Virus record (IMG/VR): IMGVR_UViG_3300023283_000076 | Coordinates: 64,001 to 128,000 of that record | DNA length: 64,000 bases | DNA from: a virus | Lineage: Duplodnaviria; Caudoviricetes | Direction: 5' to 3' (one strand) | Shown here: piece after piece, positions 1-64,000 of the stretch | How positions within the stretch are numbered: position 1 is the first letter of the stretch | How the letters are laid out: each line of letters begins with the position of its first letter | Notes under the pieces: model-generated | What the model was told of the DNA's origin: nothing | Databases searched by the model: none | What the model saw: the letters and a program-made list of their open reading frames with translations, nothing else | Position numbers and translations under genes: made by a program

Positions 1-3
1 ATT

Positions 4-171
4 ATGAACAAACTTGAACAGCGTCTTATTGAATTAACTAAACAGTTATCTAATGCACGTAGAGATAATGATGAAGAATCTATTGAAGAATTAGAAGATG
101 AGATTGATGAATTAGAATATGAAATTGAAGAAGAATATAATCGACGTTATGAAACAGATTGGGATGATTGA
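4..171 (+). CDS. small acidic hypothetical protein (55 aa)
   Basis: ATG at 4, TGA at 169-171; MNKLEQRLIELTKQLS...ETDWDD; translated by hand. Confidence 0.6.
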   Translation: MNKLEQRLIELTKQLSNARRDNDEESIEELEDEIDELEYEIEEEYNRRYETDWDD

Positions 172-347
172 TAATTTTGTAATGGAGAAATAAACTAAAC
201 TGGAAACTGGGCTAGTTAAAAAGCCCCTGATATGGCTCATCAATATTAAGGTAAATTAGAAATGTGATCGGTATATTTTAGTTCGCAAATCTATAAATAG
301 AGCTATGTGCTGGTAGAGGTTGGAAAAGACATAAATGAAAAACTTAC

Positions 348-421
348 GCCGGTATAGTTAAATGGTATAACGAGGGATTTGTAACCCCTAATTTGCAGTT
401 CGATTCTGTGTACCGGCACCA
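348..421 (+). tRNA. tRNA-Thr(TGT)
   Basis: GCCGGTA/TACCGGC acceptor, loop TT-TGT-AA, GTTCGATTC T-loop, encoded CCA. Confidence 0.92.
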
Positions 422-430
422 GATTACAAA

Positions 431-504
431 GTCTCCTTGGTGAAATGGAATCACGGCATCCTTACAAGTTGCAGTAGGCGGATCGTAACCGTCAGGAGAC
501 ACCA
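431..504 (+). tRNA. tRNA-Val(TAC), atypical T-loop ATCGTAA
   Basis: GTCTCCT/AGGAGAC acceptor, loop CT-TAC-AA, encoded CCA. Confidence 0.85.
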
Positions 505-550
505 GCTATCATTTGACACTCTCTTAAAATTGTGATATAATTAATTCATA

Positions 551-1009
551 ATGAATAGGAAAAAGTTAAAAATGAAAAACCCCAAAACTATGCAAGAATA
601 TTTTAAACAGTCGTCCTTTACTGATGCCGAATTAAATTATATATACAATTTCATGGATACTCTTCAGAGAATGGTCAAAAGTCTAGGTATCGAATACAAT
701 GCAGTCTGGAGAACCATTTTTTCTGATATGCGACTGTTTGAAGAAATGATGTTTAAGCGTTTCAATATGATTTCGAATTATAGTAATTCAATTGAAGATA
801 GCCCTGAAGGGGTTGATAGTTTTTCAGTACCTTTTATTTTCAATGTAAATGTAAACGATAATACTATGCCTGATCACGTTCGTAATGAACTGTTCAGATA
901 CATATGGAATTTGACTGATGAAGAAATAGCTACAAAAATTTCTATTCCTGAAACAGAAGAAGATGAACCGGATGAAGATATTTTGAATGTTTTCCAAGAC
1001 AATTTATAA
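551..1009 (+). CDS. hypothetical protein
   Basis: ORF directly downstream of TTGACA..TATAAT promoter; no motif recognised. Confidence 0.7.
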   Translation: MNRKKLKMKNPKTMQEYFKQSSFTDAELNYIYNFMDTLQRMVKSLGIEYNAVWRTIFSDMRLFEEMMFKRFNMISNYSNSIEDSPEGVDSFSVPFIFNVNVNDNTMPDHVRNELFRYIWNLTDEEIATKISIPETEEDEPDEDILNVFQDNL

Positions 1010-1059
1010 ATTATGTGGTCATGATAGCATGGCTATGATCAGAACATACATATTGGAAC

Positions 1060-1578
1060 ATGGATAAAAAATTAATTTCATCTCTTAATATGCCTTCTAA
1101 ACATCTTAAGGCACTTCGAGATTGGCAAGCTACGAAAGTTAATACTTTTGAAGGTAAATGGTTCACAAAAGAACGTAAGATAAAAATTCCAACTGCCCTA
1201 GATATTATTAACAGATTAGAAAACCATTGGAATATATATGTTTCACCAATATTTCCAGAATATAAATGGCATAATTTTGGAGAAGCATGGCCGGTGAGTT
1301 ACAGATGTGTTGCAATAAATGTATCAGCAAAAGAATTATTCGCGTCGACCGTTATTCATGAAGTAAGTCATGGAATTGTGGAATGTGCAAAAACTTTTCA
1401 TAAAAATGGAAGAAAATTAAAAGATCCCGGCCATGGTGCTATATGGTGTGGGGTATATGCATATAATACAATGTTAATTACAAATAAAGATATCACAGGT
1501 CCTTTGGCCCTACATAATATTAAGCAGGTTAATCAAGATGACATATTAAAATTTCGAGACTATTTCAAAAATACCTGA
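1060..1578 (+). CDS. SprT-like HExxH zinc metalloprotease domain protein
   Basis: VIHEVSHGIVE zincin motif followed by GHGAIW. Confidence 0.6.
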   Translation: MDKKLISSLNMPSKHLKALRDWQATKVNTFEGKWFTKERKIKIPTALDIINRLENHWNIYVSPIFPEYKWHNFGEAWPVSYRCVAINVSAKELFASTVIHEVSHGIVECAKTFHKNGRKLKDPGHGAIWCGVYAYNTMLITNKDITGPLALHNIKQVNQDDILKFRDYFKNT

Positions 1579-1618
1579 AGTATGATACACTACCTAAACA
1601 CACAAAGGGATATTAGAT

Positions 1619-1876
1619 ATGAAACAAAATACAGATTATTCACCGACCACCAGAGTAACCCAGTTAGGAAAATTGGGTACTCTTACAACTACTATTAGAA
1701 ATTATAATGATGGAACATCTGAACTCCATCAGACACTTACCTTTCTAGATCAAAATCAAAATGTGCACGAAGTTGTATCTTCGACAGGCGACTTGATTTT
1801 TGGAAGTTTGAAAGATCTAAAAGAAGTAGAGGAGTTAACCGGGTGGATCTCTGGAAATTCAATTAGAGATGCTTGA
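1619..1876 (+). CDS. hypothetical protein
   Basis: co-oriented ORF; no motif recognised. Confidence 0.6.
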   Translation: MKQNTDYSPTTRVTQLGKLGTLTTTIRNYNDGTSELHQTLTFLDQNQNVHEVVSSTGDLIFGSLKDLKEVEELTGWISGNSIRDA

Positions 1877-1935
1877 CATTTATAATTTTATTTGATATTA
1901 TTAATGAAACATAAATCATAAGGATGTAAGAATTC

Positions 1936-2211
1936 ATGGATATTTATGGCATTATCCTAAGTATGGACCCGATGGAAAGATATATGTATGGGGTATCTGG
2001 GTTAGTATTTTTGATTCCGGGTGTAATTCCTTTTTTGCTTGCCAAGGTTCCTGATTTTGTATTTGATCGTTTGTTCTTCTTGTCACCGTTTTTAATCATA
2101 TATGTTCCAGTGTGTGTGTTTGTTATTGCCATTGGAGTTATATGTGGTATTATTTCTGGGATTGCTTTTACTTTTACTGGCATGAATATTATTCTTAACC
2201 TTAGCGGATGA
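1936..2211 (+). CDS. small membrane protein
   Basis: two hydrophobic segments; stop overlaps tilS start. Confidence 0.65.
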   Translation: MDIYGIILSMDPMERYMYGVSGLVFLIPGVIPFLLAKVPDFVFDRLFFLSPFLIIYVPVCVFVIAIGVICGIISGIAFTFTGMNIILNLSG

Positions 2212-2819
2212 TTACTCTACTTGGAAAAATTCCCGAAAAGATTGGAATTGCAGTATCTGGCGGAATTGATTCTATGGTTGCTTTGGACTTCATTCAAAGA
2301 AGTTATCGAGATATCACGGTTGTTCATATTAACCATGGTACAGATCATGCTCCCGATGCTCTAGAGTTCGTTAAAGAGCAATCTGAACGTAGAAAACTGA
2401 AGTTTTGGACAAATAAGGAAGATCAATATAAATTCAGCGTGGCTAATAATAAAGAAGAAGCATGGAGAAATTTAAGGTATTCTCACTTTGAAAAATTTGA
2501 TATTCCTATTGTTACTGCCCATCATTTGGACGATTGTCTTGAGACATGGTTATTTTCTACATTCAATGGAAAACCCAAAACAATTCCATATAAACGGGGA
2601 AATGTAATTCGACCATTTTTGTTAACTAAAAGACAATCAATTGTTAACTATGCTAGCAAACATGGTGTAGAATACATTAATGATCCATCGAATAATGATT
2701 GTAATTATATGCGTAATCAGATTCGACATAAAATTGTTCCAGAAGTATTGAAAGTTAACCCGGGTATTCATAAAATTGTGCATCGTATAATAAAGGATAG
2801 ATATGACAGAACTATATAA
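2208..2819 (+). CDS. tilS: tRNA(Ile)-lysidine synthetase, catalytic domain only (203 aa)
   Basis: IAVSGGIDS PP-loop, VHINHG, RNLRY, AHHLDD, IRPFL, DPSN, RNQIRH motifs. Confidence 0.9.
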   Translation: MITLLGKIPEKIGIAVSGGIDSMVALDFIQRSYRDITVVHINHGTDHAPDALEFVKEQSERRKLKFWTNKEDQYKFSVANNKEEAWRNLRYSHFEKFDIPIVTAHHLDDCLETWLFSTFNGKPKTIPYKRGNVIRPFLLTKRQSIVNYASKHGVEYINDPSNNDCNYMRNQIRHKIVPEVLKVNPGIHKIVHRIIKDRYDRTI

Positions 2820-3078
2820 TATCTTTCAAATTGTTATTGTATTAGTGGTTGGATATGTTATTGTATCTGCAGCGATAGCCTTTGAAAAAACAGTTTCTGA
2901 TCGTATACTAGCATTAATATATTTTTTATCAATGTTGGCAGGAATAGGACTTGCTCTAAAATTTTATTTAGAAAACAATCCTATGTTTTATTTGGCATTT
3001 TTTTTGATATTAATAATGTTTTATAATTTATATAAACTTATAATTGAAGCTATTGTTAAAAACTTTAGTGACAATTAA
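2803..3078 (+). CDS. small membrane protein
   Basis: three hydrophobic segments, overlaps tilS end. Confidence 0.65.
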   Translation: MTELYNIFQIVIVLVVGYVIVSAAIAFEKTVSDRILALIYFLSMLAGIGLALKFYLENNPMFYLAFFLILIMFYNLYKLIIEAIVKNFSDN

Positions 3079-3129
3079 GCTTGACTTCAGCATAGTTTTT
3101 TGATAGTATAATTAATACATTAAACAGGA

Positions 3130-3519
3130 GTGAAACAAATGAATGACAAAACAAACCCGAATCTAGTAACTCGTAATGGTCAACGAATCCATGTGATTCA
3201 TGATCGTGATAACCGTGCTAGTTATGGATATGTTCTACAACCGTCTGAAGATGGTCAAAATGTTCATGTTCGAGTAGCACGGTCTGTTTGTTCTAAGCAA
3301 GATAGCTTCAACAAGAAAGTTGCTATTCGTGTAGTAAAGAACCGTCTTGATTCTGGTCCTAAAGGTTCCAATCAGCATCGTATGTTTGATTCTACGATTG
3401 CGGTTCCAGTACCATCTAATTCTAATGAATGGCGTGAGCTAGACCAGACTATTGTTAGCCTTGCTAATTTGAAGCTTACTGAACCTGAAAAGATTCGCCG
3501 TTGGCATTCCAGTGAATGA
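3130..3519 (+). CDS. hypothetical protein
   Basis: follows TTGACT..TATAAT promoter and AGGAG. Confidence 0.7.
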   Translation: MKQMNDKTNPNLVTRNGQRIHVIHDRDNRASYGYVLQPSEDGQNVHVRVARSVCSKQDSFNKKVAIRVVKNRLDSGPKGSNQHRMFDSTIAVPVPSNSNEWRELDQTIVSLANLKLTEPEKIRRWHSSE

Positions 3520-3976
3520 AGAAATAAAACCATGTCCATTCTGCGGTAAATCCGTAGATATGGACGACGGCGACACATTATATCCAATTGGAGTATATTG
3601 GAGAGAAAGTGAATATGTTCCGGATGAAAGACATTATGTAGGGCACAAAGAACACAACCCTGAAACGGATCATCCATGTTACGGCATGCATTGTCCAGAG
3701 TCATCAGGGGGATGTGGAGCCCAAATTACTGGAGACTCATTAGAAGAAACTATTGACAATTGGAACACCAGAGTATATACTTTAAACATGTCTCAAAACA
3801 ATGAAAATTCTACAAAGGTAACACTTCAAAATAAGTATGGCACGTATACTGTTGAAGTTCCTAATAGTGACTTGACTATTAATGAAATGATGTCGCAGGT
3901 TATAGCTCCAGTATTAAAGGCTGCAACATATCCATCACAACTCGTAAACCAATACATAAACCCAGATATTAAATAG
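3512..3976 (+). CDS. Lar-like (restriction alleviation family) Zn-binding protein with C-terminal extension
   Basis: KPCPFCG ... CPESSGGCGA ... IDNWNTR pattern typical of Lar family. Confidence 0.55.
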   Translation: MNEEIKPCPFCGKSVDMDDGDTLYPIGVYWRESEYVPDERHYVGHKEHNPETDHPCYGMHCPESSGGCGAQITGDSLEETIDNWNTRVYTLNMSQNNENSTKVTLQNKYGTYTVEVPNSDLTINEMMSQVIAPVLKAATYPSQLVNQYINPDIK

Positions 3977-3987
3977 GAGATAATCTC

Positions 3988-4395
3988 ATGGGTACACGAA
4001 GCGTAACAAAATTTCAAGAAGATGGTGAAACCCTAGTAGCAATATACAGGCAGTATGATGGATACCCGGAAGTTGTTGGTAAAGAAATTTTTAATTTTTT
4101 GAATAGTATTACTATGGTAAATGGTATTCCTTGTACTGGTAAAGATGGAGTACGATATGCTAATGGTGTTGGATGTCTAGCTGCACAATTCATCGCAGAT
4201 AATAAGTATGATGTTGGCGGATTGTATATAACTACTCCAGATAATACACAAAAATTTAATTACACCATTAATTATCCTATTAAAGGTATGGGATATGATG
4301 ATCCTATTATTACAGTTGATGGGGAATATGGAGATTTGTTTTTCTCTGGTTCATTAGAAGAGTTTAAGGAATTTATTGAAAATTTCCAAGATTAA
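3988..4395 (+). CDS. conserved phage hypothetical protein
   Basis: AGGAG SD; MGTRS...YRQYDGYP...NGVGCLAAQ recurring phage pattern. Confidence 0.75.
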   Translation: MGTRSVTKFQEDGETLVAIYRQYDGYPEVVGKEIFNFLNSITMVNGIPCTGKDGVRYANGVGCLAAQFIADNKYDVGGLYITTPDNTQKFNYTINYPIKGMGYDDPIITVDGEYGDLFFSGSLEEFKEFIENFQD

Positions 4396-4404
4396 AAGTT
4401 TTTT

Positions 4405-4896
4405 ATGAATATATTCGACTTTAATGTTGGAGATTATGTAGTACTCGATTGTCCGAGTTATGACGGATTTGATCCTACAGATTTATATATGGTAAAAAAT
4501 GTTGAAAAATCTAGAATCATGATAGATAATTTAATTCGTGGGTTTCAATGGATAGGAGAAAATGGCCCGAAAGAATTGTCTCGCTGGCCTGAAGGTACAC
4601 AATTCAGAAAAGCATATAATCTAGAAATTGTGTTAGGGTTGATATACCATAGTAACGAACGTATATGTTTTTTTGATCATAAAATACCAGAACCTACGGC
4701 GAGTGATAAAGCAGTAGGTTTACTACTAGGTAAGTATATCGATGATGTGAAGAATTTTCCTTTGGATGATTATTTTCACAAAGCTTTTAGACAAATTGAT
4801 GTGATAAGAGAAAGTAGAATGGATGATATTGTTCATACTCTTTTGAATGATGCACCGTTGTTTTGGTATTATTTTGATAAATTCAAAGATGAATAA
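4405..4896 (+). CDS. hypothetical protein
   Basis: tightly packed co-oriented ORF. Confidence 0.65.
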   Translation: MNIFDFNVGDYVVLDCPSYDGFDPTDLYMVKNVEKSRIMIDNLIRGFQWIGENGPKELSRWPEGTQFRKAYNLEIVLGLIYHSNERICFFDHKIPEPTASDKAVGLLLGKYIDDVKNFPLDDYFHKAFRQIDVIRESRMDDIVHTLLNDAPLFWYYFDKFKDE

Positions 4897-4955
4897 AATG
4901 AATGATTTAATTGAAGCATCAATTTACGTAGGAGAAATTTAAAATAAATACAATT

Positions 4956-5708
4956 TTGAAATCATTTGATAGTTACTATATTCAGGCGTTTGAAGATGGG
5001 TCATGGAATGAAGTTTATGACCCGCATGTAGCAACTGTTTTCATATCAGAAAAAGCGGCAGAGGATTTTGCAAACAACAAAACCGATTTTAGTGAATATA
5101 TTACACTAATTAGTGGTTCTGATAATATTTTTGCAGAATACAATATTTTTGATGAATGGGTAGCTAATGGAATGATTCGTCGTCATTTTGAAGCTATGAA
5201 TCCTACATATAATGTCATGTATGATCCTGAAAAGCATGATTGCATGGATGTTCTGAAATGGAATTATCAGTTTGCTATCAAGGGCGATGATATGATGATT
5301 CATCAAGAAGTTTATAATTCATGGTGTAGTAGAATATGGGACCATTTCAATTTTATAAATGACTTCAACTCATATTGTTCAGGAGATTATACAGAAAAAT
5401 TTGTGAGCTTCGAAATCAAGGTTGATAGGAACGCAAAACTCGAAGACTTCAAAAAAGAATTAGATTTGGTTCTTGACAATTTTGAATTCAATTATGTAGA
5501 TAAAGATGGTGGGTTGATTATCAGTATCTTTGAACATGATCTTTGTGAAACTCGTTCTATGGTTCTCATTATGAATGATCGTGAAAACGATGAATGGAGT
5601 ATTGAAAACGAAAGATGTGGCTCTGCTTCACCTGTAATAAATCGAGAATCATTAGAAAAATGTTTCAAAAAAATTCGGAAAAAATATTGGTATTATAGTT
5701 ATTCATAG
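4956..5708 (+). CDS. hypothetical protein
   Basis: 250-aa co-oriented ORF, TTG start uncertain. Confidence 0.65.
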   Translation: MKSFDSYYIQAFEDGSWNEVYDPHVATVFISEKAAEDFANNKTDFSEYITLISGSDNIFAEYNIFDEWVANGMIRRHFEAMNPTYNVMYDPEKHDCMDVLKWNYQFAIKGDDMMIHQEVYNSWCSRIWDHFNFINDFNSYCSGDYTEKFVSFEIKVDRNAKLEDFKKELDLVLDNFEFNYVDKDGGLIISIFEHDLCETRSMVLIMNDRENDEWSIENERCGSASPVINRESLEKCFKKIRKKYWYYSYS

Positions 5709-5728
5709 TAGATTGGAGAAATATAATC

Positions 5729-5911
5729 ATGAAAACATTTAACAGTATATCATTTCCTGCTTTTATTTTTTTTGCAGTTATGTGTGTTATTCCATGGGGA
5801 TTTATGGTACACTCTTATGGAGTACTATATCAACTCGGTGGGGTAATTGTTCAACTAGTAGGATTGATTGGGTTGATTGGGTTAATTAAAATGTTTAACA
5901 AAAAGGATTGA
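5729..5911 (+). CDS. small membrane protein
   Basis: GGAG SD, two hydrophobic segments. Confidence 0.6.
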   Translation: MKTFNSISFPAFIFFAVMCVIPWGFMVHSYGVLYQLGGVIVQLVGLIGLIGLIKMFNKKD

Positions 5912-5956
5912 AAAAGTATACCACTATTAATTAAAATAAAAATCAAGAATAATATC

Positions 5957-5984
5957 TTGACAAAGTTTCTAAATAGTGTATAAT
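5957..5984 (+). promoter_or_regulatory. sigma70-type promoter with embedded CTAAATAG
   Basis: TTGACA-N16-TATAAT upstream of tRNA(CAT). Confidence 0.75.
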
Positions 5985-6108
5985 GTTTTATGTTGAATAA
6001 CAAACGAGACCTGACATGATCTTTCAGGCTCTGGACACTTTCGGGAAGGGAGTTGTTGTTCAACAATTTTAAAGTGCATAAGCAAGGTGTTACGAACACG
6101 ATTTTTAA

Positions 6109-6185
6109 GGGTCCATAACTCAATTGGTTAGAGTAAACCACTCATAATGGTTAAGTTGCAGGTTCGAGTCCTGCTGGACCCACCA
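6109..6185 (+). tRNA. tRNA with CAT anticodon (Ile2/lysidine or elongator Met)
   Basis: GGGTCCA/TGGACCC acceptor, AACCA-CTCATAA-TGGTT arm, encoded CCA; paired 1:72, so not initiator-like. Confidence 0.92.
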
Positions 6186-6322
6186 ATTAAAGGCACTAGT
6201 TCAATTTAATAATACTCAATGTATATAAGGTGACAGACCTTAAAGTATTTATTAATATAAACATGTAGGCAATTTCTCTTACTTTATCTTAAACTTTTTT
6301 AATAACATAAGGAGTTATTGAA

Positions 6323-6604
6323 ATGAATTTCGCAAATTTTAAAGATGCAAAGCATCCTAGTGCCAAAATGCGTAATGACGCGGTGGTGCATAAAGTGAAG
6401 GATTATGGATTTTCCGAAATCGGGGAAGAAAGAAGTTTTGGGATGTCATGTGCCATGGAAGTATTTCGTCTGTCGGAAAATTTCCTTCATCGTCAATATT
6501 ATCATCGTGATTGTGCTATCGAAGCATTGGAATCTGGTGATACTAATACTGCTCTAGAGCATTTGAAGAGTATTGGCGATAGTGGCCATGGAATAACAAT
6601 TTAG
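6323..6604 (+). CDS. hypothetical protein
   Basis: AAGGAG SD, co-oriented ORF. Confidence 0.65.
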   Translation: MNFANFKDAKHPSAKMRNDAVVHKVKDYGFSEIGEERSFGMSCAMEVFRLSENFLHRQYYHRDCAIEALESGDTNTALEHLKSIGDSGHGITI

Positions 6605-6799
6605 GAGTAAAAATGCTAAGTCATATTTTCAAATTCCCATATAACGAAAAAGAGTTACGTCAAATAACCCTTGAATCTATGGAAAATGACATAACATCCT
6701 TTATTAATGATATTATGTATGCTTTGTTATTAAATTAATTATTGACATTTACAATTCTCTGTGATATATTAGAAACTACACGCTAATTAGGATTTCTCT

Positions 6800-7078
6800 A
6801 TGAGATTTCTAAAGAATAAGAAACGTACCATCGAAGTATGGTTTTGGCATGGTGCGGTAAAGTTAAATAGGGCGCTAGTGCTCGAAATTCTTGCCTCTGA
6901 ATTACATAAATTGGAGTTGATGTATGAAGGGCCAGAACGTGACCAGAATGTACTAGGTATTCGATATTATGGGACAGTAGATGATTTTATAAATGCTCTT
7001 CCTAATCGTCCTGTAATGAAACTAAGCGATCCGGATATCATTTATACAACTCAATTTAGAAATTTCTCTCAAAGGTGA
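6800..7078 (+). CDS. hypothetical protein
   Basis: downstream of TTGACA promoter. Confidence 0.6.
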   Translation: MRFLKNKKRTIEVWFWHGAVKLNRALVLEILASELHKLELMYEGPERDQNVLGIRYYGTVDDFINALPNRPVMKLSDPDIIYTTQFRNFSQR

Positions 7079-7081
7079 ATA

Positions 7082-7660
7082 ATGGAATTTAAATTTATGC
7101 CAAACATACATAATATAGTTTATAACGCAATCCGTACCCCTGACGGGACCGTTCTTGAGTCTCGTCACCGTCATGATTATGTAGAATATACTGACGAAAA
7201 TGGTTATGAGTATATGGTGGACGGTGGTTTAGAGTATCTTCGTAGGGGATGGACACCTGATGCCCCTGATTATAAAGAATTGTCATTAGGTATTGATGAT
7301 CCTCATGGGAAAGTTCGTGAACATGCTAAATGGGGAACATATGGACCTAATGGAGATCAACCATTAAAATTTGTGACTATTAAAGAAATGTCAACAGATC
7401 ATATTAACGCATGTTTGGAAAATGTTCCTAGTATGTCTGATAAGATTCGTACTGTCATGGAAAATGAATTGACCATGAGAGAGCTTCCGCCAGTACCTAA
7501 AGGTATGATATACTTGGGTATGTCTGGTGATTTCAATCCTGTCCACGTCGATATTCGTGCATGTTTTTTGAAAGGTGATGAAGATTGGATGACATGGGAA
7601 AAAGATGTATTAGATGGTGATGGTTTTTCTTTACATTATGCCGGATATATTTCGAATTAA
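7082..7660 (+). CDS. conserved phage hypothetical protein
   Basis: NAIRTPDG..LESRHRHDY...VDGGLEYLRR recurring phage pattern. Confidence 0.75.
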   Translation: MEFKFMPNIHNIVYNAIRTPDGTVLESRHRHDYVEYTDENGYEYMVDGGLEYLRRGWTPDAPDYKELSLGIDDPHGKVREHAKWGTYGPNGDQPLKFVTIKEMSTDHINACLENVPSMSDKIRTVMENELTMRELPPVPKGMIYLGMSGDFNPVHVDIRACFLKGDEDWMTWEKDVLDGDGFSLHYAGYISN

Positions 7661-7694
7661 TTTAATTAAAAAGAAAACGAATAGAGTATAGAAA

Positions 7695-8027
7695 ATGATA
7701 TAAGAAACAGCACTAGATACCGTTTACGTTGTAAGGAAAAATGCGGATATGACCGAAGGCAGAGGCCCTATGGTTATTGTTTGTATATTCTCTGATCGAA
7801 AGGATGCAGAAAACTATATTGATAATAAACTGGGAGTAATGGGACGGAAAGCAGAGTGATCAACGGTGAAATATGGTGATTGGGATGTAAAAGAATATCC
7901 TCTCTATCATAGTTTAGAATTATTGGAAAAAAATGAGAAAGATGAGATGGCAGCAGAAGCTCACACAAGTGCTCTCAAAAAACTCACCGACAGAGAAATT
8001 GAAGCCCTTAAAAAAATAGGAATATAA
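7695..8027 (+). pseudogene. phage hypothetical gene with two in-frame stops (TAA 7701, TGA 7857)
   Basis: frame reads MI*ETALDTVYVVRKNADMTEGRGPM...GRKAE*STVKYGDW...KKIGI* and fills the gap between neighbours. Confidence 0.6.
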
Positions 8028-8030
8028 CCC

Positions 8031-8255
8031 ATGACATGTGAAAATAACACACGTAAAATGCCTAACGGTGAACTAACTGATAATGTATATGAATATCTAG
8101 ATAGTTGGCAAGAAATTTGCTCTGCTGTAGAAAAGAAAGGATTAACCGTAATCGGGTTTGATCCGGGGATAACAGTTCAAGACAAGGATCACCCTCACAT
8201 AACATGTGGTATGCCTCTTACTATTGTGAAAAAATTTCTTGACAATGGACATTAA
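8031..8255 (+). CDS. hypothetical protein
   Basis: co-oriented ORF. Confidence 0.6.
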   Translation: MTCENNTRKMPNGELTDNVYEYLDSWQEICSAVEKKGLTVIGFDPGITVQDKDHPHITCGMPLTIVKKFLDNGH

Positions 8256-8273
8256 AAATGGTATAGTATCAAA

Positions 8274-8486
8274 ATGAAAGTAAAAATTAGACATATAGAT
8301 AAAACGGTTTCAACATTTTTCACTGAATGTAAATTTACAGAATTTTATTTGATGATAAATTTTATCAATGAAGTTGGTGGAATTTATTATACTGAAACTG
8401 CGGAGTATGAACCAATCGTAACATGGTATCTTTGTGTTGATAATAATGAGTGTTATGCTGAAATTATCGTAGGAGAACATGAATGA
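8274..8486 (+). CDS. hypothetical protein
   Basis: co-oriented ORF after promoter. Confidence 0.6.
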   Translation: MKVKIRHIDKTVSTFFTECKFTEFYLMINFINEVGGIYYTETAEYEPIVTWYLCVDNNECYAEIIVGEHE

Positions 8487-8803
8487 TTAACAATGAATAC
8501 GAAACAGGACCAGGACCTCTTATGGTGCATATTACCTCAGAATATTATCAAACTCTTCTATGGGCTAGTGAGTCTATTCCAAAGCTGGTGGTAAATCTAG
8601 CAAAACGTGAACTTGAACTAGCTAATAAAAACCGTATTGATGAAAATGAATGGCCAGCGGGTCAAAGTTGGAAAGATTTAGGAAATTCAAGTAAACAAAT
8701 ATTCGTGCGTAGAGCATGTGAATCGGTTGAAATTGATCCAGAAAAATATATTAAGTTGATACGTGATCATACACCAGATCGTATTTTGAAAGAGATTGAT
8801 TGA
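8483..8803 (+). CDS. hypothetical protein
   Basis: ATGA overlap with upstream gene, AGGAG SD. Confidence 0.65.
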   Translation: MINNEYETGPGPLMVHITSEYYQTLLWASESIPKLVVNLAKRELELANKNRIDENEWPAGQSWKDLGNSSKQIFVRRACESVEIDPEKYIKLIRDHTPDRILKEID

Positions 8804-8864
8804 TGAATCATACATTAGAGTGTTGACACTTTTACTAAATAGTGGTATCATTATTTTATTAACT

Positions 8865-8941
8865 GCCCGAATAGCCCAATTGGCAGAGGCGTTTGACTTA
8901 GAATCAAAATGTTGGGGGTTCGACTCCCTCTTCGGGCACCA
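8865..8941 (+). tRNA. tRNA-Leu(TAG), short variable loop
   Basis: TTTGA-CTTAGAA-TCAAA arm, GCCCGAA/TTCGGGC, CCA. Confidence 0.92.
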
Positions 8942-8948
8942 AATTTTT

Positions 8949-9025
8949 GCGGATGTGACGGAATTGGCATACGTGTCAGATTCAAAATCTGAATTTTGTG
9001 GGTTCGAGTCCCACCTTCCGCACCA
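8949..9025 (+). tRNA. tRNA-Leu(CAA), short variable loop
   Basis: TCAGA-TTCAAAA-TCTGA arm, CCA. Confidence 0.92.
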
Positions 9026-9033
9026 ACATAAAC

Positions 9034-9111
9034 GGGCAGGTAGAGAATTGGAATATCGGCTGGACTTAAAATCCGGTGTCATTGTGGGTTCGAGTCCCAC
9101 CCTGCCCACCA
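9034..9111 (+). tRNA. tRNA-Leu(TAA), short variable loop
   Basis: CTGGA-CTTAAAA-TCCGG arm, GGGCAGG/CCTGCCC, CCA. Confidence 0.9.
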
Positions 9112-9180
9112 TTTCATAATATATGGAATTTAAATATATTAACTTTAACTCAAAATACTCATAGAAAAATTGAAACGTGC

Positions 9181-9402
9181 ATGGACGAAGCTTATACCAA
9201 GGTTATTGAGCTTCTTGCAGAAGAACTATGTGGAAAGCATGTAAGACTCTCAAATGGTGTTGCTATATTGGATGCGAATGGAGAGTATTACATAGATTCT
9301 ATTTCAGACTACAGCCCAAATGAAGAATCTGTTTATGTGGGTGTCCTTTCCAATGTTGATCCACAATTTTTTGATGAATTTGCATTAGTAGATGAAATAT
9401 AA
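9181..9402 (+). CDS. hypothetical protein
   Basis: MDEAYTKVIELL...; start moved from the ORF-track start, which lies inside a tRNA. Confidence 0.55.
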   Translation: MDEAYTKVIELLAEELCGKHVRLSNGVAILDANGEYYIDSISDYSPNEESVYVGVLSNVDPQFFDEFALVDEI

Positions 9403-9703
9403 TTAATATGGATTTAGTTATGTATCGTAATAATATAGATCCTATACCTAAAAGAGAAGAGGAAGAAGACTATGATTAGACGTATTATTTTAACATTTTT
9501 ACCTTGGTGTATACTTGTAACTATTGCATGTGTTATCGCAATCCAGATTAATGCAAGTTTATCTATTGCGATATTATTAGGCGGAATTTCAAGTACAATT
9601 GGCGTAGTTAGTGGAGTTTTAATATATGATAACATTGAGAAATGATTAATATAGAAGAAACTCTTGACAAAACTGCTAAATAGTGTTAATATTAATTGAA
9701 TAT

Positions 9704-9789
9704 GGGTGAGATGGGAGAATCGGTACTCCTGCCGGGCTGTAACCCCGGTGCCTTAGTGCATGTTGGTTCGAATCCAACCTCACCCACCA
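9704..9789 (+). tRNA. tRNA-Tyr(GTA)
   Basis: CCGGG-CTGTAAC-CCCGG arm, long variable arm, CCA. Confidence 0.88.
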
Positions 9790-9848
9790 GATGAAGAAAT
9801 ACTTGATTAAAGTTTTCAAAAGATGTAATATTAGATAAATAGAAACAT

Positions 9849-9925
<77 letters not shown>

Positions 9926-9931
9926 ATTTAC

Positions 9932-10007
9932 ACCCTTGTAGCTCAACTGGAAGAGCAAGAGATTTCTACTCTCTAGGTTGCGGGTTCGAGTCCTGCCGAG
10001 GGTGCCA
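9932..10007 (+). tRNA. tRNA-Arg(TCT)
   Basis: AGAGA-TTTCTAC-TCTCT arm, GCCA end. Confidence 0.92.
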
Positions 10008-10019
10008 GAATTTAAAAAT

Positions 10020-10103
10020 GGGTAAGTCTGGTACGGGTGAACCAAGCTGACTGTACATCAGTGTCCTCTGGACTTGGACGTTCGAGTCTCTCCCTACCCA
10101 CCA
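10020..10103 (+). pseudogene. degenerate second tRNA-Tyr(GTA)
   Basis: GCTGA-CTGTACA-TCAGT arm and CCA present; T-stem GGACG/CTCTC mostly unpaired, acceptor mismatch. Confidence 0.65.
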
Positions 10104-10280
10104 ATTGTTTTTATAAATAATGTTGCTTATATATTGAATATATGTTATCATAAATATAATAATGAATAATAGGTATCAATATAAAGCTAACTATTCTAAT
10201 AGAGTTTTACGATGGTTAAGAAATACTCCACGTAAAGAAATCTATGAATGGATTGAAGAGCAGAAGCGTAAGAAATATAA

Positions 10281-10406
10281 GGGTGTGTAGCTCAGCGGTT
10301 TAGAGCGTCCGACTGTGGAAGTTGTGGGATACGTAGATCAGGTTCAACTCCTGAAACTTCAAAGGTAATCGGATGGTCGTAGGTTCAAATCCTACCACGC
10401 CCTCCA
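10281..10406 (+). tRNA. tRNA interrupted in the anticodon loop by a 49-nt insert (Asn GTT or Thr GGT after removal)
   Basis: perfect D-arm GCTC/GAGC, TCCGA/TCGGA anticodon stem, GTAGG-TTCAAAT-CCTAC T-arm, GGGTGTG/CACGCCC-TCCA; extra sequence 10317-10365. Confidence 0.85.
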
Positions 10407-10410
10407 ATTT

Positions 10411-10701
10411 TTGACCCCCCTTCATGTTTTAGTTTGCCATACCTATAAAATCGAGAATAGTAATGTTAGTAAACAAACCTTAAAATCTAGATATTTGAAA
10501 CACAGGGAAACTCTTGACATTACTTTCGAATGTGATATAATAGACTGTAAAATATCAAAATGGTATGGTAAAAAATTGAATCTTCAATTAGATCATATCA
10601 ATGGTATAAATAATGATAACAGGTTGAAAAATTTAAGATTACTTTGTCCTAATTGCCATAGTCTAACGGAGACATTTGCAGGGCGAAAGAAATTACAATA
10701 G
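10411..10701 (+). CDS. HNH endonuclease (probably N-terminally truncated)
   Basis: LQLDHINGINNDNRLKNLRLLCPNCHS; internal TTGACA..TATAAT promoter near 10514-10541. Confidence 0.75.
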   Translation: MTPLHVLVCHTYKIENSNVSKQTLKSRYLKHRETLDITFECDIIDCKISKWYGKKLNLQLDHINGINNDNRLKNLRLLCPNCHSLTETFAGRKKLQ

Positions 10702-10770
10702 GTACGAGCATAGATTGCCGACCAGATTTGGAATCTGGGAGAGAGATTTCGATTATCTTCGCACCCGCCA
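10700..10770 (+). pseudogene. atypical tRNA-like gene, anticodon TGG, minimal D-arm
   Basis: CCAGA-TTTGGAA-TCTGG, GAGAT-TTCGATT-ATCTT, GCCA end; D-arm only GCA-TAGAT-TGC; two acceptor mismatches. Confidence 0.6.
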
Positions 10771-10786
10771 AATTAAAAATGTAATA

Positions 10787-10860
10787 GACAGGATGCCAGA
10801 GTGGTAATGGGCGTGGTTGCAACCCACGAGTCGAGGGTTCGATTCCCTCTCTTGTCTCCA
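10787..10860 (+). tRNA. tRNA-Cys(GCA)
   Basis: CGTGG-TTGCAAC-CCACG, U73, CCA. Confidence 0.92.
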
Positions 10861-10870
10861 AAGTTTCAAT

Positions 10871-10948
10871 GGTGAGTGTGGCGGAACTGGTAGACGCACC
10901 TGACTGTGAATCAGGCACTTGTGGGTTCGAGTCCCATCATTCACCCCA
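10871..10948 (+). tRNA. tRNA-His(GTG) with G-1:C73
   Basis: CCTGA-CTGTGAA-TCAGG, GGTGAGTG/CATTCACC, CCA. Confidence 0.93.
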
Positions 10949-10954
10949 ATTTAA

Positions 10955-11027
10955 ACAAGACTGGTCCTCGCATGACTGTCCCGATAGTAAGAGCAAAGGT
11001 CGTTAATTGATTTGCCACCAGTCTTGT
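10955..11027 (+). ncRNA. structured RNA of unknown family, copy 1
   Basis: 11-bp closing stem ACAAGACTGGT/ACCAGTCTTGT; near-identical copy at 17582-17653. Confidence 0.6.
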
Positions 11028-11043
11028 ATTTTCTTTAAACATA

Positions 11044-11118
11044 AAAATCATCCCGTTCGGGATGATTTTCTATTATTATCTGTTATTTTAATTGAATCAT
11101 CCCGAACGGGTTGATTTC
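11044..11118. terminator. pair of mirror-image hairpin terminators where convergent operons meet
   Basis: AAAATCATCCCG-TT-CGGGATGATTTT and AATCATCCCG-AA-CGGGTTGATTT. Confidence 0.7.
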
Positions 11119-11396
11119 ATGTTTATAATTTAATTACGCATTTCCTAGATAGTACTCTACTGGCGGCGCTTCTACACTAAAATCTGGTTCTTGCATTTTT
11201 TGCTGATTTTCTGCGCACTCATTAAACATTTTAATATGTTTTAATGCGCTGTCTAACGCATCTTTAGTTTTTTTCTTCATCAGTTAAAGGTTCACCATTA
11301 GAAGTACCTTTTCTAATATCAAGACTTTTGGACGCACCAGTAGTAGCCATAGCCATCCAATAATGTGCATAGAGTTCATGCATTTTCTTTTGATCT

Positions 11397-11687
11397 TCAA
11401 TTTTCATTAGTGTATCCTCTCATCCATTCTACGATACCTATAGCCCATTTCTTACCATAATCAATATGGCCATATGCATTACTTTCATATCGTTCAATTA
11501 TATTTAGGGTAGGTTCTTTTAGATTGTCTCTTTTAGCTATTTCACAAGCTTTTCTATAAACAGCAATCCGTTCACGTTTAATCCACTCATTAGAATGATA
11601 TTCTCTATGTTTTGCTACATCTTGAAAAGTATCATACAGTTCTGTAGTAATAGAATCATGTGTCGGTCTGAAAAAATCGTGTTTCAT
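11397..11687 (-). CDS. hypothetical protein
   Basis: part of minus-strand operon 11.1-13.7 kb. Confidence 0.65.
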   Translation of the reverse strand: MKHDFFRPTHDSITTELYDTFQDVAKHREYHSNEWIKRERIAVYRKACEIAKRDNLKEPTLNIIERYESNAYGHIDYGKKWAIGIVEWMRGYTNEN

Positions 11688-11902
11688 TATTTATCTCGCT
11701 GTTGAGCTGGCATAATTGCATCACATACTGCATGAGATGCCCCATTTTCGCATGTGGAAATTGTGACTAAAACAATAATAACCATGATAGGAACTATAAT
11801 TATGAATATCATTGGAAGATATCCAAGACCAGTCATAATATTTCCTACAGTATTGTCCAGAAAACTTCCTAACTGCTTGATATTTTTAAAATTATCACCC
11901 AT
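11687..11902 (-). CDS. small membrane protein
   Basis: hydrophobic segment; TAATG coupling. Confidence 0.6.
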   Translation of the reverse strand: MGDNFKNIKQLGSFLDNTVGNIMTGLGYLPMIFIIIVPIMVIIVLVTISTCENGASHAVCDAIMPAQQRDK

Positions 11903-11973
11903 TTCATTTGTTTCCTGTATTTAATGATTAATTATAATAACATATATATTTGTGGATGTCAATTGGAGGAAGG

Positions 11974-12064
11974 TGGAGGAAGGTGGAGGAATCGAACCCC
12001 TATCGGCTCTTCACCGATACCCCGGATTTCAAGTCCGGTTGCCAGCCACTTAGCGGCACCTTCC
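11974..12064 (-). tRNA. tRNA-Ser(TGA) with 8-bp acceptor / 4-bp T-stem
   Basis: GGAAGGTG/CACCTTCC, GGGG-TTCGATT-CCTC, CCGGA-CTTGAAA-TCCGG, long variable arm, U73-CCA. Confidence 0.85.
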
Positions 12065-12088
12065 AGTATATTGCGTTATTTATAATGA

Positions 12089-12165
12089 TGGTACGGGTGG
12101 TGGGATTCGAACCCACACTGTGCGGATTTTAAGTCCGATCTCTCTGCCAATTGGAGTACACCCGC
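12089..12165 (-). tRNA. tRNA-Leu(TAA), second copy, short variable loop
   Basis: CGGA-CTTAAAA-TCCG, GCGGGTG/CACCCGT, CCA. Confidence 0.88.
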
Positions 12166-12173
12166 TTAAAAAA

Positions 12174-12740
12174 TCAATTCGTATCGTCTTTTTTACCTTT
12201 TAATTCTGGATATTTCTTATACATTTTAGAAACAAAATCATTTATTTCTCTATCTTCCTCTTCATTATAAAGCGGGGCTATTTTATCATTAGTTTTTTGT
12301 TGAAATTCTGTAATAGTATCAATGATATTTAATGCATTAACATGAATATGTTTTTCGACCAGTATTCTATCATATAATTGATTAATTGTGGTATCTAAAT
12401 ATTTACTTTTGTTAAACATGGATATAAGTTTAATAAGCCCATATGCAGACACTAAAACTAATACCAATTGCAATAATGTATTATCGCTACCATTGGTAAA
12501 CATAAGAAATATAAAACTAGAAACAATAATATAAAATATTTCTTTTGTATGATAAAGAATTTTATGTTTGAAAATAAAATCAAATTGATTTTTATGTAAC
12601 ATTGTTTGAGAATGAACCTGAGACCATAAATTATTTTTAATTAACGTGAGTTCTCTATCATTCTTGAGTGCTTCGGAGTTTTCGTTATTCTTTAAATTAT
12701 TTTCAATTGTATTAATTAGTTTCTTAACTCTTTTATTCAT
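12174..12740 (-). CDS. membrane protein with two TM segments
   Basis: hydrophobic central region flanked by charged coiled segments. Confidence 0.65.
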   Translation of the reverse strand: MNKRVKKLINTIENNLKNNENSEALKNDRELTLIKNNLWSQVHSQTMLHKNQFDFIFKHKILYHTKEIFYIIVSSFIFLMFTNGSDNTLLQLVLVLVSAYGLIKLISMFNKSKYLDTTINQLYDRILVEKHIHVNALNIIDTITEFQQKTNDKIAPLYNEEEDREINDFVSKMYKKYPELKGKKDDTN

Positions 12741-12920
12741 TTCAAAACTCTTGTTAAAATAGTGTGTATAAATTGTACCATAAAAATACGAAAAAGCTAA
12801 TAGTGCATAACACTAAACAGCATTCTGGTAAATATTTTTTCATATTAATCCTATTATAAACATTCTAATTATAATTTATAAATTACAATTAGAGCATCCA
12901 ACCTAATCAGTTATTTATTT

Positions 12921-13154
12921 CTACGGCGAAATTTTGTTTCCCATATTATCTAAGATATAAACATGAGGAACATTTGCCATTCTAACTTCATGTTTATAAA
13001 AATCCAACATTTGTATAGATTCAAACATATTTGCCTCATTAACAATTCGATCATCTGAAATAATACGTGATGGATCAAACGAAACATGTGTGCCATATGA
13101 ATGAAATGTATAAGTAGAACGATTTTGTGATCTCTTACGTACAACTCTTTTCAT
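12921..13154 (-). CDS. hypothetical protein
   Basis: AAGGGA SD, co-oriented. Confidence 0.55.
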   Translation of the reverse strand: MKRVVRKRSQNRSTYTFHSYGTHVSFDPSRIISDDRIVNEANMFESIQMLDFYKHEVRMANVPHVYILDNMGNKISP

Positions 13155-13287
13155 GTGTATAGTTCCCTTCTTTTTATAATTTAAGTTAATAATTAAAGTA
13201 CGTAGTTAAGTATGTAATTAACTACTCGTTAAGTATATATGAATACGGGCATGTATGTCAAACCATTAACGTATGCGTTAGCAGTTT

Positions 13288-13701
13288 TTAGTGTTTGATC
13301 CATGCAAAGCCATTATGTGTAATACATATTACGATATGCTTGAACAACCGTAAAATTAAAACTCCTTCATCACAATCTTCAACAATAATTTCACTACTTG
13401 GTATTATAAGGAATTTTTCTTTGATTGTTTTCAATTGTACATTTTCCATAAAATCTGGTGTAAGAATCTTGATCATTTTCTTCAACGCTTTATCAGCATC
13501 TGGTCTTGGAAGAATTGTATCATATCCTGTTCCTACACATTCAGGACATTCCCATTCATCATAAGAGATATCTCCTATATCAGCATTGTCTATATATCCT
13601 AGACCCATACATTCAAGACACTTTTTAGAGTTCAATTTATTTTTTTCTTTATTGTATAGACTAGTGTCTTTTTTCATAAAACACTCCATTTGTAAATCCA
13701 T
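13288..13701 (-). CDS. protein with DnaJ-type Zn-finger motifs
   Basis: CLECMGLG and CPECVGTG (CxxCxGxG). Confidence 0.65.
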   Translation of the reverse strand: MDLQMECFMKKDTSLYNKEKNKLNSKKCLECMGLGYIDNADIGDISYDEWECPECVGTGYDTILPRPDADKALKKMIKILTPDFMENVQLKTIKEKFLIIPSSEIIVEDCDEGVLILRLFKHIVICITHNGFAWIKH

Positions 13702-14073
13702 TGCAAATGATTATCATTCTCTAAAAATTAATATTTAATTTACGAATACGAATCATTCGCATTAACTTGATTTCATATTTCACCCTTTAGTATAACAGAA
13801 AAAAAAATTAAATCAAGGGTTGACATTGTATGTATTATATGGTAAAGGTATTAAAATAGGAATTAAAAAAAGACTTGCATTCTTTTGGTGGATATGATAT
13901 ATTACACATTCGCATTCAAAATATTGGAGTTTAATACATGGAACATCGTTAATGGAGAAATATTCTGAAATGGTGTTTACCGAACCCAAGTAAAATAATT
14001 GTATATTGGTATTGACAACCGTATAATGCTGGTGTATACTGAGCACTCTCAACAATTAAACAGGAGTTAACAC

Positions 14074-14820
14074 ATGAAATTTGTCGTATATGAATCGGAG
14101 TCTGGTTGCAAGTTTCGTTGTACTGAGGCACAGCAAGAGACTCTGAGAAAGCTGGAAACAATCGTTAAAGGCGGTATTGGTACCGTTCATGGTTATACGA
14201 TGAAATCTGGCCGTGTGAAACCCGAAAAGGCCGATATCCAGTTTCTTACTGCATTCTCTACTGAGCGTCTTTATAAGCGTCGAATTGCAGCACTCGAATC
14301 TATCAGTTATGATGACATTGCTGATAATCTTCCAGACAATCCGAAGTTGACGAAACTGACAGAAGATGAGCGCAGAGAAGTGTTCAATACTCGCCGCCAA
14401 AAGGAAATCGAGAGTTATCAGAAGTCTCTTGATGGTGACCGTAGTGATTCGCATCGTCAAGCGCATGATCGGTGTTATTGTAAGATTGGACAAGGTGTTA
14501 AGGTTCACTATCGTACCGAAAAAGATGCTGATGGTATTCGCCAGCCGATTATGGTTAACGGTTTGCCTGTTGTAGAATCTATCATGCTGACGATTCTTGA
14601 AATCAAGCGTAAGGTAATCGAACCGGGCGAGTATAAGAAGGTCAATTCTGGCGCTCCGGTGCTTATCTCTAATACGATTAAGTCTACCATGAATCTTCGA
14701 TCAGTCGGTCTTAAGACTCTTTCACTGAAAGAAGATAACTTCGACAGGCTTGTACTGGACAAGACGGAGTTTTTGCCTGAACAGGTTGAAACCATTCCGG
14801 CTGACTTGTTTATCCGATAA
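14074..14820 (+). CDS. early phage protein of unknown function
   Basis: own TTGACA..TATACT promoter, AGGAG SD, hairpin terminator after stop. Confidence 0.8.
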   Translation: MKFVVYESESGCKFRCTEAQQETLRKLETIVKGGIGTVHGYTMKSGRVKPEKADIQFLTAFSTERLYKRRIAALESISYDDIADNLPDNPKLTKLTEDERREVFNTRRQKEIESYQKSLDGDRSDSHRQAHDRCYCKIGQGVKVHYRTEKDADGIRQPIMVNGLPVVESIMLTILEIKRKVIEPGEYKKVNSGAPVLISNTIKSTMNLRSVGLKTLSLKEDNFDRLVLDKTEFLPEQVETIPADLFIR

Positions 14821-14887
14821 AAGTTTGATATACTCCAAGGGTCAGTCGTTAATCGGCTGACCCATTTCTCAACACTTAGGAGAGCAA

Positions 14888-15193
14888 ATGAATAAACTTC
14901 AATTTAATACTGGTGGTGATGCATATGGTACGAGTTTGAGAGGATACGTCACGACTGTATTTGATCAACTCGTGGAAATTTTCGGGGAGCCTGAGCTTGG
15001 ACCCAATGCCGGTGATGATGACGACAAGGTTACGTGTGAATGGGTAATTACATTTGCCGATGGGGCAGTAGCTACTGTTTATGACTGGAAAACTGACGGC
15101 ACTCCAAAAACCTTGTATAATTGGCATATTGGTGGGATGAAAAACACTGACGTTGTAAATCGTATCAATGCATTGGTAAATAATTGTCTTTAA
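14888..15193 (+). CDS. conserved phage hypothetical protein
   Basis: AGGAG SD; FGEP...KVTCEW...TVYDWK...WHIGG recurring phage pattern. Confidence 0.75.
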   Translation: MNKLQFNTGGDAYGTSLRGYVTTVFDQLVEIFGEPELGPNAGDDDDKVTCEWVITFADGAVATVYDWKTDGTPKTLYNWHIGGMKNTDVVNRINALVNNCL

Positions 15194-15216
15194 TTATAGA
15201 ACATGAGAATTGACAA

Positions 15217-15405
15217 ATGACAGAACGAAAAACATACATTTGTAATCATTGTGGTAGTGATGAAATACTCTTTGATGCATGGGTTGCATGGGATGTTGAA
15301 AATCAATGTATGAGCATCACTACAACAATGGATAAAGGGCATGTATGCGAGAATTGCAATGGTATATCTACTGATCCTATTGAAGTAAATTTAAAGGAAC
15401 TATGA
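15217..15405 (+). CDS. small Zn-ribbon protein
   Basis: CNHCGS ... CENCNG. Confidence 0.65.
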   Translation: MTERKTYICNHCGSDEILFDAWVAWDVENQCMSITTTMDKGHVCENCNGISTDPIEVNLKEL

Positions 15406-15503
15406 TACTGGAACTCTTAAATGTACTCTCGGCAATTGCAGTAATCTTTGTTACAGGGATGATTGCAGGTGCTAAACTCATACTCAAATTGATGAAGAAA
15501 TAA

Positions 15504-15701
15504 ATGGAATTGAATCAATGTCAATATGGTGTTTTGGTTGAAAGCGAACATGGTGAAATTGGTATGATTGTTGGGATCACGAATAATGCAAAAAGCGCAG
15601 AGCTTTCTGTACGCAAGAAAAAAATTCATGCAATTCCAATAGTTCAATGGTCTTATGGAGAAACCAGCAGTATTCATTACGAAAACATCAAGAAACTCTA
15701 A
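15504..15701 (+). CDS. hypothetical protein
   Basis: co-oriented ORF. Confidence 0.5.
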   Translation: MELNQCQYGVLVESEHGEIGMIVGITNNAKSAELSVRKKKIHAIPIVQWSYGETSSIHYENIKKL

Positions 15702-15943
15702 TATTCTATTGAAAGGGGATAAGATAATTTTTATTCCTAACATAGAGCCTTTATCATATATTTTAAATAATGTCAAGAGTTTTTTTAGTTGACTTTTTGA
15801 GTATTCTATGATAATATTTTAAGAGTTTAAATAATGGAAACAATGAGGCAAAGTCATGTGTGTACATAAAGTCACGGTAAATTTAAATGTATTGAACCGT
15901 AAAAAAAGTTGACAATTGTTTCCCCATATGCGATACTACAGTT

Positions 15944-17344
15944 ATGAATGATAATATCCTAGTAGGAAAAGGCGAAGAGTCGCAAGTACATTTACTTGGA
16001 CAATATGCAAATCGTCATGGACTTGTTGCCGGTGCTACTGGTACTGGTAAAACTGTGACCCTGATGATGTTGGCCGAAGGGTTTTCCCGTATGGGTGTAC
16101 CTGTATTCATGGCTGACGTTAAGGGTGATATGGCAGGTTTGGCAATGCAAGGTAACGACAATCCAAAAATTCTCGAACGTGCTGAAAATATCGGTATTGA
16201 TAATTTTTCGTTTAATGGAAATCCTGTATCTTTCTGGGATTTATGGAACAATTCAGGCAATCCAATTAGAACGAGTGTCGAAAGTATCGGTGCCACCTTG
16301 ATGGCTAGAATGCTCGATGTTAGCGATGCTCAAGAAGGTGTATTAGATGTTGCATATCATTATGCAAGAGAACGTAATATTGCACTTAATACACTCAAAG
16401 ATTTTAGAGCTTTGCTGACGTACATGGCACAAAATAGAGAATTTATCAGCACCGAATATGGATTGATAAATTCAAATAGCATTGGAGCTATTCAGCGTCG
16501 ATTGCTCACACTGGAAAACGATGGAATCGATAATTTTTTTGGCACACCTGCATTAGAATTATCGGATTTTATGCGAAATCAAAATGGTAAGGGTATAATT
16601 AACATTCTTTCTGCCGAGAGTTTAATCTTGCGTCCTAGAATGTATTCTACCTTTTTGCTTTGGCTGCTATCAGAGTTGTTTGATAAGATGCCAGAGCTAG
16701 GTGATGTTGACAAACCTGAATTAGTATTTTTCTTTGACGAAGCCCACCTATTATTTGATGATTGTTCAGGTGCATTGCTTCGTAGAGTTGAACAAGTGGT
16801 GAGATTGATTCGTTCCAAGGGTGTAGGTGTATACTTTTGTTCGCAGAACCCTGATGATATTCCTGAGACTGTCCTAGGGCAGCTTGGAAATCGTGTTCAG
16901 CATGCTTTAAGGGCGTTCACGCCTAGAGACCAAAAGGCTGTTAGAGCGGCTGCTGAGACGTTTGTAGAGAATCCTAATTTTGATGTTGGTGATGTTATAA
17001 CCCGTCTAGGCGTTGGTGAAGCATTAACTTCAATGTTAGATGACAAAGGGATTCCGCAACCAGTTCAACGCACAATGATTTCTCCACCGCAATGTCGGCT
17101 TGGTACAATCAGCCATGAAGAGAGAATGCAAATTGTCGATAATGATTCATTGAAAAGAAAATATAGTAACGACAATAATGTAGACACTACTAATAAATAT
17201 GATCCACGGGATGACTTTGATGATACGATTGATTATTGGAACATTGAGCCATCAAAAAATATCAATCCTGAACCAGAGTCACCTGATAATTTTGTAACAC
17301 GGTTTATGAATGAATTTAGAAAAGCATTAATGTTTAAAAATTAA
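15944..17344 (+). CDS. HerA/FtsK-like ATPase of the DUF853 (YjgR) family
   Basis: ANRHGLVAGATGTGKT, ADVKGD, FFFDEAHLLF, RLIRSKGVGVYF, QLGNRVQHALRAFTP. Confidence 0.88.
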   Translation: MNDNILVGKGEESQVHLLGQYANRHGLVAGATGTGKTVTLMMLAEGFSRMGVPVFMADVKGDMAGLAMQGNDNPKILERAENIGIDNFSFNGNPVSFWDLWNNSGNPIRTSVESIGATLMARMLDVSDAQEGVLDVAYHYARERNIALNTLKDFRALLTYMAQNREFISTEYGLINSNSIGAIQRRLLTLENDGIDNFFGTPALELSDFMRNQNGKGIINILSAESLILRPRMYSTFLLWLLSELFDKMPELGDVDKPELVFFFDEAHLLFDDCSGALLRRVEQVVRLIRSKGVGVYFCSQNPDDIPETVLGQLGNRVQHALRAFTPRDQKAVRAAAETFVENPNFDVGDVITRLGVGEALTSMLDDKGIPQPVQRTMISPPQCRLGTISHEERMQIVDNDSLKRKYSNDNNVDTTNKYDPRDDFDDTIDYWNIEPSKNINPEPESPDNFVTRFMNEFRKALMFKN

Positions 17345-17445
17345 TTAAAAACAAATGATCAGAAATATTGTCGAAAAAGTCTTGACAATCTTTGATAAAT
17401 AGATTAGACTGTAGTTGTGATGATAAATCACACATGTAAACAATA

Positions 17446-17558
17446 CGATGAAAAAGCGGTGGACAAGAGTACATCGCGGGGCAACCCTACAGTATCGGCC
17501 ATGCTGATCCGGTGATGGTGACAAAGATACTGTGAGTCGGACGCCAAGCGACCGGCCC
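17446..17558 (+). ncRNA. candidate multi-stem structured RNA
   Basis: CGATG/CATCG, GGG-GCAA-CCC, ACAGTATC/GATACTGT and GTCG/CGGC stems downstream of promoter at 17382-17410. Confidence 0.5.
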
Positions 17559-17581
17559 AAAAAAATTCTCGTTAATAGAAA

Positions 17582-17653
17582 ACAAGACTGGTCCTCGCAT
17601 GACCGTCCCGATAGTAAGAGCAAAGGTCGTTAATTGATTGCCACCAGTCTTGT
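17582..17653 (+). ncRNA. structured RNA of unknown family, copy 2
   Basis: matches 10955-11027 except one T/C change and one T indel. Confidence 0.6.
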
Positions 17654-17919
17654 ATTTTAAAAATGTCCTTTCTTGGGCGGTATATCAGCAACTATAAAAA
17701 GCGCGGGGATGGACAGCCCCTTAATAAATGATATATTAACCCTTTTTCTTTTCACCTATAGGAGAAAAGGCCCGATTCATTTGGGCCTTTTATTTTTCCT
17801 ACACTAGGACCTTTACCATAAAACTGAATGTATTGTCAAGGAAAATAATAATAAATATCCCTTGACCTTTGAACGAATATTCGGTATAGTGTTATACATA
17901 ATTTAAGAAAGGAGTTGCA

Positions 17920-18087
17920 ATGAACACGTACAAGAAGATTTCTCGTTATGGTCCGGGTGGCCGTAATTGCAATTGTTGTGGTCCTGCTCCTCGGCATCGT
18001 AAGACACATGATCGTATGGTTAAGCGTCGTGAGCGTCAGTATACTAAGAAAGAAGTAGAACAGGAAATGATGAACGTAAATCTCTAA
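17920..18087 (+). CDS. small basic Cys-rich protein (55 aa)
   Basis: AAGGAG SD; MNTYKKISRYGPGGRNCNCCGPAPRHRK...; translated by hand. Confidence 0.7.
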   Translation: MNTYKKISRYGPGGRNCNCCGPAPRHRKTHDRMVKRRERQYTKKEVEQEMMNVNL

Positions 18088-18200
18088 AACCCCCTTGACA
18101 TATATGTTTTTTAAGATACAATAGTAAGTATAAATAAAGTAGTTCCGAAGAAACCCTTAATATAAGTCGATTTGAAAGGCTTAAAACAAAAACTCATGAA

Positions 18201-18330
18201 GAACAAACTAGACGCAGAATTAGAAACTCTGCAACGAAACAGGGTCCGGAGGGAATGCCGGTAGAATGGTAGGATAGCGCCTATCACGTTGCCCCGCTAG
18301 GTAATTGCCAATCCCTAGCCTAGTTTGTTC
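18201..18330 (+). ncRNA. candidate 130-nt multibranch RNA upstream of tRNA-Lys
   Basis: 11-bp closing stem GAACAAACTAG/CTAGTTTGTTC with several internal hairpins. Confidence 0.55.
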
Positions 18331-18343
18331 ATTTTTAATCTTT

Positions 18344-18420
18344 GGGTCTGTGGCGCAATTGGCTAGCGCAGTGGACTTTTAATCCATTGGTTGTGAGTTC
18401 GAGTCTCACCAGACCCACCA
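18344..18420 (+). tRNA. tRNA-Lys(TTT)
   Basis: GTGGA-CTTTTAA-TCCAT, GGGTCTG/CAGACCC, CCA. Confidence 0.95.
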
Positions 18421-18717
18421 ATTTTATTACATAGAAAGCCCATTGGAGAAAAAATGGACAGCCGAAAAGAAGGAATTACAGTAAAACAACACAGCGATGG
18501 GCAGAACAGGGTTTTGACATCGTGGGATATCATGGATATACTATGGGAAGTATATTTTTACTAATTAATGTATGGTATCTTCTTAGAAAGGTCCCGGATA
18601 ATGGAATTATGTATAGTGCATACCTTATGCGATGGGGTGATGATAATGTAGAAGCGATAGATGCAATTAAACCGAATTAACGCTTGACAGATGAAATGAG
18701 ATATGTATAATAGGTTG

Positions 18718-19049
18718 CAAGTGGTCGTTTCAGAGTAAAAGCCGTAATTCAATCGGGCTTTGTACTTTAGATTGAACTAGATATTGCTGGCTGTAGGGTA
18801 ATATCATCACGTATCTACAGGGCGAGGCTACCGTCTTAGCAGTCAACATATAGTCTCAGTCTCGCAGAGACTTTATAAAACCCAGTGAGCGCGAGATTAA
18901 CTGGAAAACAATAACTGGCAGGTTGGGAGAGCGACCCAATGCCCTTGGCGACAAGGTAGCGTAGTGTGACCAGATTATGTAGAGAACGTGCAAACCTTAT
19001 TCTAGATAAGTTAGGCTAGGAGACGAGAAACTTCGAAGAATCAAATTCA
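18718..19049 (+). ncRNA. candidate large structured RNA (about 330 nt)
   Basis: promoter TTGACA-N16-TATAAT at 18684-18711; many stems, GCGA tetraloop, loop-loop complementarity; no long ORF. Confidence 0.55.
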
Positions 19050-19191
19050 GGGCACATTGTAGCAGTCTGTGAAGCGTGGCCCGCGTGGAGACTGCTATTT
19101 CAATTTCAACGGTAAATGCTCTCACCGGAGAAAATATCCACCATCGAGGGTGGTGGGAGATGTAGGTACCAAATCCTACCGGTGCCCACCA
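19050..19191 (+). ncRNA. 142-nt tRNA-like RNA ending in ACCA
   Basis: GGGCAC/GTGCCC-ACCA, GTAGG-TACCAAAT-CCTAC T-like arm, CCACCA-TCGAGGG-TGGTGG arm. Confidence 0.65.
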
Positions 19192-19264
19192 TCTTTAAAA
19201 AATTCTTGACATTAAGATGACTTTGCATTATGATGTAAAATCATATCAATAAAGGATCATATAA

Positions 19265-19582
19265 ATGAAATCAATTGAAGAATGGAGCGCAACACGTTGG
19301 ATTTTTACCGCAATGGCATCTATCATTGCAATATCAGTATTTTTCTTTGTACTGGCATCTGCCGGATTGATCGGTGAAAAGGTGGTGGAGAGAGAAGTAT
19401 TTGAAAATAGTTTTCAATATAGTGAAGCACGAAAAACTGCCATCGCTACATATGAAGCACAGTTGGCTGAAATTGATTCCCAACTTCGAAGCACCAATCT
19501 TTCAGAACGTGAAAGAAGTAATCTACGCTCCCAAGCCGCCCGTCTAAGGGTTCTACTACAAACCGAAAGGAGAAAACAGTAA
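19265..19582 (+). CDS. single-TM membrane protein, partner of downstream lipoprotein
   Basis: N-terminal TM then VEREVFENSFQY and coiled segment. Confidence 0.75.
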   Translation: MKSIEEWSATRWIFTAMASIIAISVFFFVLASAGLIGEKVVEREVFENSFQYSEARKTAIATYEAQLAEIDSQLRSTNLSERERSNLRSQAARLRVLLQTERRKQ

Positions 19583-19740
19583 TGAAAAATATTTTTAATG
19601 TGCTAGCCGCAGTAGTCGTCGTCTTTGTCATGGAATGGAGCGCAACACGTTGGATTTTTACCGCAATGGCATTTATCATTGCAATATCAGTATTTTTCTT
19701 TGTATTATCATCTGCCGGATTGATCGGTGAACCCGTCTAA
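19582..19740 (+). CDS. chimeric 52-aa hydrophobic ORF made by local duplication
   Basis: first 17 codons copy the lipoprotein signal; remainder copies the TM segment of 19265..19582. Confidence 0.55.
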   Translation: MKNIFNVLAAVVVVFVMEWSATRWIFTAMAFIIAISVFFFVLSSAGLIGEPV

Positions 19741-19774
19741 GGGTTCTACTACAAACCGAAAGGAGAAAACAGTA

Positions 19775-20341
19775 ATGAAAAATATTTTTAATGTACTAGC
19801 CGCAGTATTCGTCGTCTTTGTCATGGCAGGCTGTCAAGATACGTCTACAACTGCCGAAAGTGAATCTGTCATGAAACAACAGAAGCAGATGCTTACTAGC
19901 CAGCCTATTCCATCATTCAACTGGTCATTGGAACGTGACCTTCTGATTCAGTTGTATAATATTCGTAATGAACGTGTCAGCACCCATAGTGTATGGCGCA
20001 GTAATCATGGAATGGTTGAAGGTGATTGTCCGTCTATTGGATATGGCATTCCCTATGATACTTCTTTGACCAACCCACAGCGAGCTACGGCCCAAGCTGC
20101 TGACAAACGATACACTTCTGAATCTCTAGCCACAATTGAACAAGCTGAACCTAATGGTATCTTCGCCAGTAAGAATACGGCAGCTACATGGGTATTCTGC
20201 GTGGGTAGTGCGGGGGCGTTGAATCCAGTATACGTCGAAACCAAGGTTACTGCATATCCGTATCCAGTTGAGGTTGATTATGAGACCAACAGGGTTACTC
20301 AAGCTGGTGAATCAAGTGTTAATGTGACAGTTAACCGCTAG
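19775..20341 (+). CDS. lipoprotein
   Basis: AAGGAG SD; MKNIFNVLAAVFVVFVMAG-C lipobox. Confidence 0.8.
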   Translation: MKNIFNVLAAVFVVFVMAGCQDTSTTAESESVMKQQKQMLTSQPIPSFNWSLERDLLIQLYNIRNERVSTHSVWRSNHGMVEGDCPSIGYGIPYDTSLTNPQRATAQAADKRYTSESLATIEQAEPNGIFASKNTAATWVFCVGSAGALNPVYVETKVTAYPYPVEVDYETNRVTQAGESSVNVTVNR

Positions 20342-20452
20342 ATTAATTGAAAAGTAGTCAATATAATAATGAAACAGGGGGCTCCCCTGTTTCTTTTTCA
20401 ACAGAATGTAAGTTTCCCTTGACATTTACAAAAATAATGGTATATTGAAACC

Positions 20453-21226
20453 ATGACGACATTAATCAAAAACCGAGAAATGTACGATACTTTCATTGAA
20501 TTGCTTCCAGAGTTGGAGCGTGATGAAGTTTATTTTCTTTCATTGTCAGCACGTAACAAATACCTAACCGAAAATGAACGTGAAGCCTATTCTCTTGGTA
20601 AAACTGAAATGTTTTCACGACACATTGCACATGATAAGGAAGGCATTGAATATGCTATCAAGAAAATGGAAGCCGAACTGGAAGTAAAGACTACTCGTGG
20701 TGGGCATAGAATTCCAGAGAAAGCATTGGTAGTATACTTTAATATTCATCCTTCTTCAATGATCAAAGCGTATACTTCATTCAAACAACAAATGAACTCG
20801 CATTACGATGAAATTATTAAATCATTGATGAAGGGAACTAATCCACATTGCCATCCATTCTTAGGAATGTGTACTAAGTTGATGAGTCATATACAAAAAT
20901 GCTCTTCAAGAAAGGAATGGGTGGATATAGATATTGATGCACCTGCTGAAGAAACCGCATTGCGATACTCTGCGGCTATAGCTAATGCTTTATTCATGCA
21001 TTCTATCAATAATGTGAAAATCAAGACTCAGGGTGGCATTCATCTTTTGGTGAATCGGAACGATCTTAACACAAAGCCAATGGACGTTCCGTTACATAAA
21101 CTTATTGAAAACATGCATAAAGAACTCAAAGAGTTAAATGGTGAATGCAAATTTAACGATAACGCTATGGTGCCGTTACCGGGAACTAATCAAGCTGGTA
21201 AATTGGTAGAACTCTTGACAATTTAG
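20453..21226 (+). CDS. protein with AEP (primase-polymerase)-like motifs
   Basis: VDIDID, TQGGIH, PLPGT. Confidence 0.5.
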   Translation: MTTLIKNREMYDTFIELLPELERDEVYFLSLSARNKYLTENEREAYSLGKTEMFSRHIAHDKEGIEYAIKKMEAELEVKTTRGGHRIPEKALVVYFNIHPSSMIKAYTSFKQQMNSHYDEIIKSLMKGTNPHCHPFLGMCTKLMSHIQKCSSRKEWVDIDIDAPAEETALRYSAAIANALFMHSINNVKIKTQGGIHLLVNRNDLNTKPMDVPLHKLIENMHKELKELNGECKFNDNAMVPLPGTNQAGKLVELLTI

Positions 21227-21273
21227 TTATGATTTGATATGATCTAATTTTACAAACAGGCATGGAAAAGTAA

Positions 21274-21741
21274 ATGAATCCCGGTACACATTATTCGATG
21301 GCATTTGATTTAAATCGTATGCAAACACTGTGTAATGAAGCTGCTTTTAAATTAAATGAATATCAAAAGGAAAATAAGTGTGACATTGTTTTCGTTTATT
21401 CTGGGATGTCTGGAATAGCTACAGCAACAGCATTGGCGCATTATCTATATTGTGGCTATGATATTGCTGCGCATATGATCTATGTACGTAAGGAAAATGA
21501 TATTAATCATAATGGATCAAATGTTGAATGGAGCGACAATGACCTAAAATATCATAAAGCTGTGGTCTTTTTTGTCGATGATCTTATTGAAAGTGGAGAT
21601 ACGTTTAATCATACACGAGATTATGCAAGTAAAGCAACGTTTATAAAAACAGAAAAACTTACTAATAAACATATAGGCGAAATTCTTATTGGATTTGATT
21701 TGAATTTTAATGTTCCTCAAAAACATACAATGATTGTTTAA
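21274..21741 (+). CDS. type I phosphoribosyltransferase-like protein
   Basis: VFFVDDLIESGDT PRPP-binding motif, SGMSG loop. Confidence 0.75.
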   Translation: MNPGTHYSMAFDLNRMQTLCNEAAFKLNEYQKENKCDIVFVYSGMSGIATATALAHYLYCGYDIAAHMIYVRKENDINHNGSNVEWSDNDLKYHKAVVFFVDDLIESGDTFNHTRDYASKATFIKTEKLTNKHIGEILIGFDLNFNVPQKHTMIV

Positions 21742-21761
21742 TTATGGCTGAGGATAGATAG

Positions 21762-21971
21762 ATGTTTGATAAAAGAACTTTTTATGGTAATATTGTTACA
21801 GTACATGTTAGATCTAACAATATTGTTCATGTTAAACATAACATATATGATTACGAACATGAAATACCATTAAATGATGCCATCAATAATGGTAAAATTA
21901 TCAGTGAGGATAGAACCAAACAATATCATTTCTCTCTGCCCATAATAGAATGGTTGAAAAATTTTAAATAA
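21762..21971 (+). CDS. hypothetical protein
   Basis: GAGG SD, co-oriented. Confidence 0.55.
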   Translation: MFDKRTFYGNIVTVHVRSNNIVHVKHNIYDYEHEIPLNDAINNGKIISEDRTKQYHFSLPIIEWLKNFK

Positions 21972-21982
21972 AGGAAAAATTC

Positions 21983-22195
21983 ATGAAAGAATATGGATAT
22001 ACACTGTATACAAATACAGGTAAAAAAATTAGAGGAACTGTCACGAGTAAGAATGAATCAATTGCAAATTCAACTGTGAAGGAAATTGAAAACTCTAGGC
22101 AAGATGTTGAGTTTGCTACAATTGATAGTCTTGATATGCCTTGTGATTATGATTGGGACGAAGAATGTAAGGCATGGCAGTCAAAAATGTTTTAA
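21983..22195 (+). CDS. hypothetical protein
   Basis: AAGGA SD, co-oriented. Confidence 0.6.
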   Translation: MKEYGYTLYTNTGKKIRGTVTSKNESIANSTVKEIENSRQDVEFATIDSLDMPCDYDWDEECKAWQSKMF

Positions 22196-22258
22196 TATGC
22201 TCTTGACAATATTTTAAAATAAAGGTATAGTTATATAATCACATAATACAACATAGGA

Positions 22259-22945
22259 GTGATACATATGGAAACACAAACAATAGAAGTACTTAAAAAT
22301 CATGGTCTTGAAATTAACGAAGAAGTTGATTCTGAAAATTTGGCATCTCAGCTAGGTGAAATGGATGTATGTGATCTGTGGCCTATTGTCGAAGACTTTA
22401 CTGGTGATGAAACTATCGGAATTGATGGAAACGAACAGATACAAGGGCTGACTCTTAGTTATGCTTTGGTTGATGCCTTTGAAAATAATCTTGATCATAT
22501 TGGACAGGCAGAAATCGACGGTGCTCTCAAAAAGGCAACTGAAACTGTTAATAAGATGACAGAAGAAGAAACTGTCACCGATGAGAGTGCTGAGAGTGCT
22601 ACGCCCAAGATTAATAAAAAAGATATCGTAAGTGGTCTTGTTCAAGAAAATCCTACTGCATTAGCTGATGAAATTGTCGCAATGGCTGTCGAAGCTGATT
22701 CTACCATCAATGAATCGACTGCTAAACAATATTATTATAATGTTCGAAAAGAGTTGAATATGGCACCTGTAGGGAAACGAGGCCGTAAACCATCCGACAC
22801 ACTTGATCGTATTAAGAGTATGCTAGAAGGAAACCTCGATACGCCCAAGGCAGAAATGGTTGAATCTATTGTAGATAAACTTGGTCTTACCGAGGGCACT
22901 GCAGCAACATATTACTCAAAAGTCAAGAAACAACTGAAATCGTAA
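22259..22945 (+). CDS. putative DNA-binding protein with duplicated helical domain; paralog of 34265..34999
   Basis: repeated ..TA..YY..V.K unit separated by GKRGRK; own promoter and terminator. Confidence 0.7.
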   Translation: MIHMETQTIEVLKNHGLEINEEVDSENLASQLGEMDVCDLWPIVEDFTGDETIGIDGNEQIQGLTLSYALVDAFENNLDHIGQAEIDGALKKATETVNKMTEEETVTDESAESATPKINKKDIVSGLVQENPTALADEIVAMAVEADSTINESTAKQYYYNVRKELNMAPVGKRGRKPSDTLDRIKSMLEGNLDTPKAEMVESIVDKLGLTEGTAATYYSKVKKQLKS

Positions 22946-23010
22946 ACAATTAACAAATAAAGGTGGGACCACGACAGTCCCACCTTTTAAATAATTAAAG
23001 GATATCATAT

Positions 23011-23208
23011 ATGAGAAAGAAGAATTTTCCAGAACGTAAGAAAGCTCGACGCCGTCAGGCTCTTGAACAAGTAAATGCACGTATTAAGCGTGGTGGTAAA
23101 GCTGCTAACTCTGATGAACGTGAAAGCAAGGGTATCACAGGAAATAAGGAAGCTCAACGTCTTGAACAGGCTAAGTATGAAAAAGCTCTACTAGAAAAAA
23201 GAGTTTGA
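23011..23208 (+). CDS. small basic protein
   Basis: AAGGA SD; K/R-rich. Confidence 0.65.
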   Translation: MRKKNFPERKKARRRQALEQVNARIKRGGKAANSDERESKGITGNKEAQRLEQAKYEKALLEKRV

Positions 23209-23393
23209 TGGAATCGTACTTAATAGAGTTGTGGAAGGAACTTGACCCATTGCGCAATATTTGGCTTTGGGTCGTTCTTGCTGGAATTCTTATATTTTTT
23301 TATTTGACGTTCAAGCTCTGGTTAGGTATAATTATCCTAATGGGAGCAATTACTGCTTATCGTAGATTTAACAAAAATCAACATAATCATTGA
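23205..23393 (+). CDS. small membrane protein
   Basis: hydrophobic core, overlap coupling. Confidence 0.55.
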   Translation: MMESYLIELWKELDPLRNIWLWVVLAGILIFFYLTFKLWLGIIILMGAITAYRRFNKNQHNH

Positions 23394-23435
23394 TCTCGAT
23401 GTGTCCAAGAACTTATGGCTTGACAGCGTAGCTTA

Positions 23436-23666
23436 ATGACATTAAACTGCTGGAACTCTTTTAAGGAATCTCTCATGAACGAAATGCGAAAGATTGAAGT
23501 GTCCAAGGGAAAATACATTCTTTACAATGGTACTTTTTTTGTCAAATCATGCGGCGAACATATTGTATGGACTTCTGCAAGACAGGATGCATATGTGTTC
23601 GATTCAAACATTCAAGTAGAAGATTGCCTTGAAAAAATAAATAAATTTCTTCGTAATAGTACTTGA
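23436..23666 (+). CDS. hypothetical protein
   Basis: co-oriented ORF; true start probably the internal Met. Confidence 0.5.
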   Translation: MTLNCWNSFKESLMNEMRKIEVSKGKYILYNGTFFVKSCGEHIVWTSARQDAYVFDSNIQVEDCLEKINKFLRNST

Positions 23667-24005
23667 CAGACATGAATTTTTCTGTATAATGGTTCACATG
23701 GTCATCGGGACCAGACATTAACATTAACCCTTCAATCAGGAGAATATAAAATGAGCAATCGTACTCGGGAATACACTCTAGAAGTCTATCGCAACAAGCG
23801 CTATCGTACCGTTCATGCTTCTCGCAAGATTTCACAATGTCTCAAGCGGGTGGAAAGCATGTATAATCGTTGCCGTATTCGCCTGAACGGGGAATCTGTA
23901 GTGCACCAGTTTGCTGCCCGTCAGTAATCCTCAACTCAAACGTGTGGGGAAGGAAATTCCTTCCTCATACTACCCAGTTTATAACATCTAATACGTGATA
24001 TATTA

Positions 24006-24197
24006 ATGTTTTCATTTCATAAAGGATCAAATTCCATGCAGACAAACTTTGATGTGTACCAAAATGGAAAACTAATTCACATTCTTCAATTTAACTATGA
24101 AGTAAGTCCACAAAAAATTCGTGAAGATATGCAAAATAGAGATGGATTTGAAGGTCCGCTTGTGATAGTTAAAAAACCTATGATTAAAACTAAATAA
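24006..24197 (+). CDS. hypothetical protein
   Basis: co-oriented ORF. Confidence 0.5.
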   Translation: MFSFHKGSNSMQTNFDVYQNGKLIHILQFNYEVSPQKIREDMQNRDGFEGPLVIVKKPMIKTK

Positions 24198-24221
24198 ATA
24201 AGTTATTTAAAAGGAAGACAA

Positions 24222-24782
24222 GTGAATAATATATTGAGAGATATAATATTAACCAGTATGTATATATTTTTATGTCTATGGATGTGTGTTCATGTATTCA
24301 TGGAAATTACCGGAAACTATTATTCTCGGGAAGTTCCTTTAGAAATTGAGCTTAACCCGGAATCACTTTATGATGGAGAACATATTGATATCGCATCCCC
24401 TGAAATTCTGTGCCTAGCTAAAAACATATACCATGAAGCTCGCGGTGAAGGAATTAAAGGAATGAGTGCAGTAGCTGCCGTAACATTGAATAGGGTAAAT
24501 TCATATTATTATCCTGATAATATATGTGATGTAGTATATCAACCATTTCAATTTTCATGGGTTTATGAAAACATGAAAATTGATTATACTAACCCCATTA
24601 ATTTAACATCGTGGGAAACTTCAAAAAAAGTAGCATTGATGATATTGAATAATGGAATCCCTTCTGATATGATAGATGTTTTACATTACCATGCTGACCA
24701 TATTAAACCTGATTGGTCTGATAGTAAAATTGAACATAAAAGAATAGCGAATCACATTTTCTATACGAATGCAGGAACTTAA
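24222..24782 (+). CDS. SleB/Hydrolase_2-family cell wall hydrolase with N-terminal TM
   Basis: CLAKNIYHEARGE, VTLNRV, ICDVVYQPFQFSW, YHAD..KPDW, NHIFY. Confidence 0.88.
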   Translation: MNNILRDIILTSMYIFLCLWMCVHVFMEITGNYYSREVPLEIELNPESLYDGEHIDIASPEILCLAKNIYHEARGEGIKGMSAVAAVTLNRVNSYYYPDNICDVVYQPFQFSWVYENMKIDYTNPINLTSWETSKKVALMILNNGIPSDMIDVLHYHADHIKPDWSDSKIEHKRIANHIFYTNAGT

Positions 24783-25193
24783 TTATGGTCGATCTCAACA
24801 CTAGAATAATTTTCTTTGATATAGATTAGGAGTATAATACATGTTAACTGAACATCAACGTAATATGATTAATGAGCTTCGTGATTGTGGATGTGCTGTT
24901 ACTGTCTTCCAACCAGAAGAGATGAAAGGTGTTGACCCTGAATTGATTGAAGAAGGGCTAATAGTTGAGGGTAACACTATTATTGAAAAGCTGTCTCAAG
25001 AATAATGGGTAACTTCTTGTCTAAAAAGGAAAAATGGACACTTGTAATTCTTTATGTGATAGTAATCATAGAATTTGCGGCTGTTATATATGCAGTTTTC
25101 AATCAATGAAGAGAAATTAATTGTAAATGGGGGTTGCAATATCTGAATTTTTCTGTATAATAGATTTCACATTCATTGATAGGAGAGTATTTG

Positions 25194-25700
25194 ATGCATA
25201 CCATTCGTGAAGCACGTTAAGAAGTTGAAAAGTGCCTTGAGCGTGCAAAGGAACTCTTTGGTTTTAACGCGGACATAGACATTTCTTTTGACAAGCGTGG
25301 TCGTATTGCTGGAACAGCACATAACTTGCCTAATGGATATGCCTTGAAATTCAATCATCAATTGCTCGAAAACGAACATTGGAGAGAATTGATTGATGAA
25401 ACGATTCCCCATGAGGTCGCACATATTGTCTGCTACTTTAATCCTACTCTTGGTAAGAATCATAACCAAGGCTGGCGTAGAGTATGCAGAATGTTGGGTG
25501 GTCGTGGTGATCGTACTCATAATATGCCGCTCAAACGTGCTAGGGTAACTCGCAAGGCAATCTATGATATCAATGGTAAGACTACCCATATCGGTCTTAC
25601 TGTACATCGTAGAATCCAACAGGGAAGGTCTTATACCATGCGTGGTGCTGGCAAGATTCACCCTACTCACTTCACTGGAGAGATTGTAGAAGTAAAATAA
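25194..25700 (+). pseudogene. sprT: SprT-family metalloprotease with in-frame TAA at 25218
   Basis: promoter and AGGAG leader, MHTIREAR*EVEKCLERAKELF...RIAGTA...ETIPHEVAHIV...HNQGWRRVC. Confidence 0.75.
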
Positions 25701-25968
25701 GACTTGACAAAACCCTCGATGGTTGATACTATTACAACCATCGAGGATGTTTTAAGAGTGACTTTAACACTGGCCTTACATTTTAAGACGCTGCCAGTCA
25801 CCCTTTCCTCAGGAATATTGGATGAGTTGATGAATGGTGCGGATTCAATAGCAATCCAATCTTGGAATCACGAGGATCATTCAGTAAGTTAGAGTCACTC
25901 TTAAAGCATTATAAGACTGTAATAAGCAGACTAATAAACTGGATTCAACATAGATACGGGACATAAAA

Positions 25969-26259
25969 ATGAGAACTCTAGAACAAATCGAACAAGAATA
26001 TCGGAGAGTTAGTGATATTCTTTCATGGGAAGCTGTTACGGAAGAAAGTTTGTTAGAACTTCCCTTCCCAGACGATGTAAACTTCGTGCAGTTTACAGGC
26101 CGTATGAATAACAGATTCGTGCGAGGTCGTCTTACTCGGGATCGTTCCGGTACTGTTAGTGTTAACATCGATCATACCATGTTGGCATGTAATTTACATG
26201 ATGCAATCAGAGCACTACACACCGAAGCAGGTGAAGTGTATTTGGCAAACAATTCTTGA
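25969..26259 (+). CDS. hypothetical protein
   Basis: co-oriented ORF. Confidence 0.6.
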   Translation: MRTLEQIEQEYRRVSDILSWEAVTEESLLELPFPDDVNFVQFTGRMNNRFVRGRLTRDRSGTVSVNIDHTMLACNLHDAIRALHTEAGEVYLANNS

Positions 26260-26282
26260 CAAATCTGGAATCTATTGTATAA

Positions 26283-26600
26283 TTGTTTCATCATTTAAAT
26301 AAAGGAACCATAATGTCAAAAGTATATCGATTCTATAGTGATCCCGGTCATGGATGGCTAGCAGTAAAAATTACTGATCTTGTGCGATTGGGCATTGTAG
26401 AAAAAATTACCAGTTTTTCATATATTCGTGGCAAGACTGCGTATCTTGAAGAGGATGCAGACTTATCCACCTTTGTTAAAGCATTAAAGGCCAATGGTGA
26501 AGAATTCTTAAATAAAGAGGGTTCATATAATGACTCTCGCAGTCATATTCGATCATATGATCAATATACACTACAAAAAGCATTGAATGCTATCAAATAA
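26283..26600 (+). CDS. conserved phage early protein
   Basis: FYSDPGHGWLAV...AYLEEDAD recurring phage pattern. Confidence 0.75.
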   Translation: MFHHLNKGTIMSKVYRFYSDPGHGWLAVKITDLVRLGIVEKITSFSYIRGKTAYLEEDADLSTFVKALKANGEEFLNKEGSYNDSRSHIRSYDQYTLQKALNAIK

Positions 26601-26794
26601 AGGAATCTCCAATGAATACACATGATAATAATCAAGCTATCTATGAAGAGCTTAAGAAACGATTTCCTGAACTCTGGACTGATGAACCTCTTCCCGGTGC
26701 AGATGCTGTAGATCGTCTAGTTTGGTGGAAAAAACAGCTTGACAACATTGACGAAGAATGATAATATACAATTAAATCAAACGTAAGGAAACCC

Positions 26795-27307
26795 ATGGAA
26801 GATTTTACTCGTATTGTCTGTCCCGGTGAAGCTTTTGTGAATGATACCATTTTTAAAAAGGTAATTTGCAGAATTTCATATGCTAATGGAAAATTGACGA
26901 TTACTGGTGTACATGGCCCGAAACGTAATGGCGATGCGTTTGGATCATGTGGTCAGATTAACCTTGAAAAACTCGATTTTGATTCATTCGAGGATGGATG
27001 GACGCAAGAGCGTCTTAACATGTTTATCAGTATTTGGAAAAGATTTCACCTGAATGATGTAAATGCTGGTTCACCTGCTCAACAGTTTTATTTGCAGAAT
27101 AATCCTATTGAGGGTGGCCAGTTGAACCATTACGAAAGGGCATGTGAAGCATTGGAGTTAGCAAGGTTGAACCCTGACCCTTATTATATTCATAATGGTA
27201 AGCCTTACTTATATGGCTCTGCATGGATTTCAATGGATGTACCTGAATGGGCATTGAAATGGCTCCACGATCTCCCGGAGACTAACAGAAATTACGCTTG
27301 GGTTTAA
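26795..27307 (+). CDS. conserved phage early protein
   Basis: GSCGQ...HLNDVNAG...YLYGSAW pattern. Confidence 0.75.
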   Translation: MEDFTRIVCPGEAFVNDTIFKKVICRISYANGKLTITGVHGPKRNGDAFGSCGQINLEKLDFDSFEDGWTQERLNMFISIWKRFHLNDVNAGSPAQQFYLQNNPIEGGQLNHYERACEALELARLNPDPYYIHNGKPYLYGSAWISMDVPEWALKWLHDLPETNRNYAWV

Positions 27308-27528
27308 GATTCCCTGTCAGTGAATGGTCAGTGGAATGTAAGGGCACAAAACATCGTGCCCCTTTTTTAATCGTATTCTAGGGCCTTTACTCCATCATAA
27401 TCCATTTGTCAAAAACTTTCGACGGAACTACATCACATAAAAAATTTACAATTATTTTCGGAAATCGGTTGACAGATTAATCATGATGCTGTATAATTGT
27501 ACTCACACTCACTGATAGAAAAAACAAC

Positions 27529-28029
27529 ATGCGAACAGTAAATCTTACATGTACACAATACTTCAATAATGCCGGTCAACTGTTCCTTACGGAATACAGG
27601 CTGAATGATCAACTTCATCGAGAAGATGGTCCGGCATATCAAGAATGGAATTATGCCGGTCAACTGATCCGTAAGGAATATTGGCTGAATGATCAACTTC
27701 ATCGAGAAGATGGTCCAGCAATCCAAAACTGGAATGATGCTGGTCAACTGATCCGTAAGGAATATTGGCTGAATGATCAACTTCATCGAGAAGATGGTCC
27801 AGCATATCAACAATGGAACGATGATGGTCAACTGTTCTTTGAAGCATACTGGTTGAATGATCAACTTCATCGAAAAGAGGGTCCAGCAATCAAAGGATGG
27901 AATGATGCTGATCAACTGATCCGTGAGGAATACTGGCTGAATGGAAAAATTGTTGACTCTTTGCCGGATTCATACGATAATAAAATCGTAGAGATTGATG
28001 GCAAGAAGTTTCGGCTTCAAAAGATTTAA
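27529..28029 (+). CDS. LHREDGPA (MORN-variant-like) repeat protein
   Basis: about 4.5 tandem 28-aa (84-bp) units. Confidence 0.85.
   Translation: MRTVNLTCTQYFNNAGQLFLTEYRLNDQLHREDGPAYQEWNYAGQLIRKEYWLNDQLHREDGPAIQNWNDAGQLIRKEYWLNDQLHREDGPAYQQWNDDGQLFFEAYWLNDQLHRKEGPAIKGWNDADQLIREEYWLNGKIVDSLPDSYDNKIVEIDGKKFRLQKI
27560..27945 (+). repeat. 84-bp coding tandem repeat
   Basis: TGAATGATCAACTTCATCGA recurs every 84 bp (about 27601, 27685, 27769, 27853). Confidence 0.9.
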
Positions 28030-28229
28030 TCCTAGTCAGTGAATGGTCAGTGGAATGTAAGGGCACAGAGCATCGTGCCCTTTTTTATTTTCTATTCTAC
28101 AACCTTTACCATATTATTCCCATACTGTCAAGTAAAAAATTAAAAAATAATTTCAAAAAACTATTGCATTTCTTAAATTGTTTAGTATAATTTCACTGCA
28201 CTTTCCAAAAACAGTTAAGGATATTCATA

Positions 28230-28760
28230 ATGGAACTGCTAGAATATTTTAAGGATTGCATGTCTGAGATTCACGAGAGAGTATCTAAGAGTATTGAACT
28301 AATTAACCATGGTGGTTGTGCTATCTTTGCTGTTGAACTTGTTAAGAGAATGCACAAATTGGGAATGAATCCAAGTATCAGAGTTTATGGAGAAGAAGAG
28401 GTAGACGTATCTTTAGCAGAACAGCACATTCTGGAATATGAAGAACCCATGGATGTTGAATCATGGAATGATAATGGTGTTGAATTTGTTCATATTGTGG
28501 TAGAATGGGCTGGATATCTATGGGACGCTGAGACTATAGAATCGATAGAAGATGCTTATGAATATGGTTGGCATGATTATCCTCTGCTCGCCGGTGAGAT
28601 ATCTTTTAATTCATTAAAAGAGATTGCATTGCAAAGAGACGGTTGGAATAGTACCTATAACAGATCACAAAACCCCATTCTGTATAACATTCTTGATGAT
28701 GTATTTGAACGTCTCGAAAATAATTTGGGGCAGGAACGGCAGGAACTGATTGCTGCTTGA
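28230..28760 (+). CDS. hypothetical early protein
   Basis: own promoter, AAGGA SD; GGCAIFA and HIVVEW motifs. Confidence 0.7.
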   Translation: MELLEYFKDCMSEIHERVSKSIELINHGGCAIFAVELVKRMHKLGMNPSIRVYGEEEVDVSLAEQHILEYEEPMDVESWNDNGVEFVHIVVEWAGYLWDAETIESIEDAYEYGWHDYPLLAGEISFNSLKEIALQRDGWNSTYNRSQNPILYNILDDVFERLENNLGQERQELIAA

Positions 28761-28815
28761 CAAACATGAAAATATCTGTATAATAGTTCATATTGTTGAC
28801 AGTTAAGGAATATCA

Positions 28816-29082
28816 ATGAACACTCGTGAACTTATGGTTAATCTCGAACTCATTCATAACCTTCTTATAGAAGGTAACCATAAAGAAGCAGAGCACAAGC
28901 TTCGCAATCTTCGTGCTCAGTTCGCGGAAACTGAAACTGTGTTGAATGGTCATGATTGTCGGGACATTATTACAAAATACGATGCTGGTAAAATTTCATT
29001 TGTATGTTTTGTTCGTGCTGTCCGAAACCGTACTGACGTGAGTATTGCTGAACTCAAACAATTTTGTGAAAAGTTTCGTTAA
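28816..29082 (+). CDS. hypothetical protein
   Basis: own promoter, AAGGA SD. Confidence 0.65.
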   Translation: MNTRELMVNLELIHNLLIEGNHKEAEHKLRNLRAQFAETETVLNGHDCRDIITKYDAGKISFVCFVRAVRNRTDVSIAELKQFCEKFR

Positions 29083-29146
29083 ACAGCCGTTGAAGCCTTG
29101 ACAAGCATGAAAACATCTGTGTAATAGGTTACAAGATTTAAGGTTT

Positions 29147-29230
29147 CAACAAGGTTTGTAGTCGAAGCCCTTAGAGCCGTGAAACCGGAGCTAGATTGAA
29201 AACTGGTCAAAACAAACCTTGTTGCTTTTT
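29147..29230 (+). ncRNA. candidate small RNA with 13-bp closing stem and U-tract
   Basis: CAACAAGGTTTGT/ACAAACCTTGTTG perfect stem, TTGACA upstream at 29099. Confidence 0.5.
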
Positions 29231-29704
29231 TATTTAATTAAAAGGATATTAGTCATGAACACAGTGTACCTGCTTGAAAGGGATATTCCCTATGAAGGAA
29301 ACACTATTAAATCTGTCCATAGCACTCTTTCAAAGGCTGTAGAAGCTCTTGCAGATATTGCAATGAGTGAAGGGCCAATGGGTTTTGCTTACACTGTGAA
29401 TTACCATATTTATTCTATGGAAACTGATGGTGAAGAAGAGAGCCATAATCATTTTTTTAGTGTTGGTGATAGTAACTTTTTTGTTCGAGGAGCAGATTCT
29501 GATGTAAAAAACTTCACCAATCTTACTCATAATGATATTGTCCATGCTATCAATACCAACATGGAACACCGTAAAGAATATCCACATACTACATTGAGCC
29601 TCTGCAACATTCTGTATTACATGGAGCAGTTCAATATAGATTATGATACTGCCTATCGGTGGTACGCTCAAGCTGATGAAAAATGGTGGAAAGAAAATTA
29701 TTAA
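29219..29704 (+). CDS. hypothetical protein (likely start at MNTVYLL)
   Basis: AAGGA before internal Met. Confidence 0.65.
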   Translation: MLLFYLIKRILVMNTVYLLERDIPYEGNTIKSVHSTLSKAVEALADIAMSEGPMGFAYTVNYHIYSMETDGEEESHNHFFSVGDSNFFVRGADSDVKNFTNLTHNDIVHAINTNMEHRKEYPHTTLSLCNILYYMEQFNIDYDTAYRWYAQADEKWWKENY

Positions 29705-29729
29705 ATCTGCTTGACAAACATGAAAACAT

Positions 29730-30092
29730 TTGTATAATGGATTTCAATGTCCCCCAAACAGGAACAAAAACATGAAAGCATTTTTGATTGATCCCCGAAA
29801 TGAAACCGTTACCGAAACAACGTATAACGGTAACATCGAAGATATCTACAATCAAATTGATGTACGAAATTTTGAAGTTGCAACAATCAACGATGAAGGG
29901 GATGGTGTATATGTCGATGGTGAGGGACTATTCTCAGATGAGCGTTTTGTGTTCACTGTAAGAGGGTATTCGGGACCACTTGTGAACCCGGCAATGGTTA
30001 TCGGTTGCAATCCTGAAACGGGTGAAAATCGTGAAGCGTCAGTGACACTAGAATGGCTTGAACGCAATGTAAATTTTATGGGCCGAGTGTAA
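29730..30092 (+). CDS. DUF3846-like phage protein (likely start MKAFLIDP)
   Basis: YVDGEGL motif. Confidence 0.65.
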   Translation: MYNGFQCPPNRNKNMKAFLIDPRNETVTETTYNGNIEDIYNQIDVRNFEVATINDEGDGVYVDGEGLFSDERFVFTVRGYSGPLVNPAMVIGCNPETGENREASVTLEWLERNVNFMGRV

Positions 30093-30368
30093 TAACTTAC
30101 TCGGATATTCTAAAGGAGACCTTAAAAATGCTTAGACGAAATAAAGATCCGCCCGCGAGGGTATAATTAGATGATTATTTTAAGATAATAAGAAAGATGA
30201 AAGAACCCGGTTCGTAGATGGCCGGGTTCTTTCTTTTTTATCCTATTCTAAAACCTTTATCATATGTTCAACATTATGTCAAGATATTTCTTGTTTAATT
30301 TTCCATTGCATTTTCTTTGGTTTTCAGGTAGACTATAATTATTAAATTACATGTTAGGAGTCTAAAAA

Positions 30369-30701
30369 ATGTCTGAGAAACCTCGTCATACATGCATGAA
30401 GAGAATTCATGTTCGTCAGGCTATCGAAGAAACAATCATGGAATCCGATTTCCATACTCATGTTGTACTGACAACATCGTGGACTTGGACTGAAGTAATC
30501 GATGGTGTCGTCAAATATTTCAGAGAACGTCCTAGTATGCAAGAAGAATATTTTTATGACGTGATCGAAATTGCTACTGAAATTGTAGGTGAAGATAGAT
30601 TAACAGAACGTGCTGCGCCCTATGGTGACGCTGATACAGGTCAGGCCATTAGCTTTCCTGCTTTCATCGAAACTATTGCGGGAGATGTGTTTGACATTTG
30701 A
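30369..30701 (+). CDS. hypothetical protein
   Basis: own promoter, AGGAG SD. Confidence 0.7.
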   Translation: MSEKPRHTCMKRIHVRQAIEETIMESDFHTHVVLTTSWTWTEVIDGVVKYFRERPSMQEEYFYDVIEIATEIVGEDRLTERAAPYGDADTGQAISFPAFIETIAGDVFDI

Positions 30702-30734
30702 GATATAGTATACTATTGTTTTACACTTAACAGG

Positions 30735-31046
30735 ATGATTATTATGGCTTCTGCAATTCATTTCCATGGCACCGATTTTTTTCTTGATCCGTCAGAACTG
30801 GATGGTAACATTCTGCAAGATTTGAAGGATTGTGGCGGTCAAGGTGACGCTTCCAGTGCAGTTGACTATGTAATGGACAATTATCAAATTACTGGAAATG
30901 AGCAGGATTGTCAAAACTATCTCAAGGGATATGGTGCATGGGAAGATCATGAACTTCAAGATCATCATGAAAATCTGCGTCGTCTTGTATGGCTTGCAGG
31001 ATGCGACTTAGATGAACAAAACGAAATATATTTTTCAACCTATTAA
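30735..31046 (+). CDS. conserved phage hypothetical protein
   Basis: YGAWEDHEL...RLVWLA pattern. Confidence 0.7.
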   Translation: MIIMASAIHFHGTDFFLDPSELDGNILQDLKDCGGQGDASSAVDYVMDNYQITGNEQDCQNYLKGYGAWEDHELQDHHENLRRLVWLAGCDLDEQNEIYFSTY

Positions 31047-31065
31047 AATTCAATGGAGATATTAG

Positions 31066-31485
31066 ATGTTTACACTTCAAGATTGCTTCAATGCTGCATG
31101 GCACCATTTTATCGAAAATCAAAATCCTCCATCCGTAGTATCAAGGACATGGGATGATAATAGCTATATGCCAGCATACAATAATGGCACAAATAAATGT
31201 GCAATTGGTCTATTGACTGATGATCTTAAAGATTGGGATGGTAGCATTGAAGAATTATTTACTCCGGGTCCTGAAAACGAAAAATTTAAAAGTCTTGTAG
31301 AACAATTTGATGTTGATCTTTCATCCGAAGAGAGTATTGAATCATGGCAAGAAGCGCAAAATAAACTCCATGATTTTCATATTGACTTCGAGTCTGGAGA
31401 ATGGGTTTGTTCATTTGAAGAGCTTAAAGATAACTATATTCGATTTGCTCATGAACATGCTTTGGATATCCCAAATGAACATTAA
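31066..31485 (+). CDS. hypothetical protein
   Basis: GGAG SD; KCAIGLL...QNKLHD. Confidence 0.7.
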   Translation: MFTLQDCFNAAWHHFIENQNPPSVVSRTWDDNSYMPAYNNGTNKCAIGLLTDDLKDWDGSIEELFTPGPENEKFKSLVEQFDVDLSSEESIESWQEAQNKLHDFHIDFESGEWVCSFEELKDNYIRFAHEHALDIPNEH

Positions 31486-31962
31486 TAAGATTTATGAAAA
31501 TCTGTGCATTCGTGATTCCAGAAATCCGATGTATGATGAATTGAAGGATTCTTATGAACCATATGATATCATGCCTGAACCTAGAGCCGATTGTGCTTGT
31601 GACAATTGTTTCTATGGTAGAGACAGATTAGCACTTGAAATTATTCGACTGCGTATTAAATTGGGGTTGTATCATTAGATTATTTTTTGTAGAATATACG
31701 TATGTCATTGTGGGCGAACGAACACGGATGGATCAACCCGATTAACCATGTTTTAGTATTTACAAAAACAGAACGGGATACGTTGAATCTACCCATGGGT
31801 GAACACTGGCACCGTATTGTTGGTTAAGTGTCCATATACCCTCTATATACCCCCTAATATATAACGCATGCGTTAGTAGTTAATGTATCATATTCTTTAC
31901 ACTATCTTACTTAATGTATAAAATGAGATACATTACCATCTAAAATCATTTTTAAATTTCTC

Positions 31963-32301
31963 TTGCATTGTTTGATTGATCATGCTATTATATATCCACG
32001 TTCACTAATCGGAGAAACTTACATGTCTGTCGAAATTGTTAACGAACGTTTCATGGTTTGTGTTGATTGCGCTATGTTTATTGCCAACGATGATCTTAGT
32101 GGGCTCGATTACCATTTTCTCTCCGATGAATCTGAACAGCGTGAAATCGCTATCCGCAACGGTGTTCAATATCAAAACGATCAAGATAATCATATTGTTA
32201 TGGGAAACTCTGATGATGATATTGAATTTTCCAAAAGCCCTTGCAATTGTTGTGGCGATCATTTACATGGATATCGTTATCATGCAGTTTTACTTAAATA
32301 A
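31963..32301 (+). CDS. Cys-rich hypothetical protein (likely start MSVEIV near 32023)
   Basis: CVDC and CNCCG motifs; GGAG before internal Met. Confidence 0.65.
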   Translation: MHCLIDHAIIYPRSLIGETYMSVEIVNERFMVCVDCAMFIANDDLSGLDYHFLSDESEQREIAIRNGVQYQNDQDNHIVMGNSDDDIEFSKSPCNCCGDHLHGYRYHAVLLK

Positions 32302-32318
32302 GAAACATTCCTACATAT

Positions 32319-32459
32319 AAATGAAAATCATTTTCATTTGGCAATGAGAATCATTTTCAATATCAAAAATGATAGCCATTCTCATTTGACAATAAAAACC
32401 ATTCTCATTTGACAATAAAAACCATTCTCATTTGACAATAAAAACCATTCTCATTTGAC
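32319..32459. promoter_or_regulatory. array of six Fur-box-like sites, last four as 23-bp tandem repeat
   Basis: AAATGAAAAT-C-ATTTTCATTT palindrome, TGAGAAT-C-ATTTTCA, then CCATTCTCATTTGACAATAAAAA repeats. Confidence 0.7.
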
Positions 32460-32558
32460 CTTATCTCGATTCAACCCTAGATGGTATCATATAACACCTG
32501 TAAATACAAAGATTTTTTTTTATCCTATTTTGGTACCTTTATCATATGCTGATACCTT

Positions 32559-32701
32559 TGTCAATACCCTAAAGAAAATATAATCAAAATCTATCAATCC
32601 ATCAGAGTTCATGCACAAATCGGATTTACAATTATTTTCAAAAATCGGTTGACGGATTGAGCATGTTGCTGTATGATCGGACTCACATTCACTGATAAAG
32701 G
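32559..32701. repeat. repeated intergenic promoter module (copies near 35095-35237 and 35603-35744, partial near 27444-27520)
   Basis: TGTCAATACCCTAA...AAATCGGATTTACAATTATTTTCA.A.ATC.GTTGAC...ACATTCACTGATA. Confidence 0.85.
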
Positions 32702-32710
32702 TAAATTGTT

Positions 32711-33019
32711 ATGCTAAAGATTGAACAGGAAATGATTAACGCCATTCAAAACAAGCGCAATTGGAGGTTCGGTAATACTTCGGTCGAATACTTGCCCGAG
32801 ATTGTTACACCTATGCGGGCACGTATTGAAATGGCAAAAGTTTATCTTTACAGTAACTGTATTGCCACTTATTCTTATCATGATAATACAGCTACTATCG
32901 TTCCCAGCACGCTTGTAGAATGGCCTACTGTTACAACCTTTTCTCGCCTTCGTGCTCTTGGACTTGATCCTAAATCGGAACTTAAGAGAATTGCAAATAA
33001 CATACAAGATGCAGCATGA
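32711..33019 (+). CDS. conserved phage early protein
   Basis: MLKIEQEM...GNT.V...TTFSRLRAL; own promoter. Confidence 0.7.
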   Translation: MLKIEQEMINAIQNKRNWRFGNTSVEYLPEIVTPMRARIEMAKVYLYSNCIATYSYHDNTATIVPSTLVEWPTVTTFSRLRALGLDPKSELKRIANNIQDAA

Positions 33020-33333
33020 AAAACAATTACCGCAAGTTAACCAAGAAACAATGGTATGACCTTGGCGGCTTCGCCAATCCATCATTGTTTCGTCGTGACC
33101 GTAGCAGGGGCTGGCAATACTATCAAGATATGGACCACCCTGCAAGTAATCATAACTATAGTGAATAAAGAATCGGGGCTTCGGCCCCCTTTCTTTTATC
33201 CTATTCTAGAACCTTTACCATACAATCAAAACAGTGTCAACCGATAAACGAAATAATTTATTTTTAAATAAGTATTGACTCCTCCAAAAATACCAGTATA
33301 ATTGTTTACATCATTTCAACAAGGGAAATAGCT

Positions 33334-33636
33334 ATGGAAAATGTAAAGTTTGCTGGCTTTGATTGTACCGTTGAATTTGCCACGTACTCGAATGGACGTA
33401 CCGCTATTCAGCTTCGTGATGCAAACGATGGCCAGCCAATTGCCACCGCAACAGTCAACCTTCCCGATGAACCGATGGCTGAGGATGAGGTTGCTATCAA
33501 GAACTATAGCGAAAACTCTGGCATGTTAGATATTTTAATAGACACTGGAGTGATTGCCAGCCCGCATCGTGAAATCCCTAGCGGCTTCGTCACCATACCA
33601 GTCTGCGCCCTTCTGGTCAATCCAAATCAATCCTAG
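33334..33636 (+). CDS. conserved phage early protein
   Basis: YSNGRTAIQL...ATVNLP...IKNYSEN pattern; own promoter. Confidence 0.75.
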   Translation: MENVKFAGFDCTVEFATYSNGRTAIQLRDANDGQPIATATVNLPDEPMAEDEVAIKNYSENSGMLDILIDTGVIASPHREIPSGFVTIPVCALLVNPNQS

Positions 33637-33723
33637 TCAGTGAATGGTCTAGGTGGGCACGGGAAACCGTGCCCTTTTTTATCCTATTCTAAAACCTTTA
33701 TCATATCTTCATTCTAATGTCAA
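33631..33723. repeat. about 93-bp trailer/terminator module, near-identical copy at 34066-34158
   Basis: TCCTAGTCA.T.AATGGTCTAGGT-GGGCACGG-GAAA-CCGTGCCC-TTTTTTATCCTATTCTAAAACCTTTATCATATCTTCATTCTAATGTCAA. Confidence 0.9.
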
Positions 33724-33806
33724 GAAAAATAATTTAAAATTTATTCTTGACACTCTCAAAAATATCTGTATAATAGAATGTACATTCACTGATAGGAATA
33801 ACATAC

Positions 33807-34043
33807 ATGAACACTCTCAAGAACATTTCATTAGATCGAGATACTATTTTAATGGAACACGGATATGATCCGAATGATCCTACCTTGCAGGTGCATGTTA
33901 GTGTATCTGAAATTGAACCTAACCCTGATGGCAATGAAGATTATCTCATCGATGGTTCTAGTGTCACTACATCATCAGAACTTATCGACGGCCGTCAAAA
34001 TGATGTTGATCTGAATATCGAAATTTTCCGAGAACCGCATTAA
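33807..34043 (+). CDS. small acidic hypothetical protein
   Basis: own promoter with shared leader. Confidence 0.65.
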   Translation: MNTLKNISLDRDTILMEHGYDPNDPTLQVHVSVSEIEPNPDGNEDYLIDGSSVTTSSELIDGRQNDVDLNIEIFREPH

Positions 34044-34264
34044 GTATCGGCTCCAATCAGTTTAATCCTAGTCAATAAATGGTCTAGGTGGGCACGGGAA
34101 ACCGTGCCCTTTTTTATCCTATTCTAAAACCTTTATCATATCTTCATTCTAATGTCAACCCTTCAACCCAAAAAATTTCTTACAAATAATTATTAAAAAC
34201 CCTTGCACTTTCCCGAAAAATCTTTATAATAGATTCTAACATCAACTGAAAAAGGATAGTAGGT

Positions 34265-34999
34265 ATGCCAAGTCAAGAAATCGTCGAAATTTTCCGCAAT
34301 CATGGCGTGAACATCACCGCTGATGATTCCAGTATGAAACTGGTCAAAGCGTTGAAAGAAGAAAATCCCGCAACACTATGGCCCATGCTTGAAGAGTTTA
34401 CTAACAACAAGCCTATCGGCCTCGATGGCTGTAACGAAACAATGCATCACTATACATTGCAATATGCCCTCGTAAGAGCATTTGAACAAAATCGTGATAG
34501 CATCACTCAAGACGATTTAGATGCTGCTCGTGAAGATGCTGCCAAATTAGCAGAATCCCTTTCTCATGGTTCGTCTACTCGTGATGATGAAATCGTTCAA
34601 AATGATTCCGAAAATGAAGATAATCAGAGTAACGTTGCTAAGCCTAAGAAAACCAGAAAACGAAATCGTAATCTGTATCCCATGATCCTTTCGTTAGTCG
34701 AAGATAATATGAAAGCAACGCCTAACGAAATTCTCGAAATGGTCAAAGAACGTGATCCCGCTGCAAACGATTCAACCGTCAAGGTATACTACAGCAAGGC
34801 ACGTAATGAACTCAACTTGCCGAAAATCGGAAAACGTGGCCGCAAGGGTTCAGGTATCTATGATAAGATCAAAGCATTGATTGAAGCTAACCCGAACGTT
34901 GAACGTGCTGAAATGATCGAACGCATCGTTAACGAACTTGGAGCCAAAGTCGGTACCGCTCAAGCCTACTACAGCAAGGCAATGAAAGAATTGAGCTAA
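34265..34999 (+). CDS. putative DNA-binding protein; paralog of 22259..22945
   Basis: KVYYSKAR...GKRGRK...AQAYYSKAMK duplicated unit. Confidence 0.75.
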   Translation: MPSQEIVEIFRNHGVNITADDSSMKLVKALKEENPATLWPMLEEFTNNKPIGLDGCNETMHHYTLQYALVRAFEQNRDSITQDDLDAAREDAAKLAESLSHGSSTRDDEIVQNDSENEDNQSNVAKPKKTRKRNRNLYPMILSLVEDNMKATPNEILEMVKERDPAANDSTVKVYYSKARNELNLPKIGKRGRKGSGIYDKIKALIEANPNVERAEMIERIVNELGAKVGTAQAYYSKAMKELS

Positions 35000-35245
35000 C
35001 CCCTAGCTTAACATCAAAAACTATTCAGGGACCATAGAACGGTCCCTGAATATTATCCTATCCTAATGCCTTTAACTCATCATCATCATCCATTTGTCAA
35101 TACCCTAAGCAAAATATAATCAAAACATATCAATCTATCCAAATCTATAGACAAATCGGATTTACAATTATTTTCAGAAATCGGTTGACGAATTGACCAT
35201 GTTGCTGTATGATCGTACTTACATTCACTGATAGGAGAAACACAA

Positions 35246-35515
35246 ATGGAAGATATTCTCAGGGAAGAGCGATTCAACAAAATTATGGAAGCAGGAAACA
35301 ATGGCCATTTCTTTTCTGTTCGCTTCATCAAGCGGTCTAACGGTGCCGAACGCTTCATGACCTGTCGCCTCGGAGTTACAAAACATCTCAAGGGTGGTAA
35401 CAAAGCATACGACGACAAAGTTCACAAACTTGTCACCGTCTACGATGTTCAAGCCAAAGGATACCGTTGCATTCCACTGGAAAGCATCTTTGAACTCAAC
35501 GGCGAACCTATCTGA
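35246..35515 (+). CDS. SH3/WYL-like beta-barrel phage protein
   Basis: FFSVRFIKRSNG.ER.M.CRLGV.KHLKGG...VYDVQAKGYR. Confidence 0.65.
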   Translation: MEDILREERFNKIMEAGNNGHFFSVRFIKRSNGAERFMTCRLGVTKHLKGGNKAYDDKVHKLVTVYDVQAKGYRCIPLESIFELNGEPI

Positions 35516-35752
35516 TAGGTTCAATCGTATCATCAAGAGGATGCGACTTGTTCGCATCCTTTTTTATCCTATCCTAATGCCTTTAACTCATCATCATTTA
35601 TTTGTCAATACCCTAAAGAAAATATAATCAAAACCTATCAATCAATAAGAATCTATAGACAAATCGGATTTACAATTATTTTCAGATATCAGTTGACAAT
35701 CCTGAAAATATCTGTATAATCCTTAATTACATTCACTGATAAGGGTAACACG

Positions 35753-36640
35753 ATGAACGGAAATCAAAAGATTCACAAGATTGTAGCGCAAGCTTTCATC
35801 GACCAGATCGAAGCAGGTATGGCGGATGGTAAATGGACCGCTCCATGGGCGAAGCTTGCCACAGACTTTCCGACCAATGCCGTGACAAAGAAGGCATACC
35901 GTGGTATCAATATCTTTTCATTGTGGGGCGCTGGATTCTCATCCCCGTACTGGGCTACCTTTAAGCAATGGAAGTCAGTCGATGCCACGATCAAGAAAGG
36001 ATCAAAAGGATCATTGATCGTTTTCTGGAAAATTATCGATTCCAAGAATCAATTCGATAGTGACGGCAAGCCAAAAAAGTTTCCCTTCCTACAGAAATCG
36101 AAAGTTTTCAATGCCGATCAAGTTGATGGCTGGACCGCTCCAACACTGGAAGATCGTCCTAAGCTTTCGACAAATGAAATCCATGCCGAATGCGATGCAA
36201 TGATCGCAGCGACGGGTGCTGAAATCCAGCATGGCGGAAATATGGCCTGTTATGTTCCAAGTCATGACCGTATACTTCTTCCTGAATTCAACGCCTTTCG
36301 GGATGCCGATTCATACTATCAGACCGCATTCCATGAACTGGCACATTGGACAGGTCATGCTTCACGACTGGACCGCAACCTTTCCACCCGCTTCGGAAGC
36401 AATGCATATGCATTGGAAGAACTGTTAGCAGAACTTACAGCAGCCATTGTGGGCGTCCGTATGGGCATCGATGCTACTACCCGCATGGACCATGCAAAGT
36501 ATGTAAAGAGTTGGCTTACGGCGCTTCGTGAACAGCCAGAGTGCCTCATGCATATCGCCAGCAAGGCGAGCAAGGTAGCGGATTACCTGATCGAGGGCGA
36601 AGCAGGTGAAACCAAACAAGATCAAGCGGAAGCCGCTTGA
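35753..36640 (+). CDS. ardC: ArdC-like antirestriction protein (ssDNA-binding plus zincin domain)
   Basis: W.APW, YRGIN, YWATFKQW, VFNADQV, FHELAHWTGH.SRL.R, YALEEL.AEL. Confidence 0.9.
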   Translation: MNGNQKIHKIVAQAFIDQIEAGMADGKWTAPWAKLATDFPTNAVTKKAYRGINIFSLWGAGFSSPYWATFKQWKSVDATIKKGSKGSLIVFWKIIDSKNQFDSDGKPKKFPFLQKSKVFNADQVDGWTAPTLEDRPKLSTNEIHAECDAMIAATGAEIQHGGNMACYVPSHDRILLPEFNAFRDADSYYQTAFHELAHWTGHASRLDRNLSTRFGSNAYALEELLAELTAAIVGVRMGIDATTRMDHAKYVKSWLTALREQPECLMHIASKASKVADYLIEGEAGETKQDQAEAA

Positions 36641-36739
36641 TCTATCATTGATAGACTAGACGAGGATGCGAATCATTCGCATCCTCTTTTTTATCCTACT
36701 CTAGAGCCTTTACCATATAACATATCGCTTGTCAATACC

Positions 36740-37350
36740 CTAATCCAAAAAACTGAAAACAAGTTTGGGAAATTTTGATTACCATATTTTTGAGATCTTG
36801 TCAAGGGGGTACGGGCTGTGCTAAGCAATTGAACAAAAATTAACCACTTTTTTATATAGAAAGTTTTTGAGAATTTTTGATTAGTTCTACAGGGGAATAT
36901 TAGACCCTTTTTTATTTTTTGCTATCATTTTTTATCATTTGCTATTATTTTTCACGATTTATAATAATTTGTGATTGTTTTTCATAAGTTGTGACTGTTT
37001 TTCATGAATATTGATAAACACAATTTGATTGTATAAACACAATACAATACTTTGGCATTGATTCTGCTAAACAGAATACAAGTTTCGGTTTTGTATATAT
37101 GGAAGAGGGGGGTCTTTTATATAAGGGTTTATATTATTGAAAAAATTTTCTCAGAATTTTTTTTATTACTCAGAGATTTTATATTCTGTTAGAGTTTATA
37201 AACTTTAATAAAATATTGTTTTTTAAAAAAGTATGATTTAAAACATCCGATGAATTGAAAGTTAAGTGAAATCTATGATAATGACCACAAGAATCAAGAA
37301 CTGATTCAAATGAACTAAATATTTGAAAGATCATTTCAATAGTCGTTGGA
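36740..37350. other. AT-rich non-coding boundary with short direct repeats
   Basis: TTGTGA(T/C)TGTTTTTCAT twice (36969, 36989), ATAAACACAAT twice (37014, 37033); no ORF in track. Confidence 0.55.
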
Positions 37351-37358
37351 ATTAACAT

Positions 37359-37727
37359 TTATTTTTTCCAGACACATTTTTCGTTATACCACTTTGCTAC
37401 TACGGTAGTTACTATAATTTTTGAATTATTTTTTACTTTACAGATAAAGAAACATGGTCCATTATTCACTACAACGAATTTACCGTAGCGTGTAAAGTTT
37501 CTATTCAGCCAGAACGGTGATTGTTCCCATTTGTCACAAATTCTTCCTTCTTTAACTTTTTCTGCAATGATTGAATTCCACATATATTTGGAAGATACTT
37601 TACTACTGTAGAAATATAATCTAAAGCGTTCCAAGAATCTATTATGTGCGTGATGTGTAACACGAATATCTTTTATATTAGCGTTTCGCACACAGTTTTT
37701 AAGAGAGGTGGTGTTTATATGTGTCAT
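37359..37727 (-). CDS. hypothetical protein, possible RelE-like fold
   Basis: VTHHAHNRFLERF ... IIVTTV pattern. Confidence 0.55.
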   Translation of the reverse strand: MTHINTTSLKNCVRNANIKDIRVTHHAHNRFLERFRLYFYSSKVSSKYMWNSIIAEKVKEGRICDKWEQSPFWLNRNFTRYGKFVVVNNGPCFFICKVKNNSKIIVTTVVAKWYNEKCVWKK

Positions 37728-37881
37728 TGTTATTTTTCGTTATTTTAAAAATTATTAGTTATATAATTTACGATTGGTATTATACCAATTGTTGAAGGGA
37801 TTGTCAAGCTTAAATGTTATTGATTGTAATTTGGTACTTATTGTGATATACTTATTTTAGAAATTTGTTAGGAAAAGATTA

Positions 37882-38274
37882 ATGTATAAGATGGATAACA
37901 ATTTACCTATAATTGGAGATAATTTTTCGGATAATGATTTTGGTAGAATATGTAAAGAATTATATTTATTTTTAGATGAAGAAAGTCGTGCTGTAGCGGA
38001 TGATATCGGAACTGATATTGAAAAATTTAATGTATTTTTGGCACAAATTCATCATTCTTATGGTCGTTTTTTGAGGAATGAATTTCATTTATGGAATTCG
38101 GACAATCCGATTGTATTGTGGAGTAGGGAAAAATACGGAATTGATCATGCTGATGATATTTCCAGTATTATTATTGCTGGGATAATATTTAATAAAGATC
38201 ATGAATTCAGAGATTTGGTAATTGATACATTAGTTAAGCGGTTTCATAAGCATTGGAGGATGTATGGAAACTAA
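37882..38274 (+). CDS. conserved phage hypothetical protein
   Basis: GRFLRNEFHLW...HADDISSII. Confidence 0.7.
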   Translation: MYKMDNNLPIIGDNFSDNDFGRICKELYLFLDEESRAVADDIGTDIEKFNVFLAQIHHSYGRFLRNEFHLWNSDNPIVLWSREKYGIDHADDISSIIIAGIIFNKDHEFRDLVIDTLVKRFHKHWRMYGN

Positions 38275-38495
38275 AGACTTGAAGACTATAGGCGCTCTTC
38301 AGAAGGCGGTTCAATTAGCTCGTATTGCTAGTGATTGGAATTTTGATGAAGTTGAGATAGACGAAGAGATGGTTAGTATTCATGAACTAATTGAAGAATT
38401 TGAAATGGTTATTAAAGAATTTGATTGAAAAGCGGTAGTGAAATCAAAATAGTTATTGGAATAAATAATATTGTCAGAGTGTTCCCGTAAGATAT

Positions 38496-39716
38496 ATGAA
38501 TATATTAAAGATATTAAAAGAGATTGATGGTTTCACTTATAATGAACTATTTAATATTTTAAATGAGAATTACAAGATTGCGTTAGACAAATTTTCATCT
38601 GAAGCAAATACTGATACTATCAAGGATTATTTTTCTAAGTTTAAGGAACTGGGGAAGAAAAATTTGATTAACAAGGACATATCTTATTGGATTCCCAAGG
38701 GTTGGGAAAAATTTAAAGCGGCGGTAGATGATGCAGAAGGATATGGTAAGTCTAGGACTGAGCATAAGCGTAGTAAAAATGCGGGTAAATCTATTACTAT
38801 ACATGAAGATAATAGATGGTTGATTGTTATTCCGTTAGATAAAGATGCAAGTTGTTTTCATGGTCGAAATACTGATTGGTGTACTGCCAAGCCCACTGAA
38901 TTGCATTTTATCAAATATTTTAATGAAAACAATATAATACTAATTTATTTCATAGAAAAATCTTCTAATGAAAAATACGCAATCTCATTTAATGAAGATA
39001 ATAATCAGGTAGAATTGTTTGATAAGAATGACAAGAGCATTAGTAGAGAAGATTTTAAATCAGGCACTGGACGGGATCCTTTAGATATTGTTAATTTGGT
39101 TGAGGATGAGTATTTAGAAAAAATAAAATCTTGGAAACAGAATCAGAAACAAGAGCAAAAAGAAGCTAAAGCGGATATTATTAAATACCGAGATGGTGAT
39201 TATTTTAAAAAGGATGCTCCCAAGAATAAAATTGAACACTATTTGAGAAATTCTCGTGATGTTGATAACTTGTCCGCTTATATACGAACTTTTGGTTCAG
39301 ATAATCCAGAAGAAGACATATTGATGATGGATTCTGGACTATCTACACAAATACTTGGTGATAAGGCACCTGAAAAGGTAAAAAGGGCGGCTATTAATTT
39401 ATCTCCCCTGAATATTATGTATTTGGATAATCCATCTGAAGAGCTTCAATTGATGGGTATAAAAAGTTTATCAGGTATTCGTTCTGTTTTTAGTGATCCC
39501 AAAAAAGAAATTTCTGATAAAGTGGCGTTGGCTGCGATAGATAGATTGCGAGGAGCGTATAATGGAGAATATCTCAAAGATATATTTACTCCTTATCGAA
39601 ATTATTCTGAGGATGTTCAGATTGCAGCAGCGAAGAAATATCCAGAAAAAGCATTAAAGTATATCATAAATCCTACGGATAAAGTTAAAAGGATGCTACA
39701 ACATAAAACACAATAA
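38496..39716 (+). CDS. putative virion-internal protein with C-terminal helical repeats
   Basis: N-terminus MNILKILKE; FHGRNTDWCTA motif; VQIAAAKK-type repeats. Confidence 0.7.
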   Translation: MNILKILKEIDGFTYNELFNILNENYKIALDKFSSEANTDTIKDYFSKFKELGKKNLINKDISYWIPKGWEKFKAAVDDAEGYGKSRTEHKRSKNAGKSITIHEDNRWLIVIPLDKDASCFHGRNTDWCTAKPTELHFIKYFNENNIILIYFIEKSSNEKYAISFNEDNNQVELFDKNDKSISREDFKSGTGRDPLDIVNLVEDEYLEKIKSWKQNQKQEQKEAKADIIKYRDGDYFKKDAPKNKIEHYLRNSRDVDNLSAYIRTFGSDNPEEDILMMDSGLSTQILGDKAPEKVKRAAINLSPLNIMYLDNPSEELQLMGIKSLSGIRSVFSDPKKEISDKVALAAIDRLRGAYNGEYLKDIFTPYRNYSEDVQIAAAKKYPEKALKYIINPTDKVKRMLQHKTQ

Positions 39717-39836
39717 AAATATTATCTTTTTAAACTAAATAAACATTTTTTAATACAGAAAAAGGTTGATAGGTAACAGATGTCCTGATTTATGGTATTG
39801 TGACGACTATAGCTTTTTTGATTGTCGACCACGATA

Positions 39837-39844
39837 TATAAATA
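39837..39844 (+). promoter_or_regulatory. T4-like late promoter TATAAATA (others at 46849, 55980, 58172 on +; 44863, 54847, 55974 on -)
   Basis: exact octamer shortly upstream of gene starts. Confidence 0.75.
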
Positions 39845-39875
39845 AGTTTAACATATGTAAGGCATTTTATTAACG

Positions 39876-40334
39876 ATGAAAGTTGGTATTATATTAGAAA
39901 GAGTTAACGCTGAACTAGGCATATTAACCGAAATGCCTGAAAAGGATTTAAAGGTTGTTATAAATGCTCTTGAAAAAGAATTCAAGAAATATGGGTTACG
40001 TATACATTTAACAAAGCATTTTATTAATTATGCATTACATTCGGCTGCTGAAGAGCGTAAAACGGTATCTGCTGCTGATTTATATAGAACCATAATGGAA
40101 TTTTTGAATAAGCATGGCACAAGGTTTGATGAATTTAGAAAGAGCAGAAAAAACTTCAAGATTGCTATAACCAACAAGAGAACTAATTTGACGATAAACT
40201 TAGTTATTGATTATAATAAGCCGCCTAGGGATTCGAATGTTCCATATGATGCGGCGTTACAGTCTATTATAAAGAAAGATGATTATCGTGCAGATAACAA
40301 TCCGGTAGATTTTTGGTCTAAAGTAAATGTTTAA
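39876..40334 (+). CDS. late protein of unknown function
   Basis: first gene after late promoter; MKVGIILE N-terminus. Confidence 0.7.
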   Translation: MKVGIILERVNAELGILTEMPEKDLKVVINALEKEFKKYGLRIHLTKHFINYALHSAAEERKTVSAADLYRTIMEFLNKHGTRFDEFRKSRKNFKIAITNKRTNLTINLVIDYNKPPRDSNVPYDAALQSIIKKDDYRADNNPVDFWSKVNV

Positions 40335-40347
40335 GCGGGATTAATTA

Positions 40348-41265
40348 ATGAAGATATTATTAGAATTACAACAAATAATAAATGAATCTAAAGTTCCATC
40401 TATAACATTACAACAAGCTAAAGACAATAATTTATTTGGTCCGGTATATCATGGGACTGATGAAAGTGGTCGAGATAAAATAGCCAAGGATGGGTTTAGG
40501 GTTATAATGAATCGTAAAGATGCGAGGCATGGGTATCCAGATCAGCCTTATTATGGTAGGTTACCCCCGCCCATTCATCATTTGGGATATGGTGTATATT
40601 TTACTACTGTTAAAGCCATTGGTAAAAAATTTAATGACAATTCTACAAAGGGATTGGAACAATATTATTTAGATATTCCTAATTTAGAGGTCATTAATTT
40701 TGCTGCACCTAGGACGATGATGAAATGGTGGCAAGAAAACGGATATGATTTTGATCCTTCTGTAAAGGATCGTGAAGCTGAGAGAATTCGCGCTACTAAA
40801 AAAATGACAGATAATTTAGCATCGAAATATGATGCTGTATTATTTAAAGGAAAGACAATTCACAAGGTTTTGGATGGTAATCAAATATGTGTATTTGATC
40901 CTTCAAATAAAATATACAGGATAGATAATTCATCTATTCAAGACATAGAGGTTGGTGCTAAAGTAAGATTCTCTATGGATTTGGATGAGGCCAAAAAGTT
41001 AATTTTGAAAAATATAAATACTATCCGTCAAAAAGTTAATCCTTCGGGAATGTTATCCATGGATGATATCACGGTAAGAGAAGAGAAAGATTTCTGGAAT
41101 ATAAGTAACATATTACATGTTCCCAAGGATCCCAAGAATTGGGGAACTATTATAGATTCTAGAAGTAGTCCGAAAGGATTATATAATATATCATTTGATA
41201 TTAAATGGAAGAAGGGCGGTACCAAGTTTGGTTATCTCAAGCCGATGTTAGAATTACATAAATGA
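40348..41265 (+). CDS. ADP-ribosyltransferase-like domain protein
   Basis: VYHGTD, LGYGVYFTT, YDAVLF...NQICVFDP. Confidence 0.65.
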   Translation: MKILLELQQIINESKVPSITLQQAKDNNLFGPVYHGTDESGRDKIAKDGFRVIMNRKDARHGYPDQPYYGRLPPPIHHLGYGVYFTTVKAIGKKFNDNSTKGLEQYYLDIPNLEVINFAAPRTMMKWWQENGYDFDPSVKDREAERIRATKKMTDNLASKYDAVLFKGKTIHKVLDGNQICVFDPSNKIYRIDNSSIQDIEVGAKVRFSMDLDEAKKLILKNINTIRQKVNPSGMLSMDDITVREEKDFWNISNILHVPKDPKNWGTIIDSRSSPKGLYNISFDIKWKKGGTKFGYLKPMLELHK

Positions 41266-41275
41266 TATATAAGCC

Positions 41276-41992
41276 ATGGATATTAAAAAACTAATTGAAA
41301 TAATTGAACCCAGAGTTAGTGATAAAAACATATCTAAAGATTTTACATCTGACGATGATAAAAAGATACAACAATCATTACAAAAGAGAGAATTAGGTTC
41401 TGGAAATTATTCTTCGGTTGCGCCTGATCGTGGTGATTCACATATGGTAAAGAAAACCTCTTATGGTTATTTAGACTCTGACAGAGAGGATCCATATTGG
41501 TTATATGTTAATCATATTATTAAAAATAAATTATGGGAGAATCCATATTTTCCTAGAATATATAAGCAGCGTAACGTGAAAGACTCTTCTGGTCATGTTG
41601 TCAAGCGTGCTCAAATGGAAAAGCTGGAACCGGTATCCGTATTATCTGATGAAGAATTGAAAGCCTTATTTCATAAAGTTTTAGGGATTTCTGACTATGA
41701 TAAATGGGCAAAAAGAACTGATAATATTGATAAGAATGTTAAAGATGTTGTAATAAATACAATATTGGATATAACGGAAGATGTCATAAAAACGGGTTCA
41801 TATAAAACATTTGCAACGTTTGCTATTGATGAATCTGATATTGATGACAATTTTAAAAGGGCATTAAATATATTATATAACTTATCTAAAACGGATAATA
41901 TATTTATGGGGCTTGATCTTTACGAGGATAATGTTATGGTTCGACGTGGTAAATATGGTTCACAATTAGTATTCACAGATATATTTGCATGA
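41276..41992 (+). CDS. protein kinase-like protein; paralog of 54093..54812
   Basis: LGSGNYSSV, MVKK, FPRIY, MEKL, DLYEDNVM, VFTD. Confidence 0.7.
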   Translation: MDIKKLIEIIEPRVSDKNISKDFTSDDDKKIQQSLQKRELGSGNYSSVAPDRGDSHMVKKTSYGYLDSDREDPYWLYVNHIIKNKLWENPYFPRIYKQRNVKDSSGHVVKRAQMEKLEPVSVLSDEELKALFHKVLGISDYDKWAKRTDNIDKNVKDVVINTILDITEDVIKTGSYKTFATFAIDESDIDDNFKRALNILYNLSKTDNIFMGLDLYEDNVMVRRGKYGSQLVFTDIFA

Positions 41993-42906
41993 AAATACAA
42001 AATATTTTTTTAACAGAAGCCATTTCTCCGATAGTGTTTCATCACACAAATTTGAGAAATTTATATGATATATTAACCAATAACAGAATAGAACTATCCC
42101 CCGGCGGTTTCACAAAAGATGTAGAAGTTCAGAAAGGTAAGGGAGGATATTTTTTATCTACTTCCAGAACTAGAACTGGAGGGTTCCATGTTACAAAACT
42201 CACCGGTGCATTAATAAAGTTAGATGGTAAAAAGCTATCGAATAATCTTGCTGGTAAAGCCATGGACTATTATCCTGATCATATGCGCCAATATAATCCT
42301 AGAGGTTTTGAACAAGAGGATCGTATATTTTCTCATAAACCTGTAATAGAAAACATTCAAAAATATATATTAAGGATTGACATTCTTATTTCCGATAATG
42401 TTGGGAGTGATATGTTTAAAAAGTATATCAATCAATTAGCATATATGGCGTATTCATTTGGAAAGAAGAATAACATTGATGTAAACATTTATGATAATAA
42501 AAAGAGTTTTATCAGTGGGTCAAATAATACGTTATCTTTTGAAGATATAAAGAAATTAAATACTAAAGACAAGACTGCCACGGAGGATAACAGGCGAAGT
42601 ATTAGTAAAAATGAATTAGATGAATTACGATTCATATATAAAGCACTTGCTTTCGATGATTTTAATAGATTATCTTCTAAAGAACAGGATACTATGAAAA
42701 AATATTTAAGATATTTTGAATCTGAAAAAAACAATCCGGGTGGTTTGATTACCACGCTTCATAACGTCACAAATACTCCCAAGGCTAAAAACATATTACA
42801 TAAAATATATGAAAAGATGAGGGGTTATGGTATAAAAAATATTAATCCTCAAAAAATTACTAAAGCCATTTATATAAAATGGAAACATATATTAGGTCCA
42901 GTTTAA
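41989..42906 (+). CDS. possible ART-like domain protein
   Basis: VFHHTN...DIL...YFLSTSRT. Confidence 0.45.
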   Translation: MKIQNIFLTEAISPIVFHHTNLRNLYDILTNNRIELSPGGFTKDVEVQKGKGGYFLSTSRTRTGGFHVTKLTGALIKLDGKKLSNNLAGKAMDYYPDHMRQYNPRGFEQEDRIFSHKPVIENIQKYILRIDILISDNVGSDMFKKYINQLAYMAYSFGKKNNIDVNIYDNKKSFISGSNNTLSFEDIKKLNTKDKTATEDNRRSISKNELDELRFIYKALAFDDFNRLSSKEQDTMKKYLRYFESEKNNPGGLITTLHNVTNTPKAKNILHKIYEKMRGYGIKNINPQKITKAIYIKWKHILGPV

Positions 42907-42976
42907 TTTTTTAACTTGACAATTTTTAGAATAGATACTATTATGTTACTTAATAATTGTAAAGAGGTATATTATT

Positions 42977-43219
42977 ATGGATAGTAAACAATTTAATAGA
43001 ATAAGGTCTAATGCATTAGATGAAGCATCTATGGAACACAGAAACCAAACGTTAAAAATAAATAAAATCACAAAAGAGTTAGATGAAGCGGGAGACATTA
43101 TTAATTCATTGATTGATAATTATGCGTTAAGAGAGAATGGTGTTTTTTTGCCTTATTCGAAGCAGCCAACTGAAATTCAGTCTGCGATAGATTTTGTAAC
43201 TGAGGTTACAAGTAATTAA
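42977..43219 (+). CDS. hypothetical protein
   Basis: TTGACA promoter, GAGG SD. Confidence 0.6.
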   Translation: MDSKQFNRIRSNALDEASMEHRNQTLKINKITKELDEAGDIINSLIDNYALRENGVFLPYSKQPTEIQSAIDFVTEVTSN

Positions 43220-43453
43220 GACAGGGTACAATAGTATTACGGCGAATGGAATTGGATAATATTAAAGGATATTTAATATGAAAAGAAAGCATCATGATGA
43301 AATAGTGGAAGAGAGTTATAGAGAAAAAGTTTTGGGGCCTCGGGCTAGAAATGTTGGAAAATCTAGGACTAAAAGTAAAAAGCACAAGAGGCCATCTTGC
43401 TCTATGTTACTTAAAAGTGCAATGAGAAAAGTTATGATAAAATAGTTATTCTT

Positions 43454-44164
43454 TTAGAGTTCAGATAAGTCTTTAACTGAATTTATTTTATTTTCAAACG
43501 CGACACATGCTTCACCACGATCTTTTAATAATTTTTCAAAATCTCTAAAGCGTATATACGCAATACCATGAAAGCCCCATGTAGAACCCCAAGAATTTTT
43601 AATTCTAAATAGTTCTTTATCCATATTTACGCCATTGAGAAGATATGCATGTCCTCCTGCGTTTCTTCCGGAAGGTCGTATTATATGCTGGGCACTGGTG
43701 GGATGATTCATTCCATCCGTCCATTTGGTACCAACAACCATAGGCCCCAGATATAACAAAGAATTAATAACATCATCTATAGTCTGAGCCCACCTATATT
43801 CTTTTACTATTCCCAATTTTTGAAACGTTTTGGCCCCTGCTCTAACTGTAGTTCCCTCATAATTAACGCCTTGTATATCATCATTTTGTTTAAATATTTC
43901 ATATAGTTGTGTAGTATCATATATTGGTTTTTGTCGGCCTACAATAGTATCTTGAATGACTGGACCATCTTCAAACCAATGTGACCAGCTATATGCCACG
44001 CATTCAGAACTTGCGCCCTGATTTCCTGTCCATCCATCAGCCCACCAAAATTTTTCCTTAATACTGGGCATATCAACAGTTTGTATAACTTCATTTACCG
44101 GGAAATTTAAATCCCTACTATCTTCTTTGTAAATTCTACCAAACCATGGCATTTCCTGACTCAT
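43454..44164 (-). CDS. papain-family (C1A) cysteine peptidase
   Basis: QGASSECVAYS, GGHAYLL, KNSWG..WG..G. Confidence 0.85.
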   Translation of the reverse strand: MSQEMPWFGRIYKEDSRDLNFPVNEVIQTVDMPSIKEKFWWADGWTGNQGASSECVAYSWSHWFEDGPVIQDTIVGRQKPIYDTTQLYEIFKQNDDIQGVNYEGTTVRAGAKTFQKLGIVKEYRWAQTIDDVINSLLYLGPMVVGTKWTDGMNHPTSAQHIIRPSGRNAGGHAYLLNGVNMDKELFRIKNSWGSTWGFHGIAYIRFRDFEKLLKDRGEACVAFENKINSVKDLSEL

Positions 44165-44198
44165 AATTCAAATTCCGTTAAGTTATTGTTTGTTGTAT

Positions 44199-44825
44199 TT
44201 ATCTCTTTTTATTTTGAGATGTTTTATATTTTGTTATGGCTTTATCATGGTTTATTTTTAATGTTTCCAACAAAGAAGCATAATCTTGTGGAAGTTCTAA
44301 TGTTTGCATTTTGAAAGTGGTCACAACATTATCTTTTTCGGAGCCGAATAAATATCTTAGATATGATGGGGTAATTTTAGGTTCATACGCTACAAAAACT
44401 ATACTACCATTTTCTAATTTATTTTGATAACTATGTGCAGCACTGAGGCGCGTGAGAACAACTTCTTTTAGATTACTTCCATTTCCGGTTCTAGCGTCAT
44501 ATGACTTTAATTTTGTTATCAAGGGATATATTTTTTTATATACTGGGGCTTTTTCAGATAATGGCTTCCAGTACGGTACGTCCATACAACGCATTAATAA
44601 AGATGTTAATTTAACTCGTGATGCTTCATGTATTCTATCTATTACAGAAGGTGATATGGTGGATAATTTATTGGCAGTAGTAACTACAATATCAACAGCA
44701 TTAACTCGCCGTTTAATTTTTTTCCATTCATTATACATTTGATTTATTATATCAATGGAATATTTAATTTCTTTATTCGCAGTTTTTTCTGCTTCCATTA
44801 AGGAAAATTCTTTAAATAGCTTCAT
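44199..44825 (-). CDS. late protein of unknown function
   Basis: TATAAATA upstream; MKLFKEFSLME N-terminus. Confidence 0.65.
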   Translation of the reverse strand: MKLFKEFSLMEAEKTANKEIKYSIDIINQMYNEWKKIKRRVNAVDIVVTTANKLSTISPSVIDRIHEASRVKLTSLLMRCMDVPYWKPLSEKAPVYKKIYPLITKLKSYDARTGNGSNLKEVVLTRLSAAHSYQNKLENGSIVFVAYEPKITPSYLRYLFGSEKDNVVTTFKMQTLELPQDYASLLETLKINHDKAITKYKTSQNKKR

Positions 44826-44875
44826 TCTATTATAAAATACATAAATATTTTTATCTAACAGGTATTTATAGTACT

Positions 44876-45160
44876 ATGAGCACATTTAAAACACTTACGG
44901 AAGAGGAATCGAAAAAGGTTTCGGCAATTAAGCCAAAAATTTATGAAGCGGTGGCCGCTAAACAAATGAATGAAATGGTTCCTTGTGACAAAAACAACCC
45001 CGCAAACTATGGCGGGGTAAATTTCTTTTTTTATCATGACAGTAATGGATCTTACATAATGTGGGATAAGCATGTAAACGAATGGAATGAAAAAGCCATA
45101 ATGCGTGATATATATGAGCAAGAACACTACATTGCAAAGTTAAAGGGATTAGTTGATTAA
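44876..45160 (+). CDS. hypothetical protein
   Basis: MSTFKTLTEE N-terminus. Confidence 0.6.
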   Translation: MSTFKTLTEEESKKVSAIKPKIYEAVAAKQMNEMVPCDKNNPANYGGVNFFFYHDSNGSYIMWDKHVNEWNEKAIMRDIYEQEHYIAKLKGLVD

Positions 45161-45345
45161 AGTTAAAATAATCCAATATAATCCCACTGGCCACATTATC
45201 CCTGATTGTAATGCTTCTTTAAGATCCTTAGTTTGATACAATACAATGCTAAAAGCTATAATAGTTCCAGCGGTCCATATCGCCAATAATATTAACAGTA
45301 TTGTTATAATTAATTCTAAATTCATTTATATTACCTTATTTTTTA

Positions 45346-45672
45346 TTAACTTACTAAATGTATTCCGCTAACCATTTCTCGATATTGTTTTTGTATATCT
45401 TTAGTAGGTCTAGCAGCGAACAATATATCCCTTTCATGTAAGTTGAGCATTGCATCTTTTGGGTCTCCTTCCATCATTAGACTCAGCGCATGCAAACCTG
45501 TAGCCAATTCTCCATTCTCATCTCTTTGCATTTGAATCAAGAATGGTGATGTAACCGTGAAACTATCAATATTTGATTTTTTTATTAGTTTATCTGCCAC
45601 ATCACCATCAACTTTGCATATAATTTCTGCAAAGCTAGCACTTAACTTTAATAATATTACTTCATCTTTCAT
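45346..45672 (-). CDS. conserved T4-like hypothetical protein (possible Sm-like fold)
   Basis: ILLKLS...EIICKV...P...QYREMVSGI pattern. Confidence 0.5.
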   Translation of the reverse strand: MKDEVILLKLSASFAEIICKVDGDVADKLIKKSNIDSFTVTSPFLIQMQRDENGELATGLHALSLMMEGDPKDAMLNLHERDILFAARPTKDIQKQYREMVSGIHLVS

Positions 45673-45683
45673 TTTTTTCTCCT

Positions 45684-46775
45684 TTAGTTTCCTATTGTAT
45701 TTGATTCGTTTATTGTATTATGCGTGTTATTTACTTTAATAAAAGTTGTACGTTTAGGTAGTTCTTTTATTTTATTTGCTCCCACATATGTACAGCAGCT
45801 ACGTATACCACCCAATATATCTTTAATTACAGTTTCAGTTGGTCCAGTTAATGGTATTAAAGCAGTTCTACCCTCACTACTACGATAATCTTTTAACCCA
45901 GTTCCATATTTATCCTGTGCAGTTTTAGATGACATACCATAATATACTCCATAGGTTACTGTTTTTCCATTTTCTGAAACGGTAGTTTTTTTGCAATCAG
46001 CTTCATTAGTACCAGCAAAGAATGAGCCAGACATAATAATATCTGCACCGGCACCAAATGCTTTTGCAAAATCTCCAACGTGAACACACCCACCATCTGA
46101 TATAATATGTCCCCCCAAACCATGGGCAGCGTCAGAACATGCATGTATTGCTGAAAGCTGGGGATACCCAACTCCAGCTTTCAGACGAGTGCTACATACG
46201 GAGCCATTTCCCACGCCTATTTTAACAACATCTGCTCCTGCGAAAATCAATGCTTCAGTCATATCAGGAGTAACTACATTTCCAGCGGTTATGACGGCAT
46301 TCGGAAAATCATCACGTATGCGCTTAATATGATCAACAAACTTTTCAGAATACCCATTGGCAACATCAATCATTATATTGGGTACTTCAGCGCTTAATTC
46401 TTTTCGCAAAAATGCGTTAACATCGTGGAGGATATTATAGGAATCATTATCTATGCCTATAGGAAAAAACATATGATCTAAATAATCATTAATTTTATTT
46501 TCCATTGAACGCAATTTTTTTATCCATTTATCAGTATCATGAAATTTATGTATTGTATATAAACAATTATAATTTTGTAATACATCTGCAACTCCGAATG
46601 TACCACATGTACCCATATTAGAATTCATTATTGGAATAGCGGTTATAGTCTTATTACTATGTTTAAAAGTCAATGATCGTTTAAGTGATACATCCTTTCT
46701 AGATTCTAATGCACTTCTCTTGGGACGTATCAAGACATCTGAAAAATCCAGCTTTACATCTTCTTCTATTCTCAT
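45684..46775 (-). CDS. guaC: GMP reductase
   Basis: MRIEEDVKLDFSDVLIRPKRS, IDVANGYS, GNVVT, GVGNGSVCSTR, GVGYPQLSA, SDGG, YGMSS, YRSSEG. Confidence 0.93.
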   Translation of the reverse strand: MRIEEDVKLDFSDVLIRPKRSALESRKDVSLKRSLTFKHSNKTITAIPIMNSNMGTCGTFGVADVLQNYNCLYTIHKFHDTDKWIKKLRSMENKINDYLDHMFFPIGIDNDSYNILHDVNAFLRKELSAEVPNIMIDVANGYSEKFVDHIKRIRDDFPNAVITAGNVVTPDMTEALIFAGADVVKIGVGNGSVCSTRLKAGVGYPQLSAIHACSDAAHGLGGHIISDGGCVHVGDFAKAFGAGADIIMSGSFFAGTNEADCKKTTVSENGKTVTYGVYYGMSSKTAQDKYGTGLKDYRSSEGRTALIPLTGPTETVIKDILGGIRSCCTYVGANKIKELPKRTTFIKVNNTHNTINESNTIGN

Positions 46776-46887
46776 ATATCTTGTTCCTTTGTTGGAATAG
46801 CAATATTAATATCTTAAGCCTTTATTGTCAACATTTATACACAAATCATATAAATAAAGTGTAAATGAACTACAAAGGTAAGTCGAA

Positions 46888-47451
46888 ATGAGCGAACTTT
46901 ATAATATCATAACTGAATTTGATGTTAGAATGACGGATAATGAAGAAGATGATACCGAGAACACTGGACTAGATTTTGAAAAAGAATTCGGCCCTGATCG
47001 TCATGGTAAGAGTATGACAGGTGATGATGTTAATGGACGAGATGACATCGAGGGTATGGGATCATCTGAAAATGGTGAAATGTCCTTCGACAGTGACGAT
47101 GATTTTGGAATGAATTATGGTAGTAAAGACCCTGACGACAGTGAGGATTATGATAGTGAAGAAAATGATATGTTTGCTGGGGAAAAGAGAACTGATATAA
47201 CTCACAAACTTAAGCAGATGCTTAAAAATCGTGGTATGTACAAAGATCTAGAAAGTGACAACGATGGGGAAGGTAGTGAAGAGCTTCCTGATTTAGATGA
47301 TCTTGATCTAGATTTAAGTGCCGATAGCGATTATGAGGAAGATGATGAAGATCCAGATTTTGACTATAGTGCATTTTCCGATGAAAGAAAGTCAGATCCC
47401 GAATCTGATAAAGAAGATAACGAATTTAACTTCGGTCCGGGAAACAGATAA
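46888..47451 (+). CDS. highly acidic late protein (possible head core/internal)
   Basis: TATAAATA at 46849; D/E-rich; MSELYNIITE. Confidence 0.7.
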   Translation: MSELYNIITEFDVRMTDNEEDDTENTGLDFEKEFGPDRHGKSMTGDDVNGRDDIEGMGSSENGEMSFDSDDDFGMNYGSKDPDDSEDYDSEENDMFAGEKRTDITHKLKQMLKNRGMYKDLESDNDGEGSEELPDLDDLDLDLSADSDYEEDDEDPDFDYSAFSDERKSDPESDKEDNEFNFGPGNR

Positions 47452-47478
47452 ATAAACATACAAAAGAGCAAAAATACT

Positions 47479-47880
47479 ATGAAAAATATTAATGTTTACA
47501 GTCTATTAGTTGAAGCTAAGGTTAATGATAATATCAATATAACTAAAAAGCAGTTCAACACTATACTCAAAGATATAAAGGAAGAAAAGGAGCTTTTTGA
47601 AACCCAATTCTCCGTTATAAATGAAGATCACAATATTGATACATCCGATATTAAAAAGGGATTCAGTAGGGCAGCAAAATCTTTGAAAGAAGCAAAAGCG
47701 CTAATTGAAGAGGCTGAAAAAAATAAGAGAAATAGTAATTTAAAGACTGCTAATGATCTTATAAAAAAAGCTCACAAGCACTTGAAATCTACTAAGAAGC
47801 TGTCTGAGAAAAATACAGAATCTTTTCATTCAGTTGTAACTATCGCTGAAAGTCTGGAGTCAGAAAGCAAAAATATATAA
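47479..47880 (+). CDS. charged helical late protein (possible head internal)
   Basis: MKNINVYSLLVE N-terminus; same late operon. Confidence 0.65.
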   Translation: MKNINVYSLLVEAKVNDNINITKKQFNTILKDIKEEKELFETQFSVINEDHNIDTSDIKKGFSRAAKSLKEAKALIEEAEKNKRNSNLKTANDLIKKAHKHLKSTKKLSEKNTESFHSVVTIAESLESESKNI

Positions 47881-47944
47881 TTTAACTATATAATTAATAA
47901 AAAGGGGGCGATGCCCCCTTTTTATTTCCCTTTTTTATCATGCA

Positions 47945-48304
47945 TTAAAATAATTGTGAAGAGATTTCATCTGTACGTATTGATCGTCTAATTCCGTTAC
48001 CAGAGCGAAGATTGTAATATTTGGTCTTATAACTTCCCTTTTTAGCTGTGGGTTTTAAAAATTTATTTCGGCTAATAGACCAAATTTTGTTATTGGGATA
48101 CGCAATATAATTGGAATACCCCGGAATCGCCTTTGGCATAGGAACATCCGAATAACTATCTCCAGATGCTACTCTACGAACGGTGGACGGAGAGGATTTA
48201 TATTTCTTGGCAACCGCTGTAGTGCCAGTATTTTCAATGTTTACGGCGTGACGTATGTTACATACCTGATTAGTATTAAATTTTCTCATATAGTTTAACT
48301 CCAT
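47945..48304 (-). CDS. NUMOD4-like DNA-binding protein with N-terminal HTH
   Basis: IPGYSNYIAYPNNKIWSI; KKYKSSPSTVRRV. Confidence 0.6.
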   Translation of the reverse strand: MELNYMRKFNTNQVCNIRHAVNIENTGTTAVAKKYKSSPSTVRRVASGDSYSDVPMPKAIPGYSNYIAYPNNKIWSISRNKFLKPTAKKGSYKTKYYNLRSGNGIRRSIRTDEISSQLF

Positions 48305-48694
48305 TAATTTAATTATATAATTTAATTATAGATCACCTATTGATCTATTTGAACCATTTTATATGTTTGAATACAATATGTCAACCTTGTTTTAAGTAGA
48401 TATTACAGTAATTCTATTTCCTACAAATCCACTAAATTTTTCTGCTGCTTGTATAGCAGTCCTAACTATATTCTCTCCATTTGAAACATCAATAGATTTA
48501 GTTGACATATGTTCAGATGCAACATGTAATGCACCAAGTGCGAATGACTGGCCACAACCAACACATGCAAAGGGCTCCTCAAATTCCATGACAGAGAAAT
48601 CATGTGATATGGTAAAAATATTATTTTCAAATGCTACAATGAACTCCCCGCCCGAAATTTCAGAAGCATCAGACTTTTTTATATACAAGTGATC

Positions 48695-50008
48695 TTGACA
48701 ACTCCCCTCGCTAAAGCAAGGGGATTCTTGTTTCACAGTCCTGTGCATTGCTCCATACAGGAGATTCAGTCTTATTTTGGACTCCACAAGCTAACTCCGT
48801 GTGCCCCACGGTTAAAATATTTTTAGCTGCATTAATATCTCGGTCATGTTCAACATGACACGATTCACAGCTAAATTTACGGACTGAAAGAGGCATTTTT
48901 GAATGCAAATGTCCACAACTGGAGCATGTTTTGGAACTAGGATACCATCGATTGACTTGATGGAATGTTCTGCCATACCATTCAGATTTATATTTCAGCA
49001 TGTCTACGAATGTTGACCATGCTGCATCTGAAATGGCTTTGCTCAATTTGCGGTTTTGAATCATGTTTTTAACAGCTAAGTCTTCTAATATGATCACTTG
49101 GTTCTCGTTGACAATATTAGAAGACAGTTTATGCAGAAAATCTTTCCTGCAATCAGCTATTTTAGCATGGACTCGTGCCACTTTCAGTTTTTGTTTCTTG
49201 AAGTTTTCACTTCCTTTTTGTTTCTTGCTTAAACGTCTTTGTTCAATTTTTAATTTCTGTGCATATTTTCTGGTGTTTCTCAGATTAGCAATCTTGTTTC
49301 CATTTGAATCAATCAGAAAATGTGTCAACCCAAGATCAATTCCAATCTTGTTTTGATTGACAGGTTTCAATTTCATGTCCTTCTCACCCTGAATAGAGAC
49401 GAAATATCTGTCAGCACTATCTTTTGAAACTGTGATTGAATTAATTTTTGACAAATCTAAGTCTCTTGACCATTTTATTTCTAATGGTTCTTTAGACTTT
49501 GCGATGTATAGCTTTCCGTCTTTAAAACGGAATCCACTATTGGTTAATCGAAATGATTGCTTTTTATGTCTATTTTTAAATTTTGGATATTTGGCTCTTC
49601 CCTTAAAGAAGTTAGAAAATGCAGTATCTAGATTGCGTAGTCCTTGTTGTAATGCCACATTACTTACATCATACAACCAGTCCAGTTCTTTTTTTAGCTC
49701 TGTGAGTTTTGCGCTCGTTTGATTATAATTAATTGAATTGTTATTTTGGTAATACTCATTGTGTCGGTATTCCAAAATATTGTTGTAGACAAATCGCACA
49801 CAGCCAAATGTCCGAGCGAGAAGTGTTTTCTGCTCATTGGTCGGATACACTCTATATTTGTATGCGATTTGTTGATTCAATTAATTGTTGCATATTTTTG
49901 TATTATACATCTATTTAGTAAATTTGACAAGTAGTAAATACTTTTGTCATATTATATTCTTTTAGAGTTTAACCCCTCCCTTAAGGAAGGGGTCTGTTTG
50001 TTTGGTTG
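48695..50008 (-). mobile_element. IS200/IS605-family element, TnpB only (IS1341-like)
   Basis: TTGAT target before left end CAAC; hairpins CCCCTTCC-TTAA-GGGAGGGG and CCCCTTGC-TTTA-GCGAGGGG; right end TCAA. Confidence 0.88.
48711..49880 (-). CDS. tnpB: TnpB RNA-guided endonuclease
   Basis: AYKYRVYP HTH, IGIDLGL, ILEDL, SKTCSSCG..CESC, DRDINAAKNI. Confidence 0.95.
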   Translation of the reverse strand: MNQQIAYKYRVYPTNEQKTLLARTFGCVRFVYNNILEYRHNEYYQNNNSINYNQTSAKLTELKKELDWLYDVSNVALQQGLRNLDTAFSNFFKGRAKYPKFKNRHKKQSFRLTNSGFRFKDGKLYIAKSKEPLEIKWSRDLDLSKINSITVSKDSADRYFVSIQGEKDMKLKPVNQNKIGIDLGLTHFLIDSNGNKIANLRNTRKYAQKLKIEQRRLSKKQKGSENFKKQKLKVARVHAKIADCRKDFLHKLSSNIVNENQVIILEDLAVKNMIQNRKLSKAISDAAWSTFVDMLKYKSEWYGRTFHQVNRWYPSSKTCSSCGHLHSKMPLSVRKFSCESCHVEHDRDINAAKNILTVGHTELACGVQNKTESPVWSNAQDCETRIPLL

Positions 50009-50618
50009 ATCAAATAAATCATATAAAGCTGGAACAAATGATTTCACCATATATTCCATATTATTGGTTATTACCTCAGGATCTAATCTAGGGACATTAA
50101 AATGATATTCTAGAATCTGTCCCATTCTAAATGATGTGGTATATCCAATTAATAAGGGCCTAGGATTAGCGTCAGGGTTTTTAATTGAAGTCTTATTTTT
50201 TAATTCTTTGGTAAAAATCTTTGAATGCGCGTATGATCTTTTTGCATAACTCTCTGAATCAGAATACGCAGCGATATCGTCTCCACCCATATAAATTCTA
50301 TCAATATCTTTATATGCTACTATACAAGTCATAAGTTTTCCATATTCTTTATAATAACTATATTATAATAGAATGTGAACTATATGTAAAGAACTAATCG
50401 ACTTCTCGGTCTTTAACTTCATCTTCTTCAATTTTATTTTCTATGCCACCGAAATCAGAAGAATATTTTCCTGACATTTTTTTATTAAGAACCGAAGAAT
50501 ATTTTCTTGACATTTTTTTACCGAACCCTAATAAACTTTGTATTATATTCATTTTTTGAAGTACTTTGACATAGAGCTATGTAGGTTGTAAAATATACGA
50601 AATGCTCTAAAATGATGT

Positions 50619-51185
50619 ATGAATAGAAGAATAGTAGTACTTAATTGTCCTCCTCAAAGTGGAAAGGATACTATTGCGGAAGAGTTCATTAACCGAAATG
50701 GATATACGATGATGTCTTTCAAATTTACCCTTATCAATATAGCATTAGTAATATCAAAAATACCTAAGGAAGAATGGGATGAAAGATATGTAGTGCATAA
50801 AGATTTGCCATGGGATAAATTGGGGGGATTGTCTCAACGAAACTATCTTATAAAGATAAGTGAAGAATGGGTTAAACCTGTTCACGGTAAAACTTACTTT
50901 GGTGAGTGTGTAAGAACAGATATAACAAGGCTCTCCAATAATGATAAGTTTATTTTACCGGATGGTGGATTTATAGAAGAAATAGAGCCATTATACGAGG
51001 AATTCGGACCAACATCTTTACTTATATTACAATGGGGTAGAAAAAATTGTAGTTTTGATAACGACAGTCGAGATTGGATTACCGCCTTTCCAGAAATAAC
51101 AAGAAAAGTTGATCGAGATAATGACACTACAATCGAAGATCATTATATAGCCGTAAAAGAGGTAATAGATGAATATTTTAAGTGA
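50619..51185 (+). CDS. deoxynucleoside monophosphate kinase-like P-loop protein
   Basis: LNCPPQSGKDT, R.YLI..SE...KP..G, DGGF..E, DSR. Confidence 0.75.
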   Translation: MNRRIVVLNCPPQSGKDTIAEEFINRNGYTMMSFKFTLINIALVISKIPKEEWDERYVVHKDLPWDKLGGLSQRNYLIKISEEWVKPVHGKTYFGECVRTDITRLSNNDKFILPDGGFIEEIEPLYEEFGPTSLLILQWGRKNCSFDNDSRDWITAFPEITRKVDRDNDTTIEDHYIAVKEVIDEYFK

Positions 51186-51759
51186 TAGAGAAATCATAGG
51201 AGTTGATGTAGATTTAACTACGTTAAGGTCTGATATAAATTGGTGGCACTGGCTTAAAAATATGTCAGAAGATAATGACTTGCCTTATAATATTCAGGAT
51301 TATATCGATGCCGGAAACAAAGTTAGGTACAATCTTTCCAGCCATTTTCCGGCAATGAAAAACTCTAATGTACATCCCATGGATTTTTGGAGACAAGAAG
51401 GTGTTTATGATACTATACAACCTGTTGATAACGCTGTAGAGTCTATTAAAAAGTTAATGAATGTTTACAATATAGTTTTTGTAACACACAATAAAGGAAA
51501 CGGAGGGAGATCAAAATTCAATAATTTAGTTAGGCTGTTTGGAAAGGGAAATTTTGGGTATGTTGTAACAAAAGAAAAATATTTAATAAAATTGGATTAT
51601 CTTATAGACGATAGACACAGTTTTTTGAACAAATGTAATGAATTTGGAATATGCCCGATTAAAATATGTACACCGTTTATACAAGAAGAAGATCCTGAAG
51701 AACATATTGTAGAAATAGATGGATGGAAAAACATAACTAAATTATTAATAAATAAATAG
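51169..51759 (+). CDS. HAD-family 5'(3')-deoxyribonucleotidase-like protein
   Basis: IGVDVDLT, FVTH, LIDDR. Confidence 0.75.
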   Translation: MNILSDREIIGVDVDLTTLRSDINWWHWLKNMSEDNDLPYNIQDYIDAGNKVRYNLSSHFPAMKNSNVHPMDFWRQEGVYDTIQPVDNAVESIKKLMNVYNIVFVTHNKGNGGRSKFNNLVRLFGKGNFGYVVTKEKYLIKLDYLIDDRHSFLNKCNEFGICPIKICTPFIQEEDPEEHIVEIDGWKNITKLLINK

Positions 51760-51782
51760 AACAGCATAGAAAATTTAATAAT

Positions 51783-52013
51783 ATGGCACCTATCGGAAAT
51801 TTTAGAACTATGGCATTATCTTTTAATCTTGGGAGATCAATGACTGATTCACAAAAGGAATGGTTGATTAATTGGGTGAAGTCAAATCTTTCCACGCCGA
51901 ATGAATTTGAAAAGGCTGCAACCATTGCATGGCAGTATGAGTTGCCGGAAGACGTGATAGAAAAAATTAAAAATCTTAAACCCGAAGAATCATATGACCA
52001 CGACGAATATTGA
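51783..52013 (+). CDS. hypothetical protein
   Basis: co-oriented ORF. Confidence 0.55.
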   Translation: MAPIGNFRTMALSFNLGRSMTDSQKEWLINWVKSNLSTPNEFEKAATIAWQYELPEDVIEKIKNLKPEESYDHDEY

Positions 52014-52057
52014 CGGTTTTAACGTAAAGTAGTATAATACAGAAAAGTAATATTCTT

Positions 52058-53116
52058 ATGGTTAGAAAAAAATTATTATTATTTACCGACGCGTATGAAC
52101 CACAAGTTAATGGCGTTGTTACTACATTAAAGCAAACTAAAAAGCATTTGGAATGTATGGACTATGATGTTACGATAATATCACCAAATGACTTTAAATT
52201 TACTGTACCTCTACCATTTTATAATCAAATACGCTTAGCGTTTCCATCGAAAAGGAAAATATCAAAAATTGTAAAAAGTATAAACCCTGATTATATACAT
52301 ATAGCAACCGAAGGACCTATAGGATATCAAGCTTCTAGAGTTTGTCAAAAAAATAGTTTCTCTTACACAACATCATATCATACGAATTTCCCAGAGTATA
52401 TAAATCAAAAATTTTCGTTTATCTCAGAGAAAATAATAAACAAATATCTTAGAATTATACACTATAATGCCAACTGCGTATTAGTGACTACAAACTCCAT
52501 GAAGAAGAAACTACATGATAATGATATAAGCCATATTATAAGTGTATGGGGTAGAGGAGTTGATACATCTTCTTTTAAGTTCTCAAATAAGATAAAAGAT
52601 AATAATAAAATAAGACTTCTGTATGTGGGAAGGGTATCTGACGAAAAGAATATAGAAAGTTTTTTAGATATTAATCAGAAATTTTTTGTTCCTAAACTGG
52701 AAAAGATTGTTGTAGGTGATGGACCGGCACTTAAAAAATTAAAAGAAAAATATGCTGATGATCAGTCGATACGATTTGTGGGATGTAAAAAAGATAGAGA
52801 GCTAGAAAAAGAATACCAAAACGCTGATATATTTGTATTTCCATCTAAGACCGATACGTTTGGTATTGTCATGTTAGAGTCTATGGCCTGTGGTACTCCT
52901 GTAGCTGGCTATAGAGTCATGGGACCGAAGGATATTATAATACCCGGAATAAATGGTCATATTGATGATGATCTAACTATCGCAGTTTTAAAATGTGTAG
53001 ATATAGATAGGGGGACATGCTCTAATTCAATTTCATTTTTAACATGGGATGAAATAACAAAAAATTTTAAAAATATAATAGAGCATGTTACTGAAAATAA
53101 ATATGACTTATCGTAA
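52058..53116 (+). CDS. GT4 glycosyltransferase, Agt-like (diacylglycerol glycosyltransferase)
   Basis: TDAYEPQVNGVV, IHIATEGP, YHTNFPEY, WGRGVD, YVGRV..EKN, FPSKTDTFG.V.LESMACG. Confidence 0.85.
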   Translation: MVRKKLLLFTDAYEPQVNGVVTTLKQTKKHLECMDYDVTIISPNDFKFTVPLPFYNQIRLAFPSKRKISKIVKSINPDYIHIATEGPIGYQASRVCQKNSFSYTTSYHTNFPEYINQKFSFISEKIINKYLRIIHYNANCVLVTTNSMKKKLHDNDISHIISVWGRGVDTSSFKFSNKIKDNNKIRLLYVGRVSDEKNIESFLDINQKFFVPKLEKIVVGDGPALKKLKEKYADDQSIRFVGCKKDRELEKEYQNADIFVFPSKTDTFGIVMLESMACGTPVAGYRVMGPKDIIIPGINGHIDDDLTIAVLKCVDIDRGTCSNSISFLTWDEITKNFKNIIEHVTENKYDLS

Positions 53117-53129
53117 TTTTGTATATAGA

Positions 53130-53399
53130 TTAATACTCCGGGAATCCTATTTCATTTAAAATTTCGTTCATTTTAAACAGACTTTCTTCATACATTACGA
53201 TTTTATCATCACTTTGATAATCTGGCAAATCTTTTTGTGTTATTGGGAATCCTGCAAGCCATATATATTCGCGGTCACCATTGTATACTATGAGTTCAGC
53301 TAAATTTCCTGTCATTTTGTCATATGCTTTTTTAACATAGTTCCCGTTGAGAAAACGATATGTTTCTAATGAAATCAAGGTATATAGATTATCGGACAT
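53130..53399 (-). CDS. hypothetical protein
   Basis: ORF in minus-strand block. Confidence 0.6.
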   Translation of the reverse strand: MSDNLYTLISLETYRFLNGNYVKKAYDKMTGNLAELIVYNGDREYIWLAGFPITQKDLPDYQSDDKIVMYEESLFKMNEILNEIGFPEY

Positions 53400-53598
53400 T
53401 ACTTTTAATTAATTCAAACTCTATTAATGCGTCTTCTTCGTCCATGGATTTCCAACGATTTCCTAGTATATTGATTATTTCTTTAATTTGAGCAATACTG
53501 ATTTCTTCCTTACCCGCTTCAGCTTCTGCTATATAAACTGCTAATTCGTTTAAATTTAAGTTTTTCATATGCCACCTCTATGTTTAAGATTATTTATA

Positions 53599-54096
53599 TC
53601 AGGAAAACGGGTTGTGTATTACTTTACTGTTGAACTGGCTTTCTAATTTATCTTTTATGTTTTTAATCCATTCATCCTCTATATGTCTAGCACGTATTTC
53701 AAATTTACCTCGAAGCACTAAATGAGTTTCAACCGGAACGTCTCCAAACTCGTCAAGTATAGAATACATTCTATTCCTGCCTTCGTGCCCTGAAACTTTT
53801 GCATGATCTGAGAAATCCTGTTCAAACCATCCATCTGGAATCTTTACGATAAGAAATGGAGAGCCAATTCCCTTACCAAATCTCAGTTTTTGACGTAGAT
53901 ACTCTACACTTTTTGTATCGGGTTTGAATACTCCAGTATCACTAGTTAATTTTAAAAATATAGAAGGTTTCATTTTCATGCGTTTTCCAAAATAATCTAT
54001 ATCTTGAGAGTATCCCGTAGCACCTATTCCGGTAGAAATGTTATTGTCTATTATAGGGGAATTTTGCTGTTCAAATAATATGTCAAAAATTTTCAT
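53599..54096 (-). CDS. ParB/Srx-like fold late protein
   Basis: VSGHEGRNRM motif; MKIFDILFE N-terminus. Confidence 0.55.
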   Translation of the reverse strand: MKIFDILFEQQNSPIIDNNISTGIGATGYSQDIDYFGKRMKMKPSIFLKLTSDTGVFKPDTKSVEYLRQKLRFGKGIGSPFLIVKIPDGWFEQDFSDHAKVSGHEGRNRMYSILDEFGDVPVETHLVLRGKFEIRARHIEDEWIKNIKDKLESQFNSKVIHNPFS

Positions 54097-54812
54097 AAAA
54101 AGGGATCCGTAAAAACAAGTTGTAAGCCATATGGTGTTCTTCTTACCATAATATTTTCTGAATGGATATCATATATCAATCCTCGTCCTCCTCTAATTGA
54201 CTTCTTTCCGGCTTGTTTTTCTTTTTTTCTAATCATTTGTAATATTTTTATCGCTTTTTTAAAAGAGTCATCAACTATTTTCAGTTTTGTTATCCCCTTA
54301 GAAATTTGCTCTATATCTTTAGCGAATCTATCAATATATGCTTTCTTTAATTCACTACTATCCAATCCAGCAGTATTTTGCATCAACGTAGGCAGCCCGT
54401 CTTGTCCAAATATTCTTTCAAATAAATGTTCAATTTCTTTAAGATTCAACTCTTTTAATGGTTCTAATTTTTCGATTTCACCACGAAACATCAAGTCTCC
54501 TGTAGAATCTTTAATCTTTTTTATACTATATACTCTAGGAAAATGAGGATTTTCCCATAACTTATATTTTATTACATAATCTATAAATGTCCAATACCCG
54601 TCTATTGTATCCATTCCGGGAACTTTAGAAGATTTTTTTACAGTGTGTGGGTCTGAGCCGGGTTTAACTGTAGAAAATCTACCAACACTCCTTCCTTTTT
54701 CTCTTTCATTTTGATCGTCTTCTACCTCCCAATCATCAGATTTAAATTTTCCTGATACCGAACGCTCTTTAGTTGAAGTTGATATTATCTCTAATAAGTT
54801 ATTGATTTTCAT
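54093..54812 (-). CDS. protein kinase-like protein; paralog of 41276..41992
   Basis: VGRFSTV, TVKK, LWENPHFPRVY, EKLEPL, DIHSENIM, LVFTDP. Confidence 0.72.
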   Translation of the reverse strand: MKINNLLEIISTSTKERSVSGKFKSDDWEVEDDQNEREKGRSVGRFSTVKPGSDPHTVKKSSKVPGMDTIDGYWTFIDYVIKYKLWENPHFPRVYSIKKIKDSTGDLMFRGEIEKLEPLKELNLKEIEHLFERIFGQDGLPTLMQNTAGLDSSELKKAYIDRFAKDIEQISKGITKLKIVDDSFKKAIKILQMIRKKEKQAGKKSIRGGRGLIYDIHSENIMVRRTPYGLQLVFTDPFL

Positions 54813-55204
54813 ATATGTAAGATATAAATTTACACAATATATAAGATATTTATAAAATATTAATTATATAATGGAGGTAGAAATAAATAAAATATATTAA
54901 ATAAAAAATTATAATGGAAGACGGTCCGGATATTTTAAATATTATAAATCTAATTACATTACTAAAAATATCGGGTTTTTTAGTAACAGCAATAGTTGGA
55001 ATTCCACTGTTCATACTTTTAGCATTTCTAATAATTATTAAAGTTGGAATACAAACAATAATTGAAGATTTCTTATCTTAGCAAAAATTATATATTTAAA
55101 TCAGTTACCTGTTATGTAGATAATACCATAATTTTTATCTCCTACGAAGAACAGACAGCGATGTCGTCTCCATCCATGTAAATTCTATCTGCTATTTATA
55201 CAAA

Positions 55205-55618
55205 TCATGATATTCTCTTATTCTCTTGCATAAATTCATCTTTTCCTATGTTTTCTTCTAAAAATATATATTTTTTGGCATATATATCTTTCCTCATGGA
55301 AATAATTATATTCTCATATGCATCCTTTATTTCATCGCCCCCATTGTCTATTTTAAACAAAAAATCATTTATGGCTCTGATGACTTTCGGTGGTGCATAT
55401 AACCAACATGTATCATAATGTAATTTATTACGCGTCTTCGCATTCAAAAACAACGGAGCGGAGCTATTACTTTCTTTACACTCTTGCAAAACCGTTAGTA
55501 TTTTAGCATAGTGATTTTCTTTATTGCGGTCTTGATCCCATAATCGTTGGCGTCGCGTATTAAACAACCACCCAGAAATTATGCCTACTGCAGACAATAT
55601 AATATTGTAATCTTCCAT
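55205..55618 (-). CDS. hypothetical protein with N-terminal hydrophobic segment
   Basis: AAGGAG SD; WLYAP..VIRAI..F. Confidence 0.6.
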   Translation of the reverse strand: MEDYNIILSAVGIISGWLFNTRRQRLWDQDRNKENHYAKILTVLQECKESNSSAPLFLNAKTRNKLHYDTCWLYAPPKVIRAINDFLFKIDNGGDEIKDAYENIIISMRKDIYAKKYIFLEENIGKDEFMQENKRIS

Positions 55619-55696
55619 ATTAAATACTCCTTATATTTAATGATAAGGGGTATAGTATAATAGGATACAAATTATGTGTAAAGGTTTTTATGGAAG

Positions 55697-55939
55697 TTAC
55701 TTTAAGCTAGGGTACCATTTCCGTGCCATCGCTTCTGATTCAAAAGAGTCAATATGTTCTTTCTTTTCAACCTTTCCGTCGACCTCGGTATTTTTATATA
55801 CCCAAAATTCACCTACAGCTTTTTTAGGCTCCATGGTGTAATATTCTTTTTTGTTTTCCTTTTTAGGTCTGTTCTCTTCTTCAAATATTCCGGACCATTT
55901 CTTTAAAAATGATAAATCATTTTCATCTAAGTGTTTCAT
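55697..55939 (-). CDS. late hypothetical protein
   Basis: TATAAATA on minus strand at 55974-55981, AAGGAG SD. Confidence 0.65.
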   Translation of the reverse strand: MKHLDENDLSFLKKWSGIFEEENRPKKENKKEYYTMEPKKAVGEFWVYKNTEVDGKVEKKEHIDSFESEAMARKWYPSLK

Positions 55940-56009
55940 ATAATGTAATCACTCCTTTTAGTTTAATTACATATATTTATATAAATATTCTTCAGTAAAA
56001 ATTAAACAT

Positions 56010-56525
56010 GTGATGGATATAGTTAATATATTAGAATCCTTTGATACTTCTCCTGTAAGCTGGAAGTGGATAAATAAAAAAGATAATAAGCATAATAGCC
56101 CATTAGCCCGAATAGCAGCATTTGTAATCGATGGCATAGAATATAAAGTCAATATAACTACAACCAATGACCCGAATGATAGAATATACGAAATAGCATT
56201 TTATATGGGAGACGACGATCAAGGCGACAATGATCGAATGACGAACACCGGAAACCAATATAAGGTTCTTTCTACTGTAATGGACATAATGGAATCGTTT
56301 ATTGTAAAGCACAAAAAGGTGATTAAAGGTATTATATTCGCAGCAAATAAACGTATATCAAAGTATGACTACGAGGAGTCTGATTCCCGTGATAAAGTCT
56401 ATAGGCGTCTAATATATAAAAATATTAAAAAACTCCCGGGTATTTGGTCAGTGACTGAAACGAACAATAAATCAGGAAACTTTATAGTTTTTCATTTACA
56501 TAACCATAATTTTAATGAACAATAG
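56010..56525 (+). CDS. late protein; paralog of 58203..58754
   Basis: shared NILESF, GNQYKVLSTV, VY.RLI..N.K.LPG.WS. Confidence 0.75.
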   Translation: MMDIVNILESFDTSPVSWKWINKKDNKHNSPLARIAAFVIDGIEYKVNITTTNDPNDRIYEIAFYMGDDDQGDNDRMTNTGNQYKVLSTVMDIMESFIVKHKKVIKGIIFAANKRISKYDYEESDSRDKVYRRLIYKNIKKLPGIWSVTETNNKSGNFIVFHLHNHNFNEQ

Positions 56526-56564
56526 GTAATTGACATTACTATATATTAATGGTATGATATTCTA

Positions 56565-57152
56565 ATGAAAATAAAATTAAATAATAGTAAAATACAATAT
56601 TGGGTGACATCAGATATGCACCTCGGGCATAAAAATGTTATAAGATATTCTAATAGACCATTTTCTTCCGTTGAAGATATGGATAATGCCCTCATTCATA
56701 ATTGGAACAGTACAGTAGGAAAAGATGATATTGTTTTTAATTTAGGAGATTTTGCGTTTCTCAATCAAGATAAAATTATAGAAATTTTGGAATGCTTAAA
56801 TGGGGCACAATATTTTGTATATGGCAATCATGATAGGCAAATGGCATCTGACGCCGTCCAAAATTTTTGTAAGAGAACTAAAAAAATTAAGTTATTCTGT
56901 GATGTTATAGAATGTAATTACAAAAAGATTCCAATATTTATGAGCCATTATGCCCATAGAGTCTGGAATAAGCATCATCATGGTGCTATACATTTGTATG
57001 GACATTCACATGGTTCATTGCCACAAATAGGACGATCAATGGATGTTGGTGTGGATAGTAATGATATGCCTACAAATTATTCCCCTCGATCATTAGATGA
57101 TGTTGTAGAATTTTTAAACACTCAACCCATTAACAAAGCTGACCATCATTGA
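56565..57152 (+). CDS. calcineurin-like metallophosphoesterase
   Basis: SDMHLGH, LGDFA, GNHD, SHY, GHSH. Confidence 0.88.
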   Translation: MKIKLNNSKIQYWVTSDMHLGHKNVIRYSNRPFSSVEDMDNALIHNWNSTVGKDDIVFNLGDFAFLNQDKIIEILECLNGAQYFVYGNHDRQMASDAVQNFCKRTKKIKLFCDVIECNYKKIPIFMSHYAHRVWNKHHHGAIHLYGHSHGSLPQIGRSMDVGVDSNDMPTNYSPRSLDDVVEFLNTQPINKADHH

Positions 57153-57218
57153 TGATTCATGTATGAGTCATTTAGAGGGCTTTTGATTTATGTATGAGTC
57201 ATTTAGAGAGCTTTTAAT

Positions 57219-57599
57219 TTATAATAGATCCAAAAAATTATCATTAATGGCTTTAGCAAAGTTGCTAGGTGTATCCACTATAAGGCTTCTTTTAGGTTTA
57301 TGCTCAGAGTCTATTAATTTCAACGCCTGTTCTGCTCTAAACAATTGATGTTTAAGTATGCGCGCCTGCGCCTTTTTCCGTTGTTCAAAGGATTCTAATG
57401 CTTTCTCAGGAGTGGGACAAGCGAACTTTTTTCTGGTATCAGCACGGACAAATTTTTTCTCTCCTGACTCTAATTTGATCCATGCTCCACAAGGTGTGTG
57501 TTTTATAACAGGATATTTTTTTAGCTTAATATCAAAACCTTGTACAGTCTTGAAATCTTCATATCTATACCAATATTTTCCGTCATCGAATAATCCCAT
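57219..57599 (-). CDS. hypothetical protein
   Basis: VIKHTPCGAWI...ACPTPEKALESF. Confidence 0.65.
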   Translation of the reverse strand: MGLFDDGKYWYRYEDFKTVQGFDIKLKKYPVIKHTPCGAWIKLESGEKKFVRADTRKKFACPTPEKALESFEQRKKAQARILKHQLFRAEQALKLIDSEHKPKRSLIVDTPSNFAKAINDNFLDLL

Positions 57600-57805
57600 T
57601 TTTTAACTCTCGTTATTATTTAAACGTTTTATAAACGTAACTATGGTGTAAAGGTCTTTCTCATTAAAATCTTTGTTAGGCTTAGGCCGAAATCTAAGTT
57701 CATTTTCAAATATGTTAATATACCCAACAGTATTTTCAAAATCGCCGTTTACAGATACAACCTCTCATCCGTAATCTCCACCCAATTCATAGAATCCAAT
57801 ATTGC

Positions 57806-58087
57806 TCATTTGTTATCCTGTTTTTGTCGTTCAATTCTATCAATTGAAGCAGCAATTAATGCCCCGGCCTTTTCTAGATTCCGAATTTTATTATCAGAGG
57901 GTTTCCACCATGAATCTGGCCATGGCCATGTGTGACCCTTTCCCGTTCCGTATATTGTGTGTCTTAAATATTCAAATGCAGCAGACTCTAATTCATTATG
58001 TTTATATTGGTTATCGTGTATACTATCAAAACCTTCTTCATTTATTTGACGGTTACGCTCTTGCTCAATTTTTTTAATTCCACTCAT
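57806..58087 (-). CDS. conserved phage hypothetical protein
   Basis: ERNRQI.EEG...HD...WPWP..WWKP...KAGALI. Confidence 0.75.
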   Translation of the reverse strand: MSGIKKIEQERNRQINEEGFDSIHDNQYKHNELESAAFEYLRHTIYGTGKGHTWPWPDSWWKPSDNKIRNLEKAGALIAASIDRIERQKQDNK

Positions 58088-58202
58088 ATTTTTTCTCTCC
58101 GGATTATGTTATATTATATTATAAATGATTTAAAATGTAATGTCAATATTTTAAAACTTTGTTTTTTGATCTATAAATATTATAATTAATAATAGTATAT
58201 AA

Positions 58203-58754
58203 ATGTATTTTTTAAATGAACTTAACAAAATTAATATATTAGAATCTTTCAATACTAATCCTGTGAATTGGACATGGACAGAGAAAAATGATTCTAAAGA
58301 CGCTATGGGCACTATCACACCGGAAAAATACACTGCTGATTTTTCTATCGATGACCACAAATATAAAGTACGCATAGACACGGATATGCCAGTTAAGTAT
58401 GTGCCTAGTCCGCATACATATGTAGTGGTTTTTGGTTTACTCACAGGACCCAATAAAATTAATATGGATATGACGCATGCTGGCAACCAATATAAAGTCT
58501 TAAGTACCGTTATAGATATACTTAAAAATTTTATTCAGAATAACCAAAAACATATTGGAGAAATACATTTTTCTGCAGAAAAAAAGGATTTTTTTAGTTC
58601 TGATCCAACTACTGATCCAAATAGTTTTAGTAAAAACAGAGCGAACGTATATGCTAGACTGATTAAAGAAAATTTAAAAAACCTGCCCGGAAATTGGAGC
58701 TTTATACAAAAAGATCATGAAGCAGAAGTTCAATTTAAACTTATACAAAAGTGA
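58203..58754 (+). CDS. late protein; paralog of 56010..56525
   Basis: TATAAATA at 58172; shared motifs. Confidence 0.75.
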   Translation: MYFLNELNKINILESFNTNPVNWTWTEKNDSKDAMGTITPEKYTADFSIDDHKYKVRIDTDMPVKYVPSPHTYVVVFGLLTGPNKINMDMTHAGNQYKVLSTVIDILKNFIQNNQKHIGEIHFSAEKKDFFSSDPTTDPNSFSKNRANVYARLIKENLKNLPGNWSFIQKDHEAEVQFKLIQK

Positions 58755-58766
58755 AAATTTTTAAGA

Positions 58767-59135
58767 TTAGTCAAATACTTCATCTTCCATATTTAATTTT
58801 TCTGCTAATTTAGCTAACACATCTCCGTGACATGGTAACGGATGACAAAAACAACCCAATCGTTTCCCATATAACTGTTTTACATTTGTCCTAAAGTCTG
58901 GGTCATTATTAATTCGTTTTATTGCATATTTTTCAAAGTTATTGATTCGGCTAGTTCTAGTCCCAACAGTAAACGGGTTACCAAAATAGCCATCCATACC
59001 ATGACCGGCGCGGCCAATATATACATCAAAGTCTTTATTGGTATTGATATTGACTACTGTTGTTTTTGGCATTTTATTATTATAGTATCTTAATTGTTTT
59101 TTGTCTACACATAGCATAAATAATAACGTCATCAA
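58767..59135 (-). CDS. DUF4326-like protein (likely start MPKTTVV)
   Basis: DVYIGR..G.FGNPF, GKRLGCFCHP.PCHGDVL. Confidence 0.8.
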   Translation of the reverse strand: MMTLLFMLCVDKKQLRYYNNKMPKTTVVNINTNKDFDVYIGRAGHGMDGYFGNPFTVGTRTSRINNFEKYAIKRINNDPDFRTNVKQLYGKRLGCFCHPLPCHGDVLAKLAEKLNMEDEVFD

Positions 59136-59146
59136 TTTTTGTATAA

Positions 59147-59359
59147 ATGAAAATTCAAAAACTCATGGAAGTCCCAGAAAAATATATTGATGCCTATAGA
59201 TATTTTAAACGAATGTCGGCCACTCAAACAAATATGACAAGAGATGCTATTATTACTACCGTTGCTAGAATGTTTGCCATCCCAAATATTAAACATTTTC
59301 ATAGCTATGTGTTACGTATGATTGAACGTGAAAAACAGGGTTTTATGACATATAGATGA
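59147..59359 (+). CDS. small hypothetical protein
   Basis: MKIQKLME N-terminus. Confidence 0.55.
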   Translation: MKIQKLMEVPEKYIDAYRYFKRMSATQTNMTRDAIITTVARMFAIPNIKHFHSYVLRMIEREKQGFMTYR

Positions 59360-59367
59360 TATATTAA

Positions 59368-60171
59368 TTAGTAATACTCAAGTTTTATATTTCCATGTTC
59401 ATCTTCATACAAATACGAGCAAAATTCCACCCAGCATCCACAATTTAAATATCTTATATCATCAATTATTTTGTCTTCCGCATAATGTATGTGCCCACAA
59501 ATAACGCCATCCGCATCATGTTCTGCAGCACAATTTACAACCAAATTTTCATAATTATTAATATATTGTACTGATCGTTTAACACTATTTTTCACCCATT
59601 GTGCCAAACTCCATTCCTTTAAATTAAACATTCGTCTAATTTTGTTTAGTAGTCTATTTAAGATTATAATAAGTTTATAGCTACAGTTTCCTAATGTATA
59701 TATAATAGGATACATTCTAACTAATCCATCGAACTCGTCCCCGTGAAGAATAAAAAATCTGTCACCGTTTTTTGTAGTATAAACGTCATTATATTTTATT
59801 GTTATTCCATTAAAAGTTACACCTGCGGGAGACTCTTTTAAAAATTCTTCTGATAAAAAGTAATCATGATTCCCTCTTATATACGTTATTTGCACTCCCT
59901 TGTCTGCCATACGAAAGAACTTTTTAATTATTTTTCTATGTTTAGACCAAAAAACCCTATGATTAAATCCTGTCATATCTATAATGTCACCAACAAGGAA
60001 AATTTTATTAATAATATAACCTCCCTCATTGTTTTCTAAAGATTTGAGAAATTCATATAATTTTTCATGTTGGCAATTAGGATTTCCAAGGTGAATATCA
60101 GATAACCATATAGACTCAATATGTGTATTTTTATTTTTTTCGTTTTTCATTCGTGGGCGGTCACTTGTCAA
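59368..60171 (-). CDS. LpxH/PlcP-like metallophosphoesterase (putative phospholipase C)
   Basis: SDIHLG, LVGDIID, RGNHD, LHGDEFD, WSL...K..VK..V..I, GVICGHIH, G.WVE.C. Confidence 0.85.
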   Translation of the reverse strand: MTSDRPRMKNEKNKNTHIESIWLSDIHLGNPNCQHEKLYEFLKSLENNEGGYIINKIFLVGDIIDMTGFNHRVFWSKHRKIIKKFFRMADKGVQITYIRGNHDYFLSEEFLKESPAGVTFNGITIKYNDVYTTKNGDRFFILHGDEFDGLVRMYPIIYTLGNCSYKLIIILNRLLNKIRRMFNLKEWSLAQWVKNSVKRSVQYINNYENLVVNCAAEHDADGVICGHIHYAEDKIIDDIRYLNCGCWVEFCSYLYEDEHGNIKLEYY

Positions 60172-60232
60172 CTGCTGATTTATTTATCTTCTTGTTATAG
60201 AAGTTACTATATTACAAAACAGTTACAACAAA

Positions 60233-60320
60233 TGGTGCGGATGGTGGGATTCGAACCCACAAGACCCAATCGGGCCATATGTCCCTCAAACATACGTGTC
60301 TGCCATTCCACCACATCCGC
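60233..60320 (-). tRNA. tRNA-Leu(GAG), long variable arm
   Basis: TATGT-TTGAGGG-ACATA, GCGGATG/CATCCGC, CCA. Confidence 0.92.
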
Positions 60321-60396
60321 TTGACTTTCCCCTTCATTAATGAAGGGGATTTCTAATTCATCGAAACTTACATTGTTTTTGATAAATGGGAGGGGA

Positions 60397-60468
60397 TGCC
60401 GTTGAAAGGATTCGAGCCTTTAACTTTTTCCTATCAAGGAACTGCTCTGCCAATTGAGCTACAACGGC
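60397..60468 (-). pseudogene. degenerate tRNA-Ile(GAT)
   Basis: GCCGTTG/CAACGGC acceptor and D-arm intact; 6-nt anticodon loop TTGATA, T-loop CTCGAAT, no CCA. Confidence 0.7.
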
Positions 60469-60483
60469 AATTTATATTATTTA

Positions 60484-61050
60484 TTATCCACCCCAATTGC
60501 GCAGACGATAATCTTCATACTCTGGTTCAAGTCTATGTACCACTACACTATACATGTAAACTTCTGGATTGTCATTCCACTTTTGACCTTCTTCATGATC
60601 TAAATCCCATTCATACGCAAATCTCCATATTTCAAGAGGTTTCTTTTTAAAGTCGTCCGGCATTTCATTATCAATTTTTTGTGGAATAGATTCATTAAAT
60701 ATTCCAGTGTTAATGGCTTCCTTCTTGCCAATATTCTTCAATTTTTTGGTATCTATTGCTACACATTCTAAAGCATATCGGGCATAAGACTTTTTCATTT
60801 TAGATGATTCAATCCATTTTGGGTCTTCTTTTTTATAGAAGTCTGTATAATATTGTATTGTTTTTGTTTTGTTATTCTGAACTATTCTATATTTTTCCGG
60901 AACCCAATAATATGCATCTTTTTCCAAAGAGGGTTTCTTTTTCTTTCCCACCGGTTCTAATATAATTCTAGGTGTATTTCCAAACCTATATCGAATAAAT
61001 TTGAAGAACCTATATGGAATTTCTATAGGAAATTTTTTATTGGGGTCCAT
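60484..61050 (-). CDS. ASCH/PUA-like phage protein
   Basis: KMKKSYARYALE...LKNI...EAI..GI...W..NP.V pattern. Confidence 0.55.
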   Translation of the reverse strand: MDPNKKFPIEIPYRFFKFIRYRFGNTPRIILEPVGKKKKPSLEKDAYYWVPEKYRIVQNNKTKTIQYYTDFYKKEDPKWIESSKMKKSYARYALECVAIDTKKLKNIGKKEAINTGIFNESIPQKIDNEMPDDFKKKPLEIWRFAYEWDLDHEEGQKWNDNPEVYMYSVVVHRLEPEYEDYRLRNWGG

Positions 61051-61261
61051 TAATATGCCTGTATTCTACCTTTTGGATTCTATGAGGTGGATACCACATA
61101 CCAACAGTAGTTTCTACCTTTTCAAAAACTCCTATATTTTTGATTTCATTTAATCTAGTTTCTAAAGTCAATCTACCTTGAATAATTTGCTCTTCGATTA
61201 TGGGTGCAGGTTTCCCTGTTATAAAAATTTTGAATCTTAAATATTCTCTGGTATCTTCCAT
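61037..61261 (-). CDS. hypothetical protein
   Basis: AAGGA SD, overlap coupling. Confidence 0.6.
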   Translation of the reverse strand: MEDTREYLRFKIFITGKPAPIIEEQIIQGRLTLETRLNEIKNIGVFEKVETTVGMWYPPHRIQKVEYRHINGPQ

Positions 61262-61280
61262 AATATATCCTTTTTTAAAT

Positions 61281-61373
61281 TGGCGGAGGGGGAGGGATTT
61301 GAACCCTCGTGGCGTTTCGCACGCCGCACTCCTTAGCAGGGAGGCTCAATTAACCAGACTCTGACACCCCTCC
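61281..61373 (-). tRNA. tRNA-Ser(GCT)
   Basis: CTCC-CTGCTAA-GGAG, long variable arm GGCGT-GCGAA-ACGCC, GGAGGGG/CCCCTCC-GCCA. Confidence 0.92.
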
Positions 61374-61412
61374 GATTATCTAATGATACATTATTATCGC
61401 ATAGATGTCAAA

Positions 61413-61910
61413 TTATTTATATTTTTTAAGCTTATTTTTATGCTTAATAACAAATCTACGGGCATGTGGTGCATTACTTTGTAATATTTTTATAATTTGA
61501 TTTTTTTCTTGTTTATTTTCGAGTATTTTAAAAGTAGAATCTACTTCTGCAACTCTTATTTCTTTAATGTTTTCATTATATAACAAAGATCTTGTTTGAG
61601 ATTTTAATTCACAGTCCCACATTTTTAGTGTATTTTTAATACATTTAGTGTTTGATAACATCGAACCTATTATCGGTATCAATAAACAATGCTTAACTTT
61701 CCATTTTATTTTAAATATCTCGGCGGCGATTATGGCTGCAGGGTACTTATTATTTGGATGTACTGTGATTTTAAATAAATTACCATGATATTTTTGCTTA
61801 ATATCTTTTATTTCTATCTTCAACGGACAAAAGTTATATATTAATAAATATATAATAATTACAATACCTATTCCTATTGTTGTACTAGTTACAATTAGCA
61901 TGTATTTCAT
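61413..61910 (-). CDS. hypothetical protein with N-terminal TM
   Basis: hydrophobic N-terminus, GGGGA SD. Confidence 0.6.
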   Translation of the reverse strand: MKYMLIVTSTTIGIGIVIIIYLLIYNFCPLKIEIKDIKQKYHGNLFKITVHPNNKYPAAIIAAEIFKIKWKVKHCLLIPIIGSMLSNTKCIKNTLKMWDCELKSQTRSLLYNENIKEIRVAEVDSTFKILENKQEKNQIIKILQSNAPHARRFVIKHKNKLKKYK

Positions 61911-61978
61911 ATCCCCTTTTTTTATCTAAATATCTTACAGTTATTAATTAATAAGGATTTAATTCATTACATTTTAAA

Positions 61979-62296
61979 ATGATTACTAAAAAAGAATTTA
62001 AACAACTATTAAATAATTTAAAAGCATCTGCTAAAAAACGTAACATCCCCTTTGAATTAACAACGGAAGACATAGATTATATAGGAATACCATTAACATG
62101 TCCAGTATTAAACATACCTATATATTTTAACAAGGGTCAACCGAAAGATAATTCGATATCATTTGACAGAATAGATTCAAGTAAAGGATATACTCGGGAT
62201 AATGTGGTAATAGTATCACACAGAGTTAATAAACTTAAATCCAATGCGGCATTCGAAGAAATGCAGAAAATATTTGAATTTTATAAAGATCTATAA
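61979..62296 (+). CDS. His-Me finger (HNH-like) endonuclease-like protein
   Basis: RNIPFELT, TCPVL, SFDRIDSSKGY..DNV.IVS.RVN.LK. Confidence 0.75.
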   Translation: MITKKEFKQLLNNLKASAKKRNIPFELTTEDIDYIGIPLTCPVLNIPIYFNKGQPKDNSISFDRIDSSKGYTRDNVVIVSHRVNKLKSNAAFEEMQKIFEFYKDL

Positions 62297-62343
62297 AAAA
62301 GCCCCCATCCGGGGGCTCTCGGTCGGTATAACAGAGCTAAAAA

Positions 62344-62685
62344 CTAACTAGCTCCGCATGTCCCCTCACCACATGCTCCTTCTTCATCTTCTGATTCTTC
62401 ACCACAAGATCCCTCACCGCATGATCCTTCTTCATCTGCAGATTCTTCACCACATGCCCCTTCACCACATGCCCCTTCAGAATCTTCACTATCGCCTTCT
62501 TCACCACAGGAGCCTTCACCACAAGAACCTTCCTTGTCATCTTCTGTAGCATTTAGTGGCATGCCAGTAGTCTCCGCCATGAATGGATTAACGCCATTTT
62601 CTAAACCTAGTTCCGAGGCCGATGCTACTCCTGCCATAGTGGTTAGTCCTGCTAGTGTTGCAATTGTTAATTTATTAGACTTCAT
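62344..62685 (-). CDS. HvfA/BufA-like RiPP metallophore precursor (EGxCG repeats)
   Basis: signal peptide, NPF motif, eight EG(S/A/T)CG units in acidic linkers. Confidence 0.75.
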   Translation of the reverse strand: MKSNKLTIATLAGLTTMAGVASASELGLENGVNPFMAETTGMPLNATEDDKEGSCGEGSCGEEGDSEDSEGACGEGACGEESADEEGSCGEGSCGEESEDEEGACGEGTCGAS

Positions 62686-62788
62686 ATTATACTTCTCCTT
62701 TTTTGTGTTTTTAACTTATCGTTCTATTAGAATGTTCATATTACTATAAAGTTCAATTAATTACCATACGTAATTATACATATGATGA

Positions 62789-63229
62789 TTAGTGAGCTAA
62801 CTTATATGGCTTTATTATATTATACAATTCCACATCCTTTTCGGTTAAATGTGGGTATGTATACATATTCAAATCCATATTATTATTATATATGGACTCA
62901 GGTAGCACAATCCCAACGGAGGTTAATGCACCATTTAATGCGCCCTTTTCCTCTGTAAAATATGCAACAGGATAATCCGTGCCTTTATTTGTATTGATAT
63001 TCAACATATTGATCAAATCTTGTAAGTTTTTCTGCGGGCCTCCGTTTAAAAGGATCATAGTTTTATCTTCTTCCATCCATCGATTAAATATTTTACTAGC
63101 CACATTACTCGTAACCTGATTATATTTGGTCGCCATCACTTGAATAACATGGGCTGCTTGTATTCCATGTTGTATGGAAGAAAGATACATGTTTCCGAAA
63201 AAATATCCTATGCAATTTTCATTATTCAT
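62789..63229 (-). CDS. PTH2-like fold phage protein
   Basis: LSSIQHGIQAAH, KTMILLNGG, F.EE..ALNGALT.VG. Confidence 0.55.
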   Translation of the reverse strand: MNNENCIGYFFGNMYLSSIQHGIQAAHVIQVMATKYNQVTSNVASKIFNRWMEEDKTMILLNGGPQKNLQDLINMLNINTNKGTDYPVAYFTEEKGALNGALTSVGIVLPESIYNNNMDLNMYTYPHLTEKDVELYNIIKPYKLAH

Positions 63230-63509
63230 ATTCTAAACCTTTTATTTTAATTTCTCTATCAAGCGGTATGGTTTGACAATTAAATTCTTTTAAGACTGCA
63301 CCTTCAGCGAAAGCTATAGCCCAACAATCTTCTACCGTAAGAACAGGTGAGTTTTTGCAATAGGAATATGCGACTCTTTTATCCAGTGTAGCTCTTATTA
63401 ATGCTTGAATGATTGCTTGTTCCGGTGTTTTCTTTGATGGATCTATAAACGTTTGATATATAAGATAAATATAACCAGATTCTTCAGTATTTAAATTTTC
63501 TTTGGTCAT
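63222..63509 (-). CDS. hypothetical protein
   Basis: overlap-coupled ORF. Confidence 0.55.
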   Translation of the reverse strand: MTKENLNTEESGYIYLIYQTFIDPSKKTPEQAIIQALIRATLDKRVAYSYCKNSPVLTVEDCWAIAFAEGAVLKEFNCQTIPLDREIKIKGLEYE

Positions 63510-63780
63510 TTTTTCTTACCCAATTTACGAATACCATTAGCTTATCATGAGATCTTAATTTTGTCAAGTTATTATATTCTTTAGCTAAATCCTTGTTCGA
63601 TATAAATTTATGGATAGCCCCGTGACAATCATGGCAAATAAAAATTTTGTTATTCTTCATTTCTTCAAGAGTAAATGTTTTTTTACACCATTTTTTGTTG
63701 TGCATTTCCTTTGGTATAAGATGGTGTTCCGTAAGTTCTAAATTACGTTCACATAATTCACATTTTTCCATTGATGGCAA
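63484..63780 (-). CDS. small HNH-like protein
   Basis: CELCER..LTEHHLIP...CHDCH.AIH. Confidence 0.75.
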   Translation of the reverse strand: MPSMEKCELCERNLELTEHHLIPKEMHNKKWCKKTFTLEEMKNNKIFICHDCHGAIHKFISNKDLAKEYNNLTKLRSHDKLMVFVNWVRKNDQRKFKY

Positions 63781-64000
63781 CTATCCTTTCCTTTAAAATT
63801 AGTAACTATTGGACCGTGGTAGTCGGTCGATACACTATCCATGGGAAGAATTCATGGGCAGGCTGCATTAAACTATTAAAACTCGTTATCATACAATTTC
63901 TTCAACTTTGTGAAAAGCGGGGGAGGCAGGCCCCCGCTCAGTATTTTTATACAATATATTCACTACTAATTTCCGTTATATTCATCGGTGTAATATCACC

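What the first reader, a model, noticed from the sequence alone, without database searches (positions are those of the whole stretch)
62344..62685. Orphan HvfA/BufA-like metal-binding RiPP precursor in a phage
Seen: Sec signal, NPF motif and eight EG(S/A/T)CG units in four pairs with very acidic linkers. Known: bacterial EGKCG-repeat precursors (HvfA, bufferin-type) are Cys-modified by DUF692 (MNIO) enzymes with DUF2063 partners and bind copper. No such enzymes flank this gene in the window, and the Lys is replaced by S/A/T. Inference: the phage borrows the host maturase to buffer periplasmic copper, competes with the host precursor, or uses the unmodified peptide as a metal sponge.
Basis: partly seen in the sequence, partly recalled or inferred. 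Interest (0 to 1): 0.7.

Follow-up and report, generated by a model that had tools for sequence, protein, structure and literature searches.

The report
Phage-borne copper-peptide precursor without maturase
An uncultured giant phage carries a well-kept gene for the secreted, cysteine-repeat precursor of a bacterial copper-binding peptide (HvfA/oxazolin type) but none of the enzymes that mature it, so it probably feeds its own substrate into the host's maturation machinery, which has not been described for a virus.

Summary
Window 62344-62685 (minus strand) encodes a 113-residue protein with a Sec-type signal, an NPF leader motif and eight E-G-(S/A/T)-C-G units in four pairs. It passes NCBIfam's HvfA-family domain model (49 bits; cut-off 19.5).

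The contig is a 270-kb T4-like jumbo phage. It holds no MNIO, DUF2063, DoxX or DUF2282 gene.

The gene looks functional. It has its own ribosome-binding site and terminator, phage-like codon usage, and a syntenic copy in a second phage with dN/dS 0.14.

Its nearest cellular relatives are Wenzhouxiangellaceae precursors, also Lys-free and acidic, which sit directly before MNIO and HvfC genes. All phage 5-mers keep the Glu-Gly-x-Cys-Gly pattern that is invariant in 596 units of MNIO-linked precursors. That pattern is relaxed in Colwelliaceae genomes that lack MNIO.

Best reading (about 0.5): a substrate-only phage gene, matured in trans by host enzymes into a periplasmic copper-binding thiooxazole peptide. 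Main rival: it acts unmodified.

No paper, cultured phage or other clear viral contig shows the same thing.

Earlier in this scan, orphan HvfA-like genes were noted in several bacterial genomes and on this same stretch, but in no other phage.

The parts
62344..62685 (-). hvfA-like gene, 113 aa plus stop: precursor of the HvfA / Buf_EGKCG / captophorin family
   Evidence: ORF list. NF050137 49 bits against a cut-off of 19.5. dN/dS 0.14 against the copy in L004. GC3 0.24, like neighbouring phage genes.
62617..62685 (-). Sec-type signal peptide, residues 1-23, with predicted cleavage after A-S-A
   Evidence: Read from the sequence and a hydropathy profile. No SignalP was available. The equivalent N-termini in bacterial relatives align.
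62533..62616 (-). Leader/spacer, residues 24-51, with N-P-F at 62581-62589
   Evidence: Phe35 is invariant in the 15-row alignment A2. NPF recurs in most of the 79 bacterial homologues. The sister phage has NLF.
62353..62532 (-). Core, residues 52-111: four pairs of E-G-(S/A/T)-C-G joined by acidic linkers, with a period of 16-18 residues
   Evidence: The sister phage lacks exactly one 16-residue repeat unit (48 nt).
62695..62700 (-). Shine-Dalgarno AAGGAG, 9 nt before the ATG
   Evidence: Read from the sequence.
62293..62321 (-). Intrinsic terminator of the gene: a G+C-rich 7-bp stem (62300-62306 / 62311-62317), a 4-nt loop and then a U run
   Evidence: Fold of -19.1 kcal/mol, z -2.07. In L004 the stem is kept through different bases. 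The automatic terminator scan did not list it.

Best explanation
This is a functional phage copy of an HvfA-family ('Buf_EGKCG', oxazolin/fontiphorin, captophorin-type) precursor peptide. It is carried as a single-gene cassette by a T4-like jumbo phage that probably infects a halophilic gammaproteobacterium of the Xanthomonadales/Wenzhouxiangellaceae kind. Proposed mechanism (inferred): the peptide is made in the infected cell. Before export, the host's own MNIO (HvfB-type) and its DUF2063/RRE partner (HvfC-type) convert its eight Cys to 5-thiooxazoles. The Sec system then exports it and signal peptidase cuts after residue 23. The very acidic 90-residue product binds Cu(I) in the periplasm. 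The phage therefore needs to supply only the consumable part to keep, or raise, copper buffering in the cell while it replicates. Shown here: the gene, its family, its integrity and selection, the absence of maturase genes on the contig, and conservation of the substrate motif. Inferred: host identity, modification in trans, copper binding, and benefit to the phage.
For: Family: NF050137 scores 49 bits against a cut-off of 19.5, with 4 stretches, and there are 203 homologues, many named HvfA family.

Real, selected gene: it has an SD and its own terminator. GC3 is 0.24, like phage genes, against 0.65 in Wenzhouxiangella hvfA. A syntenic copy lies in a second phage fragment, L004, with 22.5 synonymous against 13.5 non-synonymous differences, dN/dS 0.14.

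No maturase on the phage: PF05114, PF09836, PF07681 and PF10048 are all absent from the 270 kb, and tblastn with Wenzhouxiangella HvfB and HvfC finds nothing.

The closest cellular relatives (P0004-P0007, 50-60% identity) all sit in nth-hvfA-MNIO-HvfC loci.

Substrate determinants are kept. In 62 MNIO-linked precursors, 596 of 596 units have Glu at position 1 and 592 of 596 have Gly at position 2. The phage has 8/8 and its sister 6/6. Colwelliaceae whose genomes lack MNIO have Glu in only 24 of 37 units.

Published enzymology: FonBC needs at least two repeats, tolerates A, T or R at position 3, and fails with Arg at position 1 (PMC13097082).

Precursor and MNIO co-occur in 2516 of 2583 genomes (PMC12452194 Table 3).

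Unlinked precursors with EGSCG cores occur naturally in Woeseiaceae, where the MNIO-HvfC-DoxX operon has no precursor of its own.

Host lead: the best cultured TerL matches infect Xanthomonas and Stenotrophomonas. That phage group has a much lower GC than its hosts.
Against: No experiment or expression data bear on it. The host is unknown, so whether it has an HvfBC pair is unknown.

The leader outside the core is only weakly similar to any bacterial leader (E >= 0.002), so recognition by a given host's partner protein is not assured.

Four of five Colwelliaceae genomes keep an EGKCG protein with no MNIO at all, so members of this family can persist without the enzyme.

Unmodified HvfA also binds 2-3 Cu(I), though weakly (PMC11252979).

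The loci used for the motif statistics were picked with patterns that contain E-G-x-C-G-E-G, which biases them somewhat towards the consensus.

The contig is estimated to be 79% complete.
Confidence: 0.5

Rival explanations
1. The peptide works unmodified. It is exported as a disordered, highly acidic chain with eight thiols, and it binds copper or other soft or divalent metals directly through Cys pairs and carboxylates, independently of any MNIO.
For: EGKCG proteins persist in Colwelliaceae genomes without any MNIO, in a conserved Dus - gene - SDR context. Unmodified HvfA retains about 2 Cu(I) (PMC11252979). 67 of 2583 genomes with such precursors lack MNIO. No maturase lies on the phage.
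Against: The MNIO-less bacterial copies have relaxed the Glu1/Gly2 positions, whereas both phage copies keep them perfectly. Unmodified HvfA did not compete with BCA for Cu(I). The closest relatives are all enzyme-linked.
Confidence: 0.27
2. It is a decoy or competitor. The phage peptide occupies the host's HvfBC, or a sensor of the pathway, and thereby lowers or redirects production of the host's own metallophore.
For: It has the same core motif as host-type precursors, and it would meet the same enzymes if the host has them.
Against: A decoy would not need a working Sec signal, eight intact Cys units or an intact C-terminus, all of which are conserved between the two phages. No benefit to the phage is evident.
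Confidence: 0.07
3. The phage has its own maturase genes in the roughly 21% of the genome that is not on this contig, so the system is complete but split.
For: CheckV completeness is 79%. Split layouts exist in bacteria.
Against: An alignment-based scan of 2.9 million viral contigs found no HvfB-type MNIO, although it relied on only two peptide patterns. In 62 of 80 bacterial loci the MNIO is directly adjacent.
Confidence: 0.06
4. It is a recently captured passenger gene with no role for the phage.
For: It is a single small gene next to a mobile HNH-type endonuclease gene. The repeat number differs between the two phages.
Against: Codon usage is fully phage-like. dN/dS is 0.14 with 22.5 synonymous changes. 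It has its own SD and a terminator kept by compensating changes.
Confidence: 0.04

Closest known systems
HvfA-HvfB-HvfC (oxazolin) of nontypeable Haemophilus influenzae (PMC11252979; bioRxiv 10.64898/2026.07.17.739211)
   Same: A Sec signal, paired E-G-x-C-G units and a match to the family domain model NF050137. The product of that system binds Cu(I).
   Different: The phage gene is not the orthologue: equivalog NF050188 scores 37.6 bits against a cut-off of 95. It has no adjacent hvfB or hvfC, S/A/T instead of Lys, acidic instead of basic linkers, and a viral genome around it.
FonA/FonBC (fontiphorin) and the 'captophorin' class (PMC13097082)
   Same: The same 5-mer repeat logic. The published substrate rules are all met by the phage core: at least two repeats, Glu tolerated and Arg forbidden at position 1, A/T/R allowed at position 3, and a small residue at position 5.
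   Different: Ser at position 3 was not among the tested variants. No enzymes are encoded with the phage gene.
Wenzhouxiangellaceae / Lysobacterales nth-hvfA-MNIO-hvfC(-doxX) loci (L005, L019, L026, L107, L109)
   Same: These are the nearest cellular sequences, 50-60% identical. They share EGSCG/EGTCG cores, acidic linkers, four repeat pairs, a length of about 111 aa and an NPF..AE leader.
   Different: They are always followed directly by MNIO and HvfC. GC3 is 0.65 against 0.24. Their leaders are only weakly similar to the phage's.
Stand-alone Buf_EGKCG genes of bacteria (PMC12452194; Woeseiaceae and Colwelliaceae loci found here)
   Same: The precursor gene is unlinked from any maturase. In Woeseiaceae the cores are EGSCG and the enzymes lie elsewhere.
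   Different: In those cases the partner enzymes, if any, are in the same genome. Here the two would be in different organisms, virus and host.
Bufferins BufA1 (DUF2282) and BufA2 (Buf_6/12Cys) (PMC11626156, PMC12452194)
   Same: Sec-exported, MNIO-modified, copper-buffering peptides.
   Different: They belong to a different precursor family. The protein has no DUF2282 match and neither does the phage.

Membership tests
HvfA family / Buf_EGKCG / Lys-Cys captophorin precursors | Repeated paired 5-mers [E]-G-x-C-G (NCBIfam domain NF050137, KCGExKCG_twice) | tested here: met
   49 bits against a cut-off of 19.5, four stretches. Eight units, all E-G-x-C-G.
HvfA family / Buf_EGKCG / Lys-Cys captophorin precursors | N-terminal Sec signal peptide | tested here: met
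   By inspection and hydropathy only: a basic N-region, a hydrophobic core at residues 6-21, and A-S-A at 21-23. It aligns with the signals of relatives. No dedicated predictor was available.
HvfA family / Buf_EGKCG / Lys-Cys captophorin precursors | Gene linked to an MNIO (PF05114) and a PME-type 1 partner (PF09836) in the same genome | tested here: not met
   Absent from the 270,653-bp phage contig. 62 of 80 bacterial relatives have them adjacent. The condition could still be met through the host, which is unknown.
HvfA family / Buf_EGKCG / Lys-Cys captophorin precursors | Lys before the modified Cys | tested here: not met
   S, A or T in all eight units. This feature is not essential: NCBI-named members in MNIO-linked operons lack it, and FonBC accepts A or T.
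HvfA family / Buf_EGKCG / Lys-Cys captophorin precursors | Cys converted to 5-thiooxazole, and Cu(I) binding | not testable with these tools
   Needs co-expression, mass spectrometry, UV at about 305 nm and metal titration.
HvfA equivalog (NF050188, the Haemophilus-type orthologue) | Full-length score above the curated cut-off | tested here: not met
   37.6 bits against a cut-off of 95.
Bufferin BufA1 (DUF2282) | Match to PF10048 | tested here: not met
   No Pfam family matched the protein, and there is no PF10048 match in the phage.
Phage (Caudoviricetes, T4-like jumbo) origin of the contig | Phage hallmark genes and gene content | tested here: met
   A virus record of 270,653 bp. The TerL homologue is 49-51% identical to those of the jumbo phages Xoo-sp13, XacN1, CM1 and RAS14. 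The window holds 18 tRNA genes. Neighbouring genes match PHROGs.

The most novel reading that the evidence does not exclude
This would be a 'substrate-only' viral auxiliary gene: a lytic-type jumbo phage encodes just the precursor of a RiPP metallophore and relies on the infected cell's MNIO/partner pair to mature it. The phage thereby takes control of periplasmic copper buffering during infection. It would be the first viral member of the captophorin/oxazolin class and the first case of a RiPP pathway split between a virus and its host.
Probability: 0.45. Interest if true: 0.7.

Novelty: new variant of a known kind. Interest (0 to 1): 0.55.

Why it matters
MNIO-made thiooxazole peptides are a very common but only recently recognised copper-stress system of Pseudomonadota, present in about half of the reference genomes (PMC13097082). 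Their physiological role is still open.

A phage that keeps only the precursor under purifying selection would show three things. The peptide, not the enzymes, is the limiting and consumable part. Metal buffering matters during infection. RiPP maturases can be used in trans by foreign substrates.

It also gives a natural Lys-free, all-acidic substrate for testing enzyme tolerance. And it suggests a class of viral auxiliary gene that BGC-centred genome mining cannot see, because that mining starts from the enzymes.

Tried and rejected
- **Pfam and PHROGs on the protein:** no match.
- **Single-protein and alignment searches of IMG/VR for relatives:** none confirmed. tblastn confirmation may be weakened by the low-complexity sequence.
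- **Exact DNA pattern scan of IMG/VR:** 13 stretches. L015 is the antisense of a PSPQA-repeat protein, and most of the others are short chance frames. Only L018 is a family member, an EGKCG plus EF-hand chimera.
- **INPHARED tblastn:** no match.
- **Related phages through the upstream neighbour gene:** none found in IMG/VR.
- **HvfB-type MNIO in IMG/VR:** none, but only two peptide patterns were used.
- **Complex prediction** of the phage peptide with Wenzhouxiangella HvfB and HvfC: no verdict, because a control scored as high. This is not evidence either way.
- **AlphaFold2 of the peptide:** disordered, pLDDT 44.7, so no fold search was run.
- **Sequencing runs:** two DNA holders from one study and no RNA holder listed. 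Nothing can be said about expression or habitat.
- **Shared early-gene leader ACATTCACTGATA:** not present upstream of this gene. No T4-type late box TATAAATA lies between 61422 and 64000. Only weak sigma-70-like matches were found, so timing is unresolved.
- **Leader-only BLAST to trace the donor:** uninformative, E >= 0.002 for all bacteria.
- **DNA search of three Wenzhouxiangellaceae/Lysobacterales genomes with 20 kb of phage DNA:** it hit only hvfA itself, with no spacer-like match.
- **Phage-encoded copper proteins (Sod_Cu, cupredoxin):** none.
- **Paper search with 'bufferin':** swamped by the word 'buffering'.

Full report
**Observation.** The minus-strand ORF at 62344-62685 encodes 113 residues.
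- Residues 1-23 look like a Sec signal: Lys2 and Lys5, a hydrophobic stretch, and A-S-A before Ser24.
- N-P-F lies at residues 33-35.
- Residues 52-111 hold eight E-G-x-C-G units in four pairs, with x = S,S,A,A,S,S,A,T. The linkers consist almost only of Glu, Asp, Ser and Gly.
- The mature part has 28 acidic residues, one Lys, eight Cys and twenty Gly.

**Family.** NCBIfam's domain model for the HvfA family (NF050137, KCGExKCG_twice) matches at 49 bits against a curated cut-off of 19.5, in four stretches. The orthologue-level model NF050188 scores 37.6 bits against a cut-off of 95. Pfam and PHROGs have nothing. A word-indexed search of 5.8 billion proteins gave 203 homologues, several named 'HvfA family ... 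RiPP metallophore' by NCBI. The protein is a member of the family but not the Haemophilus orthologue.

The chemistry behind the family name has since been revised. The Cys residues become 5-thiooxazoles, and the class has been named captophorins (PMC13097082; bioRxiv 10.64898/2026.07.17.739211). The original assignment was oxazolone/thioamide (PMC11252979).

**Context.** The window lies in a 270,653-bp IMG/VR virus record, estimated 79% complete, with 34.5% G+C.
- The window alone has 18 tRNA genes.
- The neighbours of the gene match phage families: phrog_3668 upstream and an HNH-type endonuclease, phrog_3322, convergent downstream.
- The contig's large terminase is 49-51% identical to those of the jumbo phages Xoo-sp13, XacN1, CM1 and RAS14.
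- The contig contains no MNIO (PF05114), DUF2063 (PF09836), DoxX (PF07681) or DUF2282 (PF10048) gene.
- tblastn with the Wenzhouxiangella HvfB and HvfC proteins finds nothing.

**Is it a working gene?** It has AAGGAG 9 nt before the ATG. It also has its own terminator, a G+C-rich hairpin followed by a U run.

Its third-position G+C is 0.24. Neighbouring phage genes range from 0.18 to 0.34, and Wenzhouxiangella hvfA is at 0.65. So it is not a recent import from a high-GC genome.

A 3.4-kb contig from another sample (L004, 35.8% G+C) carries the same gene order: phrog_3668 gene, hvfA-like gene, terminator, convergent HNH gene.
- The two copies differ by 22.5 synonymous and 13.5 non-synonymous changes, giving dN/dS 0.14.
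- They also differ by one clean 48-nt repeat unit, so the second phage has six units.
- The terminator stem is kept through different bases.
- The gene's dS (0.45) is far below that of its flanking genes (1.8-2.5). I cannot explain this. Recent exchange between phages is one possibility.

**Relatives.** After the sister phage, the best matches are 111-112-residue proteins of Wenzhouxiangellaceae and a Lysobacterales MAG (50-60% identity over the aligned length). They share the same four-pair layout, EGSCG/EGTCG units, acidic linkers and an NPF..AE leader. Every one whose locus I could read lies in nth - hvfA - MNIO - HvfC(-DoxX).

Lys-free cores are therefore normal substrates in nature. Wenzhouxiangella L020 and Thioalkalivibrio L049 have none or almost no Lys at that position and are still enzyme-linked. 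In vitro, FonBC accepts Ala, Thr or Arg at that position, needs at least two repeats, and is blocked by Arg at position 1 or by anything larger than Ala at position 5 (PMC13097082).

Outside the core, the phage leader is only weakly similar to any bacterial leader. The donor lineage cannot be fixed, and part of the likeness to halophile proteins may be shared acidic composition.

**Orphans in bacteria.** Of the 80 best bacterial loci, 62 have the MNIO directly downstream and 59 have HvfC. The rest fall into three groups.
- Some are truncated loci.
- Some have the enzymes elsewhere in the genome. In Woeseiaceae the cores are EGSCG, and the only MNIO-HvfC-DoxX operon of genome G006 has no precursor of its own.
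- Colwelliaceae carry the gene between Dus and an SDR gene. Four of five of these genomes have no MNIO at all by family model or by protein query. The fifth has only a DUF2282-type operon.

This agrees with the published count of 67 MNIO-less genomes among 2583 that carry such precursors (PMC12452194).

The motif statistics separate the groups:

| Set | Glu at position 1 | Gly at position 2 |
|---|---|---|
| MNIO-linked precursors (62 loci) | 596 of 596 | 592 of 596 |
| MNIO-less Colwelliaceae (4 genomes) | 24 of 37 (Lys in 10) | 30 of 37 |
| This phage | 8 of 8 | 8 of 8 |
| Sister phage (L004) | 6 of 6 | 6 of 6 |

The loci were collected with patterns that contain the motif, which biases them towards the consensus. 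Even so, the contrast fits the published finding that a basic residue at position 1 blocks processing. The phage copies look like maintained substrates, not relaxed leftovers.

**Host.** Three weak leads point the same way.
- The nearest cultured TerL relatives infect Xanthomonas and Stenotrophomonas.
- The nearest cellular HvfA-like proteins are from Wenzhouxiangellaceae and a salt-flat Lysobacterales MAG.
- An earlier, unchecked note of this scan calls the phage a salt-pan phage with Xanthomonas-like Fur boxes.

The low G+C is no obstacle. A 41.5-kb stretch of Xoo-sp13 has 40% G+C, although Xanthomonas genomes are about 64% G+C (my own knowledge). All Wenzhouxiangellaceae loci seen here encode the enzyme pair.

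**Mechanism.** I think the most likely reading (about 0.5) is maturation in trans. The phage supplies a precursor that the host's HvfB/HvfC-type enzymes convert in the cytoplasm. Sec exports it, and the product buffers or captures Cu(I) in the periplasm.

The logic would resemble that of cyanophage psbA (my own knowledge). After host shut-off, the phage re-supplies the component that is consumed, while the catalytic machinery persists.

The main rival (about 0.27) is action without modification, as the Colwelliaceae case allows and as the weak Cu(I) binding of unmodified HvfA suggests. A decoy role, a maturase in the unsequenced fifth of the genome, and a functionless passenger are less likely, for the reasons listed under the rivals.

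**Novelty.**
- The MNIO landscape paper does not mention phages or viruses. Searches for captophorin, oxazolin or bufferins, and for phage-encoded RiPP precursors, gave no such case.
- INPHARED has no match.
- In IMG/VR, the only other family member found by an exact-pattern scan is an EGKCG plus EF-hand chimera on a 27-kb, 57% G+C contig of uncertain nature.
- No HvfB-type MNIO was found in IMG/VR.

The protein is a new member of a known family. Its setting, a precursor alone in a lytic-type jumbo phage, is a new variant.

**Limits.** Nothing here shows expression, modification, metal binding or the host. The complex prediction gave no verdict and the structure prediction gave only disorder. 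Both are listed under what was tried.

Noticed in passing
L063, L064, L069, L037 (Colwelliaceae loci; gene at about 4990-5400 of each): Colwellia, Cognaticolwellia and Thalassotalea carry an EGKCG-repeat secreted protein in a conserved Dus - gene - SDR - MGMT context. Four of five genomes have no MNIO gene at all. In these copies the first residue of many 5-mers has changed from Glu to Lys. It is a lineage in which this 'precursor' apparently lives on without its enzyme.
   Followed up: partly
L105 (Woeseiaceae genome G006, contig 25) and L070: The only MNIO-HvfC-DoxX operon of this genome has no precursor gene in front of it, and the EGSCG-type precursor lies on another contig. It is a natural split layout that implies maturation in trans within one cell.
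   Followed up: partly
window 62344-62685 versus L004 2303-2596: The hvfA-like gene is far more alike between the two phages (dS 0.45, 88% nt identity) than the genes on either side (dS 1.8-2.5). The signal-peptide codons are almost identical. This could reflect recent exchange of the cassette between phages or a constraint at the RNA level. It remains unexplained.
   Followed up: no
L018 11399-11845 (IMGVR_UViG_3300042010_000252, 27 kb, 57% G+C): [quoted passage not shown] No MNIO-sized ORF follows the gene, but most of the stored 13.8 kb was not scanned for MNIO. Whether the contig is really viral was not checked.
   Followed up: partly
window 62293-63940, minus strand: Four small genes lie between two intrinsic terminators (63916-63938 and 62300-62317): a 98-aa Cys/His-rich protein, a 95-aa protein, a phrog_3668 'hydrolase' and the hvfA-like gene. 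Only weak sigma-70-like promoter matches and no T4-type late box are present, so they may form one early or middle transcription unit.
   Followed up: partly
window 61979-62296 (+): A 105-aa HNH/endonuclease VII-like gene (phrog_3322) is convergent with the hvfA-like gene and is conserved at the same place in the sister phage (81% aa identity). Its PHROG relatives include proteins annotated as Srd anti-sigma factor or sigma-70 decoy.
   Followed up: no
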